49,490 nt of DNA from an uncultured Candidatus Saccharibacteria bacterium (GTDB taxonomy: Bacteria; Patescibacteriota; Minisyncoccia; Phycocordibacterales; UBA918), in assembly GCA_964399295.1 (NCBI GenBank), contig CAYNQD010000001.1:152454-201943 (forward strand). The letters are read 5' to 3'. The notes under the pieces were generated by a model, which saw only the letters and a list, made by a program, of their open reading frames with translations, searched no databases and was not told where the DNA came from. A program made the position numbers and the translations under genes. Positions 1 to 49,490 of this stretch are shown here, one piece after another. How positions within the stretch are numbered: the first letter of the stretch is position 1; each line of letters begins with the position of its first letter.

Positions 1-1
1 T

Positions 2-322
2 CAGGAGGCTCGTGACATGCAAGCGGCTATAGAGGAGAGAATTAGTTATTTGGAAAAAGTAATAAAAGAAGCCAAGATTGTAGCGCACGAGAAAAAAGGT
101 GATGTGGTTGGGCTTGGTTCGGTGGTTGTTATCCAAAAGGATAAAGAAAAGGATACCAGAAGCTATACCATTGTTGGTTCGGATGAAGCTAATATTCATG
201 ATAAAAAGTTGTCTTATCTTTCGCCGCTAGGGGAAGCTTTGATGGGGAAGACTAAGGGTGATGAATTTATTTTTGATACGCCGGCTGGAAAGCAAAAATA
301 CAAAGTTTTGAAGGTGGAGTAG
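2..322 (+). CDS. greA: Transcription elongation factor GreA, C-terminal ~106 aa (5' end lies outside the window)
   Basis: The frame is open from the window edge. The C-terminal domain pattern VGLGSVVVI...YTIVGSDEAN...LSYLSPLGEALMGKTKGDEF..TPAGKQKYKVLKVE is typical of GreA. Confidence 0.85.
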   Translation, partial: QEARDMQAAIEERISYLEKVIKEAKIVAHEKKGDVVGLGSVVVIQKDKEKDTRSYTIVGSDEANIHDKKLSYLSPLGEALMGKTKGDEFIFDTPAGKQKYKVLKVE

Positions 323-333
323 GGAGTTCCGGA

Positions 334-396
334 GAAAACCACAAAATGCAAAGCGGGGGCGCCGAAGGCGCCCCCGCTTTGCATTTTGTGGTTTTC
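334..396 (+). terminator. 30-bp perfect stem (334-363 / 367-396) with GAA triloop, directly after greA
   Basis: gaaaaccacaaaatgcaaagcgggggcgcc-gaa-ggcgcccccgctttgcattttgtggttttc. The A-run in the 5' arm pairs with the T-run in the 3' arm. There is no free U-tract. Confidence 0.6.
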
Positions 397-406
397 CAGT
401 TAAACT
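379..406 (+). promoter_or_regulatory. Putative sigma70-type promoter of lysS (TTGCAT-16-TAAACT), embedded in the 3' arm of the greA hairpin
   Basis: TTGCAT lies at 379-384 and TAAACT at 401-406. The lysS ATG at 414 is 7 nt after the -10, and no SD is present, so the mRNA is predicted to be leaderless or near-leaderless. Confidence 0.4.
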
Positions 407-413
407 AATCATC

Positions 414-1871
414 ATGTCGTCACTTGAAGAAATTCGCGCAGAGCGCATAAAAAAACTAGAATTATTAAAAGCTAAAGGTTTTAATCCTTATCCGGCAGAA
501 GTAAATCGCACTCACGAAATAAGCGCGGTCATAAGCTCTTTTTCTGATCTGGAAGCGGCTAAGACCATTGTTTCTTTGGTTGGGCGCGTAATGGTCGTGC
601 GTGGTCAGGGAGCGATTATGTTTGTGGTGATGCAAGACGCTACCGGCAAGCTGCAAGCTGTCTTCAAGGAAGACGCTATTCCGGCTGAGGATTTTCAATT
701 ATTCAAAGACACTGTTGATGGCGGCGATTTCATTGAGGTCACTGGAACTTTGTTTGTAACGCAGCGTGGAGAAAATTCGCTTTTGGTTGAGTCTTGGAAA
801 ATGATTACAAAAAGTCTGCTGCCGCTGCCAGACAAATATCATGGCTTGCAAAATGAGGAAGAACGTTTCCGGAAGCGTTACTTGGATTTGCTCGGTCGTG
901 ATGATTTGCGAGAGATGTTTAAGCGCAAGGAGAAGTTTTGGGACGTGATTCGTTCTTTTATGAAAGAGCAGGGTTTTACTGAAGTGGAGACTCCGACTTT
1001 AGAAGTCACTACCGGCGGGGCAGAGGCGTGTCCATTTTCCACTCACCACAATGATTTTGACATGGACGTATTTTTACGAATTTCAATCGGTGAACTGTGG
1101 CAGAAAAGGCTCCTAGCCGCGGGTTTTGAGAAAACTTTTGAAATCGGCCGCGCCTATCGCAATGAAGGCTCGAGTCCAAATCACTTGCAAGAATTTACCA
1201 ATCTTGAATTTTATCAAGCTTTCGCCGATTACGAGGACGGCATGCATTTGGTGGAAAACCTTTACCGCACTGTCGCCAGTGAGGTGTATGGTACCACCAA
1301 ATTTACCAGAGGTGATTACGATTTTGACTTAGCTGATGAGTGGATAAGGCTTGATTATGTCACTGAAGTCAAAAGACAAACCGGAATTGATTTATCTGCT
1401 GCTACTGAAAATGAAATCAAAGCCAAGCTAAACGAACTTGAGGTGAAATACGAAGGTGATAATATGGAACGACTCACGGATACTTTGTGGAAATATTGTC
1501 GCAAAAATATCGCCGGCCCGGCCTTCCTCATCAATCACCCCAAGCTAGTTTCTCCACTGGCCAAAGAGGTGTCGGGACAGGCGGGGGCGACACAGCGCTT
1601 CCAGCCGATTATTGCCGGTACTGAGGTGGGAAATGGTTATTCCGAACTCAACGACCCGCTAGAACAACAAGCTCGTTTTGACTTGCAACAAAAATTGATT
1701 GAAAGCGGGGATGAAGAAGCGATGACTCCAGATTGGGAATTTGTGGAAATGCTTGAACACGGCATGCCGCCAGCCTGCGGTTTTGGTTTTGGTGAGCGCC
1801 TCTTTACTATCTTTGAAAATAAACCAATTCGTGATGCGCAGCTTTTTCCGCTGATGAAGCCGAAATCTTAA
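414..1871 (+). CDS. lysS: Lysyl-tRNA synthetase, class II
   Basis: 485 aa. It has an N-terminal OB anticodon-binding region and class II motifs (EVETPTLE, FEIGRAYRNEGSSPNHLQEFTNLEFYQAF, GFGFGERL). Confidence 0.95.
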   Translation: MSSLEEIRAERIKKLELLKAKGFNPYPAEVNRTHEISAVISSFSDLEAAKTIVSLVGRVMVVRGQGAIMFVVMQDATGKLQAVFKEDAIPAEDFQLFKDTVDGGDFIEVTGTLFVTQRGENSLLVESWKMITKSLLPLPDKYHGLQNEEERFRKRYLDLLGRDDLREMFKRKEKFWDVIRSFMKEQGFTEVETPTLEVTTGGAEACPFSTHHNDFDMDVFLRISIGELWQKRLLAAGFEKTFEIGRAYRNEGSSPNHLQEFTNLEFYQAFADYEDGMHLVENLYRTVASEVYGTTKFTRGDYDFDLADEWIRLDYVTEVKRQTGIDLSAATENEIKAKLNELEVKYEGDNMERLTDTLWKYCRKNIAGPAFLINHPKLVSPLAKEVSGQAGATQRFQPIIAGTEVGNGYSELNDPLEQQARFDLQQKLIESGDEEAMTPDWEFVEMLEHGMPPACGFGFGERLFTIFENKPIRDAQLFPLMKPKS

Positions 1872-1872
1872 T

Positions 1873-1989
1873 CACAACAAAAAACAACTGAACAAACTAA
1901 AAAGACCTTACGGAAGAATTATTGAAAATAATTCTGAGTAGAGAACTTGATTCGTGTCTTGCTAGGTTGTTCAGTTGTTTTTTGTTGTG
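1873..1989 (+). other. 23-bp perfect inverted repeat (1873-1895 / 1967-1989) enclosing 71 nt with an inner 9-bp hairpin (1915-1935, GAA loop); lysS terminator and/or small structured RNA
   Basis: cacaacaaaaaacaactgaacaa ... ttgttcagttgttttttgttgtg. The inner hairpin is agaattatt-gaa-aataattct. Confidence 0.5.
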
Positions 1990-2002
1990 CCAAATATTAA
2001 AA

Positions 2003-2038
2003 AGTGTGCATAAGTGGTTTGTCAGTGGAGCAAAGTGG
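2003..2038 (+). promoter_or_regulatory. MraZ-box array: four direct AGTG(T/G) repeats phased at 10-11 bp
   Basis: AGTGT lies at 2003-2007 and AGTGG at 2013-2017, 2024-2028 and 2034-2038. Each is preceded by A/AA. The array sits immediately upstream of, and overlapping, the predicted mraZ promoter. Confidence 0.65.
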
Positions 2039-2046
2039 TATACAAT
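2019..2046 (+). promoter_or_regulatory. Putative mraZ/dcw promoter TTGTCA-16-TACAAT
   Basis: TTGTCA lies at 2019-2024 and TACAAT at 2041-2046. The ~55-nt leader contains an 8-bp GAAA-capped hairpin (2072-2091). Confidence 0.5.
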
Positions 2047-2103
2047 GTACATGTGGTGGGAGATAGTGGAATATACGGCGAAAGTCGTATAGACTAGTTG
2101 AAT

Positions 2104-2538
2104 ATGTTAATCGGCGAATACAAGCATACGTTGGATCCTAAGAAAAGGCTGTCCTTGCCGTCTAAGTGGCGCAAGGAACTTGGGAAAAAACTTGTGATAA
2201 CCCGTGGACTCGACAATTGTCTCTTTGTATATCCGCTCCGTGAGTGGCAGAAGATCACTGAAAAAATTGGTCAGCTGCCACTCGGACAGGCGGATACGAG
2301 AAGTTTCAATAGATTCTTCTTATCGGGAGCAGTGGAGGTGGAGGTAGATTCAGTTGGACGTATTCTCGTGCCAGACTTTTTGAAAGATTTTGCAGTTCTT
2401 AGTACCGCGGTGGTACTAGCCGGAATTCATAATCGTATCGAAATTTGGGATGAGGAAAAATGGACCGAGTACAAGCGCAAGATCGAGCTAGAAGCCGATG
2501 CTCTCGCGGAAAAACTCGGTGAGATAGGTGTCCTTTAA
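2104..2538 (+). CDS. mraZ: Transcriptional regulator MraZ
   Basis: MLIGEYKHTLDPKKRLSLPSKWRKEL plus a second SpoVT/AbrB-like repeat (VEVDSVGRILVPDFL). It is the first gene of the dcw block. I prefer ATG 2104 over TTG 2098. Confidence 0.92.
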   Translation: MLIGEYKHTLDPKKRLSLPSKWRKELGKKLVITRGLDNCLFVYPLREWQKITEKIGQLPLGQADTRSFNRFFLSGAVEVEVDSVGRILVPDFLKDFAVLSTAVVLAGIHNRIEIWDEEKWTEYKRKIELEADALAEKLGEIGVL

Positions 2539-2563
2539 TTCTACTATTACTGCCTTTATTACC

Positions 2564-3469
2564 ATGAAGCACATAACCGTCCTCAAGACAGAAGCTGTAG
2601 CCGCGTTGGCACTCAAGCCAGATAGCGTGGTGGTGGACGCGACTTATGGAGGTGGTGGTCATGCCAAATTGATTTGCGAGCAGTTGGACACACAGGGCGT
2701 GTATGTCGGCATCGACGCCGATGCTACAGCCTTTTCCAGCAATGTGTTGGATACAGAAAGATTAAAACCGACCATTCACTTGGTCAATAACAATTTTTCG
2801 AAGTTAGAGGAAATATTGAGTTCTTTACATATAAAAAAAGTTGACGCGATTTTAGCCGATCTCGGCTGGCGAACCGACCAATTCACTGATGGCGGCAAGG
2901 GATTTTCTTTTCAAGCAGAAGACCCGCTCTTGATGACCTACGGCCATCCCGAAGCTTATGATTTCACGGCTTACGATTTGGTTAATAATTGGGACGAAGA
3001 AGATATTGCCAATGTTCTCTATGGCTACGGAGATGAGCGCTATTCAAGGAGAATTGCCAAAGCGATAGTCTCAGCCAGAATAAAACATCCGATTGCTACC
3101 GCTAAAGAACTCGCCCTGATTATAGAAGGAGCCATTCCCAAAGTCGCAAAATATAAAAGCGGCATCAATTCTGCCACTAAAAGTTTCCAAGCTATTCGAA
3201 TCGCTGTCAACGACGAGTTAAAAAGTCTTGAACAATTCATTATTCAAGCCGCGGAGTGTCTGTCTTTTGAAGGGCGATTGGCCATTATCAGTTTCCACAG
3301 CATTGAAGATAGAATTGTAAAACTCAAGTTTAAGGAATTAGCGGCTAGCAGCGAGTTTGAAATCTTAAGCAAAAAACCCATTATCGCTGATTTTGAAGAA
3401 TTGGCAAAAAACCCCAGAGCCAGAAGCGCTAAATTAAGAATTATAAAAAAGATAAATATTACCAATTAA
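2564..3469 (+). CDS. rsmH: 16S rRNA (cytosine1402-N4)-methyltransferase RsmH
   Basis: HITVLKTEAV..., the SAM motif VDATYGGGGH, DLGWRTDQF and FHSIEDRIVK. I prefer ATG 2564; the GTG 2528 extension overlaps mraZ. Confidence 0.93.
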   Translation: MKHITVLKTEAVAALALKPDSVVVDATYGGGGHAKLICEQLDTQGVYVGIDADATAFSSNVLDTERLKPTIHLVNNNFSKLEEILSSLHIKKVDAILADLGWRTDQFTDGGKGFSFQAEDPLLMTYGHPEAYDFTAYDLVNNWDEEDIANVLYGYGDERYSRRIAKAIVSARIKHPIATAKELALIIEGAIPKVAKYKSGINSATKSFQAIRIAVNDELKSLEQFIIQAAECLSFEGRLAIISFHSIEDRIVKLKFKELAASSEFEILSKKPIIADFEELAKNPRARSAKLRIIKKINITN

Positions 3470-3476
3470 AACTGTT

Positions 3477-3788
3477 ATGAACACGAAAGTCCTAAATCAA
3501 AATAGTCATATAATAACGACCATCGCTATTGGACTGCTTCTTTGTGGCATCGCTTCCTATATGTATTTTCTCAGTTTGTCGGTAATGCACGTGGTTATGC
3601 GCAAAGAAGCTACGCACAATGTAAATGAACTTCGGTCTGAAATCGCCAAACTGGAAGCGGCTTACATTGAAGCTCGCCACAACATAAGCATGAAAGTGGC
3701 GACCGTGGATGGTTTTGAAAATAATCAAAATAAAATTTTCATCAGCAAGGCCGAACAAAATCTAGTGCTTAATTCTCGTACTGAATAA
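3477..3788 (+). CDS. Small bitopic membrane protein, FtsL-like by position
   Basis: 103 aa with one TM (IITTIAIGLLLCGIASYMYFL) followed by a helical, coiled-coil-like segment. It occupies the canonical ftsL slot between rsmH and ftsI. Confidence 0.6.
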   Translation: MNTKVLNQNSHIITTIAIGLLLCGIASYMYFLSLSVMHVVMRKEATHNVNELRSEIAKLEAAYIEARHNISMKVATVDGFENNQNKIFISKAEQNLVLNSRTE

Positions 3789-3797
3789 GACAAAAAT

Positions 3798-5516
3798 ATG
3801 AGACAGCAAATGGTGATTAGAATTCGTATCATCACAGGGTTGGTTTTGTTTTTGTCTTTGATTTTAATATTCAATCTTTACAAGATTCAGATTGTTCATA
3901 GCGAGTATTATCTTGAAAAGGCGGAACGGCAGTATGTTCATACCAAGAAGGATTTGTATTCGCGGGGATCAATTTTTTTTACAACTAAAGATGGTGAACA
4001 AGTTTCCGCTGCTTCCATACGGTCTGGCTTTTTGTTGGCTTTCAATCCCGGCATGATAAAAGACCCGGCAGCCGTTTGCGAGAAATTGGCTCCATATCTG
4101 ACTATTACCAACGAACGCTGCTTGGACAGAGCTAGTCTCCAAGGACGGACTTATGTCGAGGTGGAGCTTACTTTGCCGGATGATGTCTACGAGAAGGTGT
4201 CAGCACTAAAAATAGACGGTGTGCAACTATACAAAAATCAGTGGCGGTATTATCCGGGCGGCGACTTGGCGGCCAAGGTAATCGGTTTTGTTGGCTTTAG
4301 TGATACTACCAACAATGATTTGCACGGTAAATATGGCTTGGAGAGGTATTATGATGAAATTTTGTTTAAAGATAGAGAGGTTAGGTCTGTCAATTTTTTT
4401 GCTGAGATTTTTAGCAATTTAGGCAATATTGTCTACCAGAAAAATGAAAAATTAAAAGGCAATGTCGTGACCACTATTGAGCCGACAGTGGCCAGAATGT
4501 TGGATTCAGTTTTGCTACAAACCAACAGTAAGTATGAAAGCAAAATGACCGGTGCTATCATCATGGATCCCAAAACCGGAGCTATCTACGCCATGAATGT
4601 TGTGCCCAGTTTTGATTTGAATAATCGAGGCACCACGACTGTGGAATATTTTAAAAATCCTTTGGTGGAAGATGTCTATGAATTTGGTTCCACCATCAAG
4701 GCGCTGACAATGGCTGCCGGACTCGATAGTGGAGCCATCACCCCTTATTCCACCTATTACGATTCCGGCTCGATTAGTCTAAATACTTTTACCATCAAAA
4801 ATTATGACGGCCGCGGCCGCGGTACTGTCGATATGCAAGAGGTGTTGAATCAATCACTAAATACCGGCGTGGCTCACATTGTGCAGAAGATGGGTAAAGA
4901 AAAATTCCGAGAATATTTTCTAAATTTAAAACTGGGAAGTGAAACCGGTATCGACCAACCCAACGAAGTGTTTGGCCTGGTTGATAATCTAAAATCGCCG
5001 CGCGACGTGGAATACGCAACCGCTTCCTTTGGACAAGGAATTGCTTTGACTCCCATCGCTACCATTAGAGCTTTGGCTGTTCTTGGCAATGGTGGGAAAT
5101 TGGTCACACCGCATCTGGCTTCCAGAATTGAATACGAGGATGGTACTCATCGTGATATTCGTTACCCGGATGGCGGTCAAATAATTTCTGCGGAGACCAG
5201 TGAAGAAATATCAAGGATGCTGGTCAATGTCGTCGATGACGCTTTAGCTGGCGGCAAACATTCATTACCACAGCATACCATTGGCGCCAAAACGGGAACC
5301 GCGCAAATCGCCAATCCCGGCGGCGGCGGGTATTACGAAGACCGATTTTTGCACTCATTTTTCGGTTATTTTCCCGCCTATGACCCCAGATTCGTTATTT
5401 TCATGTATACTGTAGAGCCAAAGGGGGTAAAATACGCTTCAGAGACACTGACCGAGCCATTTATGGATATTACAAAATTCTTGATTAATTACTACACTAT
5501 TCCACCTGACCGCTAA
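3798..5516 (+). CDS. ftsI: Penicillin-binding protein 2/3-type peptidoglycan D,D-transpeptidase (FtsI-like)
   Basis: 572 aa with an N-terminal TM and the SxxK (GSTIK), SxN (QSLN) and KTG (AKTGTA) motifs. Confidence 0.9.
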   Translation: MRQQMVIRIRIITGLVLFLSLILIFNLYKIQIVHSEYYLEKAERQYVHTKKDLYSRGSIFFTTKDGEQVSAASIRSGFLLAFNPGMIKDPAAVCEKLAPYLTITNERCLDRASLQGRTYVEVELTLPDDVYEKVSALKIDGVQLYKNQWRYYPGGDLAAKVIGFVGFSDTTNNDLHGKYGLERYYDEILFKDREVRSVNFFAEIFSNLGNIVYQKNEKLKGNVVTTIEPTVARMLDSVLLQTNSKYESKMTGAIIMDPKTGAIYAMNVVPSFDLNNRGTTTVEYFKNPLVEDVYEFGSTIKALTMAAGLDSGAITPYSTYYDSGSISLNTFTIKNYDGRGRGTVDMQEVLNQSLNTGVAHIVQKMGKEKFREYFLNLKLGSETGIDQPNEVFGLVDNLKSPRDVEYATASFGQGIALTPIATIRALAVLGNGGKLVTPHLASRIEYEDGTHRDIRYPDGGQIISAETSEEISRMLVNVVDDALAGGKHSLPQHTIGAKTGTAQIANPGGGGYYEDRFLHSFFGYFPAYDPRFVIFMYTVEPKGVKYASETLTEPFMDITKFLINYYTIPPDR

Positions 5517-5517
5517 T

Positions 5518-6810
5518 ATGAAAACTTTTTTTAAAAAAATTGTAGTTAGTATTTTGACGCTAGAAGCCAAGTGGTTGTTGAAACGCCATAAAACCACAAT
5601 TATCGCTGTCACCGGCAGTGTTGGCAAAACTTCCACCAAAGACGCCATCTACAGCATTTTAAAAAAATATCACTACACCAGAAAAAGCGAAAAGAGTTTT
5701 AATTCCGAGATCGGAGTGCCGCTGACAGTGCTTGGTTTGTCTAATGCTTGGAATAATCCATTGCTTTGGTTTAAAAATATCGTAGACGGATTATTCATCG
5801 CTCTTTTTTCCAAAGATTATCCCGCTTATTTAATCATTGAAGCTGGAATCGACCGACCAGGCGACATGAGCCGATTGGCGTCTTGGCTGAAGCCGCATTT
5901 GGTGGTCTTGACCAGATTCCCTGACGTGCCGGTTCATGTTGAATATTTTAAAAATCCGGAGGCGGTAGTGGAAGAGAAAATGAAATTAATTGAAGCTTTA
6001 GACCTGGATGGCGTAGTGATTTACAATCATGACGACAAAATGATTCAAGCCAATCTGGTCAATATCAGACAGAAGGCGATTGGTTTTAGTCGTTATCTAA
6101 AATCTCATTTCACTGCCAGCAAAGACGAGATTTATTACCATGACGATGTGCCTGTTGGTTTGGCTTTTTTGGTTGAAGATTTGAATGAAAAATATGAAGT
6201 AAAGATAGAGGGTTTGGTTGGCGTTCAGGGTGTGTATGCTTGTGTCGCCGCCATAGCTACCGCGATGCAGTGTGGTATTTCTACAAAAGATGCTGTCGCG
6301 GCCTTGACGGAGTACGATTCGCCGCCCGGAAGAATGAAAGTCATCAAAGGCATAAAAGGCACGGTCATTATTGATGACACCTACAATTCATCACCAATCG
6401 CCACGGAACAAGCTCTCATCACTCTAAAGGAAATTCGTTACGCCAAGCGAAAGATAGCTGTTTTGGGAGACATGCTTGAGTTGGGGCAATTTTCTGCCAG
6501 AGAACACGAAAGAGTGGGTGAACTTGTGCCTCAGTGTGCGGATATTTTGATTACTATCGGAGTGAGAGCCAGACAAATAGCGGAAACAGCTTTGTCTTTT
6601 GGATTAAATGATAAAACTGTTCTTCAGTACGACGACGTGACTAGGGCCGGAAAAGAGTTGCAGGCATTTATGCAAACCGGTGATATTATTTTGATAAAAG
6701 CCTCGCAAGGAATAAGGGCGGAAAAAATCGTGGAAGAAATTATGCAAGAACCGGAGCGAGCTGCAGAGCTGCTGGTACGACAAGATACCGCTTGGCAAAA
6801 AAGGAAATAA
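5518..6810 (+). CDS. murF: UDP-N-acetylmuramoyl-tripeptide--D-alanyl-D-alanine ligase (Mur ligase, MurF-like)
   Basis: 430 aa with the P-loop IIAVTGSVGKTSTKD, DDTYNSSP, and the C-terminal Mur ligase domain motif (VLGDMLELG). Confidence 0.85.
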   Translation: MKTFFKKIVVSILTLEAKWLLKRHKTTIIAVTGSVGKTSTKDAIYSILKKYHYTRKSEKSFNSEIGVPLTVLGLSNAWNNPLLWFKNIVDGLFIALFSKDYPAYLIIEAGIDRPGDMSRLASWLKPHLVVLTRFPDVPVHVEYFKNPEAVVEEKMKLIEALDLDGVVIYNHDDKMIQANLVNIRQKAIGFSRYLKSHFTASKDEIYYHDDVPVGLAFLVEDLNEKYEVKIEGLVGVQGVYACVAAIATAMQCGISTKDAVAALTEYDSPPGRMKVIKGIKGTVIIDDTYNSSPIATEQALITLKEIRYAKRKIAVLGDMLELGQFSAREHERVGELVPQCADILITIGVRARQIAETALSFGLNDKTVLQYDDVTRAGKELQAFMQTGDIILIKASQGIRAEKIVEEIMQEPERAAELLVRQDTAWQKRK

Positions 6811-6841
6811 TCCCCACTTAAAGTCATTAGCCAAATCTGTC

Positions 6842-6920
6842 CCCAAAAAACCAACACCCTATTTGCTCCGCCCACCGCCCCAATATCCGCCCTCCGCAAA
6901 TAGGGTGTTGGTTTTTTGGG
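6842..6920 (+). terminator. 25-bp perfect stem (6842-6866 / 6896-6920) with a 29-nt C-rich loop carrying 3x CCGCCC
   Basis: cccaaaaaaccaacaccctatttgc ... gcaaatagggtgttggttttttggg. The loop is tCCGCCCaCCGCCCcaatatCCGCCCtcc. It begins 31 nt after the murF stop. Confidence 0.55.
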
Positions 6921-6985
6921 TTCCCAGAGGTCCAACCAAGAGGCTGAATGACTACTTTTTTATTTGTGATACAATAAATCGCATT

Positions 6986-7300
6986 ATGTTTGGAAAATTA
7001 AAACAATTTGCACTTAAAAAAGTGCTGCAGTCACAAATGAAGGGTGTGCCGGAAGAGCAGCAACAAATGATTCTGGAGATGATTGAAAAAGACCCGGCTT
7101 TGTTTGAAAAGATTGCCAAAGAAATGCAGGCGGAATTAAAAACCAACGGCAACAACCAAATGGCGGCTGCTTCCACCGTGTTGCCCAAGTATCAAAAAGA
7201 AATTATGGCGGTGATGAGTCCGCAAATGAAGGAACAATTAATAAAAATGCAAATGGGATCACAAGGACAATTTAATCCCAACGGTACCATTAGGAACTAA
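6986..7300 (+). CDS. Hypothetical small Met/Gln/Lys-rich helical protein (104 aa)
   Basis: ORF starting at ATG 6986 (MFGKLKQFALKK...). The longer 6863 start would read through the hairpin. I recognise no family. Confidence 0.5.
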   Translation: MFGKLKQFALKKVLQSQMKGVPEEQQQMILEMIEKDPALFEKIAKEMQAELKTNGNNQMAAASTVLPKYQKEIMAVMSPQMKEQLIKMQMGSQGQFNPNGTIRN

Positions 7301-7328
7301 AAAAATAATAACACCGTAATCAACAAGG

Positions 7329-7352
7329 CACCGGACATAATCCGGTGTCTTT
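7329..7352 (+). terminator. Short stem-loop caccgga-cataa-tccggtg followed by tctttt
   Basis: 7-bp stem followed by a T-rich tail, 29 nt after the stop at 7300. Confidence 0.5.
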
Positions 7353-7371
7353 TGCGTTATACTATAGATGT

Positions 7372-7956
7372 ATGAATAATCCCAAGAATATAGTTGTGTT
7401 GTGCGGACATCCGGACAAAGAATCTTTTAGTGGCATGATAGCCGACGCATATCAAGCCGGAGCCGAAGAGGAGGGGCATAGTGTAAGTAGGGTAAATATA
7501 GGCGAGCTAAATTTTGACCCTATTCTTCACAAAGGCTACAAAGAGGTACAACCCCTTGAACCGGATTTAGTTGATTTGCAAGAAAAGTTTCTTTGGGCTG
7601 ACCATATTGTGATTGTTTATCCAAACTGGTGGTGTACGATGCCGGCTATTTTAAAAGGTCTATTTGACCGTTTTTGGTTGCCGGGATTTGCGTTCAATTT
7701 CAATAAGCAAACCAAACAAATCGAAAAGCACCTAAAGGGAAGGACGGGGCGAGTGATAATTTTGTCTGGTTCCCACAGCCCCTTCAAGACTTGGTGGCAA
7801 TTTGGTGACTACACCAATGAAATTCAGTACGGCATTTTGGAGTTTGCCGGTATCAGGACTTCCGTTAGCTCTTACGGCCCTTGTGAGCGCGTTGATGATA
7901 AAATCAGAGAAAATTGGGCTAGAGAAGTGGCCAAATTGGGGAAGAATGGAATATAG
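7372..7956 (+). CDS. Flavodoxin-like fold NAD(P)H dehydrogenase (quinone)/FMN reductase family protein
   Basis: IVVLCGHPDKESFSG ... ADHIVIVYPNWWCTMPAILKGLFDRFWLPGFAF is the Flavodoxin_2 (MdaB/KefF/NQO1-like) pattern. TATACT at 7358-7363 lies 8 nt upstream of the ATG. Confidence 0.8.
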   Translation: MNNPKNIVVLCGHPDKESFSGMIADAYQAGAEEEGHSVSRVNIGELNFDPILHKGYKEVQPLEPDLVDLQEKFLWADHIVIVYPNWWCTMPAILKGLFDRFWLPGFAFNFNKQTKQIEKHLKGRTGRVIILSGSHSPFKTWWQFGDYTNEIQYGILEFAGIRTSVSSYGPCERVDDKIRENWAREVAKLGKNGI

Positions 7957-7993
7957 TTGACCACTGATAGGGCAATAGTTACCCACAAAATCT

Positions 7994-8022
7994 TTGACAA
8001 ATTGTTATTTTTGTGATATCAT
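7994..8022 (+). promoter_or_regulatory. Putative promoter TTGACA-17-TATCAT
   Basis: TTGACA lies at 7994-7999 and TATCAT at 8017-8022, upstream of the lipoprotein gene. Confidence 0.5.
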
Positions 8023-8077
8023 TAGGGTAGATAAAGAAGTACTTTTTCTAAAAATTTTTCTTACCTGGGAGGGTATT

Positions 8078-8359
8078 ATGAAAAAAGTTATTGCAATTAT
8101 TGCAGTTTTATTTTCTGTCTTTTTATCCGGGTGCGTAGCACCTGGAATGTATGGCGGAGGGTATTATTCCTCCGGGTACATGGGCCCCAGCCCCCACGCC
8201 GTAAGCGGCGGGTGGGTTGGGCCATACGGCCAAACCCATTACCCTGCATGGCAGGGGGGAGGCCACAGTAGCAGGGTTGTCCCAGATAGTCTGGGGCGAC
8301 CAAGGTTGCTTCACGGGGAATATCCTGTGAAGCAGTACAATTATGGACCCCAAAGATGA
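8078..8359 (+). CDS. Gly/Tyr/Pro-rich small lipoprotein (93 aa)
   Basis: GGGAGGG SD at 8067-8073. Signal peptide plus lipobox MKKVIAIIAVLFSVFLSGC. The mature part is low-complexity (GGGYYSSGYMGPSP...). TGA stop. Confidence 0.7.
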   Translation: MKKVIAIIAVLFSVFLSGCVAPGMYGGGYYSSGYMGPSPHAVSGGWVGPYGQTHYPAWQGGGHSSRVVPDSLGRPRLLHGEYPVKQYNYGPQR

Positions 8360-8377
8360 TGGTGTCCACTCAAGTTG

Positions 8378-8411
8378 AGAGCGTTGTGTTAAAAACACAA
8401 CGCTCTTTTTT
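8378..8411. terminator. 13-bp stem-loop plus T-run between convergent genes
   Basis: agagcgttgtgtt-aaa-aacacaacgctct followed by tttttt. It sits between the lipoprotein stop (8359) and the mltG1 stop (8410-8412). Confidence 0.7.
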
Positions 8412-9453
8412 ATTGCCCCTGACCGTAAATGGCTTTTAGCTTGGCTACATGATCTTCGTAAGTTGTGGTGCAATAAAAACTGCCCTTGGGGTCGTGAAAA
8501 TAAAATATACAATCGGTAATTTTGGGGTTGAGGGCTGCTACCACGGCTTCGATTGAAGGGTTGGCGATGGGTGCTGGCGGTAGTCCTGAATTCTCGTAGG
8601 TATTGTACGGCGAGTCTAAAAACTTGTCTGCTGGCCTGGCTGCGGGCCACCATTTTGGTTCGTTGGCTTGACTACCGCGAACATACTGCAAGCTGGCATC
8701 AAGCTGAAGCGGCATGTCAATAAACAAACGATTCCAAATAATTCCGGAAATATAACGCATGTCGGTAAAATTATAGGCTTCGCGTTCTAATAAAGAAGCA
8801 ATAATCAAAGTCTCTTTCAGAGATATTTTTTTTGCGATGTCTGTTGAGTATTTATTTACTATCTCGCTGATAAATCTGTCGTTTAATAACGCAAACACTT
8901 CCTCCGGAGTGGCTTTGGAGTTGGTTACGTATCTTCCTGGGAAAAATTTTCCTTCTTCTAGGAATGGTTCTGCTTCTACCACCAGAGCGGTAAATTCCTC
9001 TCTGTCGGCTTTGTTCCAACGTAAAATATCGCCGAAGTTTTTGGCGACTTCTTCTTTTCTCTCTCCCGGGTAAATAACCAAGACCCGGCTGCTCGGCGAA
9101 GCCAGGTGCTGATAGACTGTCCATTTTGACAATTGCGACACCAGACGGTCGAATAATCGCTGGTGGTGTGAAGTGTCAACGGCAATTGACAATTGGCTTT
9201 CCATATACCAATCGACGTTAGGGTTTTCAACAATTGTTTTATTGATGGGGTCTACGCCGACGGGGAAGGGTTCATTGTGAACGGCTGTTTTTTCATTGTT
9301 GCCGCTAAATTTGGTAATGAAAATGTATTTTTCTTTGTGAATTATATATTTTGTCCAAAGTAATAGCACTAATCCCAGAACAAACAGGAAAGAACCAATC
9401 TTGAGCAAGATAATTAGCGTTTTTTTAAAAGGGTTTGCATTCAAATTTTGCAT
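8410..9453 (-). CDS. mltG: Endolytic murein transglycosylase MltG/YceG family, copy 1
   Basis: 347 aa with an N-terminal TM, the catalytic-Glu region IIASLLEREA, and YNTYENSGLPPAPIANPSIEAVVAALNP. Confidence 0.88.
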   Translation of the reverse strand: MQNLNANPFKKTLIILLKIGSFLFVLGLVLLLWTKYIIHKEKYIFITKFSGNNEKTAVHNEPFPVGVDPINKTIVENPNVDWYMESQLSIAVDTSHHQRLFDRLVSQLSKWTVYQHLASPSSRVLVIYPGERKEEVAKNFGDILRWNKADREEFTALVVEAEPFLEEGKFFPGRYVTNSKATPEEVFALLNDRFISEIVNKYSTDIAKKISLKETLIIASLLEREAYNFTDMRYISGIIWNRLFIDMPLQLDASLQYVRGSQANEPKWWPAARPADKFLDSPYNTYENSGLPPAPIANPSIEAVVAALNPKITDCIFYFHDPKGSFYCTTTYEDHVAKLKAIYGQGQ

Positions 9454-9535
9454 AGCTATGCGTTTCTTATTCTACACTATCTACCTTAGTTTACTATCTC
9501 AAACCAGGCTGGTTGTGGTAGTATACATACTAATT

Positions 9536-10372
9536 ATGCAAAAAACATTTGGTCGGGAAGCGGCGGGAGTATTTTTAAGAGTGATAGCTGTGTTGCTAAC
9601 ATTCTTGATGATACTGGGAATCACTGATGCTTGGTATCGTTCTGATTTGGTGAGTGACGGTTTTTGTAACATCGCGGTTTTGCCGATTGAGGGAGTGATT
9701 ATACCTTTCAATAGCTATGCTGATTTTTCACTAGTGGTTACTCCTAGTACCGTGCGTGATTTTATAGATAAAGCCGAAAATGATAGGAATATAAAAGGCT
9801 TGTTGCTGGAAATAAATTCTCCAGGTGGCGCGCCGGTCGCTTCCGAACAAGTCAGTCAGGCGATAAGAGGAACCAGCCTGCCTTCAATCAGCTTGATTGG
9901 CGACATGGGGACTTCAGGCGGATATCTGGCGGCTGCCGGTGCCGATAAAATAATCGCTTCATCTATGTCTACTGTCGGCAGTATTGGGGTTACGATGTCG
10001 TACTTGGAAAATTCCAAGCGCAACGAGGAAAAGGGCATTACTTTTGTTGAGCTGTCTTCCGGAGAATTTAAAGATGCCGGCAATCCAAACAAATCATTAA
10101 CGGAAGAAGAAAGAGAATTATTTGAGGCGGAATTGGACTTGATACACGGTGAGTTTGTGAAAAGCGTGGCTGAGCTTCGAGGGAAGTCGGTAGAAGAAAT
10201 TGAGGTTTTGGCTGATGGCTCTACTGTGCCTGGAGTGAGAGCGATAGAGCTGGGCTTAATTGACCTGATCGGCAACAGACAAACGGCCAAAGAAGAATTT
10301 GCCAAGACGCTTGATTTGAGTGTGGAAGAAATTAGCTTTTGTGAATATAAAGGTAGTCTTTTGCCTTTTTAG
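9536..10372 (+). CDS. sppA: Signal peptide peptidase SppA (S49 family, 36K type)
   Basis: N-terminal TM, LLLEINSPGGAPVASEQV and GDMGTSGGYLAAAGADKIIASSMSTVGSIGV. I chose ATG 9536 because the 9401 start overlaps divergent mltG1. Confidence 0.85.
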   Translation: MQKTFGREAAGVFLRVIAVLLTFLMILGITDAWYRSDLVSDGFCNIAVLPIEGVIIPFNSYADFSLVVTPSTVRDFIDKAENDRNIKGLLLEINSPGGAPVASEQVSQAIRGTSLPSISLIGDMGTSGGYLAAAGADKIIASSMSTVGSIGVTMSYLENSKRNEEKGITFVELSSGEFKDAGNPNKSLTEEERELFEAELDLIHGEFVKSVAELRGKSVEEIEVLADGSTVPGVRAIELGLIDLIGNRQTAKEEFAKTLDLSVEEISFCEYKGSLLPF

Positions 10373-10419
10373 TTTAAGTCCTTTGATAAATTGCCTTAAT
10401 CTGCTAAGCTAGTTTTCGT

Positions 10420-11517
10420 ATGTCATTATCTGTAGGAATTGTGGGGTTGCCGAATGTTGGGAAATCAACTTTATTTAACGCCTTGACCAAAAATTCAGTA
10501 CCGATGGAAAATTATCCGTTTTGTACTATTGATCCGTCTGTCGGGGTGGTGGCTGTGCCTGATAGCCGCTTGGCGACTTTGTCGGCGATTTCTGGGTCAT
10601 CAGAAATTATTCCGGCGATTGTGGAATTTGTTGATATTGCCGGTTTGGTGCAGGGGGCGGCGGCGGGAGAAGGTCTGGGTAATAAGTTTTTGGCCAATAT
10701 CCGTGAGACGGATATGATTGCTGAAGTGGTGCGGATTTTTGAAGATGGTGATATTCACCACGTATCGGGCGGAGTCAACCCTTTGTCTGATATTGAAGTG
10801 ATAAATCTGGAATTAATTTTGGCTGATGCCGAAACAGTGGGCAAGAGGCTAGGTAATGTCGAGCGTGATGCTAAGCGTGGCGATAAGGAGGCGGCAGTAG
10901 AAAAAAATGTTCTCACTCGTCTTTTGCCGCATTTGGAGGCTGGGCAGTTGGCTAATTCGCTGGACATGAACGAAGAAGAAATGAAGATTGTGAAAGGCCT
11001 ACATCTTTTGACGCTAAAACCTTTCCTGTATGTCTGCAATAAAAAAACCGATTCCTATAATCTGGACGAACAAAATGACGAGCGTTGGCAGGCTTTGCTT
11101 AATTTTTTTGAAAGCGTCGGTGCGGAATATGTGGTGGTAGATGCTGGCATGGAGCATGAGCTAAAAGACTTGAACGACGATGAAAAAAATGAATTTCGTC
11201 GTGAGTATGGGGCTCAGGGGAATGGTATAGAAAGTTTGATTCGCGCTTGTTACAATCGTTTGGGCTTGATGAGTTATTTTACTACCGGTGAAAAGGAGAC
11301 CAGGGCTTGGACTGTCCCTTTCGGTTCAACCGGACCTAAGGCCGCCTCCGCCATTCATAGCGATTTTGAAAAGAAGTACATTCGGGCACAAGTAGTGACT
11401 TTTGATGACCTAGTAGCCGCCGGCTCGACCGCCAAAGCCCGTGAACAAGGCAAGCTCAGAACAGAAGGCAAGGACTATATTGTGCAAGATGGGGACGTGA
11501 TTGAGTTTTTGATTTAG
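10420..11517 (+). CDS. ychF: Ribosome-binding ATPase YchF (Obg-like GTPase family)
   Basis: GIVGLPNVGKSTLFNALT, DIAGLV, and a C-terminal TGS-like domain (YIVQDGDVIEF). Confidence 0.95.
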   Translation: MSLSVGIVGLPNVGKSTLFNALTKNSVPMENYPFCTIDPSVGVVAVPDSRLATLSAISGSSEIIPAIVEFVDIAGLVQGAAAGEGLGNKFLANIRETDMIAEVVRIFEDGDIHHVSGGVNPLSDIEVINLELILADAETVGKRLGNVERDAKRGDKEAAVEKNVLTRLLPHLEAGQLANSLDMNEEEMKIVKGLHLLTLKPFLYVCNKKTDSYNLDEQNDERWQALLNFFESVGAEYVVVDAGMEHELKDLNDDEKNEFRREYGAQGNGIESLIRACYNRLGLMSYFTTGEKETRAWTVPFGSTGPKAASAIHSDFEKKYIRAQVVTFDDLVAAGSTAKAREQGKLRTEGKDYIVQDGDVIEFLI

Positions 11518-11621
11518 GTGACAAAAAGTTCGCCACTTGACACAAAGAATGTTTTTTGGTCTACTGCTGGGGAAGTAGTTCATTAAATTTTATTGAAGCT
11601 TTTTTAATTCGGAGGTGTGTA

Positions 11622-11783
11622 ATGGTGAAGGACATGGCTGTTTTTATTGTGGTGGCATTGATGGTACTTTTTGCTTTACGATACGTGTATCACATTAGGT
11701 GGTGTGACACCACGCCGCCCTTATCAACTTGGTTGATATTCTTGGCTGGTGTTGGCTTGGGTGTATTGACTAGATTTCTTTAA
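11622..11783 (+). CDS. Hypothetical small two-TM membrane protein (53 aa)
   Basis: GGAGG at 11611-11615 lies 6 nt upstream of the ATG. It has two hydrophobic segments. I recognise no family. Confidence 0.45.
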   Translation: MVKDMAVFIVVALMVLFALRYVYHIRWCDTTPPLSTWLIFLAGVGLGVLTRFL

Positions 11784-11859
11784 TCAAGAACTATTATGGT
11801 CTGGCGTGATCAACAAATCATGGCAGACACAAGGCTACCTGAATTATCAAAAACAAAAT

Positions 11860-11889
11860 CCCTTGTTTGTCGGCAAGGGGTTATTTTTT
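11860..11889. terminator. Stem-loop cccttg-N8-caaggg flanked by T-runs on both strands (bidirectional)
   Basis: It lies between convergent genes ending at 11783 (+) and 11888 (-). ttattttt follows it on the + strand, and a T-rich run follows it on the - strand. Confidence 0.55.
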
Positions 11890-12157
11890 AACTCAAATCT
11901 GTAGGTTGATTGACTTTTTGCACCGGACTGACTATGTTGGGGTTCCATTCTGCGGTGATGGCTCCGTTTTCTTTTTCGTATTCTTCAATTTGGTGGGTAA
12001 GGTATTGGTGTAGTCTTTTTACGTGCTGGGGAGTGAGTGAATAAATGGTTCCTTGGTTGCCGGAACTGAGTGCCATCACAAAGTACTCCGGCGTAAATCC
12101 TACATTTATACTCTCGCAAAATAACTTGGGAGCGTTTTTTAAATCATCAGTTTTCAT
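11888..12157 (-). CDS. DUF3467-like small protein
   Basis: 89 aa. The pattern ...NVGFTPEYFVMALSS....IYSLTPQHVKRLHQYLTHQIEEYEKENGAI resembles the DUF3467 family as I remember it. Confidence 0.6.
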   Translation of the reverse strand: MKTDDLKNAPKLFCESINVGFTPEYFVMALSSGNQGTIYSLTPQHVKRLHQYLTHQIEEYEKENGAITAEWNPNIVSPVQKVNQPTDLS

Positions 12158-12215
12158 ACTTGTTATTATCGCACATCTTTACCAATCCGTAAAAAAAGCA
12201 CATAATTACGTGTAT

Positions 12216-13184
12216 ATGGAAAATAACACCGCCAAGCATTTTGTGATTCAACTAGGATCTTTAATTACGCTTTATTTATCAATCGCTTTTTTATTAGTCT
12301 TATTATTTAATATAATCAATCTTATTTATCCGGACGCGGTGGATAGTTATTGGCAAATCGAAAGCTACAACGGAAGCGTAAGATTGGGTATCGCTATGCT
12401 GATAGTTTTCTTTCCGGTCTATTTGGTTTTGACTAGGAAAGTAAATCAAATCCGCCGACAGGAAAATTTAGGTGGTAGCTATCTTGGCTTCACTAAATGG
12501 CTTATTTATTTGTCGCTATTGGTGGGCGGGGGAGTGATTTTGGGAGATTTGGTGGCTGTGATTCTTGGTTTTTTGAATGGGGAATTGACTGCTCGCTTTA
12601 TGCTTAAGGCCGGTTTGATTTTGGTGGTAGTGGGTTCGGCTTTTTACTACTACCTCCTTGATGCCAAAGGGTACTGGCTCAATCAAGAAAAGAAGTCGAT
12701 TACTTTTGGTGCGGCGATGGCTATCTTGGTCTTGGTCTCTTTGGTTGCCGGTTTTTCTTATGCCAAATCACCAACCGTAGTACGAGAAATGAAACTGGAT
12801 GAAAAGCAAGTTTTAGATTTGCAGGACATGCATTGGCGAATTGAAAATCATTTACGTAATAATGATGCTTTGCCGGCTTCCATAAATGAGTTGTACGTGG
12901 GGGCGACTATGCCGAAAGCTGATGAGAGTAGAAAGGATTACGTTTATGAAATCAATGAAGACGGCTTTGGGCTTTGTGCGGAGTTTGCTCATGTTTCTAC
13001 GGCAGGTCGGGGAGTGGATGGTATGTACTATCCGGTTTATCCTGATAAGTCTAGTGTGATAAAAGGAGTTTATAATTGGGAACACGAAGCGGGGTGGTAT
13101 TGTTTTGAGAGGGTGGTGGATTATGGCCAGGTGGGAACACTTATGAATCCGGTAAATGTTATTACTCCTAGCCGGGTGTTTTAA
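12216..13184 (+). CDS. Multi-pass membrane protein with Cys-containing C-terminal extracytoplasmic domain (DUF5671-like N-terminus)
   Basis: 322 aa from ATG 12216. AKHFVIQLGSLITLYLSIAFLLVLLFNIINLIYPD and 5-6 TMs resemble DUF5671 as I remember it. The longer 12045 start overlaps the opposite-strand gene. Confidence 0.6.
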   Translation: MENNTAKHFVIQLGSLITLYLSIAFLLVLLFNIINLIYPDAVDSYWQIESYNGSVRLGIAMLIVFFPVYLVLTRKVNQIRRQENLGGSYLGFTKWLIYLSLLVGGGVILGDLVAVILGFLNGELTARFMLKAGLILVVVGSAFYYYLLDAKGYWLNQEKKSITFGAAMAILVLVSLVAGFSYAKSPTVVREMKLDEKQVLDLQDMHWRIENHLRNNDALPASINELYVGATMPKADESRKDYVYEINEDGFGLCAEFAHVSTAGRGVDGMYYPVYPDKSSVIKGVYNWEHEAGWYCFERVVDYGQVGTLMNPVNVITPSRVF

Positions 13185-13287
13185 ACCCGGACACTTCCTC
13201 TGCTTTTTAAAACAATCGACAAAATGTCACAAAAATTATATTTTGTAAAGGAGTGTTTAATCATTCTATTCATGGCATACTTGGGTT

Positions 13288-13293
13288 TATAAT
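13288..13293 (+). promoter_or_regulatory. TATAAT -10 box 5 nt upstream of the leuS ATG (leaderless-type arrangement)
   Basis: TATAAT at 13288-13293 and ATG at 13299, with no SD. The -35 is weak (tctatt). Confidence 0.4.
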
Positions 13294-13298
13294 ATCGT

Positions 13299-15758
13299 AT
13301 GCACAAGAAATTTGATTCAAGCGCCATTGAGAAAAAGTGGCAGGAAATCTGGGAAGAGGAGGGGATTTATGACGTGGGTGAGCGTGATGCCAAAAAAGAT
13401 AAAGAATACGTTTTGGTTGAGTGGCCTTATCCGTCCGGTAATCTGCATTTGGGACACTGGTATGCTTTTGCGGTGCCGGATATTTACGCGCGCTTCAAGA
13501 GAATGAACGGCAAGCAAGTGCTATTCCCAATGGGCTTTGATGCTTTTGGTCTGCCGGCAGAAAATGCCGCCATCAAGCGCAACATCAACCCCAAAGATTG
13601 GACAAACCAAAACATCACCTACATGAAAGAACAGCTGAAGAGCATGGGCAACTCTTTTTCTTGGGACAAGACCACCAGTTCCACCGATCCGGAATACTAC
13701 AAGTGGACACAGTGGATGTTTACGCAATTTTTTGAAAAAGGTTTGGCTTATCGAGGTAAGGGAAAAGTGAATTGGTGTCCGGGCTGCAATACGGTTATTG
13801 CCAATGAGCAGGTGGTCAGTGGCGGTGATGGTGATGAATGTGAACGCTGTGGCAATTTGATAGAAAAGAAAGAGATGCCGCAATGGATGCTAAAAATCAC
13901 TGACTACGCTGACCGCTTGATTGATGATTTGGCCGAACTGGATTGGCCGGAGCATATTAAGGAAGCGCAGAGACAGTGGATAGGGCGATCAGAGGGAGCG
14001 GAAATTGATTTTGAGCTTTTCTTTACTCGTAATCCTGAGGTAAACGAAAATCGTGGACCAAACGGCGAAAAAGCGGCTATCAAAGTATTCACTACTCGTC
14101 CCGACACACTCTTTGGTGCAACATACATGGTGCTCGCTCCAGAACATCCATGGGTAACTCTAGCGCTTGATAATAAACATGACGTGCTTGCCAATAAAGC
14201 TGAGGTGCAATCGTATGTGACCGCAGCCAAACAGAAAAGTGAAATTGAACGTGGTGATAACACAAAAGAGAAAACGGGGGTTGAGTTAAAGGGAGTGGTC
14301 GCTATCAATCCTGCAAATAAAGAACATATTCCTATTTTTGTCGCTGACTATGTACTTGGTGGATATGGCACGGGCGCCATTATGGCGGTGCCGGCGCATG
14401 ATGAGCGGGATTTTGCGTTTTCTAGGAAATTTGATTGTAAGGTTTTGGATGTTATTAGGTCGTCACATCAGGACGTTGTTGTTTTGGAAGTTTATACGGG
14501 TACGGGTGAGCTTATCAATTCCGGAGAATTTGACGGCATGGATAGTGGGGAGGCGAAGCTGGCGATTGTGGAGAAGGTCGGTGGACGTATGACCAGTACT
14601 TATCGTTTACGTGATTGGTCGATTGGCCGGCAACGTTATTGGGGTGTACCAATTCCGATTGTGTATGATCCGGAAGGTCAGGCGCATATAGTACCGGCGG
14701 AGCACCTGCCTTGGCTTTTGCCGGAGGATGTGGACTTTACCCCGACTGGTGAGCCGCCATTGGCCAAAAGTGAAGCTTTGCGCCAACGCACAGAAGAAAT
14801 TTTCGGTGCTGGCTGGAAGCCGGAGGTAGAGACTATAGATACTTTTGTGGATTCTTCTTGGTATTTTTTGCGTTATCTTGATAATAAAAACGGGGAAGTT
14901 TTGTCCGGTTTGGATAAGCAAAAAGACTGGATGCCGGTGGATATGTATTTTGGCGGGGCCGAGCATACCACTATGCACTTGCTGTATTCACGGTTTTGGC
15001 AGAAGGCTTTGTTTGACTTGGGCTTGGTGAATGATAGCGAACCATACCGTCGCCGATTAAATCGCGGTCTTATTTTGGGAACTGATGGAAACAAGATGAG
15101 TAAAAGCAAGGGGAATGTAGTTGATCCGGATGAACAAGTAGCCCGTGTAGGAGCTGATACGGTAAGAATGTATTTGGCTTTTATGGGGCCATACGAAGGT
15201 ACAAATTATCCTTTTGACTTGGGAGGAATTGCTGGCTTACGTCGGTTTTTGGAAAGAGTTTATGGTCTTAGTGACCATTTAGGTGAAACCGAGCCAGATG
15301 TCACCACTCGCTTGCTTCACAAAACCATTAAAAAAGCACGGGAAGATATTGAGCAATTTAAGTTTAATACGGCTATCAGTGCTTTGATGGTATTTGTAAA
15401 TCAGGTGGAAAAAAGCGGTTTGACTCAAGAATCTTATAGCGTCTTTCTGCGTTTGTTGGCACCGTTTGCTCCGCACTTGGCGGAAGAATTGTGGCGGGAG
15501 AAGTTTGGTCAGGAGTCGATTCACTTGGCTGAATATCCGGTGGCGGATGAGAAATTTATTGAAGACGAGTTGGTGACCATCGGTGTACAGATAAATGGAA
15601 AATTGCGAGGGGTCATTACTGTCGCACCAAAAGCTCCTGAATCAGCAGCCAAACAAGCTGTGAATGAAAATCCGGATTTGGAAAAATACCTAAGTGAAGG
15701 CGAGGTGGTAAAATTTATTTATGTGCCTGGTAGAATCGTGAATATTGTTTTGCGGTAG
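13299..15758 (+). CDS. leuS: Leucyl-tRNA synthetase
   Basis: 819 aa with HIGH (PSGNLHLGHW), KMSKS (KMSKSKGN), a CP1 editing domain and a zinc-knuckle (CPGC...CERC). Confidence 0.97.
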   Translation: MHKKFDSSAIEKKWQEIWEEEGIYDVGERDAKKDKEYVLVEWPYPSGNLHLGHWYAFAVPDIYARFKRMNGKQVLFPMGFDAFGLPAENAAIKRNINPKDWTNQNITYMKEQLKSMGNSFSWDKTTSSTDPEYYKWTQWMFTQFFEKGLAYRGKGKVNWCPGCNTVIANEQVVSGGDGDECERCGNLIEKKEMPQWMLKITDYADRLIDDLAELDWPEHIKEAQRQWIGRSEGAEIDFELFFTRNPEVNENRGPNGEKAAIKVFTTRPDTLFGATYMVLAPEHPWVTLALDNKHDVLANKAEVQSYVTAAKQKSEIERGDNTKEKTGVELKGVVAINPANKEHIPIFVADYVLGGYGTGAIMAVPAHDERDFAFSRKFDCKVLDVIRSSHQDVVVLEVYTGTGELINSGEFDGMDSGEAKLAIVEKVGGRMTSTYRLRDWSIGRQRYWGVPIPIVYDPEGQAHIVPAEHLPWLLPEDVDFTPTGEPPLAKSEALRQRTEEIFGAGWKPEVETIDTFVDSSWYFLRYLDNKNGEVLSGLDKQKDWMPVDMYFGGAEHTTMHLLYSRFWQKALFDLGLVNDSEPYRRRLNRGLILGTDGNKMSKSKGNVVDPDEQVARVGADTVRMYLAFMGPYEGTNYPFDLGGIAGLRRFLERVYGLSDHLGETEPDVTTRLLHKTIKKAREDIEQFKFNTAISALMVFVNQVEKSGLTQESYSVFLRLLAPFAPHLAEELWREKFGQESIHLAEYPVADEKFIEDELVTIGVQINGKLRGVITVAPKAPESAAKQAVNENPDLEKYLSEGEVVKFIYVPGRIVNIVLR

Positions 15759-15767
15759 GGGGTTTGC

Positions 15768-15814
15768 GCGACATAACGAGGGCAAAGGCGAAGCCTTTGC
15801 CCTCGTTATGTCGC
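15768..15814 (+). terminator. 22-bp perfect stem with GAA triloop directly after leuS
   Basis: gcgacataacgagggcaaaggc-gaa-gcctttgccctcgttatgtcgc. Confidence 0.6.
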
Positions 15815-15841
15815 AAGCCTCCCAATTTTTTACCAAAAATA

Positions 15842-15867
15842 AAAGCCGTCAATAAATTGACGGCTTT
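15842..15867 (-). terminator. Stem-loop aaagccgtcaat/attgacggcttt with a T-run on the minus strand
   Basis: It lies 20 nt downstream (minus sense) of the stop of the 15887-16456 gene. The minus-strand transcript would end in UUUAUUUUU. Confidence 0.6.
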
Positions 15868-15886
15868 GTTGGAGAACATTAACAGA

Positions 15887-16456
15887 TTATTTATCTGCCA
15901 GTATCCTCCGAGTTTCTTCTTCGGACAAACCGAGATTTTCCTCGGTCAGCCCGCCCCATTGCAGGAATCGGGTATACCTGTGTATGTACACAGGATTCCC
16001 AATTTTTTCGTAATCTCGCAAAGACTCGGTAGCCAGTACGGCATAACCGAGTTTTTCAAGATCGGCGATCTCACTCTGTCGCATACCTACCTGCTCGTAG
16101 GTAAAGTTGCACTCGAGGAGGGTTTCCTCGAGCTCCAAAATATGGTTGATAGGAACTTCTAGTGTTTTTATATCCTCAACCAACTCTGAGATTGTATTTC
16201 TACAACCCCGTTCTCTCAATTCCTTGAACTCTTCTGGCGAGGAGCCAATTTCTTTAAAGCTGATTTTTCTCAGCTCTATTTCGTGTTCTAGGTACTCAAT
16301 TACTTCTTGAGTACCTGCGGCTCCAATCCTAGCCTCGTCTAGGAGCGCTTTCATTTGCTCCTGATATGGCCGCCCTTCCTCCTCCGCCAGAGCTATATCT
16401 GTGAAGGCTGCGAGAGCTACAATCAATACCGCCAGTGCAAAAATAATGTTTCTCAT
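15887..16456 (-). CDS. Hypothetical secreted acidic helical protein (189 aa)
   Basis: Signal peptide MRNIIFALAVLIVALAAFTDIALA. GAGG lies 8 nt upstream of the ATG. I recognise no family. Confidence 0.65.
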   Translation of the reverse strand: MRNIIFALAVLIVALAAFTDIALAEEEGRPYQEQMKALLDEARIGAAGTQEVIEYLEHEIELRKISFKEIGSSPEEFKELRERGCRNTISELVEDIKTLEVPINHILELEETLLECNFTYEQVGMRQSEIADLEKLGYAVLATESLRDYEKIGNPVYIHRYTRFLQWGGLTEENLGLSEEETRRILADK

Positions 16457-16601
16457 CCTATATACCTCACTTGGTTAAAAAGAACAACAGCCCAAAACTA
16501 TACCACAATTTTCTAAAAAGGATACTGATTTTGGCTTATGTGTAGAACCGAGATATTTTTGTGGCACACAATCGCTAATTGTAGGGCGTAAGAGCGTACA
16601 A

Positions 16602-16630
16602 TTGACCTTATTTAAGAGTCATGTTATAAA
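16602..16630 (+). promoter_or_regulatory. Putative promoter TTGACC-17-TATAAA
   Basis: TTGACC lies at 16602-16607 and TATAAA at 16625-16630, upstream of the 16675 gene. Confidence 0.5.
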
Positions 16631-16674
16631 TATACCAACGCATTGAGGAGATTCAATAGAAATATTTAACAATT

Positions 16675-17700
16675 ATGATTTCATTTAAACCAAAACAAAT
16701 AACAAAAGCGTTGCTCAGCGTTCTGCCGGAACGGGCTAATGATGTTCTTACCAAGCGTTATGGACTTGGACAAAGTGGGGAAACTTCCACTTTGGAGTCT
16801 ATTGGCCAATCATACGGCATTACCAGGGAAAGAGTGCGTCAAATAGAAAACTACGGTATTCAGTCGATTCAACGTTCAGAAGAGTATAAAAAGTACTACG
16901 ATTTGTTCTTGGAAATGCAAAGCTTAATTGACAAATTAGGCGGGGGCATTATTGCCGAACATGTCTTGCTTGATGAATTGACCGACGATTCCATCATCAG
17001 GAATCACCTTTACTTTTTGCTAGTGGTTGGCGATCCTTTCTACCGTGGTAAGGAAAATACTGACTATTCACATCGTTGGTTTACCGAGCGCAAGGTAGCG
17101 GATAATGTCGAGAAAGCTTTGAGAAATGTCCATTCCAGTCTGGAACGTGATGAATTGGTGAGCGAGCCGGAAATTCTTAGCCGTTTTCGGGATCAGCTTT
17201 TTGATTTTGTAAAACAAGACGACGAGGATGTCTTGCGTCGTTGGCTTTTGATTTCAAAACAAATCGGAAAGAATCCGCTGGGTGACTGGGGTTTGATCGA
17301 CAGTCCAAATGTGCGCGTCAAAGGCATTCGTGATTACGCGTATTTGGCTGTGAAGCGACATGGTTCGCCGATGCATTTTAAGGAAGTGGCCGGATCAATT
17401 GACAATCTTTTCAAGCACAAGGCTCACGTTGCCACCACCCACAATGAACTAATAAAAGATAAGCGTTTTGTGTTGGTTGGTCGCGGTCTGTATGCTTTGA
17501 CTGAATGGGGTTATACCGCTGGTGTGGTGAAGGATGTTTTGAGAGAAATTTTGGCTCAGGAGGGGCCGTTGTCAAGAGAGGAGCTTATAGACAAAGTAAG
17601 AAAGGAAAGGTATGTAAAAGACAATACGATAATTGTCAATCTCCAAGACGCCAATCTGTTTCGTCGTTTGTCAAACGGCGCTTACACTTTGGTTGAATAA
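16675..17700 (+). CDS. Sigma-70 region-4-like HTH plus HARE-HTH domain protein (sigma factor-like DNA-binding protein, no region 2)
   Basis: N-terminus: LPERANDVLTKRYGLG....TLESIGQSYGITRERVRQIENYGIQSI (region 4 pattern). C-terminus: GSPMHFKEVAGSI....HNELIKDKRFVLVGRGLYALTEWGY (HARE-HTH pattern, as in the RNAP delta subunit). Confidence 0.7.
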   Translation: MISFKPKQITKALLSVLPERANDVLTKRYGLGQSGETSTLESIGQSYGITRERVRQIENYGIQSIQRSEEYKKYYDLFLEMQSLIDKLGGGIIAEHVLLDELTDDSIIRNHLYFLLVVGDPFYRGKENTDYSHRWFTERKVADNVEKALRNVHSSLERDELVSEPEILSRFRDQLFDFVKQDDEDVLRRWLLISKQIGKNPLGDWGLIDSPNVRVKGIRDYAYLAVKRHGSPMHFKEVAGSIDNLFKHKAHVATTHNELIKDKRFVLVGRGLYALTEWGYTAGVVKDVLREILAQEGPLSREELIDKVRKERYVKDNTIIVNLQDANLFRRLSNGAYTLVE

Positions 17701-17714
17701 TTTTAAGCACATAA

Positions 17715-17762
17715 CTACATAAAAACACCCACCTAGTCATACCAGTGGGTGTTTTTATGTAG
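17715..17762 (+). terminator. 18-bp perfect stem, 12-nt loop
   Basis: ctacataaaaacacccac ... gtgggtgtttttatgtag. TACAAT (17763-17768) follows immediately. Confidence 0.55.
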
Positions 17763-17777
17763 TACAATGCAGGGGAC

Positions 17778-19112
17778 ATGGGTGATTTATTTAAAACTTT
17801 ATTCAGCGCGATATTGGGACCTTTGATGTTGTTCGTTGGGTTATTTGTAATGTACAAAACCTTTTCTTTTATCGGAGTGGAGTTTTCTCCGGTGGTGTCA
17901 ATTCTTTTGGCGCTGTCTCCGCTCTGGTTGCCAATCGCTCTTTTTTTTATAACGTACGAACGATGGATGAGTTATGTGCGTTTGAAATTTGCCTTAAATA
18001 ATGGACGCTCGACGCTTAGAATCCATCTGCCGCAGGAAGTTTTCAAATCGCCGGAAGCAATGGAAAGCGTAATGGCGCAAATACACAATCCCAACGGACC
18101 GGATAATTTGATGCAGTCTTATTTGGATGGAAAGTCACCTTTGATTTTTAGTTTTGAGCTGGTGTCAATCGGAGGAGAAGTGCGATTTTACGTTAATGTT
18201 CCCACCAAGAAAGTTAAAAATGCTATTGAAGCTCAGCTGTATGCTCAATATCCGGGTGTTGAAGTTACGGAAGAGCAATTTGATTACACCGATGAAATTG
18301 CCTGGAATCCGGATAAATATGATCTGATGTCATTTCATATTACCAAAAAGGAAGATGAAGTTTTTCCGATTAAAACTTATATAGATTTTGGTTTGGATAA
18401 AATGCCAAAAGAAGAAGAAAAATTTGAACCCATGGCGGCCATGATTGAACAGCTGGGAAAAGCGAAGCCACACGAGAGAATTTGGATACAAATTCTGGCC
18501 ATACCACACGGTAAAAAGAATTTTAAGTCCGGGTACTTGTACCCATCGGGAACTTGGGAAAAGAAAGTAGAAGATAAAGTTAACGAAATTTTGAAACGCG
18601 ACACTAGGGTGGTTGTGGATCCGGAAGTAAATGAAAAACAACCTATGCTGACGACAGGCGAGAGAGACCGCATCGCCGCCATGGAAAGAAATGTTGGTAA
18701 GTATGCCTACGAAACCGCCATTCGCTGGATGTACATAACCGAAAAAGATAAGTTTGATGGAGATATAATCGGCCCAGTGATTCGTACTTTTGCTCAATAC
18801 GATATTTTAAACAGAAACGGCTTGGGGGTAAGGTGGCGCACTGATTTTGATTATAATTTTATTTCTGATTTTTCCGGTAAGAAAAAAGAAAGGTTAAAGA
18901 GAGAAGAGTTGCAGGAGTACAAATTAAGAGCCTATACTGTCCGTGACAAAAAAAATAAAGTCGATAGCATGAAAGTGATGTCAGTTGAGGAGTTGGCCAC
19001 TTTTTATCATATTCCCGGGAGTTCCGTTGTTACGCCGTCTTTGCCGCGCATTATGTCTACGCGCAAGGAAGCTCCGAGCAATTTACCAACCGGAATTGAT
19101 ATTGGTATTTAA
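17778..19112 (+). CDS. Conserved-looking hypothetical membrane protein (444 aa), 2-3 N-terminal TMs plus a large soluble domain
   Basis: TMs in residues ~8-60. The soluble part has the pattern RIHLPQEVFKSPEAMESVMAQIH....FSFELVSIGGEVRFYVNVPTKKVKNAIEAQLYAQYPGVEV. I cannot assign a family with confidence. Confidence 0.7.
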   Translation: MGDLFKTLFSAILGPLMLFVGLFVMYKTFSFIGVEFSPVVSILLALSPLWLPIALFFITYERWMSYVRLKFALNNGRSTLRIHLPQEVFKSPEAMESVMAQIHNPNGPDNLMQSYLDGKSPLIFSFELVSIGGEVRFYVNVPTKKVKNAIEAQLYAQYPGVEVTEEQFDYTDEIAWNPDKYDLMSFHITKKEDEVFPIKTYIDFGLDKMPKEEEKFEPMAAMIEQLGKAKPHERIWIQILAIPHGKKNFKSGYLYPSGTWEKKVEDKVNEILKRDTRVVVDPEVNEKQPMLTTGERDRIAAMERNVGKYAYETAIRWMYITEKDKFDGDIIGPVIRTFAQYDILNRNGLGVRWRTDFDYNFISDFSGKKKERLKREELQEYKLRAYTVRDKKNKVDSMKVMSVEELATFYHIPGSSVVTPSLPRIMSTRKEAPSNLPTGIDIGI

Positions 19113-19124
19113 AATCACTAAACT

Positions 19125-20138
19125 ATGCTTGAAGAAGAAAAGTTGATGGCTGATATTATTGAACAGAAAAATGAGGTCAACAAGACTAGAAAGTGGTTTT
19201 TTATTTTGCTAGCTTCTTTTTTTACTCTCTCTGTTTTTGGTTGGTGTTTGTTTAATTATCTAAAAGCTGCGCCGGCTGATTTTCCGGTGGATGAGGTTGT
19301 TGCCGTGCCGGCTGGTTCTACCGTGCAGGATATCGCCAAATTGATGAAAGCTAATAATTTTATAAAATCAGAATTATTCTTCTTTGCTTATTTTAAATTT
19401 TTTCAGGAACCAGTCTCTCTGAAAGCCAGTGATTATTCTTTCACTAAGCCCTTAAAAGTAGATGAACTGATTGCTGTTTTGGCGGTGGGCGATTACAGTA
19501 TGGACTTGATAAAATTTACTCACATTGAGGGAGAGAGAGTGGAAAGCGTGGCCAAAGCGGCGAGTGCGGTTTTGCCTGATTTTGATGAAAATAAATTCCT
19601 AGACATGGCCAAGTCCCACGAAGGAAAATTATTTCCGGAAACATATTTCATACCGTCAAATTTCAGCGAGGAACAATTGCTAGAATTATTACTAAAAACT
19701 TTTCAGGAAAAAACAGAGTCTTATGAAGAACAAATTTCAGCGCATGATTTGAGCTTGGACGAAATTATAATTTTGGCTTCAATTCTGGAAAGGGAAGCCA
19801 ACACCAAAGAAAGCAAGCAGATGGTGGCGGGGATTTTGGATAATCGTCTGAGTATCGGCATGCCACTACAGGTGGACGCGTCAATCGAATACGTGCTCGA
19901 CAAACCTTTGTCAGAACTCACGCCTGAAGACCTGAAAATTGAATCACCTTATAATACTTATCTAAATACCGGTTTGCCGCCAACTCCGATTGGTAATCCC
20001 GGCTTGGAAGCGATTGAGGCCATTATTTCTCCAACCGTAAGCGATTATTTATTTTATATAACAGGTAATGACGGCAATTTTTATTATGCCAAAAATTTTG
20101 ACGAGCACCGCTTAAATATCGCCAGGTATTTGCGTTAG
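19125..20138 (+). CDS. mltG: Endolytic murein transglycosylase MltG/YceG family, copy 2
   Basis: 337 aa with an N-terminal TM, ILASILEREA, and SPYNTYLNTGLPPTPIGNPGLEAIEAIISP. It starts 12 nt after the preceding gene. Confidence 0.88.
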   Translation: MLEEEKLMADIIEQKNEVNKTRKWFFILLASFFTLSVFGWCLFNYLKAAPADFPVDEVVAVPAGSTVQDIAKLMKANNFIKSELFFFAYFKFFQEPVSLKASDYSFTKPLKVDELIAVLAVGDYSMDLIKFTHIEGERVESVAKAASAVLPDFDENKFLDMAKSHEGKLFPETYFIPSNFSEEQLLELLLKTFQEKTESYEEQISAHDLSLDEIIILASILEREANTKESKQMVAGILDNRLSIGMPLQVDASIEYVLDKPLSELTPEDLKIESPYNTYLNTGLPPTPIGNPGLEAIEAIISPTVSDYLFYITGNDGNFYYAKNFDEHRLNIARYLR

Positions 20139-20170
20139 TCAAGTTCTGTGTTAGTTTGTGCTTAATTTTT

Positions 20171-21235
20171 ATGAGTGAAAAACCAAAAGTATTTGTGGGC
20201 ATGTCAGGCGGGGTAGATTCTTCCGTGGCGGCCTTACGTCTTAAAAATCAAGGCTACAACGTGGTGGGGGTTTTTATCAAAGTGTGGCATCCGGATTTTT
20301 TGGTTTGTAATTGGGAGCAGGAAAGATTGGATGCCATGCGCGTGGCGGCCTATCTTGATATTCCTTTTCTCACTTGTGACGCTGAAAAAGAATATAGAGA
20401 TGACGTGGCCAAATATTTTATTTCCGAATACCAAGCCGGTCGAACTCCAAATCCGGACGTAATGTGCAACCGGTACGTAAAATTCGGCGCTTTTTTAAAT
20501 TTTGCCAAAGCTCATAAGGCTGATTTTATCGCTACCGGACATTACGCGCAGAGAATTGAAAAAGACGGCAAATTGTCTTTGCACAGAGGTGTCGATACCA
20601 ACAAAGACCAGACTTATTTTTTGTGGTCACTAACGGCTAAACAATTAAAATATACTTTGTTGCCAATAGGTGATACCGAAAAAGAACACATCAGACAAGA
20701 AGCTTTGGAAGCCGGCTTACCAACGGCGGAAAAAAAGGATAGTCAAGGCGTTTGTTTTCTTGGACATATTGATATTCCTGAATTTATTTCACATTTTACC
20801 ACCTTAGAAGCGGGGGATGTTTTGGATGAAGAAGGCAAGGTGATTGGCCGGCATCAAGGGGCGATTGTTTATACTTTGGGTCAAAGGCATGGTTTTGTAG
20901 TCAACACCAAAAATCAAAATCGGGAAGTCTATTATGTTAGCGGCAAGGATATAAAACGAAATACGATCACTGTTTCCGCACGCCGGCCGGAATTAAATAC
21001 CAATGCTGAGTTGACCTTAAGAGATTTTATCTTGAGGGAGACTTTGTCTGTTGGTGATGAAGTTTTGGTGCAGACTCGCTATAGACAAACGCCTTTTTCC
21101 GTGAAAATCCAAGCTCTTTCCGAGAAAGAAATCGTTTTGGCTGTCATGGGGACAAAAACCGAAGCTGCGGCCGGCGGCCAATCTTGTGTATTATACAGGG
21201 GTTCGCTTTGCCTTGGAGGTGGTATCATAGCCTAA
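20171..21235 (+). CDS. mnmA: tRNA-specific 2-thiouridylase MnmA
   Basis: PP-loop VGMSGGVDSSVAA, NPDVMCN, and DSQGVCFLG. Confidence 0.93.
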   Translation: MSEKPKVFVGMSGGVDSSVAALRLKNQGYNVVGVFIKVWHPDFLVCNWEQERLDAMRVAAYLDIPFLTCDAEKEYRDDVAKYFISEYQAGRTPNPDVMCNRYVKFGAFLNFAKAHKADFIATGHYAQRIEKDGKLSLHRGVDTNKDQTYFLWSLTAKQLKYTLLPIGDTEKEHIRQEALEAGLPTAEKKDSQGVCFLGHIDIPEFISHFTTLEAGDVLDEEGKVIGRHQGAIVYTLGQRHGFVVNTKNQNREVYYVSGKDIKRNTITVSARRPELNTNAELTLRDFILRETLSVGDEVLVQTRYRQTPFSVKIQALSEKEIVLAVMGTKTEAAAGGQSCVLYRGSLCLGGGIIA

Positions 21236-22074
21236 TGCATGTTCAGATAATAAAGGCCGATGGTTCTGTTGAGTATTTTAAAGTTGAAAAACTGCGCCGG
21301 TCGCTCAGACGAGCCGGCGCCACGCCGGAAGAAATAAATTCCATCGTTGCTCAGATTAGCGAAGAAGTGTACGACGGAATAAAGACTCAGGAAATCTATC
21401 GTCGGGCCTTCAGTTTTTTAAAGGGGAGCAAATTTTCCGTGGCGGCAAGGTATTCGCTCAGGCGAGCTTTGTTTAATTTGGGCCCGACCGGTTTTCCGTT
21501 TGAAAAATTTTTAGGAAGATTGTTTACTCTGGATGGATACAAAACCCGAACCGGAATCACTGTCCAAGGCCACTGCGCCCCTCACGAGATTGACATCGCA
21601 GCTTATCATGGTACGCATAGTTTTGTCGGCGAAGCTAAGTTTCACTCCAGACCTGGCGTAAAGACTGATTTGCAGGTGGCGATGTATTCATATGCTCGTC
21701 TGCTCGATATGAAAGGCTCTAGCATTTGTGAAGATAGTATTTGCGGGATAGAAGAATTTTGGCTGATAACCAACACCAAATTCACCACCACGGCCGAAAA
21801 ATATGGCGAATGTGTGGGATTAAAAATGCTGAGTTGGGATTATCCACGGCGAGACAATCTCCATGACAGAATTCAACGCGCCGGCATTTACCCAATAACA
21901 GTTTTGCAGGATTTGTCAGTTAGCCAGATTTCCACTTTGATCGAGTATGACATCATCATTTGCAGTGATTTGGTGGAAAATCCGTCTGTTTTGAGGCATT
22001 TGCACTTAACTGAAAAAAAACGTGAAGCTTTGATACAGGAAGCTAAGGATGTTTGCAATTCTCGGAATAAATAA
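21235..22074 (+). CDS. ATP-cone domain fused to a PD-(D/E)xK (Mrr-like restriction endonuclease fold) domain
   Basis: MHVQIIKADGSVEYFKVEKLRRSLRRAG...EIYRRAF matches the ATP-cone pattern. HEIDIAAY...FVGEAKFH matches the D...ExK nuclease motif. The start overlaps the mnmA stop (TAATG). Confidence 0.75.
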   Translation: MHVQIIKADGSVEYFKVEKLRRSLRRAGATPEEINSIVAQISEEVYDGIKTQEIYRRAFSFLKGSKFSVAARYSLRRALFNLGPTGFPFEKFLGRLFTLDGYKTRTGITVQGHCAPHEIDIAAYHGTHSFVGEAKFHSRPGVKTDLQVAMYSYARLLDMKGSSICEDSICGIEEFWLITNTKFTTTAEKYGECVGLKMLSWDYPRRDNLHDRIQRAGIYPITVLQDLSVSQISTLIEYDIIICSDLVENPSVLRHLHLTEKKREALIQEAKDVCNSRNK

Positions 22075-22119
22075 GCGTTCATAATTTATTTGTTGTCAAG
22101 ATAGGCTATTTTGGCGTTG

Positions 22120-22128
22120 TGGTATAAT
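22120..22128 (+). promoter_or_regulatory. Extended -10 promoter element TGGTATAAT
   Basis: TGG plus TATAAT (22123-22128), 36 nt upstream of ATG 22165. Confidence 0.45.
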
Positions 22129-22164
22129 GAACGCATTAATATTTTCAGAAAATCATAAAGAAAT

Positions 22165-22740
22165 ATGGCAGAAGAAAAGCAAGAAGGTCAGAAGACGGTG
22201 GTATCTTTTATTGTAGGTTTGCTTATTGGTGGGCTTTTGGTGTGGGCTTTTTCAGGTCCGTCTACCGACGCTCCAACTACTAAAAAGGAAAATAATAGCA
22301 AAGAAAAGGTAGAAGAAAAGAATAGTGAAACTGAAGAAGAAAACGAGGAGTCTTCAGACGTAAATGAGGATAGAGAGACTTCAGCTCCAGCTCCGGTAGT
22401 AACTGCTCCTGTACCAACACTTGCGGTGGGTGACGGAAAGGTTGTTGTCAACAATCAAGCCGCTAGTAGCAACATCAAGCTAGACAGCGCTACTTATCCT
22501 GTAAAGGAAGGCTGGATTGGAGTTCGTGATTATCAGGGTGGCCAATTGGGAAGTATTCTTGGCGTGGTGCGCTTTAGTGAAGAACAAGGCTTGGTTCCAA
22601 GTGAGATTGTCTTGCAACGCTCTACCGTAGCCGGTCGTGAATATGCCGTAATGATTTGGGAAGAAAGCGGCGATCGAGCGTTCAACTCAGCTGACGACAA
22701 GCAGCTCGACACTGTTTTTGCCACCTTCACTGCTCAGTAG
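22165..22740 (+). CDS. Hypothetical membrane-anchored protein with acidic low-complexity linker and beta-rich C-terminal domain
   Basis: 191 aa with one TM (VVSFIVGLLIGGLLVWAF), an E/K/S-rich linker and a ~100-aa C-terminal domain. Confidence 0.65.
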   Translation: MAEEKQEGQKTVVSFIVGLLIGGLLVWAFSGPSTDAPTTKKENNSKEKVEEKNSETEEENEESSDVNEDRETSAPAPVVTAPVPTLAVGDGKVVVNNQAASSNIKLDSATYPVKEGWIGVRDYQGGQLGSILGVVRFSEEQGLVPSEIVLQRSTVAGREYAVMIWEESGDRAFNSADDKQLDTVFATFTAQ

Positions 22741-22758
22741 TTTCAGTTTATTACCTAA

Positions 22759-22801
22759 AATTAAAGTGGCCAAAATCCAAAGGATTTTGGCCACTTTAAT
22801 T
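22759..22801 (+). terminator. 20-bp perfect stem, AAA loop
   Basis: aattaaagtggccaaaatcc-aaa-ggattttggccactttaatt. Confidence 0.6.
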
Positions 22802-22937
22802 AAACTGATTGTCGCCTTAGTAAAACTCTCAATAGGGGGTTTTACTATGTCGTGAGATTAAAGGTGTTGATGATGAGAATGTGGGCGCGTTCATAGTATT
22901 CAACCCAACAACAAAAGATGATACAATGGTGGCAGTT

Positions 22938-23732
22938 ATGGCGGAATTTAAAAAACAGTACAATCCCAATCGCAGCGCGGATTGGAATTATGGTGGTAAA
23001 AATTGGAAGTTGTCGCGATCGAAGATTGAGTTGTTTACGGAATGCCCGCGCTGTTTTTACCTCGACAACAAACTGGGAACTGCCAGACCAAGAGGCCCGG
23101 CTTTTACCATAAATATAGCCATAGACGAGCTTTTTAAGAAAGAATTTGATTCTTATCGCAAAGCAGGCAAGCCCCATCCTTTGATGGTAGAAAATGGCTT
23201 GGAGGCCGTTCCTTTTACGCACGAAAAAATGGATGAGTGGCGGGATAATTTTAGTGGCGTTGTTTTTGCTGATAAAAAAACCGGTTTTACTGTTTCTGGG
23301 GCGATTGATGATATTTGGGTGAAGCCTGGTGGGGAATTGATTGTGGTTGATTATAAAGCTACCGCCAAGGAAGAGAAAATTGAATCCTTGAGTAATAGCG
23401 GCTGGGAAATGTCATATAAAAGGCAGATGGGAGTTTATCAATGGCTGTTTAGAAAAAACGGTTTTGAGGTGGATAAAAAAGGGTATTTTGTCTACGCCAA
23501 TGCTCGCAAGGATCAGGCCGAGAGTTTTGATGATACTTTGTTTTTTGAGACCACTTTAGTGCCTTGCGAGGGGGAAACGGATTGGATTGACGAAGCTTTA
23601 ATAAAAATTAAGGAAACTTTGGATTCAGGAGCTATTCCGCCAAGTGGTACTGCTTGTGAATTTTGTCCGTACCGTGAAGCTTGTGGCAAAAAATTGCAAG
23701 CAATACATTATGCCAAAAAAGACAAAAAATGA
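22938..23732 (+). CDS. PD-(D/E)XK nuclease, Cas4/RecB-like with 4-Cys cluster signature
   Basis: N-terminal CPRC, GAIDDIW...LIVVDYKA, QMGVYQWL (QxxxY), and C-terminal CEFCPYREAC (Cx2Cx5C). ATG 22926 lies inside a TACAAT box (22922-22927) with TTCAAC 17 nt upstream, so I prefer ATG 22938. Confidence 0.75.
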   Translation: MAEFKKQYNPNRSADWNYGGKNWKLSRSKIELFTECPRCFYLDNKLGTARPRGPAFTINIAIDELFKKEFDSYRKAGKPHPLMVENGLEAVPFTHEKMDEWRDNFSGVVFADKKTGFTVSGAIDDIWVKPGGELIVVDYKATAKEEKIESLSNSGWEMSYKRQMGVYQWLFRKNGFEVDKKGYFVYANARKDQAESFDDTLFFETTLVPCEGETDWIDEALIKIKETLDSGAIPPSGTACEFCPYREACGKKLQAIHYAKKDKK

Positions 23733-23988
23733 TGATACCTTCCGCGCGCGGGTAGAAAATGTCGTTAGAGCTATTCCGGCTGGAGAAACCAAGAGCTATA
23801 AAGAGGTGGCGATTTTGGCTGATTGTCCGAGAGGAGCGCGCGCCGTGGCTAGGATTATGGCCAATAATTACGATTTGACCGTGCCTTGTCACCGAGTAAT
23901 AAGAAGTGACGGCGGCTTGGGTGGGTATAATCGTGGTGGGGTGATGGTGAAGCGGGCAATATTGGAAAAGGAGGGGTGGAAAGGGTAA
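23710..23988 (+). CDS. MGMT-family DNA-binding domain protein (O6-alkylguanine transferase C-terminal domain only, PCHRV present)
   Basis: 92 aa. ...SYKEVAILADCPRGARAVARIM..N...VPCHRVIRSDGGLGGY. It overlaps the upstream gene by 23 nt. Confidence 0.8.
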   Translation: MPKKTKNDDTFRARVENVVRAIPAGETKSYKEVAILADCPRGARAVARIMANNYDLTVPCHRVIRSDGGLGGYNRGGVMVKRAILEKEGWKG

Positions 23989-24031
23989 AACATATTTCCC
24001 AATATCAATTTGGATGTTACACTACTGACAT

Positions 24032-24634
24032 ATGTATTCATATCGCGTTGAACAGGCGATTCGGGCGGCTTCAGTCTTGCATAAAGACCAATTACGAAAA
24101 GGTATTATGCCTTTCCCGTACATCACACACTTGGTCGCGGTCGCTTTTACTTTGTTTGATTACACTCACGACGAAGATGTAATTATCGCCGCTCTGTTGC
24201 ATGATACTCTTGAAGATACCGATTATACCGTTGATGAATTGCAAGAAGATTTTGGCGGCCGGGTTAGGGAAATTGTCGAAGCCGTCACCGAGCCAAAAAC
24301 CGACGGCGACCGCAAGCTCTCCTGGCTGGAGAGAAAAATGGCGTATGTCAAGCAATTGAAAAAAGCTCCTCCTGAAGCTTTACTGGTGTCGGCCGCTGAT
24401 AAAATTCACAATTTTCGTACTGTCGTTGAGAATTATACCGAAGACTACAATAGATACGTTCAAGATTTTGGCAAAAACTTTGATGAACGATTGGAAGTTT
24501 ATCAAGACCTTAGTGATGTCATAAACAAAGGTTTGGATAGTCCGATTGTTGATGAATTTAATCACGTTTTTGAAGAGCATAAGCAATTTTTATACAGAAT
24601 AAAAGAGATTGAAGATAATAGTTATGGTACCTAA
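24032..24634 (+). CDS. HD-domain phosphohydrolase, RelA/SpoT-hydrolase-like (small alarmone hydrolase type)
   Basis: YITHLVAVA... AALLHDTLEDTDYTVDELQEDFGGRVREIVEAVTE matches the HD_4/(p)ppGpp hydrolase pattern. Confidence 0.75.
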   Translation: MYSYRVEQAIRAASVLHKDQLRKGIMPFPYITHLVAVAFTLFDYTHDEDVIIAALLHDTLEDTDYTVDELQEDFGGRVREIVEAVTEPKTDGDRKLSWLERKMAYVKQLKKAPPEALLVSAADKIHNFRTVVENYTEDYNRYVQDFGKNFDERLEVYQDLSDVINKGLDSPIVDEFNHVFEEHKQFLYRIKEIEDNSYGT

Positions 24635-25904
24635 ACAATTCAAACACTTAAAAACCGTTCAAGATATCAGTGAGTATGAGCTTAAAAGTAATGGTCTGCG
24701 GGTTTTGTATAAACACGTCCCTGATACGGGCGTGGTGACGACAAATGTCACTTATTTGGTGGGAGCCAGAGATGAAGGCTTGGGAGAGACTGGAGCCACC
24801 CATATGCTGGAACACATGTTGTTTAAGCCGACCAAATACGATTTGGAGAAAAAGCAAGACGCGGCCGCCATGCAGTTTGAGCGCGAAGTAGGAGTCATTT
24901 TAAATGCCAACACCTGGAAAGACAGGACCACTTACTTTTTTTCATGTGGAAAAGAGCATTTAGTCAGAGCGCTAACCATCGAAGCGGAACGAATGCGCGG
25001 CTTGGTGTTGACTGATAAGGAATTTCAGCCGGAGCGCAATAACGTGCTTAGTGAATTTGACATGTACAACGGCGACCCAAGTTTTGCCTTGGCGGTGGAC
25101 ATGGTATGTGTGGCTTTTCATTCTCATCCGTATGGGCACGAGACGATTGGTTTCAGGGAAGATATTTCTGCCTATACCACAGACATGCTGCAAAAATTCT
25201 ACGACCATTTTTATCGCCCCAACAACGCGGTGTTGATGGTTGTTGGTGACGTTGAACTTACTTTTGCGCTTAAAAATATCGCTAGCTTGTTTGGTCATTT
25301 GGAGTCCGAGCCCAGTGTAAAAATTCGTCCACAGGTGGTAGAACCAAAACAAGAAGGTGTTAGAAGAGTTGAGATTGTTCGCGCTGGTACGACCAATATA
25401 TTAGCTCTGGGGGTAAAACACGACGGCTTCCCGAGCCATAGTTGGTTTGAAACGATGTTGGTGTTTAATCTTCTAACCGATGGCGTTGATAGCGTTTTGC
25501 ACAAAGCTTTGGTAGATACCGGTCTGGCTTCCAATGTGTCTTCAGTAGTGGAACCAACTCGTGATAAAAATTTAGGCGTGATTTATATTACTTTGACCAA
25601 AAAAATCAATCATCAGAAAATGGAAGAAAAAGTATTGCGGATTATTAGGGATTTGGGTGAAGATGTAATAAAAAAGAAGCTGAAAAATCTAGTCACTTTG
25701 GCCATAAACTCTGAGATATTTGGGCGAGACAGTAGCTTAAATATTGTGCAAGAATTGACCGAGTATGTATCATCAGGAAATTGGCCGGCTTATTTTGAAA
25801 CGGAAAAACTCCTTAAAAGCATCACTCACAAACAAATAAAAACTCGGCTAACGGAATTATTTGCTGACCAAAACTTAACTATCGGTGTTTACAAGAGTAA
25901 ATAA
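24624..25904 (+). CDS. M16 family zinc peptidase, catalytic subunit (HxxEH)
   Basis: GATHMLEHMLFK plus the downstream ERNNVLSE. ATG 24624 overlaps the HD gene by 11 nt. Confidence 0.85.
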   Translation: MVPKQFKHLKTVQDISEYELKSNGLRVLYKHVPDTGVVTTNVTYLVGARDEGLGETGATHMLEHMLFKPTKYDLEKKQDAAAMQFEREVGVILNANTWKDRTTYFFSCGKEHLVRALTIEAERMRGLVLTDKEFQPERNNVLSEFDMYNGDPSFALAVDMVCVAFHSHPYGHETIGFREDISAYTTDMLQKFYDHFYRPNNAVLMVVGDVELTFALKNIASLFGHLESEPSVKIRPQVVEPKQEGVRRVEIVRAGTTNILALGVKHDGFPSHSWFETMLVFNLLTDGVDSVLHKALVDTGLASNVSSVVEPTRDKNLGVIYITLTKKINHQKMEEKVLRIIRDLGEDVIKKKLKNLVTLAINSEIFGRDSSLNIVQELTEYVSSGNWPAYFETEKLLKSITHKQIKTRLTELFADQNLTIGVYKSK

Positions 25905-25910
25905 ATTATC

Positions 25911-27215
25911 ATGGAAATAAAAACTTTCACTCGTCCTAGATACGTCGGTGCGGAAATTGTAAAAGACAGTACGCAGATTGTGTACGCCTATATTACTGCT
26001 GATTGTTATATTGAAAACACGGCTTTTGAAAATGCTTTACAATTGATTTATAAAGATATTCTTCTGTCTGGGGCCGGCTCTTATTCCCGAGAAGAATTTT
26101 TGCATGCTTTAAATGAGCTTGGAGCTAGTATCAATGTCATAGCCAATGAAGGAAAAATAATGATTGAAATATCAGTTCTTGAGCCACAGCTGGCAAAGGT
26201 TTTGCGTTTGTTTGAGCTTATGCTGACGACTCCGGCTTTCAAAGCCAGCGAGCTGAAGAGGGCTGTTTTTACGGCTAAAAATAGGCTGGAATTATATAAA
26301 GAAGAAGCCAAAGCGCTGGCCTGGGATGGCTTGAAGAGCGCTTTATACAAGGGTTCTGATCGTCACTATACTCACTCTGCTGATACCATCAGCAACGAAC
26401 TAAAAAAAATTACCATATCTGACATAAAAAAATTGCATCAAAAATTCGTTGATTCTTACTTCATGATTACGGTGAGTGGCAACGTTAAAACCACTGCTGC
26501 CGTCTTTAAGCTGATTGATAAAATAAAAAAAGACAGACCGGTTCCATCTCAGATTGAAGTTTCCACTGCCAAGGAGGAGATAATAAGACCACAAATTATT
26601 TCGCAGTCCGTTCCCAGTAAGCAAAATGTTGAAATCTCGATCGGAGCCTCGATACCGCTAACCATTCCGCAGGTGGAGTTGGCGCACTTTTTGTTTGGGT
26701 TGACTGTCTTGGGTAAGTGGGGAGGGTTTGCTGGTCGTCTGATGAGTACGGTGCGGGAGAAGGAGGGTTTGACCTACGGCATATACGCCAGACTGGAGGG
26801 AGCAACCAGAAATGAAACCGGCTATTGGCGAATAATGACGTTTTTCTCGCCTCAAGACACGATGAAGGGAATAAAATCAACCTTAAGGGAGATTAGTAAA
26901 ATCAGAGAGAAAGGAATCACCAAATCAGAATGGGAAAGATTCCAAACCATTCTCAAGACATCCGGCGTGTTGACTTTCGACTCGCTTTCCGGACTTACCT
27001 CATTGGTACATAGTAATTTGGTTGCAGGCTTGTCATTTGAAGAATACGAAGATTTTAGAAATATTCTGTATACTTGCACGCAAAGTGAAGTAAACAAAGC
27101 TCTAAAAAAATACTTGGACTTGGATAAATTGGTTATCAGTGCCGCCGGCCCGGTGGCTTCCATTGATAAAGATTTAAAAACTTTTACCTTGGGTGAATCA
27201 GAGTTAAATTCATAG
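25911..27215 (+). CDS. M16 family peptidase, non-catalytic partner subunit (no HxxEH)
   Basis: 434 aa with M16 two-domain length and layout but no zinc motif. It lies immediately downstream of the catalytic subunit. Confidence 0.7.
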   Translation: MEIKTFTRPRYVGAEIVKDSTQIVYAYITADCYIENTAFENALQLIYKDILLSGAGSYSREEFLHALNELGASINVIANEGKIMIEISVLEPQLAKVLRLFELMLTTPAFKASELKRAVFTAKNRLELYKEEAKALAWDGLKSALYKGSDRHYTHSADTISNELKKITISDIKKLHQKFVDSYFMITVSGNVKTTAAVFKLIDKIKKDRPVPSQIEVSTAKEEIIRPQIISQSVPSKQNVEISIGASIPLTIPQVELAHFLFGLTVLGKWGGFAGRLMSTVREKEGLTYGIYARLEGATRNETGYWRIMTFFSPQDTMKGIKSTLREISKIREKGITKSEWERFQTILKTSGVLTFDSLSGLTSLVHSNLVAGLSFEEYEDFRNILYTCTQSEVNKALKKYLDLDKLVISAAGPVASIDKDLKTFTLGESELNS

Positions 27216-27291
27216 TGTTTTTGTATTCAGGATAAATTTCTTCTCCTATCGTATTTTTTCTTGCTATAATTAAGACATAACATAAACAACA

Positions 27292-27567
27292 ATGAGCATT
27301 CTTTTTTGGGGTTTGACGGTGGGAATGGTGGGCAAGATTTTGCTGGCTATCGGTATTTTGAAAGTTCACGATATAATGGCCTTGGAGCAAGAAATTGATG
27401 AAAAGGTAATCCGTTCTTTCGCTTTTGAAAAAGCCTTGACCTTGATTGGAGTTTTTTTAATTTTTGTTGGTTATTTAATGGAATTGTATTTTTACGGCTT
27501 AACTCCGCTTTTGACTTGTAGGGGCGATGAGTGCATGCACGCCGCTTCCGTACTGCTTTCGCAATAA
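27292..27567 (+). CDS. Hypothetical small membrane protein (91 aa)
   Basis: Two to three hydrophobic helices. The extended -10 TGCTATAAT (27262-27270) lies upstream. Confidence 0.5.
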   Translation: MSILFWGLTVGMVGKILLAIGILKVHDIMALEQEIDEKVIRSFAFEKALTLIGVFLIFVGYLMELYFYGLTPLLTCRGDECMHAASVLLSQ

Positions 27568-27653
27568 AACTTTATTAAAAGAGACCATTTACTCATCATA
27601 ATATTAGGATTAGGCAAATTTCAAAAAAATGTTATATTTCGGAACATAATTCC

Positions 27654-29447
27654 ATGGTAAAGTCCCAAAAAGAACCAAATTTGGAGGAAAAAATCCCGAA
27701 TACGCCAATTCGGTTTTTGTGGTTTGTGTCGCGGGGAAGTTACCGTTTCTTTTTTGGTGCCGTCTTAGGAGTGACATTGGCGCAGATATTTTCCATATCG
27801 GTACCGTACATTATCCGCTCCATAATTGACGGAGCGACGGCTTTTAGTAATGGAACAGGCGAACTTGAGTCTGTCTGGTTTTGGGTTTTTGCGTATCCAA
27901 TTGCCATACTTCTAATGTTTTTGTCTTGGCGCGCTAGCGGGTTTTTTGGTATGGAATGGGCCAGTAGACTAAACGCCATTTCTTATTCCAAGCTGTTTAA
28001 ACATTTGTCTCTACATAGCCAAACTTATTTCTCCAATCGCTTCGCCGGCTCTCTCTCAAGTAAAATGGGCTACGCCAGCGAAGGCTCTCAGTCTTTGGGC
28101 GAATCTTTCCTTTGGCAATACTACACCGGTGTCTTATCTTTCCTCTTCACGTTGATTTTGCTTGGAACTTCAAGTTTGGTTGGAGCGGCTTTGTTTCTTT
28201 CTCTTATTATTATAATTCTTCCTCTTAACTACTACTTGGCTAAATATCGACGTAAACACCTCCTAAGATACACTGCACAAGTTACCAAAACTCGTGGTTT
28301 TGGTGTTGATGCTATTACCAACATGGCGGCGGTGCGACAGTTTGCTCGCGAGGACAAAGAGACTGCGCGCTTTGGCGACGAAATCACCTCGATGCGTTTT
28401 TTAAATATTCGACAATGGCGCATTAGTGAATGGGGTCTTCTTCTCAATAATGTATTGATAGTATTTTTCATGGCTCTGATTCTGATTAGTACTTTCTCTC
28501 TTTGGACTAAAGATTTGGTTACTTTAGGTGAATTGGTGATGGTGATTGCTCTGTTGGCTAATATTCAAAGTACTTTAGTCCATATTGGTATGGACATGAA
28601 CCGCTTTATTCGCCAGTACGCGGAAATCGAAGAAGGCTTAGGAGATATTTTGGTGACGCATGATATAAAAGACCAGCCGGAAGCTATACCTCTCATCGCG
28701 GATAAAGGCGAAATAGTTTGGCAAGATGTGAACTTTAATTATGAAACCAAAGCTGTTTTTAAAGATTTTAATCTCACTATCAAAAGCGGCGAACGAATTG
28801 GGCTGGTAGGCAGTAGTGGCGCAGGTAAGACGACTTTTGTTTCTCTGCTTTTGCGGCAACATAATCTGGATGGCGGAGTGATTTATATTGACGGGCAAGA
28901 CATCAGCAATGTGCAGCAGAAGTCTTTGCGCGGCAACATCACCATCGTGCCGCAAGAACCAATGCTCTTTCATCGCAGTATTCGTGAAAACATTGCCTAT
29001 GGAAAGCCGTGGGCGACGGAAGCCGAAATCGAGCAAGCCGCCCGCCGCGCACACGCTGTTTCTTTTATTGAAGAAATGCCTTTACGGTACGATACTATGG
29101 TGGGGGAACGTGGGGTTAAATTATCCGGCGGACAAAAACAAAGAATCGCCATTGCTCGCGCCATGCTAAAAGATGCGCCGATTATTGTGCTGGATGAAGC
29201 CACTAGCGCGCTAGATAGCGAAAGTGAAGTGGAAATTCAAAAAGCTCTACACGAATTGATGGTCGGTAAAACGGTGATTGCTATCGCGCACCGGCTTTCT
29301 ACCTTGCGCGAAATGGACAGAATTATTGTCTTGCAAAATGGAGTGATTGTCGAGGACGGCAGTCACAACGAACTAATAAAACGCCAAGGACAATATGCCA
29401 GATTATGGGCTCATCAGGCCGGCGGCTTTTTGTCGGATGAGGAATAA
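27654..29447 (+). CDS. ABC transporter, fused permease/ATPase (type I exporter, MsbA-like)
   Basis: Six-TM N-terminal half, Walker A GSSGAGKTT, signature LSGGQKQR, and Walker B IIVLDEATSALD. Confidence 0.92.
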   Translation: MVKSQKEPNLEEKIPNTPIRFLWFVSRGSYRFFFGAVLGVTLAQIFSISVPYIIRSIIDGATAFSNGTGELESVWFWVFAYPIAILLMFLSWRASGFFGMEWASRLNAISYSKLFKHLSLHSQTYFSNRFAGSLSSKMGYASEGSQSLGESFLWQYYTGVLSFLFTLILLGTSSLVGAALFLSLIIIILPLNYYLAKYRRKHLLRYTAQVTKTRGFGVDAITNMAAVRQFAREDKETARFGDEITSMRFLNIRQWRISEWGLLLNNVLIVFFMALILISTFSLWTKDLVTLGELVMVIALLANIQSTLVHIGMDMNRFIRQYAEIEEGLGDILVTHDIKDQPEAIPLIADKGEIVWQDVNFNYETKAVFKDFNLTIKSGERIGLVGSSGAGKTTFVSLLLRQHNLDGGVIYIDGQDISNVQQKSLRGNITIVPQEPMLFHRSIRENIAYGKPWATEAEIEQAARRAHAVSFIEEMPLRYDTMVGERGVKLSGGQKQRIAIARAMLKDAPIIVLDEATSALDSESEVEIQKALHELMVGKTVIAIAHRLSTLREMDRIIVLQNGVIVEDGSHNELIKRQGQYARLWAHQAGGFLSDEE

Positions 29448-29519
29448 TTAAGCATCGTGCAATAATTGTAGTTTTTGTTATAGTGTAAATATTAACAAGA
29501 AAGAAAAACGTTTAATTTT

Positions 29520-31466
29520 ATGGGCGGTAACGAAATTCGTGAAAAATATCTGCGGTTTATGGAGAAAAACGGTCATGCCGTCATTCCTTCAGCTGCCTTG
29601 GTGCCGGAAAATGACCCGACTACGCTGTTTACCGGCAGCGGGATGCAGCCGCTGATACCTTATTTGATGGGTGAGGCGCACCCCAAAGGGGTGCGCCTCA
29701 CGGACTCTCAAAAATGTTTCCGCTCCAACGATATCGAAGAGGTTGGCGACAATCGCCACACCACTTTTTTTGAAATGCTCGGCAATTGGTCTTTGGGCGA
29801 TTATTTCAAAAAAGAGCAATTACGTTGGCTTTTTACTTTTCTGGTGGATGAAGTTGGTCTTGATCCAAATCGTATTTACGTCACGGTTTTTGCCGGTGAT
29901 AAATCTCTTGGAATTTTACGGGATGAGGAGTCGGCGGCTATTTGGAAAGAATTATTTTCCGAGCGCGGAATAGAAGCCAAAGATGTTTTTATTGGCAGCG
30001 AGGAGGATGGCTATGAGGTTGGCATGCAGGGCGGGCGTATATTTTACTATGATGCCGCCAAAAACTGGTGGAGTCGAGTTGGTAAACCCGAGCACATGCC
30101 CGCCGGAGAAATCGGCGGGCCGGACAGCGAAGTGTTTTATGATTTTGGTCCGGAACATGCCATTCATCCGCTTTATAAAGACAAACAACCCCATCCAAAT
30201 AGCGATTCCGGCCAGTTTTTAGAGATTGGCAATTCGGTTTTTATTGAATACGTAAAACAAAAAGACGGCAGTTTTTCCAAGCTAGTGCAACGAAACGTCG
30301 ATTTTGGTGGTGGTCTGGAACGTATCGCGGCTGCCAGTATTGGCGATCCGGATATGTTTAAAGTCGATTTGCTTTGGCGGGTGATTGAACAAATCCAACA
30401 TCTATCCGGCAAAAAATATGGGGATAATCTGGCAGCCTTTCGCGTGATAACCGACCATATCCGCGGTTCGGTCCTTTTGATTGGAGATGGCGTTTTGCCA
30501 GGCAATACCGATCAGGGTTATTTTACGCGTCGTCTGTTGCGACGAGCGGTGCGATTTGCCGATCAGTTGGCGATACCGGCCGGCAAATTTGCCGAGTTGG
30601 CGGAAAGTGTCATTAGTGTATATCAAAATCATTACGTAAATTTGGCCACCAAAAAAGCCGAAATCATGGAAGCTATTGCCAAAGAGGAGGCGCAATTCCG
30701 AAAAACTCTGGAAAGCGGTCTCAAGCAATTCAGTAAAATTTCGCTGCAAGTACATTTTTCCTCAACCATAAAAGACGGCAAGAAAATAATTGACAAAAGC
30801 CTACCGCCGGTCACCAAAAAAGCTATCAGTGCCCAAAATGCCTTTGATTTGTACACCACTTACGGCTTTCCAATTGAATTAACTGAAGAAATTGCCTCGG
30901 AAAAAGGTTTGATAGTCGAACGGTCTGGTTTTGATGCTCTGATGGAAGAACACCGCGCCAAATCTCGTGCCGGAGCCGAACAAAAATTCAAAGGCGGCTT
31001 GGCCGATCATTCTGAGAAAGTGGTGCAATATCACACTGTCACCCACTTACTGCTCGCTGGGCTGAGAAAAGAACTCGGCGACCATGTCCATCAGGCTGGT
31101 TCAAATATTACCGGTGAGCGTCTGCGTTTTGATTTTACTCATTCTGAGAAAGTGGAGCGAGAGACTTTGGATCGAGTGGAGAATTATGTAAACAACGCCA
31201 TCAGAACTGGAGGGGAAGTCACTATCGAAATGATGCCAAAGACGACAGCTGAAGCTGACAAAACCATAGAAGCTAGTTTTTGGGACAGATACCCGGATGA
31301 GGTTAAGGTTTATACAATAAAAGGTGATGATGGCGTAATTTTTTCTCGGGAGCTTTGTGGTGGACCACATGTCAATAAGCTAAAGGATATTACTGGTGTG
31401 TTTAAAATTACAAAAGAAGAATCCTCCGCTTCCGGTATCAGACGTGTCAAAGCCGTCTTAAGCTAA
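29520..31466 (+). CDS. alaS: Alanyl-tRNA synthetase, short form ending right after the editing domain (no C-Ala domain)
   Basis: FTGSGMQP, FRSNDIEEVGDNRHTTFFEMLGNWSLGDYFK, the editing motifs HTVTHLL and CGGPHV. It ends at ...GIRRVKAVLS, giving 648 aa. Confidence 0.92.
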   Translation: MGGNEIREKYLRFMEKNGHAVIPSAALVPENDPTTLFTGSGMQPLIPYLMGEAHPKGVRLTDSQKCFRSNDIEEVGDNRHTTFFEMLGNWSLGDYFKKEQLRWLFTFLVDEVGLDPNRIYVTVFAGDKSLGILRDEESAAIWKELFSERGIEAKDVFIGSEEDGYEVGMQGGRIFYYDAAKNWWSRVGKPEHMPAGEIGGPDSEVFYDFGPEHAIHPLYKDKQPHPNSDSGQFLEIGNSVFIEYVKQKDGSFSKLVQRNVDFGGGLERIAAASIGDPDMFKVDLLWRVIEQIQHLSGKKYGDNLAAFRVITDHIRGSVLLIGDGVLPGNTDQGYFTRRLLRRAVRFADQLAIPAGKFAELAESVISVYQNHYVNLATKKAEIMEAIAKEEAQFRKTLESGLKQFSKISLQVHFSSTIKDGKKIIDKSLPPVTKKAISAQNAFDLYTTYGFPIELTEEIASEKGLIVERSGFDALMEEHRAKSRAGAEQKFKGGLADHSEKVVQYHTVTHLLLAGLRKELGDHVHQAGSNITGERLRFDFTHSEKVERETLDRVENYVNNAIRTGGEVTIEMMPKTTAEADKTIEASFWDRYPDEVKVYTIKGDDGVIFSRELCGGPHVNKLKDITGVFKITKEESSASGIRRVKAVLS

Positions 31467-31523
31467 AAGCTATCCACTTAAAATAAAACTTAGCCGACAA
31501 ATTCTAGTATAATAGAGTTTGCT

Positions 31524-32750
31524 ATGGGATTTTTTTCTGATGATAATATAGAGTACGGGGTGGTGGTCGATATCGGTTCCGGCAGTGTTTTGGCCGCGAT
31601 TGTAGAATCGGATGCGAGCAAAGCTTATCCTGAGGTGGTTTGGTCGAAGCGTGAATATGCACCTCTTAGACAAGTTGATTCCCTTAGCAATAGCGTTAAG
31701 GGTGTTATGACGGCCCTGGCGCGGGTGTTGATGGATTTGGATTCAAAAGGAAGAACAGTTTTTAGAGAAAAGGTATCAAAAGGCAAGCTTTCCTTGATGC
31801 AGGTCACTATCGCGGCTCCTTGGTCGTACACGATTACCAAGGTTATTTCCTACAAAAAAAAAGAAGAATTCACAATTTCCAGAAACTTTTTGGAAGAATT
31901 ATTAAGAACAGCTGAACAAAAGGTCCAAGATGAATTGAAAGAAAACGAACGTATTCACAACCTGGGACTGAAGGTAATTTCCAGAATCACTGCTGATGTG
32001 GTCGCTAATGGTTATTCGGTTGAGATTGCCAACAAACAAAAAGCCAATTCTCTGCGCGTCGTGCAACTTAGTGCCATCACACAGGAGGGTATTGTAGGGG
32101 AAATAGAGGAGATGCACGACAAGTTATTCCCCGATACGGATTTGAAAGAATATTCTTTCATGATGGCTTTTTTCTACTCGATTTTAGAGCTGTATCCGGA
32201 ACAAACAGAATGCGTTTTGGTTGACATCACTTACGAGGCGACTGAACTCGGTGTTGTAAGAGATGGGGTTTTGCAATACTGCACACACTTACCTTACGGA
32301 TCGTTTTCTTTGGCTAGAGAAATAGCCGTTATTTTGTCTGTACCGCTGGAGGAAGCTCATGGTTACTTAAGTGAACCGGATTTTGATGTTATATTAGATA
32401 AATATTCAGAAAGACAAAAGAAAGAAGTGCAAACGGTCTTTGCTGAATACGAAAAATCACTAGTGGAATTATTTCACGAAACCGGCGACAAACTTTCCAT
32501 ACCAAAGGGAATTTTCCTGCACAGCAATGTGCATATTGCGCCTTTATTTAAGAAAATATTGGCAAAATCTGCTAGTACCACTACTAAATCTTCGCATCTG
32601 GTTTATAATGTAACCGGTGATTTACTAACCAAATATTATCCGGAGGCAGAGCAAGTTAAATTAAAAGACACCGACCGAGACACGGCCATGTTGATTTCCG
32701 CTCAGTTTTTCCACACTCGTAACTATGGTCAGAAGTTTGAGCAATTATAA
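31524..32750 (+). CDS. Actin-fold (ASKHA) ATPase-like protein, divergent FtsA/PilM-like
   Basis: Phosphate-1-like GVVVDIGSGSVLAAIV and phosphate-2-like VLVDITYEATELGVVRDGVL...LPYGSFSLAREIA. TATAAT at 31508-31513 lies 10 nt upstream of the ATG. Confidence 0.6.
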   Translation: MGFFSDDNIEYGVVVDIGSGSVLAAIVESDASKAYPEVVWSKREYAPLRQVDSLSNSVKGVMTALARVLMDLDSKGRTVFREKVSKGKLSLMQVTIAAPWSYTITKVISYKKKEEFTISRNFLEELLRTAEQKVQDELKENERIHNLGLKVISRITADVVANGYSVEIANKQKANSLRVVQLSAITQEGIVGEIEEMHDKLFPDTDLKEYSFMMAFFYSILELYPEQTECVLVDITYEATELGVVRDGVLQYCTHLPYGSFSLAREIAVILSVPLEEAHGYLSEPDFDVILDKYSERQKKEVQTVFAEYEKSLVELFHETGDKLSIPKGIFLHSNVHIAPLFKKILAKSASTTTKSSHLVYNVTGDLLTKYYPEAEQVKLKDTDRDTAMLISAQFFHTRNYGQKFEQL

Positions 32751-32773
32751 AAGTATATACTGTAATAAAAGTT

Positions 32774-34093
32774 ATGACACAAAAATGGAATCTACAAGAC
32801 ATTCGTCCGGCTGAGCCTAGAAAGTCTCGTCGCCCGGAGATGATTGAAAGACCGCAAAGGGCGATACCTAAGCTTGCGAGTGAGGATGAAGAAGATATAG
32901 GGACAATTGTCATAAAAGACAACAAAAAAACCAGCCGTTTCAACTTCACTATGGCGATAGTGGTGGTGGTAGTGCTTCTTGGTGGAATCTTTGGCTTGAC
33001 TGTTGCTTTGTCAAAAACCACTCTCACCATCGTGCCGGTATCAAAAGAACCAAATGTCAACGCTGAATTTACGGCTTATCCGGATTTGCGTGACGGTATG
33101 CTCTCTTACGAGATAATGTCTCTGGACGACACCAGTGAAAAGCAGGTAAAAGCCACAGGCCAGCAGCAAGTTGAAGAGCAGGCCAGAGGTTTCATAGAAA
33201 TTGTCAAAACCACGGCTGGTTCGGAGCGGTTGATAAAAAACACTCGTTTTCGGTCTGCTGAGGGTTTGATTTTTAGAATACCGGAGTCGGTTGTGGTGCC
33301 GGGGGCGATTAAAGACGCCGAAGGAAATTCAATTCCCGGCACTCTCAAGACGGAGGTTTTTGCGGATAATGTTGGACAAGAATACAATCTACCAGCCGGG
33401 ACTCGCTTTGACGTTCCTGGCTTCAAAGAGAGCAATTTAAATGAGTTATACAACTCTATTTACGCTGAAAACAGGGAAGCGTTTACTGGCGGTTTTCAAG
33501 GGCCTCGCTTTACAATTGATGATAACGAACTCAGTACGGCGCGGCAAGCTTTGCAGATGGAGCTTAGAGACAAGCTCTTGGCGAGAATAGAAGCGGAGAA
33601 ACCGGCCGATTTTATTGCTTTTAAAGACGCAGTGACTTTTACCTACAGTGAATTGCCTGCGGTGCGCTATGGCGATGATTTGGTCACTATTCGTGAGCAG
33701 GCGGTTTTGCAGATACCTCTGTTTAGACATTCCAATTTTGCCAGCTTTATCGCCAAAGAAACCGTCACTACTTACCTGCAAGAGCCGGTAAGGATAAGAA
33801 ATATCGAAGATTTAAAATTTAGTTACGCTGATCCCAGCACTTCTTCTTCCAATATCGCCAACTTGCCATCTTTGATGTTCAGTATTGTCGGTAAACCAAT
33901 GATTGTTTGGGAGTATAATGTCGAGCAGTTGCAAGCCGATTTGGCTGGAAAGCCGATGACGGCTATTTCCACGGTCTTATCGGGACATGTTGGCATTAAA
34001 AGCGCCAATATAAAGGAAAAACCTTTCTGGAAGAGAGATTTTCCGGATGAAGCAGAGAAGATAAACATAACCGAAGTATTGGAAACCAACTAA
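32774..34093 (+). CDS. Bitopic membrane protein: basic cytoplasmic N-terminus, one TM, ~350-aa beta-rich extracytoplasmic domain
   Basis: 439 aa with TM MAIVVVVVLLGGIFGLTVAL. The ectodomain has the pattern ARGFIEIVK....RLIKNTRFRSAEGLIFRI...VVPGA...PGTLKTEVFADNVGQEYNLPAGTRFDVPGF. I cannot assign a family with confidence. Confidence 0.65.
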   Translation: MTQKWNLQDIRPAEPRKSRRPEMIERPQRAIPKLASEDEEDIGTIVIKDNKKTSRFNFTMAIVVVVVLLGGIFGLTVALSKTTLTIVPVSKEPNVNAEFTAYPDLRDGMLSYEIMSLDDTSEKQVKATGQQQVEEQARGFIEIVKTTAGSERLIKNTRFRSAEGLIFRIPESVVVPGAIKDAEGNSIPGTLKTEVFADNVGQEYNLPAGTRFDVPGFKESNLNELYNSIYAENREAFTGGFQGPRFTIDDNELSTARQALQMELRDKLLARIEAEKPADFIAFKDAVTFTYSELPAVRYGDDLVTIREQAVLQIPLFRHSNFASFIAKETVTTYLQEPVRIRNIEDLKFSYADPSTSSSNIANLPSLMFSIVGKPMIVWEYNVEQLQADLAGKPMTAISTVLSGHVGIKSANIKEKPFWKRDFPDEAEKINITEVLETN

Positions 34094-34109
34094 TTTACAG
34101 TAAATTGTC

Positions 34110-34138
34110 TTGACTATTAACTGTAGTTTTGTTACACT
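34110..34138 (+). promoter_or_regulatory. Putative promoter TTGACT-17-TACACT of the infA/alpha operon
   Basis: TTGACT lies at 34110-34115 and TACACT at 34133-34138. The infA ATG is 12 nt downstream of the -10. Confidence 0.55.
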
Positions 34139-34150
34139 CACTCACGTTTA

Positions 34151-34378
34151 ATGGATCAACAAGCACAAGCTATAAAAGACGATTTGGCGTATGGAATCGT
34201 AGAGGAAGCTCTACCCAATGCTTTTTTTCGTGTAGTGCTTGATGATGACAAGCAGACGGTTATCGCCTACCTAGCAGGTAAGATGCGAAAGTTTCGCATT
34301 AGAGTTTTGGTTGGAGATAAAGTTGGCATGGTTCTTGATCCATATGGCGGAAAAGCACGTATTACTAAAAGACTCTAA
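34151..34378 (+). CDS. infA: Translation initiation factor IF-1
   Basis: 75 aa with the S1-like pattern ...[35 protein letters not shown]. Confidence 0.93.
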
Positions 34379-34386
34379 ATACAATT

Positions 34387-34503
34387 ATGAAAGTAAGATC
34401 ATCAGTTAAAAAAATGAGCCCTGATGACATCATTGTAAAGCGACGTGGTGTAGTTTTTGTTATCAACAAGAAAAAGCCTCGTCACAAGCAACGTCAAGGA
34501 TAA
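34387..34503 (+). CDS. rpmJ: 50S ribosomal protein L36, Cys-less (C-) form; not in the supplied ORF track
   Basis: My own translation gives [38 protein letters not shown] (38 aa). It sits in the canonical slot between infA and rpsM. The three zinc-ligand Cys positions are S, D and N. Confidence 0.85.
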
Positions 34504-34509
34504 AACAAT

Positions 34510-34887
34510 ATGAGAATTTCAGGTATCACAATTCCAGATGAAAAACATTTAGCTTACGGACTCACTACCGTTTATGGTATTGGTTTGTCTCGGGCTAAAA
34601 GTATCCTCACTGAATTAAGCATCGATCACACCGTTAAACCAACCGAGCTTTCCACCGATCAAGAAAACGCTGTTCGCGAGAAAGTTGAATCTTTCCGCAT
34701 TGAGGGAGATTTGAAGCGAGAAATAGCTTCTAATGTCAAGAGATTGAAAGACATTCAATCTTACCGCGGTTCACGTCATGCTAAGCGTCTTCCGGCTCGT
34801 GGTCAACGCACAAAGACCAACGCCAGAACTCTCAAGGGTGCCAAGAAAACTATGGGTAGCGGACGCCGTAAGCTCGAAAAGACTTAA
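34510..34887 (+). CDS. rpsM: 30S ribosomal protein S13
   Basis: MRISGITIPDEKHLAYGLTTVYGIG... and a basic C-terminus, in conserved operon position. Confidence 0.95.
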   Translation: MRISGITIPDEKHLAYGLTTVYGIGLSRAKSILTELSIDHTVKPTELSTDQENAVREKVESFRIEGDLKREIASNVKRLKDIQSYRGSRHAKRLPARGQRTKTNARTLKGAKKTMGSGRRKLEKT

Positions 34888-34915
34888 AATTTATTAGTAT
34901 TATTGCGTATTTCAT

Positions 34916-35347
34916 ATGGGTAAGAAACGTATCATTAAGAAGGGAGGTGGTTCTGATGTTTCCGGTACATCGCGAGCTTTAAATCGTATTCCAAAGCGAA
35001 AGTTGGTTACCGGTAAGCTTAGCATTTTGGCTACTTTTAATAACACTTTGCTTACACTTTGCGATCCAAAGGGTAATGCGGTGATGAGTGCTTCAAGCGG
35101 AGCTTTGGGATTTAAGGGTTCACGAAAAAGTACGCCTTTTGCGGCAGCAAAGGTGGGCGAAATTATTGGTGAGAAAGCGCAGCAAATGGGGATGAAGGAT
35201 GCTGAAGTCGTGGTTCGTGGCGTTGGTGCTGGTCGCGAATCAGCTTTGCGCGCTTTTTCCGGCAAAGGAATTGGTATTTTACGTATAGTCGATCGCACCC
35301 CGGTTCCTTTTAATGGTACACGACCACCTAAACCTCGTCGTGTTTAA
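34916..35347 (+). CDS. rpsK: 30S ribosomal protein S11
   Basis: ...ATFNNTLLTLCDPKGN....SSGALGFKGSRKSTPFAA... Confidence 0.95.
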   Translation: MGKKRIIKKGGGSDVSGTSRALNRIPKRKLVTGKLSILATFNNTLLTLCDPKGNAVMSASSGALGFKGSRKSTPFAAAKVGEIIGEKAQQMGMKDAEVVVRGVGAGRESALRAFSGKGIGILRIVDRTPVPFNGTRPPKPRRV

Positions 35348-35364
35348 TGTAATCAAATAATTTT

Positions 35365-35973
35365 ATGAAAATAGGTCCAAAATTTAAGATTGCTAAACGA
35401 CTCGGCGCGCCAATCTTTGAAAAAACTCAGTCACAAAAATTTACTCAATCACAAGCTAGAACCGGTAAGGTCAGCAATCGTCGTCCCGGGCAAATGAGTG
35501 ATTATAAGCGACAGCTGATCGAGAAGCAAAAAATGCGTTTTTCTTATGGTATTACCGAAAAGCAATTGCGTCGTTATGTGGATGAAGCGGTGGCAAAAAG
35601 CCACCAACCAATATCACTTTTGATGGAGCGCCTTGAATCCAGACTGGACAATGTCGTCTATCGTCTTGGTATGGCAAAAACTCGCCGTTTTGCTCGTCAG
35701 GTGGTGTCACATGGACATATCTTTGTGAACGGCCGACGCATATCAATACCGTCCCATCGAGTTAAGGTCGGTGATATTGTTTCTGTTCGTGAGGGCAGCA
35801 AGCAATCGGGAATTTTTGTTCAGCTGGCTGAGACACATGAAGCTGCTGGCGTACCGGCTTGGTTGGCTATTGATATTAAGAAATTGTCCGCCACAGTAAA
35901 CGCCGTACCGGTGTATAATCCTGCTGAAACTTTGTTTGATCCTGAACAAGTGATGGAATACTACAGTCGATAG
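35365..35973 (+). CDS. rpsD: 30S ribosomal protein S4
   Basis: 202 aa with an S4 RNA-binding domain (RLDNVVYRLGMAKTRRFARQVVSHGHIFVNGRR). Confidence 0.95.
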   Translation: MKIGPKFKIAKRLGAPIFEKTQSQKFTQSQARTGKVSNRRPGQMSDYKRQLIEKQKMRFSYGITEKQLRRYVDEAVAKSHQPISLLMERLESRLDNVVYRLGMAKTRRFARQVVSHGHIFVNGRRISIPSHRVKVGDIVSVREGSKQSGIFVQLAETHEAAGVPAWLAIDIKKLSATVNAVPVYNPAETLFDPEQVMEYYSR

Positions 35974-36006
35974 GATAGAGGTTATTAAGCGTAATTGTAA
36001 AAAACT

Positions 36007-36975
36007 ATGTTAGAAACAAACGTCACCCTACCTTCTAAGCCGCGAGTTGTATCAGAAGATGAATTTCGCGGAGTCTTTGAAATTGACAATCTATACCCGG
36101 GATATGGGCATACTTTAGGTAATTCTCTTCGCAGGATTATTTTATCATCACTTCCCGGAGCGGCTATTACTCAGGTGAAGATTGAGGGCGCTCAGCATGA
36201 ATTTAGTACTCTTGACGGTGTTAGAGAAGACGTAATTACTATTCTTCTAAATCTAAAAAGAGTTCGTCTTCTACTTCATGTAGATGAACCAATGACTATT
36301 ACCCTGAAAAAGAACGGTGTAGGTATGGTTACGGCTGGAGATTTGATTGTACCTTCACAGGTTGAAATTCTTAATCCGGAGCAGCCAATAGCGGAAATTA
36401 CTTCCAAGTCTACCACTCTCGAAATGGAGATTTTGGTGGAAAAAGGTCTTGGTTATGTTCCGCGGGAAGTACACCAGAAAGATAAGGTCGAAATTGGCAC
36501 TATTGCTTTGGACGCGGTCTTTACTCCTATTCGTCGAGCTAATTACGAAGTTGAAAATATGCGCGTGGGCGACCGTACCGACTACAATCGCCTTAGAGTA
36601 TCCATAGAAACAGACGGTACTTTTTCACCGCGTGAAGCTTTGGAAAAGTCTATTGAAATTATGGTACATCAGCTCAGTGCTGTTATCGGTTTTCAAGAAA
36701 ATTACACAAACAACAACAGTGCCGAAGTTGTGATTGAAAAACCGGTAGCTGATGTCAGCAGCGAACCAAGTTCAGATGTTTTGAAAACTCGTATTGAAAC
36801 TTTGGATTTTTCAACCAGAACAGCTCAAGCTTTGGAAGAGGCGAGTATCCGAACTATCGGGGGGCTTGTGCGGAAATCAAAAGATGATATTCTAGCCCTT
36901 GACGGCATAGGGCCAAAGGGACTCGAAGAAATTACCGAACTCCTAAGAAAAATGAACCTATCATTGACCGAATAA
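36007..36975 (+). CDS. rpoA: DNA-directed RNA polymerase subunit alpha
   Basis: 322 aa with the N-terminal dimerisation domain (GYGHTLGNSLRRILLSS-like) and a C-terminal alpha-CTD HhH (FSTRTAQALEEASIRTIGGL). Confidence 0.95.
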   Translation: MLETNVTLPSKPRVVSEDEFRGVFEIDNLYPGYGHTLGNSLRRIILSSLPGAAITQVKIEGAQHEFSTLDGVREDVITILLNLKRVRLLLHVDEPMTITLKKNGVGMVTAGDLIVPSQVEILNPEQPIAEITSKSTTLEMEILVEKGLGYVPREVHQKDKVEIGTIALDAVFTPIRRANYEVENMRVGDRTDYNRLRVSIETDGTFSPREALEKSIEIMVHQLSAVIGFQENYTNNNSAEVVIEKPVADVSSEPSSDVLKTRIETLDFSTRTAQALEEASIRTIGGLVRKSKDDILALDGIGPKGLEEITELLRKMNLSLTE

Positions 36976-36981
36976 AATTAT

Positions 36982-37338
36982 ATGAGACACGCAAACAAAA
37001 ATCGAACGCTAAGCCGAAACACCAGTCAACGCACTTCGTTGCTCCGCGGTCTTTCCGTATCTTTAATCAGAGATGGTAAAATCACTACCACTTTGGCCAA
37101 GGCTAAGGAGTTGCAGCCGCGAATCGAGAGGTTGGTGACTTACGCTAAAAAGGGCACAGTGGCTGCTCGCAGAGTGGTGGCCAGCCGTCTGGGTGAACCC
37201 AGCGACGCTATTATCAAAAAAATATTTTCTGAAATCGCGCCTAAATTTTCAGAAAGAAGCGGTGGTTATACTCGCGTCATAAAGATGGGACGCATGCCAT
37301 CAGGACGAGAGCAGGCCGTTATTGAATTTGTAGAATAA
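36982..37338 (+). CDS. rplQ: 50S ribosomal protein L17
   Basis: MRHANKNRTLSRNTSQRTSLLRGL... and GGYTRVIKMG. Confidence 0.95.
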   Translation: MRHANKNRTLSRNTSQRTSLLRGLSVSLIRDGKITTTLAKAKELQPRIERLVTYAKKGTVAARRVVASRLGEPSDAIIKKIFSEIAPKFSERSGGYTRVIKMGRMPSGREQAVIEFVE

Positions 37339-37343
37339 ATTAT

Positions 37344-37706
37344 ATGGAAACACAAACAACCACAAAAATTCATACAATTGATGCTACCGGCAAGCGTCTT
37401 GGTGTGTTGGCGACGGAAGTGGCGGCTATTTTGAATGGTAAAACGGCGGCTGATTTTTCAAGACATTTGGTAGCTGACGTGAAGGTGGAGATAAATAATG
37501 TCAGCAAGTTGGATATTCCGGAAGGAAAGAAAACCGAAATCTACCAAACCTACTCCGGTCATCCAGGTGGCCGCAAGACCGAAACTTTGGATCATTTGGC
37601 GACCAGGCGTGGTTATGCTGAGGTTGTGCGCCGAACCATTTCCGGTATGCTTCCAAATAATAAGCTAAAGAAAATTTTATTAAAAAACCTAGTGATTTCT
37701 GAATAA
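37344..37706 (+). CDS. rplM: 50S ribosomal protein L13 (short, 120 aa)
   Basis: IDATGKRLGVLATEVAAILNGK... YSGHPGG... MLPNNKL. Confidence 0.9.
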   Translation: METQTTTKIHTIDATGKRLGVLATEVAAILNGKTAADFSRHLVADVKVEINNVSKLDIPEGKKTEIYQTYSGHPGGRKTETLDHLATRRGYAEVVRRTISGMLPNNKLKKILLKNLVISE

Positions 37707-37709
37707 GAT

Positions 37710-38123
37710 ATGGCAACAAACACAAAATCAGTATACGTAGAGGGAATCGGTCGTCGTAAGACCGCGACGGCTAGAGTGCGTTTGGTGCCAGCGACAGCTT
37801 CTACCACTATCACTGTCAATAATAAAGCCCATACAGATTATTTTAAGCAACTAGCCTTGCAGCAAGATTTATTTTCAGTCCTTGAGACTGCTGATGCTGG
37901 AATTGAGCACTACTCAATCACGGCTAAGGTTTTGGGAGGTGGTCTGTCTGCTCAGGCTGAAGCGATCCGTCTTGGTATTGCCAGAGCTTTAGTGAAAGAA
38001 AAAGCTACTCGTCGTATTCCGCTCAAGCGTGAAGGTTTCCTCAAGCGTGACCCTCGCTCCGTGGAGCGCAAGAAGTTTGGTCTTCGCAAAGCCCGTAAGC
38101 GACCAGCCTGGTCAAAGAGATAG
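37710..38123 (+). CDS. rpsI: 30S ribosomal protein S9
   Basis: GIGRRKTATARVRL... GGGLSAQAEAIRLGIARAL... and the C-terminal KFGLRKARKRPAWSKR. Confidence 0.95.
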   Translation: MATNTKSVYVEGIGRRKTATARVRLVPATASTTITVNNKAHTDYFKQLALQQDLFSVLETADAGIEHYSITAKVLGGGLSAQAEAIRLGIARALVKEKATRRIPLKREGFLKRDPRSVERKKFGLRKARKRPAWSKR

Positions 38124-38135
38124 TCGAGATAACAG

Positions 38136-38164
38136 AAAAAGTCCTTGCAAAGGGACTTTTTTTT
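38136..38164 (+). terminator. Rho-independent terminator after rpsI
   Basis: aaaaagtcc...ggacttttt stem followed by an 8-T run (38157-38164). Confidence 0.7.
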
Positions 38165-38191
38165 GACAATAATGCTTTTTGAATTTATAAT
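38163..38191 (+). promoter_or_regulatory. Perfect consensus promoter TTGACA-17-TATAAT for grpE-dnaK-dnaJ
   Basis: TTGACA at 38163-38168 shares its two Ts with the terminator T-run. TATAAT lies at 38186-38191. ATG 38199 is 7 nt after the -10. Confidence 0.7.
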
Positions 38192-38198
38192 GCATAGC

Positions 38199-38810
38199 AT
38201 GGTGAATAAAAAGAATAAAGATAAAAATCAGGACGACTTGGAAATCACCAATGACAATATGGAAATAACAGAACCTGATTTGGAGGAAGTTGAAGCGAAA
38301 GAATTAGACATTATAAAATCATTACGAGAAAAATTAAAAGCTTGCGACGCGCACAAGAGAGAAATTCTGGAAGAATCACAGCGAGCAAAGGCGGATTTTC
38401 TTAATGCCAAGCGGAGACTGGAAGAAGATAGATTGAGAGATCGAGAGAGAGCTGTGGCTGAGCATGTGGAGCGTTTGTTGCCTTTGTGTGATAGTTTTCA
38501 GATGGCTATGTCCGACAAAAATATATGGGAAAAGGCAGATGAAAGTTGGCGCAAGGGCATGGAAGGGATATATTTACAATTGCAAAATCTGCTAAATGGC
38601 TATGGCGTAAAGCCGGTGAATCCGGTGGGGCAGGTATTTGATCCGCATAAACACGAAGCTCTTTCGATGGTGCCGGTAGTAGACAAGAATCAGCACGACA
38701 AGATAGCGAGAGTGATACAGATGGGGTATGAAATAACACGAAGCGACGGCACGGTTGAGCAAGTCCGGCCAGCTCGAGTGGAAATTGGAACTTTGGAAGA
38801 TAATAATTAA
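38199..38810 (+). CDS. grpE: Nucleotide exchange factor GrpE
   Basis: Coiled-coil N-terminus plus ...VNPVGQVFDPHKHEALSMV....IARVIQMGYE. The upstream ATGs at 38172 and 38190 fall inside the promoter, so I prefer 38199. Confidence 0.9.
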   Translation: MVNKKNKDKNQDDLEITNDNMEITEPDLEEVEAKELDIIKSLREKLKACDAHKREILEESQRAKADFLNAKRRLEEDRLRDRERAVAEHVERLLPLCDSFQMAMSDKNIWEKADESWRKGMEGIYLQLQNLLNGYGVKPVNPVGQVFDPHKHEALSMVPVVDKNQHDKIARVIQMGYEITRSDGTVEQVRPARVEIGTLEDNN

Positions 38811-38837
38811 TTTATAAATTTTGTAACAGAATAAAAT

Positions 38838-40739
38838 ATGGCAAAAATACTTGGAATTGATCTTGGTACCACCAATTCAGCGATGGCTATTATTGAAGCT
38901 GGTGAGCCAACAATTATTGAAAATAGCGACGGCAATCGCACTACGCCTTCTATTGTCGCGATTTCAAAGACGGGAGAGCGTTTGGTCGGACAGATTGCCA
39001 AAAGACAAGCCGTGACCAATCCTACAAATACCATCTACGGCATCAAGCGGTTTATGGGACACACTTTTGATGAAGGTGCAGTACAAAAGGATAAAGCTAT
39101 CGTGCCGTATGAGGTGAAGAAAGGAAGTGACGGTGGCGCTATGGTAATAATGGGCGGCAAGGACTATCGTCCAGAAGAAGTATCGGCAATGATTTTATCT
39201 AAATTAAAAGCTGACGCGGAGGCAAAGCTGGGTGAAAAAATTACTGAAGCCGTTATTACCGTGCCGGCTTATTTTAATGACACCCAGCGCAAGGCGACGC
39301 AGGATGCTGGCAAGATTGCTGGACTTGAGGTGAGGCGTATCATCAACGAGCCCACTGCGGCAGCCTTAGCTTACGGTTTTAATAAAAAGAAAGACGAGAA
39401 GATCGTGGTTTATGACTTCGGTGGTGGTACTTTTGATGTGACTGTACTGGAGGTAGGGGATGACGTGGTGGAGGTGCAGTCAACCGACGGCGACGCGCAT
39501 ATGGGTGGTCGTGATATTGACCAAGGTATAGTTCGGTTTTTGATTGATGAGTTTAAGAAAAGCAACAGTGTAGACTTGAGCAAGGATAAGCTCGCCTTGC
39601 AGCGCTTGGATGAAGCGGCTGAAAAAGCCAAGCATGACTTATCTTCCACTGCCGAGTCTGATATCAATATTCCTTTCATTTCTCAGGGTAGTGATGGTCC
39701 GTTGCACATGGATGTTAAGTTGTCGCGAGCTAAATTGGAAGATATTGCTCACGAATATATTGATCGTTCTATTGAGATTACCAAGCGAGCGCTAGAAGCT
39801 TCAGGAATTAAAAAAGAAGATGTTGATGAAATTATTTTGGTAGGCGGGCAGACCAGAATGCCGGCGATACAAAAAGCCGTAAAAGATTTGTTTGGTAAAG
39901 AGCCAAACAAGAGCGTAAATCCGGACGAGGTGGTAGCGCTTGGTGCCGCTATTCAGGCTGGTATTTTCCAAGGAGATGTGCAAGACATCACCTTGGTGGA
40001 CGTGATTCCGCTATCTCTTGGTATTGAAACCATGGGCGGGGTAAACACCAAACTAATTGAGAAAAATACTCACATCCCAACCAAAAAACAGCAAGTCTTC
40101 TCAACCGCGGCCGACAATCAAACTTCCACGGAAATTCACATCGTGCAGGGTGAGCGGCCAATGGCAACCGACAACAAATCTCTTGGTAAGTTTGTGCTCG
40201 ACGGTATTCCTCCGGCTCCGCGGGGTGTGCCGCAGGTGGAGGTCACTTTTGATGTTGATAGTAATGGCGTGCTAAACGTAACTGCTAAGGATAAATCAAC
40301 CGGTAAAGAACAGTCTATTCGGATTGAAGCTAATTCCGGTTTGAGTGAGCAGGATATTGAGCGCATGAAAAAAGAAGCGGAAGAACATGCTGGTGAAGAT
40401 GAGAAAAAGAAAGCTTTGATTGAAACTCGCAACCAAGCCGAACAGCTTATTTACACAGCGGAAAAATCCTTAAAAGAACACGGCGAAAAAATTCCCGGCG
40501 ATGTAAAAATTGAAATTGAAGATAAAATAAAGAACTTGCAGGAGGTGAAGGAAAAAGATGATAAGGCCATCATAGATGCTAAGACTGAAGAATTATCATC
40601 TTCATTGCAAAAAATCGGTGAGATTATGCAAAAGGCCAATGCCGAAGCGGCTGCTTCAGCCAGTAGCGAGTCGGCGCCGTCTGACAGCAATATTCGTGAA
40701 GCGGAAGTGACTGAAGAAAAGCCGGAAGATAAGAAGTAG
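38838..40739 (+). CDS. dnaK: Molecular chaperone DnaK (Hsp70)
   Basis: [26 protein letters not shown], and the EEVD-less acidic tail. 633 aa. Confidence 0.98.
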
Positions 40740-40804
40740 GTTACTTTGCAGGTTTTGGCTGGTTGTGACATAATCAGCTTTATTAAGAGTTAAGTCACGC
40801 GCGT

Positions 40805-41878
40805 ATGAAAGATTACTATCAAGTCTTGGGTCTCCAAAAAGGAGCTTCAAAAGAAGAAGTAAAAAAGGCGTTTCGAAAACTAGCCGCTCAGTATCACCCT
40901 GATAAAAAGACGGGTGATGAAGCAAAATACAAGGAAATTACTGAAGCTTACGCGGTGTTGGGTGACGAGAAAAAGAAGGCCGAGTACGACACTTACGGAC
41001 ATTCCTTTAACAACGCTGCCGGCGGGGCTTCCGGTTTTGGCGGCTTCAACTGGGCGGATTTTGCTGGGCAGGGTGGCTTTGCTAACGGTCAGGGTTTTGA
41101 ATTTGATATCAGTGATATCTTTGAAAACTTTGGTTTTGGCGGCGGTCATTCCAAGCAAGTTCGTGGTCGGGATGTTTCCATTGAGATAAACCTCAATTTC
41201 AAAGAGTCCGTCTTTGGAACTACTCGCAAGGTGCTGATTACCAAAAATTCCCTCTGTGGTGAATGTGAAGGTAGTGGAGCCAAGAAAGGAGTGGGAATGA
41301 CCACTTGTACTACTTGCAGTGGCCACGGCAAGATTCGTGAAACTCGTCAGAGTATCATGGGTAGCTTTACCACGGTGCGCGAGTGTAGCGTTTGTCAGGG
41401 TCGTGGGGAAGTGCCTAAGGAGCGTTGTCCTCATTGTGCTGGCGCGGGAGTCAGGCGGGCTCAGGAAGAAGTGGAAATAAAAATTCCAGCCGGTATTGAA
41501 AATGGTGAAGTCGTGCGCATGACAGGGAGAGGCGAGGCGATGTCGGGCGGACAGCCTGGAGATTTGTACATCAAGCTTCATGTCGAGACAGACAAAAACA
41601 TCAAGCGTGAAGGCACGACACTGATTACCACTTTACCTATAAAATTGACCGACGCGCTTCTCGGTGGAATTTACAAGGTGGAAACTCTTGACGGTACAAT
41701 GGAATTAAAGGTTCCAGCCGGCATCATTCATGGGGAAATGCTTAGAATAAAAGAGAAAGGCGTGCCGACAGAACGCGGCCGTGGAGATTTTATGGTTAGG
41801 ATTTACGTAGAAATGCCAAAAAAACTATCTCGTAAAGCAGAAAAATTAGTAGCGGAATTGAGAGAGGAGGGGATATAA
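40805..41878 (+). CDS. dnaJ: Molecular chaperone DnaJ (type I)
   Basis: J-domain with HPD (YHPDKK), a G/F-rich linker and four CxxCxGxG repeats. Confidence 0.97.
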
Positions 41879-41881
41879 AAA

Positions 41882-42367
41882 ATGGACAGTACTGCCATCA
41901 TTCATTTTCTTTCGGAATCGGCCTACTTACTGATTGTCTTTTTGGTTTTTTTAGCTTTGTCAATTTTTAAAGGCCGACAGATGTTGATCAATATCATATG
42001 CGGGCTTTATTTGTCGTTATTGATTACAATTCAGTTCCCGTATTACGATGTAATTTTTGCCGGCTTAGAACAGCCAATAGTTATTGCCTCCATAAAGCTT
42101 ATTCTGTTTGCGGTGGTGACAATCTTTACCACGCTGCTGTTTAAGCGGATTATGCCAAGGGAATATGCCGAAAACAAATTTGAAAGTTTTGGCAAGAAAT
42201 TAGCTTTGGCTTTGGGCGCTACCATTCTTGTGATGATATATAGCTTTAATATTTTGCCAATATCAGAAATTCTTCCACTGGGAACCCCAATCCAAACTCT
42301 TTTTGCTCCTTCAGAATATTTCTTCTGGTGGCTGATTGCACCGCTGATAATTTTGGTTTTGGTTTGA
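41882..42367 (+). CDS. Hypothetical 4-TM membrane protein (possibly CvpA-like)
   Basis: 161 aa with four hydrophobic helices. It starts 3 nt after dnaJ and ends in a TGA stop. Confidence 0.6.
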   Translation: MDSTAIIHFLSESAYLLIVFLVFLALSIFKGRQMLINIICGLYLSLLITIQFPYYDVIFAGLEQPIVIASIKLILFAVVTIFTTLLFKRIMPREYAENKFESFGKKLALALGATILVMIYSFNILPISEILPLGTPIQTLFAPSEYFFWWLIAPLIILVLV

Positions 42368-42438
42368 GGTAAACTAAATACCGACAAGGGAGAAAACGGC
42401 TTGTTTTATGGTCTGTTTTGCGATATAGTCGATTAATT

Positions 42439-42777
42439 ATGCAACAGCATCGAATGGAAGTAGCAACAAAACCATTTAACGACATTGCTTCAGGTAAAAA
42501 GGCTATAGAAAGTCGTCTTTTTGATGAAAAGCGACAGCGGATTGCAATTGGCGACCAAATTATTTTCAATGAAAATGATAAGCCAGAAAAGAATGTTGCC
42601 ACCAAAGTGATAGGGTTATTGCGTTATCGGACTTTCAAAGAACTATTTGCCGACCATGAGCCATCACTTTTTGGCGAAGAGAGTCGCGATTTTCTTTTGA
42701 CACAGATAAGACAGTTTTATTCTGATGAGAACGAGCAGAAGTACGGTGTCGTTGGTATTCGTTGCTTGCTTGACTAG
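42439..42777 (+). CDS. ASCH (PUA-like fold) domain protein
   Basis: MEVATKPFNDIASGKKAIESRLFDEKRQRIAIGDQIIF... matches the ASCH-domain pattern. Confidence 0.7.
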   Translation: MQQHRMEVATKPFNDIASGKKAIESRLFDEKRQRIAIGDQIIFNENDKPEKNVATKVIGLLRYRTFKELFADHEPSLFGEESRDFLLTQIRQFYSDENEQKYGVVGIRCLLD

Positions 42778-42861
42778 GTGGCTTTTCTATACTTCTCAGC
42801 TTTTTGGATTCAATCAAGATAAATGGGAGGGGCGACAGAGGTGGTGGGCTTGTACACAGGG

Positions 42862-42890
42862 TTGACAAAACACACACATTTGTGTATAAG
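42862..42890 (+). promoter_or_regulatory. Putative promoter TTGACA-17-TATAAG
   Basis: TTGACA lies at 42862-42867 and TATAAG at 42885-42890. The flanking inverted repeat tgtacaca/tgtgtata could be an operator. Confidence 0.45.
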
Positions 42891-42931
42891 TAGTATTATT
42901 TACAGATAATTCGACTTTAATACTATTGCTT

Positions 42932-43087
42932 ATGAGTGGTACTGACGTGGAACAATTTGGAGTGCATCTTATGCTTGATGGCTATGGAGCCGACCCTCAC
43001 CGCCTAAAAGATAAAAATGCTTTGCTTGGCATACAGACCCGTAATCAGATGGTTTGGTATCTAGAGAAGGACATTGTTAAAGTTTAA
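42932..43087 (+). pseudogene. 51-codon remnant resembling the N-terminus of a pyruvoyl S-adenosylmethionine decarboxylase (SpeH/AdoMet_dc-like)
   Basis: My own translation gives MSGTDVEQFGVHLMLDGYGADPHRLKDKNALLGIQTRNQMVWYLEKDIVKV*. The G-x-H-L-x-x-D-x-Y-G-x-D-x-x-x-L-x-D pattern matches AdoMetDC N-termini. The rest of the fold, including the self-processing Ser, is absent. Confidence 0.35.
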
Positions 43088-43101
43088 TTAACTTTATTAA
43101 G

Positions 43102-44001
43102 ATGATATCTCCATTTCCGTTTTTCAAGAAAATATCTTTAGACGACGAATTGGATATTAAGTCTTACACAAATAAGTATAAGCCATATTCGGATTTTAAT
43201 TTTACCAATCTGTGGTCTTGGGATGATGAGAGGCAATTTTCAGACCTAAATGGTAATTTGATCGTTTATTTTACTGATTATGAATCCGGTGAACCGTTTC
43301 TATCTTTTTTGGGTGAAAATAAAGTTGATGAAACGGCTTCAACGCTAATTGATTATGCTAAAGAAAAAGGTTTACCGCCAACCTTAGATTTGGTGGGCGA
43401 GGAATCAATTAAAAATATAAATCAAGACAAATTTTTTGTCGAACCAAGTAATGGAAATTTCGATTATATATTTGATATTTCTAAACTGGCTTTTTTGCAA
43501 GGGAAGAGTTTTAAAGCAAAAAAGAGGTCGTCTGTAAATTTTCTTGCTAATAATGAAGTATCTTTTGATTGCGTTCCCCTGAAAAAACAGTATTGTGTTG
43601 ATGATTTGCTTTCGGTAATTCTTAAATGGAAACACAATAAAATTAAAGAAGGTAAAAGTTATTGTAAGCAAGAAGAATTAAGTCTAAAAAAACTTTTTGC
43701 CGCCACGGTAACCAACGATCAGTTATTATTGTCGACGGTTTTGGTGGACAATAACATTGTCGGTTTTAGTGTGGACGAGGTCTTGGTGGATGGTTATGCG
43801 ATTTCACATTTTATTAAGGCTGATGTTTCATACAAAGGTATTTATGAATTTATGAATGAAAAAATCGCGGAAAAATTGCATGAACGTGGTATTGTGTATT
43901 GGAACTGGGAGCAGGATTTGGGAGTAGAGTGTCTCAAGCTCAATAAGCTTAGTTATCATCCGGTAGATTTATTAAAAAAATATAAAATAACTCTCAGGTA
44001 A
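43102..44001 (+). CDS. DUF2156 / MprF C-terminal synthase-like (LPG_synthase_C, GNAT-fold) protein
   Basis: 299 aa with YSDFNFTNLWSWD..., GNFDYIFDISKLAFLQGKSFKAKKRSSVNF, GFSVDEVL, WNWEQDLGVECLKLNKLSYHP and KKYKI. This matches the DUF2156 pattern as I remember it. Confidence 0.7.
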   Translation: MISPFPFFKKISLDDELDIKSYTNKYKPYSDFNFTNLWSWDDERQFSDLNGNLIVYFTDYESGEPFLSFLGENKVDETASTLIDYAKEKGLPPTLDLVGEESIKNINQDKFFVEPSNGNFDYIFDISKLAFLQGKSFKAKKRSSVNFLANNEVSFDCVPLKKQYCVDDLLSVILKWKHNKIKEGKSYCKQEELSLKKLFAATVTNDQLLLSTVLVDNNIVGFSVDEVLVDGYAISHFIKADVSYKGIYEFMNEKIAEKLHERGIVYWNWEQDLGVECLKLNKLSYHPVDLLKKYKITLR

Positions 44002-44010
44002 TTTAAAAAT

Positions 44011-44931
44011 ATGTCTTGGTTTTTTATCGCAATAATCGGACCGGTGCTATATGCTCTGACAAACCATATAGACAAAATTCTTTTAGAAAAATATTTTAAA
44101 CAAAGCGGGGTCGGTACTCTCATATTGTTTTCTTCGCTTTTGTCGGCCTTGGCTTTGCCGTTTTTGCTTCTGATAGACCCAACTGTGTTGGATATTGATA
44201 TTTTTAATATAATGATACTGGCGGTCTTGGGGATTCTAAACATACTGGTTCTTTGGTTTTATTTATTGGCTCTGATGGATGAAGAGGCTTCGGTTGCGAT
44301 TGTCTTCTACCAGTTGGTGCCGGTTTTTGGCGTGATATTGGGGTATTTTCTTCTGGGCGAAGTCTTAACGCAAATGCAACTCATAGCCATGGCTATCATC
44401 ATTTTGGGAGCCACGATAATCTCTTTTGAAATAGATAATGACAATAAATTCACCCTAAGAAAACAAACGATTTTTTACATGACAATAGCTTCCTTTTTCT
44501 GGGCGCTTAGTTCGGTAATTTTTAAGTTTGTGGCCTTGGAGGAAAATGTTTGGCGAACACTTTTTTGGGAACATCTGATGATGGTGTTGGTGGGAATTTG
44601 TATTTTTGTGTTTGTGAGGTCGTATCGTCAGCATTTTTTATTGGCTATTAAGGAAAATTCACGAGCTATTTTGTCGCTTAATGTTGCCAACGAAACCTTA
44701 TACATGCTGGGAAATATCGCTTTTTCTTTCGCTTATTTGTTGGCGCCAATCGCGTTGGTTTTGTTGACTCAATCTTTTCAGCCGATTTTCGTATTGGCCA
44801 TCGGAATATTTTTAACCATCTTTTTCCCAAAAATCACCGTAGAAAAAATTGAAGCTAAATATTTATGGCAAAAACTTTTTGCTATTTGCATAACCGGAAT
44901 AGGTACTTACATCCTGCTGTTTATCTCCTAA
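44011..44931 (+). CDS. EamA/DMT-superfamily transporter (10 TM)
   Basis: 306 aa. Two EamA-like five-helix repeats are recognisable from the hydrophobicity pattern. Confidence 0.75.
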   Translation: MSWFFIAIIGPVLYALTNHIDKILLEKYFKQSGVGTLILFSSLLSALALPFLLLIDPTVLDIDIFNIMILAVLGILNILVLWFYLLALMDEEASVAIVFYQLVPVFGVILGYFLLGEVLTQMQLIAMAIIILGATIISFEIDNDNKFTLRKQTIFYMTIASFFWALSSVIFKFVALEENVWRTLFWEHLMMVLVGICIFVFVRSYRQHFLLAIKENSRAILSLNVANETLYMLGNIAFSFAYLLAPIALVLLTQSFQPIFVLAIGIFLTIFFPKITVEKIEAKYLWQKLFAICITGIGTYILLFIS

Positions 44932-45005
44932 TAGATATGCACCGCTCCCAATAAGAGTTATCCCAATTTTTGCTATAATAAAGCTATTGCTAAAATAAAT
45001 TATGT

Positions 45006-45380
45006 ATGCACTTTAAGAAATACATACTTTTGTACACCCTAATACCGTTACTAATTATAACTGTCGCCGCTTCATATTACCGTTTTATAGTCTTGCATGA
45101 TTATGTTGTCGCTTACGAAATCGAGTGCGACCCGGTGTTGCAAAGCTGTTTTGTTGGCTGCGAAGACGATGAGTGTTCTGCTAAATACCACTACGCTATT
45201 ATGCAGAGACATGCTTCTGATTTAATAGAGCTTTGCGGTGTAAATATCGTGGGATGTGATGAGGCTTCCATTTGCCAGGCAGGAGAAAGCGAATGTGCGA
45301 TTCTTTTTTGCGATGATCAGACGCTGGGTCATGGCTGTGATGATGTTGGAGATGAAGAGGTGCGTGAATCTATCTTGTAA
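45006..45380 (+). CDS. Signal-anchored Cys-rich acidic protein (124 aa, 10 Cys)
   Basis: N-terminal TM YILLYTLIPLLIITVAASYY, followed by 10 Cys within ~80 residues and an acidic tail. It ends 3 nt before the kinase gene. Confidence 0.6.
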   Translation: MHFKKYILLYTLIPLLIITVAASYYRFIVLHDYVVAYEIECDPVLQSCFVGCEDDECSAKYHYAIMQRHASDLIELCGVNIVGCDEASICQAGESECAILFCDDQTLGHGCDDVGDEEVRESIL

Positions 45381-45383
45381 ATT

Positions 45384-47057
45384 ATGATTTGTTATTTATA
45401 TCCAGAACCGATATTTTTCTTTTTTTCCACCGATGTTCCGGAGTTGCTATATTACTCTCATATACCAGTAGCTTTAGTGATGCTATTTGTAGGTCTCTAT
45501 GTGTTTTTTGGTAATCGACATTCTCTTCTAAATCAACTTTTTTTGTCTTTAGCGTTATGTTTTTTCTCTTGGATAATCATAAATTTAATAGCCTGGACAA
45601 ATATTAACGGAGGACTCATCGCTTTTTTGTGGCCGTTTTTTGGTGTTTTTGCCGGTCTGGTGTCAATCATATCAATCTATTTTATTTATGTGTTTCTACA
45701 CAAAAAAGATGTTCCTTTTTCCTACAAACTTACCTTTCTAGCTCTTTTATCACCACTGATACTACTAGCGCCCAGCAACCTGAGTGTGAGCGGATTCAAC
45801 ATAACCTACTGTGACTCCTTTGGATTTGAAGGGCTGGCTTACAAGACCTACTACACTTCATTGGGTATTTTGTCTATGTTGTGGATTCTTGGTTTGTTGA
45901 TAAAGAGTTATCGTAAAGCGAATCGTTATTTTAAAAAACAGATTATCTGTGTTGGTGTTGGTATTGAATTCTCTTTGTTTATATTTTCTATTGTTTCTTT
46001 CATAACTTATCTGGTAAATATTGGCGTACTTTCAGATTCCAGATTAGAAATGTATGGACTGTTTGGTATCTTGGTTTTTATTATTTCTATTGTTTTTGTC
46101 ATCGTTAGGTATAAAGTATTTAATATAAAGTTAGCTGCTCCAGTGGCTTTGGTTGTTGGTTTGTGGCTGTTGGTTTTTTCACTTTTATTTGTTCGTAATA
46201 TTGAAGTCGCTCAGGTTGTTGTTTCCGTAACTTTGTTTTTCTTGTTTATCTTTGGATACTTGCTTATAAAAGCTGTTAGAAATGAAATCAAACAGCGTGA
46301 AGAAATAGAAAAACTGGCAAAAAGTTTGAGAGAGACCAACCTACGACTCAGAGAGCTTGATAAACAAAAATCAGAATTTGTGGCGATTGCTTCTCATCAG
46401 CTGCGTAGTCCGCTGACGGCGGTCAGTGGCTACGCCTCACTTTTAAAAAGCGGGGACTTCGGCCGATTGCCGGCCAAGGCGCTTGATCCGGTTGATCGCA
46501 TTTATACCTCTGCTCGCTCTATGGCTCAGTCTATAGAAGAATATTTAAATGTGTCGCAAATTGAATCCGGCAGCATGAAGTATAACCTCACTGACTTTAG
46601 TCTGCGTGAAATGGTAGAAAATATTTCTGATGATCTGCGACCTGAAGTTTTGCGATCGGGCCTCCTTTTATTCTTCAAAACCGATTTATCCAGCCGAGCC
46701 ATTGTGCATGCCGACAAAGGTAAAATCGCCCAAGCGATTCACAATCTCATAAATAATTCCATCAAATACACCCAAAAAGGCACGATTACGGTTTTGGTTA
46801 GAGACAATGTCGAACTCAAGCGTATTTACGTAGAGGTGATTGACACAGGGGTCGGCATGAGTGAATCCACCATCTCAAATCTTTTTCAAAAATTCGAACG
46901 TGCTGATAACGCTCACGAGGTCAATGTTCAAGGCTCCGGACTCGGCCTTTATATGGCACTGAAAATTACTGAAGCAATGGGCGGCACTATCAACGCCTAT
47001 TCTGAAGGAGAAGGAAAGGGTTCAAAATTCGTTCTGGAACTGACGCTGGTGGTGTAG
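45384..47057 (+). CDS. Sensor histidine kinase with ~7-8 TM N-terminal sensor domain; no response regulator in the window
   Basis: H-box FVAIASHQLRSPLT, N-box NLINNSIKYT, G1 DTGVGM and G2 GSGLGLY. About 290 aa of polytopic membrane domain. Confidence 0.9.
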   Translation: MICYLYPEPIFFFFSTDVPELLYYSHIPVALVMLFVGLYVFFGNRHSLLNQLFLSLALCFFSWIIINLIAWTNINGGLIAFLWPFFGVFAGLVSIISIYFIYVFLHKKDVPFSYKLTFLALLSPLILLAPSNLSVSGFNITYCDSFGFEGLAYKTYYTSLGILSMLWILGLLIKSYRKANRYFKKQIICVGVGIEFSLFIFSIVSFITYLVNIGVLSDSRLEMYGLFGILVFIISIVFVIVRYKVFNIKLAAPVALVVGLWLLVFSLLFVRNIEVAQVVVSVTLFFLFIFGYLLIKAVRNEIKQREEIEKLAKSLRETNLRLRELDKQKSEFVAIASHQLRSPLTAVSGYASLLKSGDFGRLPAKALDPVDRIYTSARSMAQSIEEYLNVSQIESGSMKYNLTDFSLREMVENISDDLRPEVLRSGLLLFFKTDLSSRAIVHADKGKIAQAIHNLINNSIKYTQKGTITVLVRDNVELKRIYVEVIDTGVGMSESTISNLFQKFERADNAHEVNVQGSGLGLYMALKITEAMGGTINAYSEGEGKGSKFVLELTLVV

Positions 47058-47239
47058 GGGTTTTATTGGTGGGTTTTGTTTGAATTGAGACATATATTCT
47101 CTGGAAGAATCTTGCTTCTCCAAATAAAGGAATCACTCATAATAAACCAGAACTACTATTTTTTGTCAATTGTTTTTTTTGCGTATGCGTTAGACTGCAA
47201 GGGCAGTATCTGGACTATAACTTCATAGGAGACTTAGTA

Positions 47240-47353
47240 ATGGGATGTTCCATTGCGGTGGTGGTGACAGTGACGGTAGTGACAGCGAGCCTGATCATGA
47301 CGGAGGTCATGGTTCAGACGGTGACGGTAACTGGGACGGAAAATAAGTACTAG
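47240..47353 (+). CDS. Micro-ORF with SD and its own terminator; the frame is ambiguous (37 aa from ATG 47240, or 33 aa from ATG 47245 to TAA 47346)
   Basis: AGGAG at 47227-47231. Frame A reads MGCSIAVVVTVTVVTASLIMTEVMVQTVTVTGTENKY. Frame B reads MFHCGGGDSDGSDSEPDHDGGHGSDGDGNWDGK. A hairpin follows at 47362-47393. Confidence 0.4.
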   Translation: MGCSIAVVVTVTVVTASLIMTEVMVQTVTVTGTENKY

Positions 47354-47355
47354 TT

Positions 47356-47398
47356 ATCCCCCCCCCCACATCAGAAAAAACTGATGTGGGGGGATTTT
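47356..47398 (+). terminator. Stem-loop ccccccacatcag-aaaaaa-ctgatgtgggggg plus TTTT; the 5' side carries a C10 homopolymer
   Basis: C-run at 47358-47367 (10 C) against a G6 run at 47088-47093-equivalent positions 47388-47393 on the 3' arm. attttaaaa follows. Confidence 0.65.
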
Positions 47399-47402
47399 AA
47401 AA

Positions 47403-47408
47403 TATAAT
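47403..47408 (+). promoter_or_regulatory. TATAAT -10 box 10 nt upstream of the M16B gene
   Basis: TATAAT lies at 47403-47408 and the ATG at 47419, with no SD. Confidence 0.4.
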
Positions 47409-47418
47409 AATCTATTTC

Positions 47419-48705
47419 ATGCATACTTTTTCAGATTTTGGTGTTGAGTATCAATTTGTTACTTTAAAAAATAAATCCAAGATCCATCTTTTGGGAAAAA
47501 AAGGTGCCCCCATACACATACAGGCTTGTGTACGGGCAGGAACAAGGTACAACACTATTCCAGGTCAGGCACATTTTCTTGAACATATGCTGGTTGCTGG
47601 TACGCGTTCTTATCCTTCAAAGCTAGCTTTAGCAACCGCCATAGAGAAGGTTGGTGGTTATTTTGAAGCGGTGACAGATGCTGATTTTTTACGTCTTACT
47701 GTGTCAGTGCCACATAAAAAATATGTATCATTGGCGGTAAAGATTCTTAATGAAATGATGACCGTTTCACTGTATCAAGAAGCAGTCTTCAAAAATGAAC
47801 AGACAGTTGTTTTAAGAGAGCAAAAAGACCGACTTCATAATTCCCAAATGTTGCTTATGGACACTCTTATGGAAGGAGTTTATTCTGATTTTGAATTGCG
47901 TTTTCAAGGTCTGGGTACTCCTGAAAGTATTTCAAATATGCAAGTGAAATCTGTTACTAAATTCGCGTCTACCAACATTACCGCAGAGAGAACATCATAT
48001 ATTGTCTCAGGAGATATTGAAATGAATGAAATTGAAAATTTTCTTTCAGTAATCACTCTACCTGAGGGTTTTGGAGATACCTTACCTGAACTGCTAACAC
48101 CAATAAATGAAGATAGGGTAACATATAAAAAATATGATGGTGGGAATTCGAATATACTCATTGGCTTTCGTTGTGATACTGATTCTTGGGCTGATGTGGT
48201 AGGGTTGCACTTAATTCAACAGATGTTTATGGGGCGCGGTAGCCGTCTTATTCAAGAACTTCGCTATACTAGGGGGTTGGTATATGGTGGAGGAGTGCCA
48301 TTTTGGGATTTTAATAAGACCAGTGTATTTGGTTTTCGTACCGCGTCGGCAACAGAAAAGCTTACTGAAGTTTTTGATATTATTCTGGATATTTTGGAGG
48401 AGATTTCTTTGAAAGGTATTTCTGAATCAGAATGTGAAGATCTTAAAGTAAAAATTGATAGTCACTATCGGTTTAATCTGCAAACAGCAAAAGAATGGAT
48501 AAATGCGGAGGTTTCAGCGTTACGACATGATGTTGAAGGCGAAGAAGCCAAAAATGCCTTGGCTTTGCTTACATATACTAAACAAATGACAGCTGATGAA
48601 CTAACCGAAATATATAGAAAATACATCAATACCAAAAGTGCTCATTGTGTTGTTCTTGGGTCATTATCAGAAGAAACCTTAGAATATTTCCATAAATTAT
48701 TGTAG
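47419..48705 (+). CDS. Stand-alone M16B-type zinc peptidase (HxxEH intact)
   Basis: 428 aa with GQAHFLEHMLVAGT plus the downstream NEQTVVLREQ, and both M16 half-domains. Confidence 0.85.
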   Translation: MHTFSDFGVEYQFVTLKNKSKIHLLGKKGAPIHIQACVRAGTRYNTIPGQAHFLEHMLVAGTRSYPSKLALATAIEKVGGYFEAVTDADFLRLTVSVPHKKYVSLAVKILNEMMTVSLYQEAVFKNEQTVVLREQKDRLHNSQMLLMDTLMEGVYSDFELRFQGLGTPESISNMQVKSVTKFASTNITAERTSYIVSGDIEMNEIENFLSVITLPEGFGDTLPELLTPINEDRVTYKKYDGGNSNILIGFRCDTDSWADVVGLHLIQQMFMGRGSRLIQELRYTRGLVYGGGVPFWDFNKTSVFGFRTASATEKLTEVFDIILDILEEISLKGISESECEDLKVKIDSHYRFNLQTAKEWINAEVSALRHDVEGEEAKNALALLTYTKQMTADELTEIYRKYINTKSAHCVVLGSLSEETLEYFHKLL

Positions 48706-48820
48706 CGGTATGTTGATAGTGTCTATTTTAGGCTGCAATGTTAAAAGGTTTGACATAAGTATAGTAAAGCTATACTCTTTGAAAAGAATCTCAAATATAA
48801 ACAAAATTTAGGAGAATCCT

Positions 48821-49459
48821 ATGACATATAAGTCTCTGGTTATGCGTCACAGTGGTATATATGTAGTACGTTATAATTTAGAACATACGTCCGCCCCTCA
48901 TAATTTGATTACCGATACCATAACTCCACTTTGGAAAAAGTATGAACCTTGGGCAACTTATAATGATGTAAGTCAGACAGTGACAAGGAAAACAGGTCGT
49001 GTTATAGACATCGCTTATGATGAAACTGGCGATGTTATGGGGGTTTATATTTTCCGTATATTTCAATATGGGTTATGGAGGATTATGTTTAGAGGTAACT
49101 CATACAGTTCTTTAAGTATTCGAGGTGTTGGTTCTTCACTACTAAGATTGACACTGAAACAGTATTATCCTGACAAACTTATTACATTTACTTCACAAGA
49201 TAGGGTATATGCATTTTTGTCTTATTTTGGTGAAATTTTACCGACAATGAATAAAAGTCCTGACGGTGAAGAGTTGCGGCTTTTGTCACAGCTAGCAGGT
49301 CGTTCCTGTAAGGTTGATGAACGTACTCTAATAGTAAAAGATTTTTATTATGATAAGCATGTAGCTCAAGGTAGTGCTGTGCGTAACAAATATGTTCATG
49401 ATTTATTTACCAAATTAGGGAGACGTGATGCTTATGCATTGATTGTTCGTTGTAAATAG
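48821..49459 (+). CDS. Hypothetical protein, weakly GNAT-like
   Basis: 212 aa. AGGAG at 48810-48814 lies 6 nt upstream. The segment VYIFRIF...LSIRGVGSSLLRLTLKQ resembles GNAT motif A (R-x-x-G-x-G/A); the assignment is tentative. Confidence 0.55.
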   Translation: MTYKSLVMRHSGIYVVRYNLEHTSAPHNLITDTITPLWKKYEPWATYNDVSQTVTRKTGRVIDIAYDETGDVMGVYIFRIFQYGLWRIMFRGNSYSSLSIRGVGSSLLRLTLKQYYPDKLITFTSQDRVYAFLSYFGEILPTMNKSPDGEELRLLSQLAGRSCKVDERTLIVKDFYYDKHVAQGSAVRNKYVHDLFTKLGRRDAYALIVRCK

Positions 49460-49490
49460 TGTGTGTAAAATAAAAGTAAACCGCCTTAAT

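Follow-up and report, generated by a model that had tools for sequence, protein, structure and literature searches.

The stretch of DNA analysed here, referred to in its whole length of 49,490 nucleotides as the window, carries near its end a short gene cassette downstream of a histidine kinase gene. The spacer between the stop of the kinase gene (47057) and the start of the next large gene (47419) is 361 nt long and holds two overlapping micro-ORFs, which we will refer to as frames A and B; it is followed by genes for an M16B peptidase and for a 212-aa GNAT-like protein (Table 1). A preliminary description of this DNA had listed both micro-ORFs, the AGGAG ahead of them, a hairpin with a T-run closing the micro-ORF unit and a TATAAT box leading into the peptidase gene. 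All of these were found where it had placed them, the coordinates and translations of both reading frames being exact.

Table 1. Features of the cassette in the window.
Feature	Position	Strand	Basis
Shine-Dalgarno-like AGGAG ahead of the micro-ORF	47227..47231	+	sequence
Frame-A ORF (MGCSIAVVVTV...), not a conserved gene	47240..47353	+	shifted-frame substitution pattern
Precursor-peptide gene, frame B, 33 aa, MFHCGGGDSDGSDSEPDHDGGHGSDGDGNWDGK	47245..47346	+	codon analysis and orthologues
Terminator-like hairpin, stem 47362-47374/47381-47393, loop AAAAAA, and TTTT (47395-47398)	47362..47398	+	folding
TATAAT box, 10 nt ahead of the M16 start	47403..47408	+	sequence
Single-chain M16B zinc peptidase, 428 aa, HFLEH (HxxEH) and EQTVVLRE (E-x6-E)	47419..48705	+	Pfam
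Shine-Dalgarno site (AGGAG) 6 nt ahead of the ATG of the 212-aa gene	48810..48814	+	sequence
Divergent basic GNAT-fold acyltransferase (predicted), 212 aa, pI 9.5	48821..49459	+	AF2, Foldseek, family profile

Which of the two micro-ORFs is translated had been left undecided, and the proposal of a peptide gene had been made to depend on coding-type conservation in one of them. When seven distinct loci were compared, the pairwise differences in frame B at codon positions 1, 2 and 3 numbered 30, 32 and 241, respectively, and its codon differences comprised 217 synonymous and 38 non-synonymous changes, versus 7/240 and 41/203 in the other two frames. Serine codons alternate between AGY and TCN among the frame-B orthologues, the frame-A-equivalent translations from other loci are unrelated, and frame B was also predicted by the gene caller on the source contig. 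This coding-type conservation settles the question of the frame in favour of the Gly/Asp/Ser/His peptide, and the codon comparison shows that the frame-B micro-ORF is a gene, that it is translated and that purifying selection on it is strong. Frame A stays open only because frame B contains GGT/GAC/AGT codon repeats, and is thus a by-product of these codons; as Gly/Asp codon repeats hold several frames open, the real one is identified only by comparative codon analysis. The feature lies far outside what chance would produce: a back-translated pattern of the peptide core gave no match in 100 shuffles of the window, and the feature recurs in independent genomes, where it varies at third codon positions.

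The cassette was found in a few genomes of the Parcubacteria (Patescibacteria/CPR). A DNA search with nothing but the peptide core yielded one GTDB locus and six JGI loci; its matches came exclusively from Parcubacteria or metagenome loci, and M16B was encoded directly downstream in every one of them. A profile search revealed further peptide variants, and the three that were looked up adjoin M16. Among 11 distinct loci, the peptide gene is directly followed by an M16 gene in 10 and by an S9 peptidase gene in one, and the 212-aa GNAT is present in nine. The remaining two (L102 and L105) have the peptide and M16 with no GNAT nearby, and acylation would therefore be dispensable or supplied from elsewhere. 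Starting from the 212-aa protein, all six of its homologue clusters follow a peptidase, and a micro-ORF lies upstream of every homologous peptidase/212-aa pair with enough upstream DNA. The absence of a micro-ORF from such syntenic loci, which had been named as evidence against the proposal, was hence not observed. In Parcubacteria bacterium OLB19 the full order is peptide, M16 and GNAT, and the peptide (KXJ97901.1), the only copy in a named public MAG, is listed as a 'hypothetical protein'; annotation either misses the micropeptide or leaves it nameless.

The precursors share a characteristic organization. Their N-terminal part is variable, ranging from 4 to about 40 residues, and is followed by a junction of the form [Cys/Met]-x(0-2)-Gly-Gly/Asp (the last slash marking the junction itself) and by a nearly invariant, polyanionic core, ...SEPDHDGGHGS(D/E)GDGNWDG(K/D/Q). 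The window peptide, with a net charge of about -8, has an extension of only 4 residues ahead of its GGG junction, the conserved C-x-GG/D and the nearly invariant acidic core. The 22-residue core is far more conserved than the enzymes of the cassette, the M16 orthologues being 43-64% identical. At one locus (L007) a variant core, GGGDSDGCDGNDGPGGSPCDGDCDG, which is Asp/Gly/Cys-rich and contains two Pro, occurs with an S9 prolyl-oligopeptidase-family enzyme instead of M16 and with a GNAT that is 56% identical to that of the window in an alignment. Thus, as judged from gene content, enzyme and presumed substrate vary together. The S9 prolyl oligopeptidases, like M16, accept only oligopeptide substrates.

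The preliminary identification of a one-chain M16B peptidase with an intact HFLEH motif is borne out by matches to Pfam PF00675 (Peptidase_M16, E = 4.9e-18) and PF05193 (M16_C, E = 1.9e-19). The HxxEH motif, the downstream Glu ligand, the M16_C domain and the length of 428 aa place the protein in subfamily B of peptidase family M16, and residues H52, E55, H56, E127 and E134 are invariant in six orthologues. Its nearest solved relatives are BH2405-type M16B (3hdi) and MPP-beta. Because the window also encodes a housekeeping M16B pair (24609-27215), the cassette M16 is a dedicated extra paralogue, and the alternative that it is itself a generic housekeeping M16 did not hold. An identity with YfmF or YfmH, the M16 proteins tied to the 5-aminopentanol modification of EF-P, was rejected on the basis of scores of 41.8 bits versus 285 and 18.4 bits versus 250 (NCBIfam equivalog cut-offs).

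The 212-aa protein had been described as GNAT-like from a motif. It carries a putative CoA-loop motif of the form R-G-x-G-x-x (RGVGSS), and its C-terminus is extended by about 70 residues. The window protein itself matched nothing in Pfam and NCBIfam; 8 of 28 members of its family match Pfam Acetyltransf_1 (PF00583; best E = 9.6e-09), and the family profile retrieved only GNATs from the PDB (best E = 8e-4). A high-confidence AF2 model based on the 28 sequences (pLDDT 94.1, pTM 0.89) was compared with the PDB by Foldseek, and the best 50 of 164 matches with E <= 0.001 were all GNATs, with NatD/Naa40 first among the matches listed, followed by GCN5/PCAF and Naa50. By its predicted fold the protein is a GNAT, and an origin unrelated to the acyltransferases, which had been foreseen as an adverse outcome, did not emerge from these profile and structure searches. 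Against solved GNATs the model reaches only modest TM-scores (0.4-0.55), and the acyl donor and acceptor are therefore not readable from structure; the best structural match, NatD/Naa40, is a peptide N-terminal (N-alpha) acetyltransferase. Within the close GNAT clade the beta4-alpha3 position reads RGVGSS, RGIGVS or KGIGAP, with G104 invariant. The cassette GNATs are consistently basic (pI 8.8-9.9, versus a window median near 6), and the peptides of the cassette have charges of -6 to -9.

The AGGAG upstream of the micro-ORFs lies 8 nt from the ATG of frame A and 13 nt from that of frame B, so that spacing alone favours frame A, the non-conserved one. In the orthologous micro-ORFs GGAGG or AGGAG stands 6 nt ahead of the start, these being canonical Shine-Dalgarno sites in genomes which seldom use them. 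AGGAG had been called rare in the window. As a pentamer it is not (74 copies versus 64 expected), although as a Shine-Dalgarno site it is, since AGGAG or GGAGG occurs within 20 nt of only 4 of the 48 plus-strand starts in the window, two of which are those of the micro-ORF and the 212-aa gene. The same scan of window starts found no Shine-Dalgarno site for the M16 gene, whose TATAAT box may serve as a promoter inside the cassette, from which an almost leaderless mRNA would start; A/T-rich -10-like boxes also lie between the hairpin and the peptidase start in other loci.

The hairpin stands between the peptide gene and the enzyme genes. It has a 13-bp G+C stem (-27.8 kcal/mol; z = -5.96 versus shuffles), followed by ATTTTAAAA, and was missed by a simple terminator scan because its T-run consists of only four T. 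The unit had been described as terminator-bracketed, which is correct for the 3' side, but the spacer between kinase and micro-ORF contains no terminator-like site and is no better structured than shuffles (z = 0.70 and 0.02). An equivalent hairpin follows the last micro-ORF in all 11 distinct loci with differing stem sequences (z from -3.05 to -6.86), and the order of precursor, hairpin and enzymes is likewise kept in all of them.

This layout, in which a short conserved ORF and then a terminator-like hairpin precede further genes, is also that of TnaC, MgtL and the trp leader. The micro-ORF could accordingly be read as a cis-regulatory leader or arrest peptide that controls hairpin read-through into the M16 and GNAT genes, either by stalling at ...NWDG-stop (TnaC-like) or by ribosome destabilisation on SEPDHD (MgtL-like), the released peptide having no function. 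A hairpin after the stop in every locus agrees with such a role, as does its start 11-15 nt past the stop in the window, L008 and L007, where a ribosome paused at the stop could reach it; the acidic Pro/Asp/Glu content resembles that of MgtL and of other sequences with a reported ribosome-destabilising effect, and since known arrest peptides are conserved in their amino acids, the codon pattern is compatible as well. However, the distance from stop to hairpin ranges from 11 to 40 nt among the loci, no antiterminator pairing is predicted, and the hairpin was retained in the minimum-energy fold with the ORF RNA included in all five loci tested. Additionally, two dissimilar precursor genes stand in tandem at one locus; each is preceded by a Shine-Dalgarno site, and a hairpin occurs after the second gene but not in the interval between the two. 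The change of the core with the peptidase family in L007 would be unexpected of a pure regulator, and the -10-like boxes suggest that the peptidase is transcribed separately. A role restricted to regulation in cis is thus, in our view, improbable.

The neighbours of the cassette elsewhere include S16/KhpA/TrmD/RpoB, NusB/RNase III/pilins, FKBP/TGT and a GH15 glycosidase, and at the level of gene order these differing neighbourhoods show that it moves as a unit. Among the loci with readable flanks, a histidine kinase adjoins it only in the window genome; as the flanks differ between loci, the kinase does not belong to the cassette, and the agr-like link to it that had been suggested is not upheld. 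The related view that the peptide is an agr/ComX-type quorum-sensing pheromone sensed by this kinase draws on the immediately upstream position of the kinase gene (45384-47057), whose product has a long multi-pass N-terminal region with HisKA and HATPase_c domains, and on the one conserved Trp close to the C-terminal end of the peptide (..NWDG), which bears a resemblance, and a resemblance only, to the Trp-modified ComX pheromones. Against it, the cassette contains no AgrB-like or ComQ-like gene, exporter or response regulator, the other readable flanks are unrelated, and the core is near-identical while the enzymes have diverged, whereas pherotype signals usually diversify. Hence, agr/ComQXPA quorum sensing was rejected, and we consider a pheromone function very unlikely.

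The recurrence of micro-ORF, hairpin, M16 and GNAT together points to a likely and so far undescribed peptide-maturation system. As in RiPP clusters, a short precursor gene under selection lies beside its presumed processing and modifying enzymes, the linkage having been tested from both sides. We think it reasonably probable that this is a RiPP-like three-gene cassette, with M16 shortening the precursor and the GNAT adding an acyl group to the N-terminus that is thereby exposed. The hairpin would end most transcripts or stabilise the short peptide mRNA, and the precursor would therefore be made in large excess over the enzymes, a situation known from lantibiotic operons. Cleavage in the M16B chamber, to which only oligopeptides have access, would take off the N-terminal extension close to the GG/D junction or exactly there, and the GNAT would transfer an acyl group, acetyl by default, onto the newly freed alpha-amine, which is the only amine in most orthologue cores as these lack lysine. 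The product would be an N-capped, Asp/His/Gly-rich peptide of about 21-27 residues, whose composition suggests divalent-metal binding (by Asp/His here and by Asp/Cys in the S9-linked variant). The peptide-maturation module put forward in the preliminary description is accordingly retained as regards linkage, a conserved micro-ORF, GNAT and layout, but not as regards the kinase; the functional links of the cassette genes, including cleavage and acylation, we infer from gene neighbourhood. Some observations count against the RiPP reading. Most RiPP families combine a conserved leader with a variable core, and here the situation is inverted, the core being nearly invariant and the leader variable; with four residues before the window GGG junction, leader-guided recognition cannot work as in classical RiPPs. 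The cassette has no conserved RiPP recognition element (RRE), a domain that is widespread though not obligatory in RiPP clusters, and neither a transporter nor an immunity gene recurs in it; in Pfam and NCBIfam searches its proteins matched M16 and M16_C alone. In many CPR bacteria CoA metabolism is also regarded as limited.

Alternatively, the peptide may be an unmodified small acidic protein, such as a metal buffer or a chaperone-like factor, with M16 as its dedicated turnover or activation protease and the GNAT loosely associated and acting on another substrate, for instance aminoacyl compounds, amino acids or other proteins. The linkage to M16 is universal for HDGGHGS-type cores, whereas 2 of the 11 loci lack the GNAT, and near-invariance of the whole 22-residue core would suit a folded or metal-bound unit; moreover, distant GNAT relatives (about 20% identity) adjoin M20 peptidases in surroundings where gene calling showed no peptide of this kind. 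The close GNAT clade, however, was found only beside a peptidase that follows a micro-ORF (six of six clusters), it is retained with the micro-ORF even where S9 replaces M16, and its strongly basic character complements the polyanionic peptide. We hold this explanation to be rather unlikely.

To our knowledge, the CPR/Patescibacteria, with their tiny genomes, have very few recognised biosynthetic clusters, and we know of almost nothing on the small molecules or peptides that they use. Neither a family in Pfam, NCBIfam or Rfam nor a paper in the literature searched corresponds to the cassette. A broader proposal, which we advance tentatively and with considerable doubt, is that it represents an unrecognised class of ribosomal peptides confined to the Parcubacteria: N-alpha-acylated, polyanionic Asp/His/Gly peptides (Asp/Cys in the variant) of about 21-27 residues, made by a minimal two-enzyme pathway in which a single-chain M16B cuts at [C/M]x0-2GG/D and a new basic, peptide-specific GNAT clade acts on the product, and serving as metal-binding (metallophore- or metallochaperone-like) or host-interaction factors in reduced, probably episymbiotic bacteria. 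If this is true, a new family of precursors and a new clade of peptide-acting GNATs would be gained, together with an M16B enzyme encoded beside its own precursor and a first handle on the peptide chemistry of the Parcubacteria. With three genes only, the cassette is easily synthesized and well suited to heterologous reconstitution.

Several known systems share parts of this organization. In lantibiotic operons, e.g. that of nisA, the structural gene is followed by a leaky terminator and then by the biosynthetic genes, and a similar order of Shine-Dalgarno-led precursor, strong hairpin with U-run and enzymes is seen, at the level of sequence, in 11 of 11 loci. The precursor PqqA carries an E-x3-Y motif; PQQ biosynthesis was rejected because the window peptide lacks Tyr and did not match PqqA, pqqB-E genes are not found nearby, and M16 scores 25 bits with the NCBIfam PqqF model, below its cut-off of 320. 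M16B pairs are the cognate leader proteases of andalusicin-type class III lanthipeptides (PMC10604976). With ThurP3/ThurP4, AlbE/AlbF and PqqF/PqqG the cassette enzyme shares the HxxEH two-domain clam-shell M16B architecture dedicated to a small ribosomal precursor, but it consists of one chain, which probably forms a homodimer, its gene directly follows that of the precursor, and LanKC, radical-SAM or PqqB-E genes are absent from the cassette. S9 proteases that cleave RiPP precursors are also described (PMC12957482), and WprP2 is an example of this family in a RiPP pathway; the S9 peptidase of L007 sits between micro-ORF and GNAT, but it has no radical-SAM partner, and the core at this locus is of the different composition given above. 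Lastly, microviridin clusters encode an N-acetyltransferase by which the N-terminus released on proteolysis is acetylated (PMC13039773). The ribosomal precursor, protease step and cluster GNAT, and the proposed logic of cleavage and then N-capping, are the same, whereas the cassette precursors are unrelated to those of microviridins, the peptidase is an M16B encoded in the cassette, and the window GNAT falls below every Pfam GNAT threshold. A microviridin/graspetide cluster was rejected, as genes for the ATP-grasp macrocyclases, the ligases behind the side-chain macrolactones or lactams of such clusters, are absent from the window and nine other distinct loci; L102 is the only one of the 11 with a split ATP-grasp-like gene pair, which lies upstream.

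The preliminary description left undecided which of two overlapping open reading frames (A and B) behind an AGGAG sequence is translated. The short ORF preceding the peptidase gene in syntenic loci was found to match frame B wherever DNA was available, and the translations of this type from four related loci end in ...GGDSEPDHDGGHGSDGDGNWDGK (L002), ...GGDGPDSEPDHDGGHGSEGDGNWDGD (L004), ...GGDSEPSHDGGHGSDGDGNWGG (L008), and ...GGDSEPDHDGGHGSDGDGNWDGQ (L009). When seven distinct loci were compared in frame B, the pairwise differences at codon positions 1, 2, and 3 numbered 30, 32, and 241, respectively, and 217 codon differences were synonymous vs. 38 that were non-synonymous; in the two other frames of the same loci the synonymous and non-synonymous differences were 7/240 and 41/203. 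Switches between AGY and TCN codons were also observed at serine positions in frame B. Due to this third-position bias, the excess of synonymous changes and the serine codon switches, the comparison indicates that frame B encodes a protein and is subject to strong purifying selection. Frame A, which lacks amino acid conservation, was ruled out as a gene; it and an overlapping minus-strand ORF (47215–47310) are open only through GGT/GAC/AGT codon repeats. Artefact ORFs of this kind, arising from Gly/Asp/Ser codon repeats, are likewise present in the orthologous loci (e.g., a 110 aa minus-strand ORF in L008), and they could mislead gene callers. The net charge of the peptides is −6 to −9, and the window's peptide had no match in Pfam, NCBIfam, or PADLOC or among PDB sequences.

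Coordinates of the cassette features in the window and of the tandem micro-ORFs in a related locus
Feature	Position	Strand	Remarks
AGGAG, Shine-Dalgarno-like	47227–47231	+	8 nt to frame A ATG, 13 nt to frame B ATG
Frame A ORF	47240–47353	+	overlaps frame B
Frame B ORF (micro-ORF), 33 aa	47245–47346	+	same ORF called by the gene caller on the source contig
13-bp G+C hairpin	47362–47374 / 47381–47393	+	−27.8 kcal/mol, z = −5.96 vs. dinucleotide shuffles; followed by ATTTTAAAA
TATAAT	47403–47408	+	between hairpin and M16 start
M16 protein, 428 aa	47419–48705	+	HFLEH; both Pfam M16 domains
212 aa ORF	48821–49459	+	led by AGGAG
Tandem micro-ORFs, locus L103	4122–4283 and 4335–4451		each with its own GGAGG

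The AGGAG sequence had been described as rare in the window. This holds for its use as a ribosome-binding site, as AGGAG or GGAGG was found within 20 nt of only 4 of the 48 plus-strand starts, the micro-ORF and the 212 aa gene being among these, but not for the pentamer itself, of which 74 copies were observed vs. 64 expected. A 4-mer Shine-Dalgarno sequence lies near 7 of the 48 putative plus-strand starts; Shine-Dalgarno use in the window is thus very low, and an A/T-rich sequence such as AATAAA precedes most genes. Between the kinase stop codon and the micro-ORF, a terminator scan and folding revealed nothing terminator-like and no unusual structure, and hence the initial proposal of a terminator-bracketed unit does not hold. 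Three related loci (L002 2290–2400, L004 2400–2480, and L107 6700–6790) are noticeably alike in the 70–100 nt that precede the micro-ORF start, which read ...GGAATAAGTTYGTTTAAYTTTGAGGTGGTC...GACTGARTTTRTTCTT...TTTGGAGGT and have no Rfam match; this likeness may stem from a promoter or 5′ UTR that has been conserved, or just from close relatedness.

The hairpin and T-run reported behind the micro-ORF, ahead of the M16B gene, were confirmed, and all 11 distinct loci had a strong hairpin that separates the last micro-ORF from the peptidase gene. The stems (9–19 bp) are unlike one another in sequence, the tested stretches fold at about −21 to −34 kcal/mol, with z-scores between −3.05 and −6.86, and in most loci they are followed by 3–5 T. 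In the tandem locus L103/L104, the stretch that separates the two micro-ORFs has no hairpin (z = 0.87); the second micro-ORF is followed by one. Boxes resembling −10 elements are found downstream of the hairpin and before the peptidase start in the window and in other loci, and a Shine-Dalgarno site is lacking ahead of the peptidase gene. The comparison shows a conserved, coding micro-ORF that has a Shine-Dalgarno site and is parted from the enzyme genes by a conserved hairpin. Rfam searches of the spacer and of the orthologous loci gave nothing at the gathering score and chance-level matches only.

The most serious alternative to a peptide precursor is that the micro-ORF encodes a regulatory leader or an arrest peptide, as could be suggested by the acidic Pro/Asp stretch in the peptide and by the start of the hairpin 11–15 nt past the stop codon in some loci. 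However, this spacing ranges from 11 to 40 nt across loci, distinct tandem copies of the micro-ORF exist (L103/L104), and the peptide core varies with the peptidase family (locus L007, discussed below). Further, when the ORF RNA was folded together with the hairpin at five loci, the hairpin was retained in the minimum-energy structure in every case and no competing antiterminator fold was predicted, on which ground classical attenuation was rejected.

The identification of the peptidase as an M16B enzyme with an intact HFLEH motif was borne out by its matches to both Pfam domains and by six orthologues (43–64% identical to the window's protein), in which HxxEH and E-x6-E are invariant. It is a single-chain M16B, and among solved structures its best relatives are the Bacillus halodurans M16B 3hdi and MPP-beta. 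M16 peptidases admit only oligopeptides. An adjacent pair of M16B genes is also present in the window (24609–25904 and 25911–27215; 431 and 434 aa, each with matches to Pfam M16 and M16_C), the two-subunit arrangement that is usual for the housekeeping enzyme. Three M16 genes are thus present in the genome, this pair and the one beside the micropeptide, and since the window contains such a typical pair, the cassette M16 can be regarded as an additional, specialized paralogue rather than the housekeeping enzyme. Its pI (5.1–6.5) makes overall charge uninformative as a hint to an acidic substrate.

The 212 aa protein from the window had no match in Pfam or NCBIfam, and defence-system models matched neither it nor the M16. 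Nevertheless, its proposed GNAT-like nature is well supported. An exhaustive profile search of 1.84 billion proteins yielded 28 representatives, of which 8 reach Pfam Acetyltransf_1, and the AlphaFold2 model built with these 28 relatives in the alignment had a pLDDT of 94.1 and a pTM of 0.89. In a Foldseek search of the PDB (164 matches at E ≤ 0.001), the best 50 matches listed were all GNATs, the N-terminal acetyltransferase NatD/Naa40 being followed among them by GCN5/PCAF and Naa50 (TM 0.4–0.55), and the family profile likewise matched only GNATs in the PDB. An R-G-x-G-x-x loop at the CoA-binding position is retained in the close clade. These GNATs are basic (pI 8.8–9.9) vs. a median near 6 for the window ORFs. 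Distant GNAT relatives (about 20% identity) adjoin M20-family peptidases on two contigs (L017 1768–3619; L018 5001–8302). In L018 the M20 gene is followed by one for a class-I Trp/Tyr-type tRNA synthetase, and the same kind of synthetase follows the GNAT on the window's source contig (L001 8216–9178), which may be a coincidence.

Among 5.8 billion proteins, the 212 aa protein forms only six clusters at 90% identity, all of them directly 3′ of a peptidase gene. From the peptide side, public collections were scanned with the back-translated core HDGGHGS[D/E]GDGNW, a pattern which had no chance matches in shuffles of the window. This identified one genome, Parcubacteria bacterium OLB19, among 185,579 GTDB species representatives, and six JGI metagenome contigs. 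In all seven loci the M16 starts 60–110 nt past the micro-ORF, and on every contig of sufficient length a homologue of the 212 aa protein comes next. In OLB19, where the locus is complete, the gene order is NusB-like, RNase III, peptide (KXJ97901.1, deposited as a "hypothetical protein"), M16, 212 aa protein, and pilin-like genes. In a search of 5.8 billion proteins with a profile of eight peptides, no more than about ten clusters were detected, and the genomic context was looked up for three new variants (L103/L104, L102, and L105). In total, 11 distinct loci were recorded, with an M16 after the peptide in 10, an S9 peptidase instead in one, and the 212 aa protein in 9. The micro-ORF is therefore tightly linked to a dedicated peptidase and usually also to a basic GNAT.

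The distribution of the cassette is very narrow, as the taxonomically named loci are from two Parcubacteria MAGs and the others are on unbinned metagenome contigs. A relaxed core pattern matched only two Parcubacteria genomes among the GTDB representatives, apart from a match in Pantoea that lies inside a 453 aa ORF and was dismissed as due to chance; it had no matches in viral contigs, and a phage origin was rejected. The GTDB scan with the 212 aa alignment gave no matches, the two chosen patterns being too strict, since OLB19 carries the gene; the matches listed from the scan with the M16 alignment were generic M16s of ≤30% identity and included no orthologues.

The cassette is flanked in the window by the kinase and a class-I Trp/Tyr-type tRNA synthetase, and at other loci by S16/KhpA and TrmD/RpoB, NusB/RNase III and pilins, FKBP/TGT, or a GH15 glycosidase. 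Because the flanking genes vary from locus to locus, the gene order indicates that the cassette is a conserved unit of which the kinase is not a part. The agr-like link to the adjacent histidine kinase that had been suggested is thus not upheld, and a signalling peptide of the agr/ComX type is disfavoured by the lack of conserved synteny with any kinase. In one lineage, a gene for an IS200-like Y1 transposase (L015 11633–12082, also in L016; Pfam Y1_Tnp, E = 2.6e-36) lies on the opposite strand, at a distance of a few hundred bases from the upstream side of the cassette, which may hint at the means by which the cassette is transferred from one neighbourhood to another.

Locus L007 differs from the others in that an S9 prolyl-oligopeptidase-family enzyme occupies the place of the M16, ahead of a GNAT that is 56% identical to that of the window in the alignment (55% by BLASTP). 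Its micro-ORF, followed by the same hairpin layout, retains the leader motif C-W-S-S-P-Y-P-E and the GGGDSDG junction, but the core is different (CDGNDGPGGSPCDGDCDG), with three Cys, two Pro, and no His or Trp. Hence, the different core goes with a different peptidase family, and the GNAT and the junction are retained, as is expected if the peptide is the substrate of these enzymes. In L103/L104, two different micro-ORFs in tandem (...TFHCNGGDDEPDHDGGHGTDGDDKWSEP and ...IFYCGGGDEGHEPEPTDDGGWSDE) precede a single M16 and 212 aa pair; the second L103 core, GGGDEGHEPEPTDDGGWSDE, is quite unlike the main family. L105 contains the peptide, M16, and a VanZ-like gene, and L102, from a Candidatus Parcubacteria MAG, the peptide and M16, with the 212 aa gene absent from L105 and not within reach in L102. 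Just upstream of the L102 micro-ORF (3252–5700) are an M20 peptidase gene and two abutting ORFs resembling an ATP-grasp ligase that is split or frameshifted into two halves (Pfam Pre-ATP-grasp; weak biotin-carboxylase and D-Ala-D-Ala-ligase matches), a pair that could be an alternative tailoring enzyme.

Based upon these observations, we infer a peptide-maturation pathway in which the hairpin would provide an excess of precursor transcript, the M16 would cut close to the universal [C/M]x0-2GG|D junction and so take off the N-terminal extension, and the GNAT would then acylate the new alpha-amine. The N-terminus is proposed as the target because most cores are without lysine; in L004/OLB19, L008, and L009, where lysine is absent after the junction, it is the sole available amine. 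The proposed cleavage resembles that of class III lanthipeptides, for which M16B enzymes serve as leader proteases (PMC10604976), and the acylation step has a precedent in microviridins, whose N-terminus is acetylated once proteolysis is done (PMC13039773). The composition of the peptides, Asp/His or Asp/Cys spaced by Gly, suggests that the product may bind metal. Against such maturation, the window precursor has just four residues N-terminal of the junction, the cassette has no conserved exporter, immunity gene, or RRE, and L102 and L105 are without the GNAT. These two loci would fit with the peptide being an unmodified small acidic protein, with the M16 as its dedicated protease and the GNAT only loosely attached, although this leaves unexplained why the close GNAT clade is seen only in the cassette context. 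In its logic of a ribosomal precursor, a protease, and a tailoring enzyme, the proposed pathway is of a known kind, whereas by sequence the precursor family, the GNAT clade, and the cassette architecture are all new. The literature searched held no paper with the core motif and none on a precursor/M16/GNAT cassette in CPR bacteria (Patescibacteria).

Two further observations concern the genes upstream in the window. A stand-alone LPG_synthase_C gene (DUF2156, aminoacyl-tRNA-dependent transferase fold) followed by an EamA-family transporter gene (43102–44931) is located 2–4 kb upstream of the cassette, and neither gene is kept beside it in other genomes. A 124 aa ORF (45006–45380), which had no match in Pfam or NCBIfam, has one N-terminal hydrophobic segment and 13 Cys and ends 4 nt before the gene for the polytopic histidine kinase, of which it may be an accessory sensing partner.
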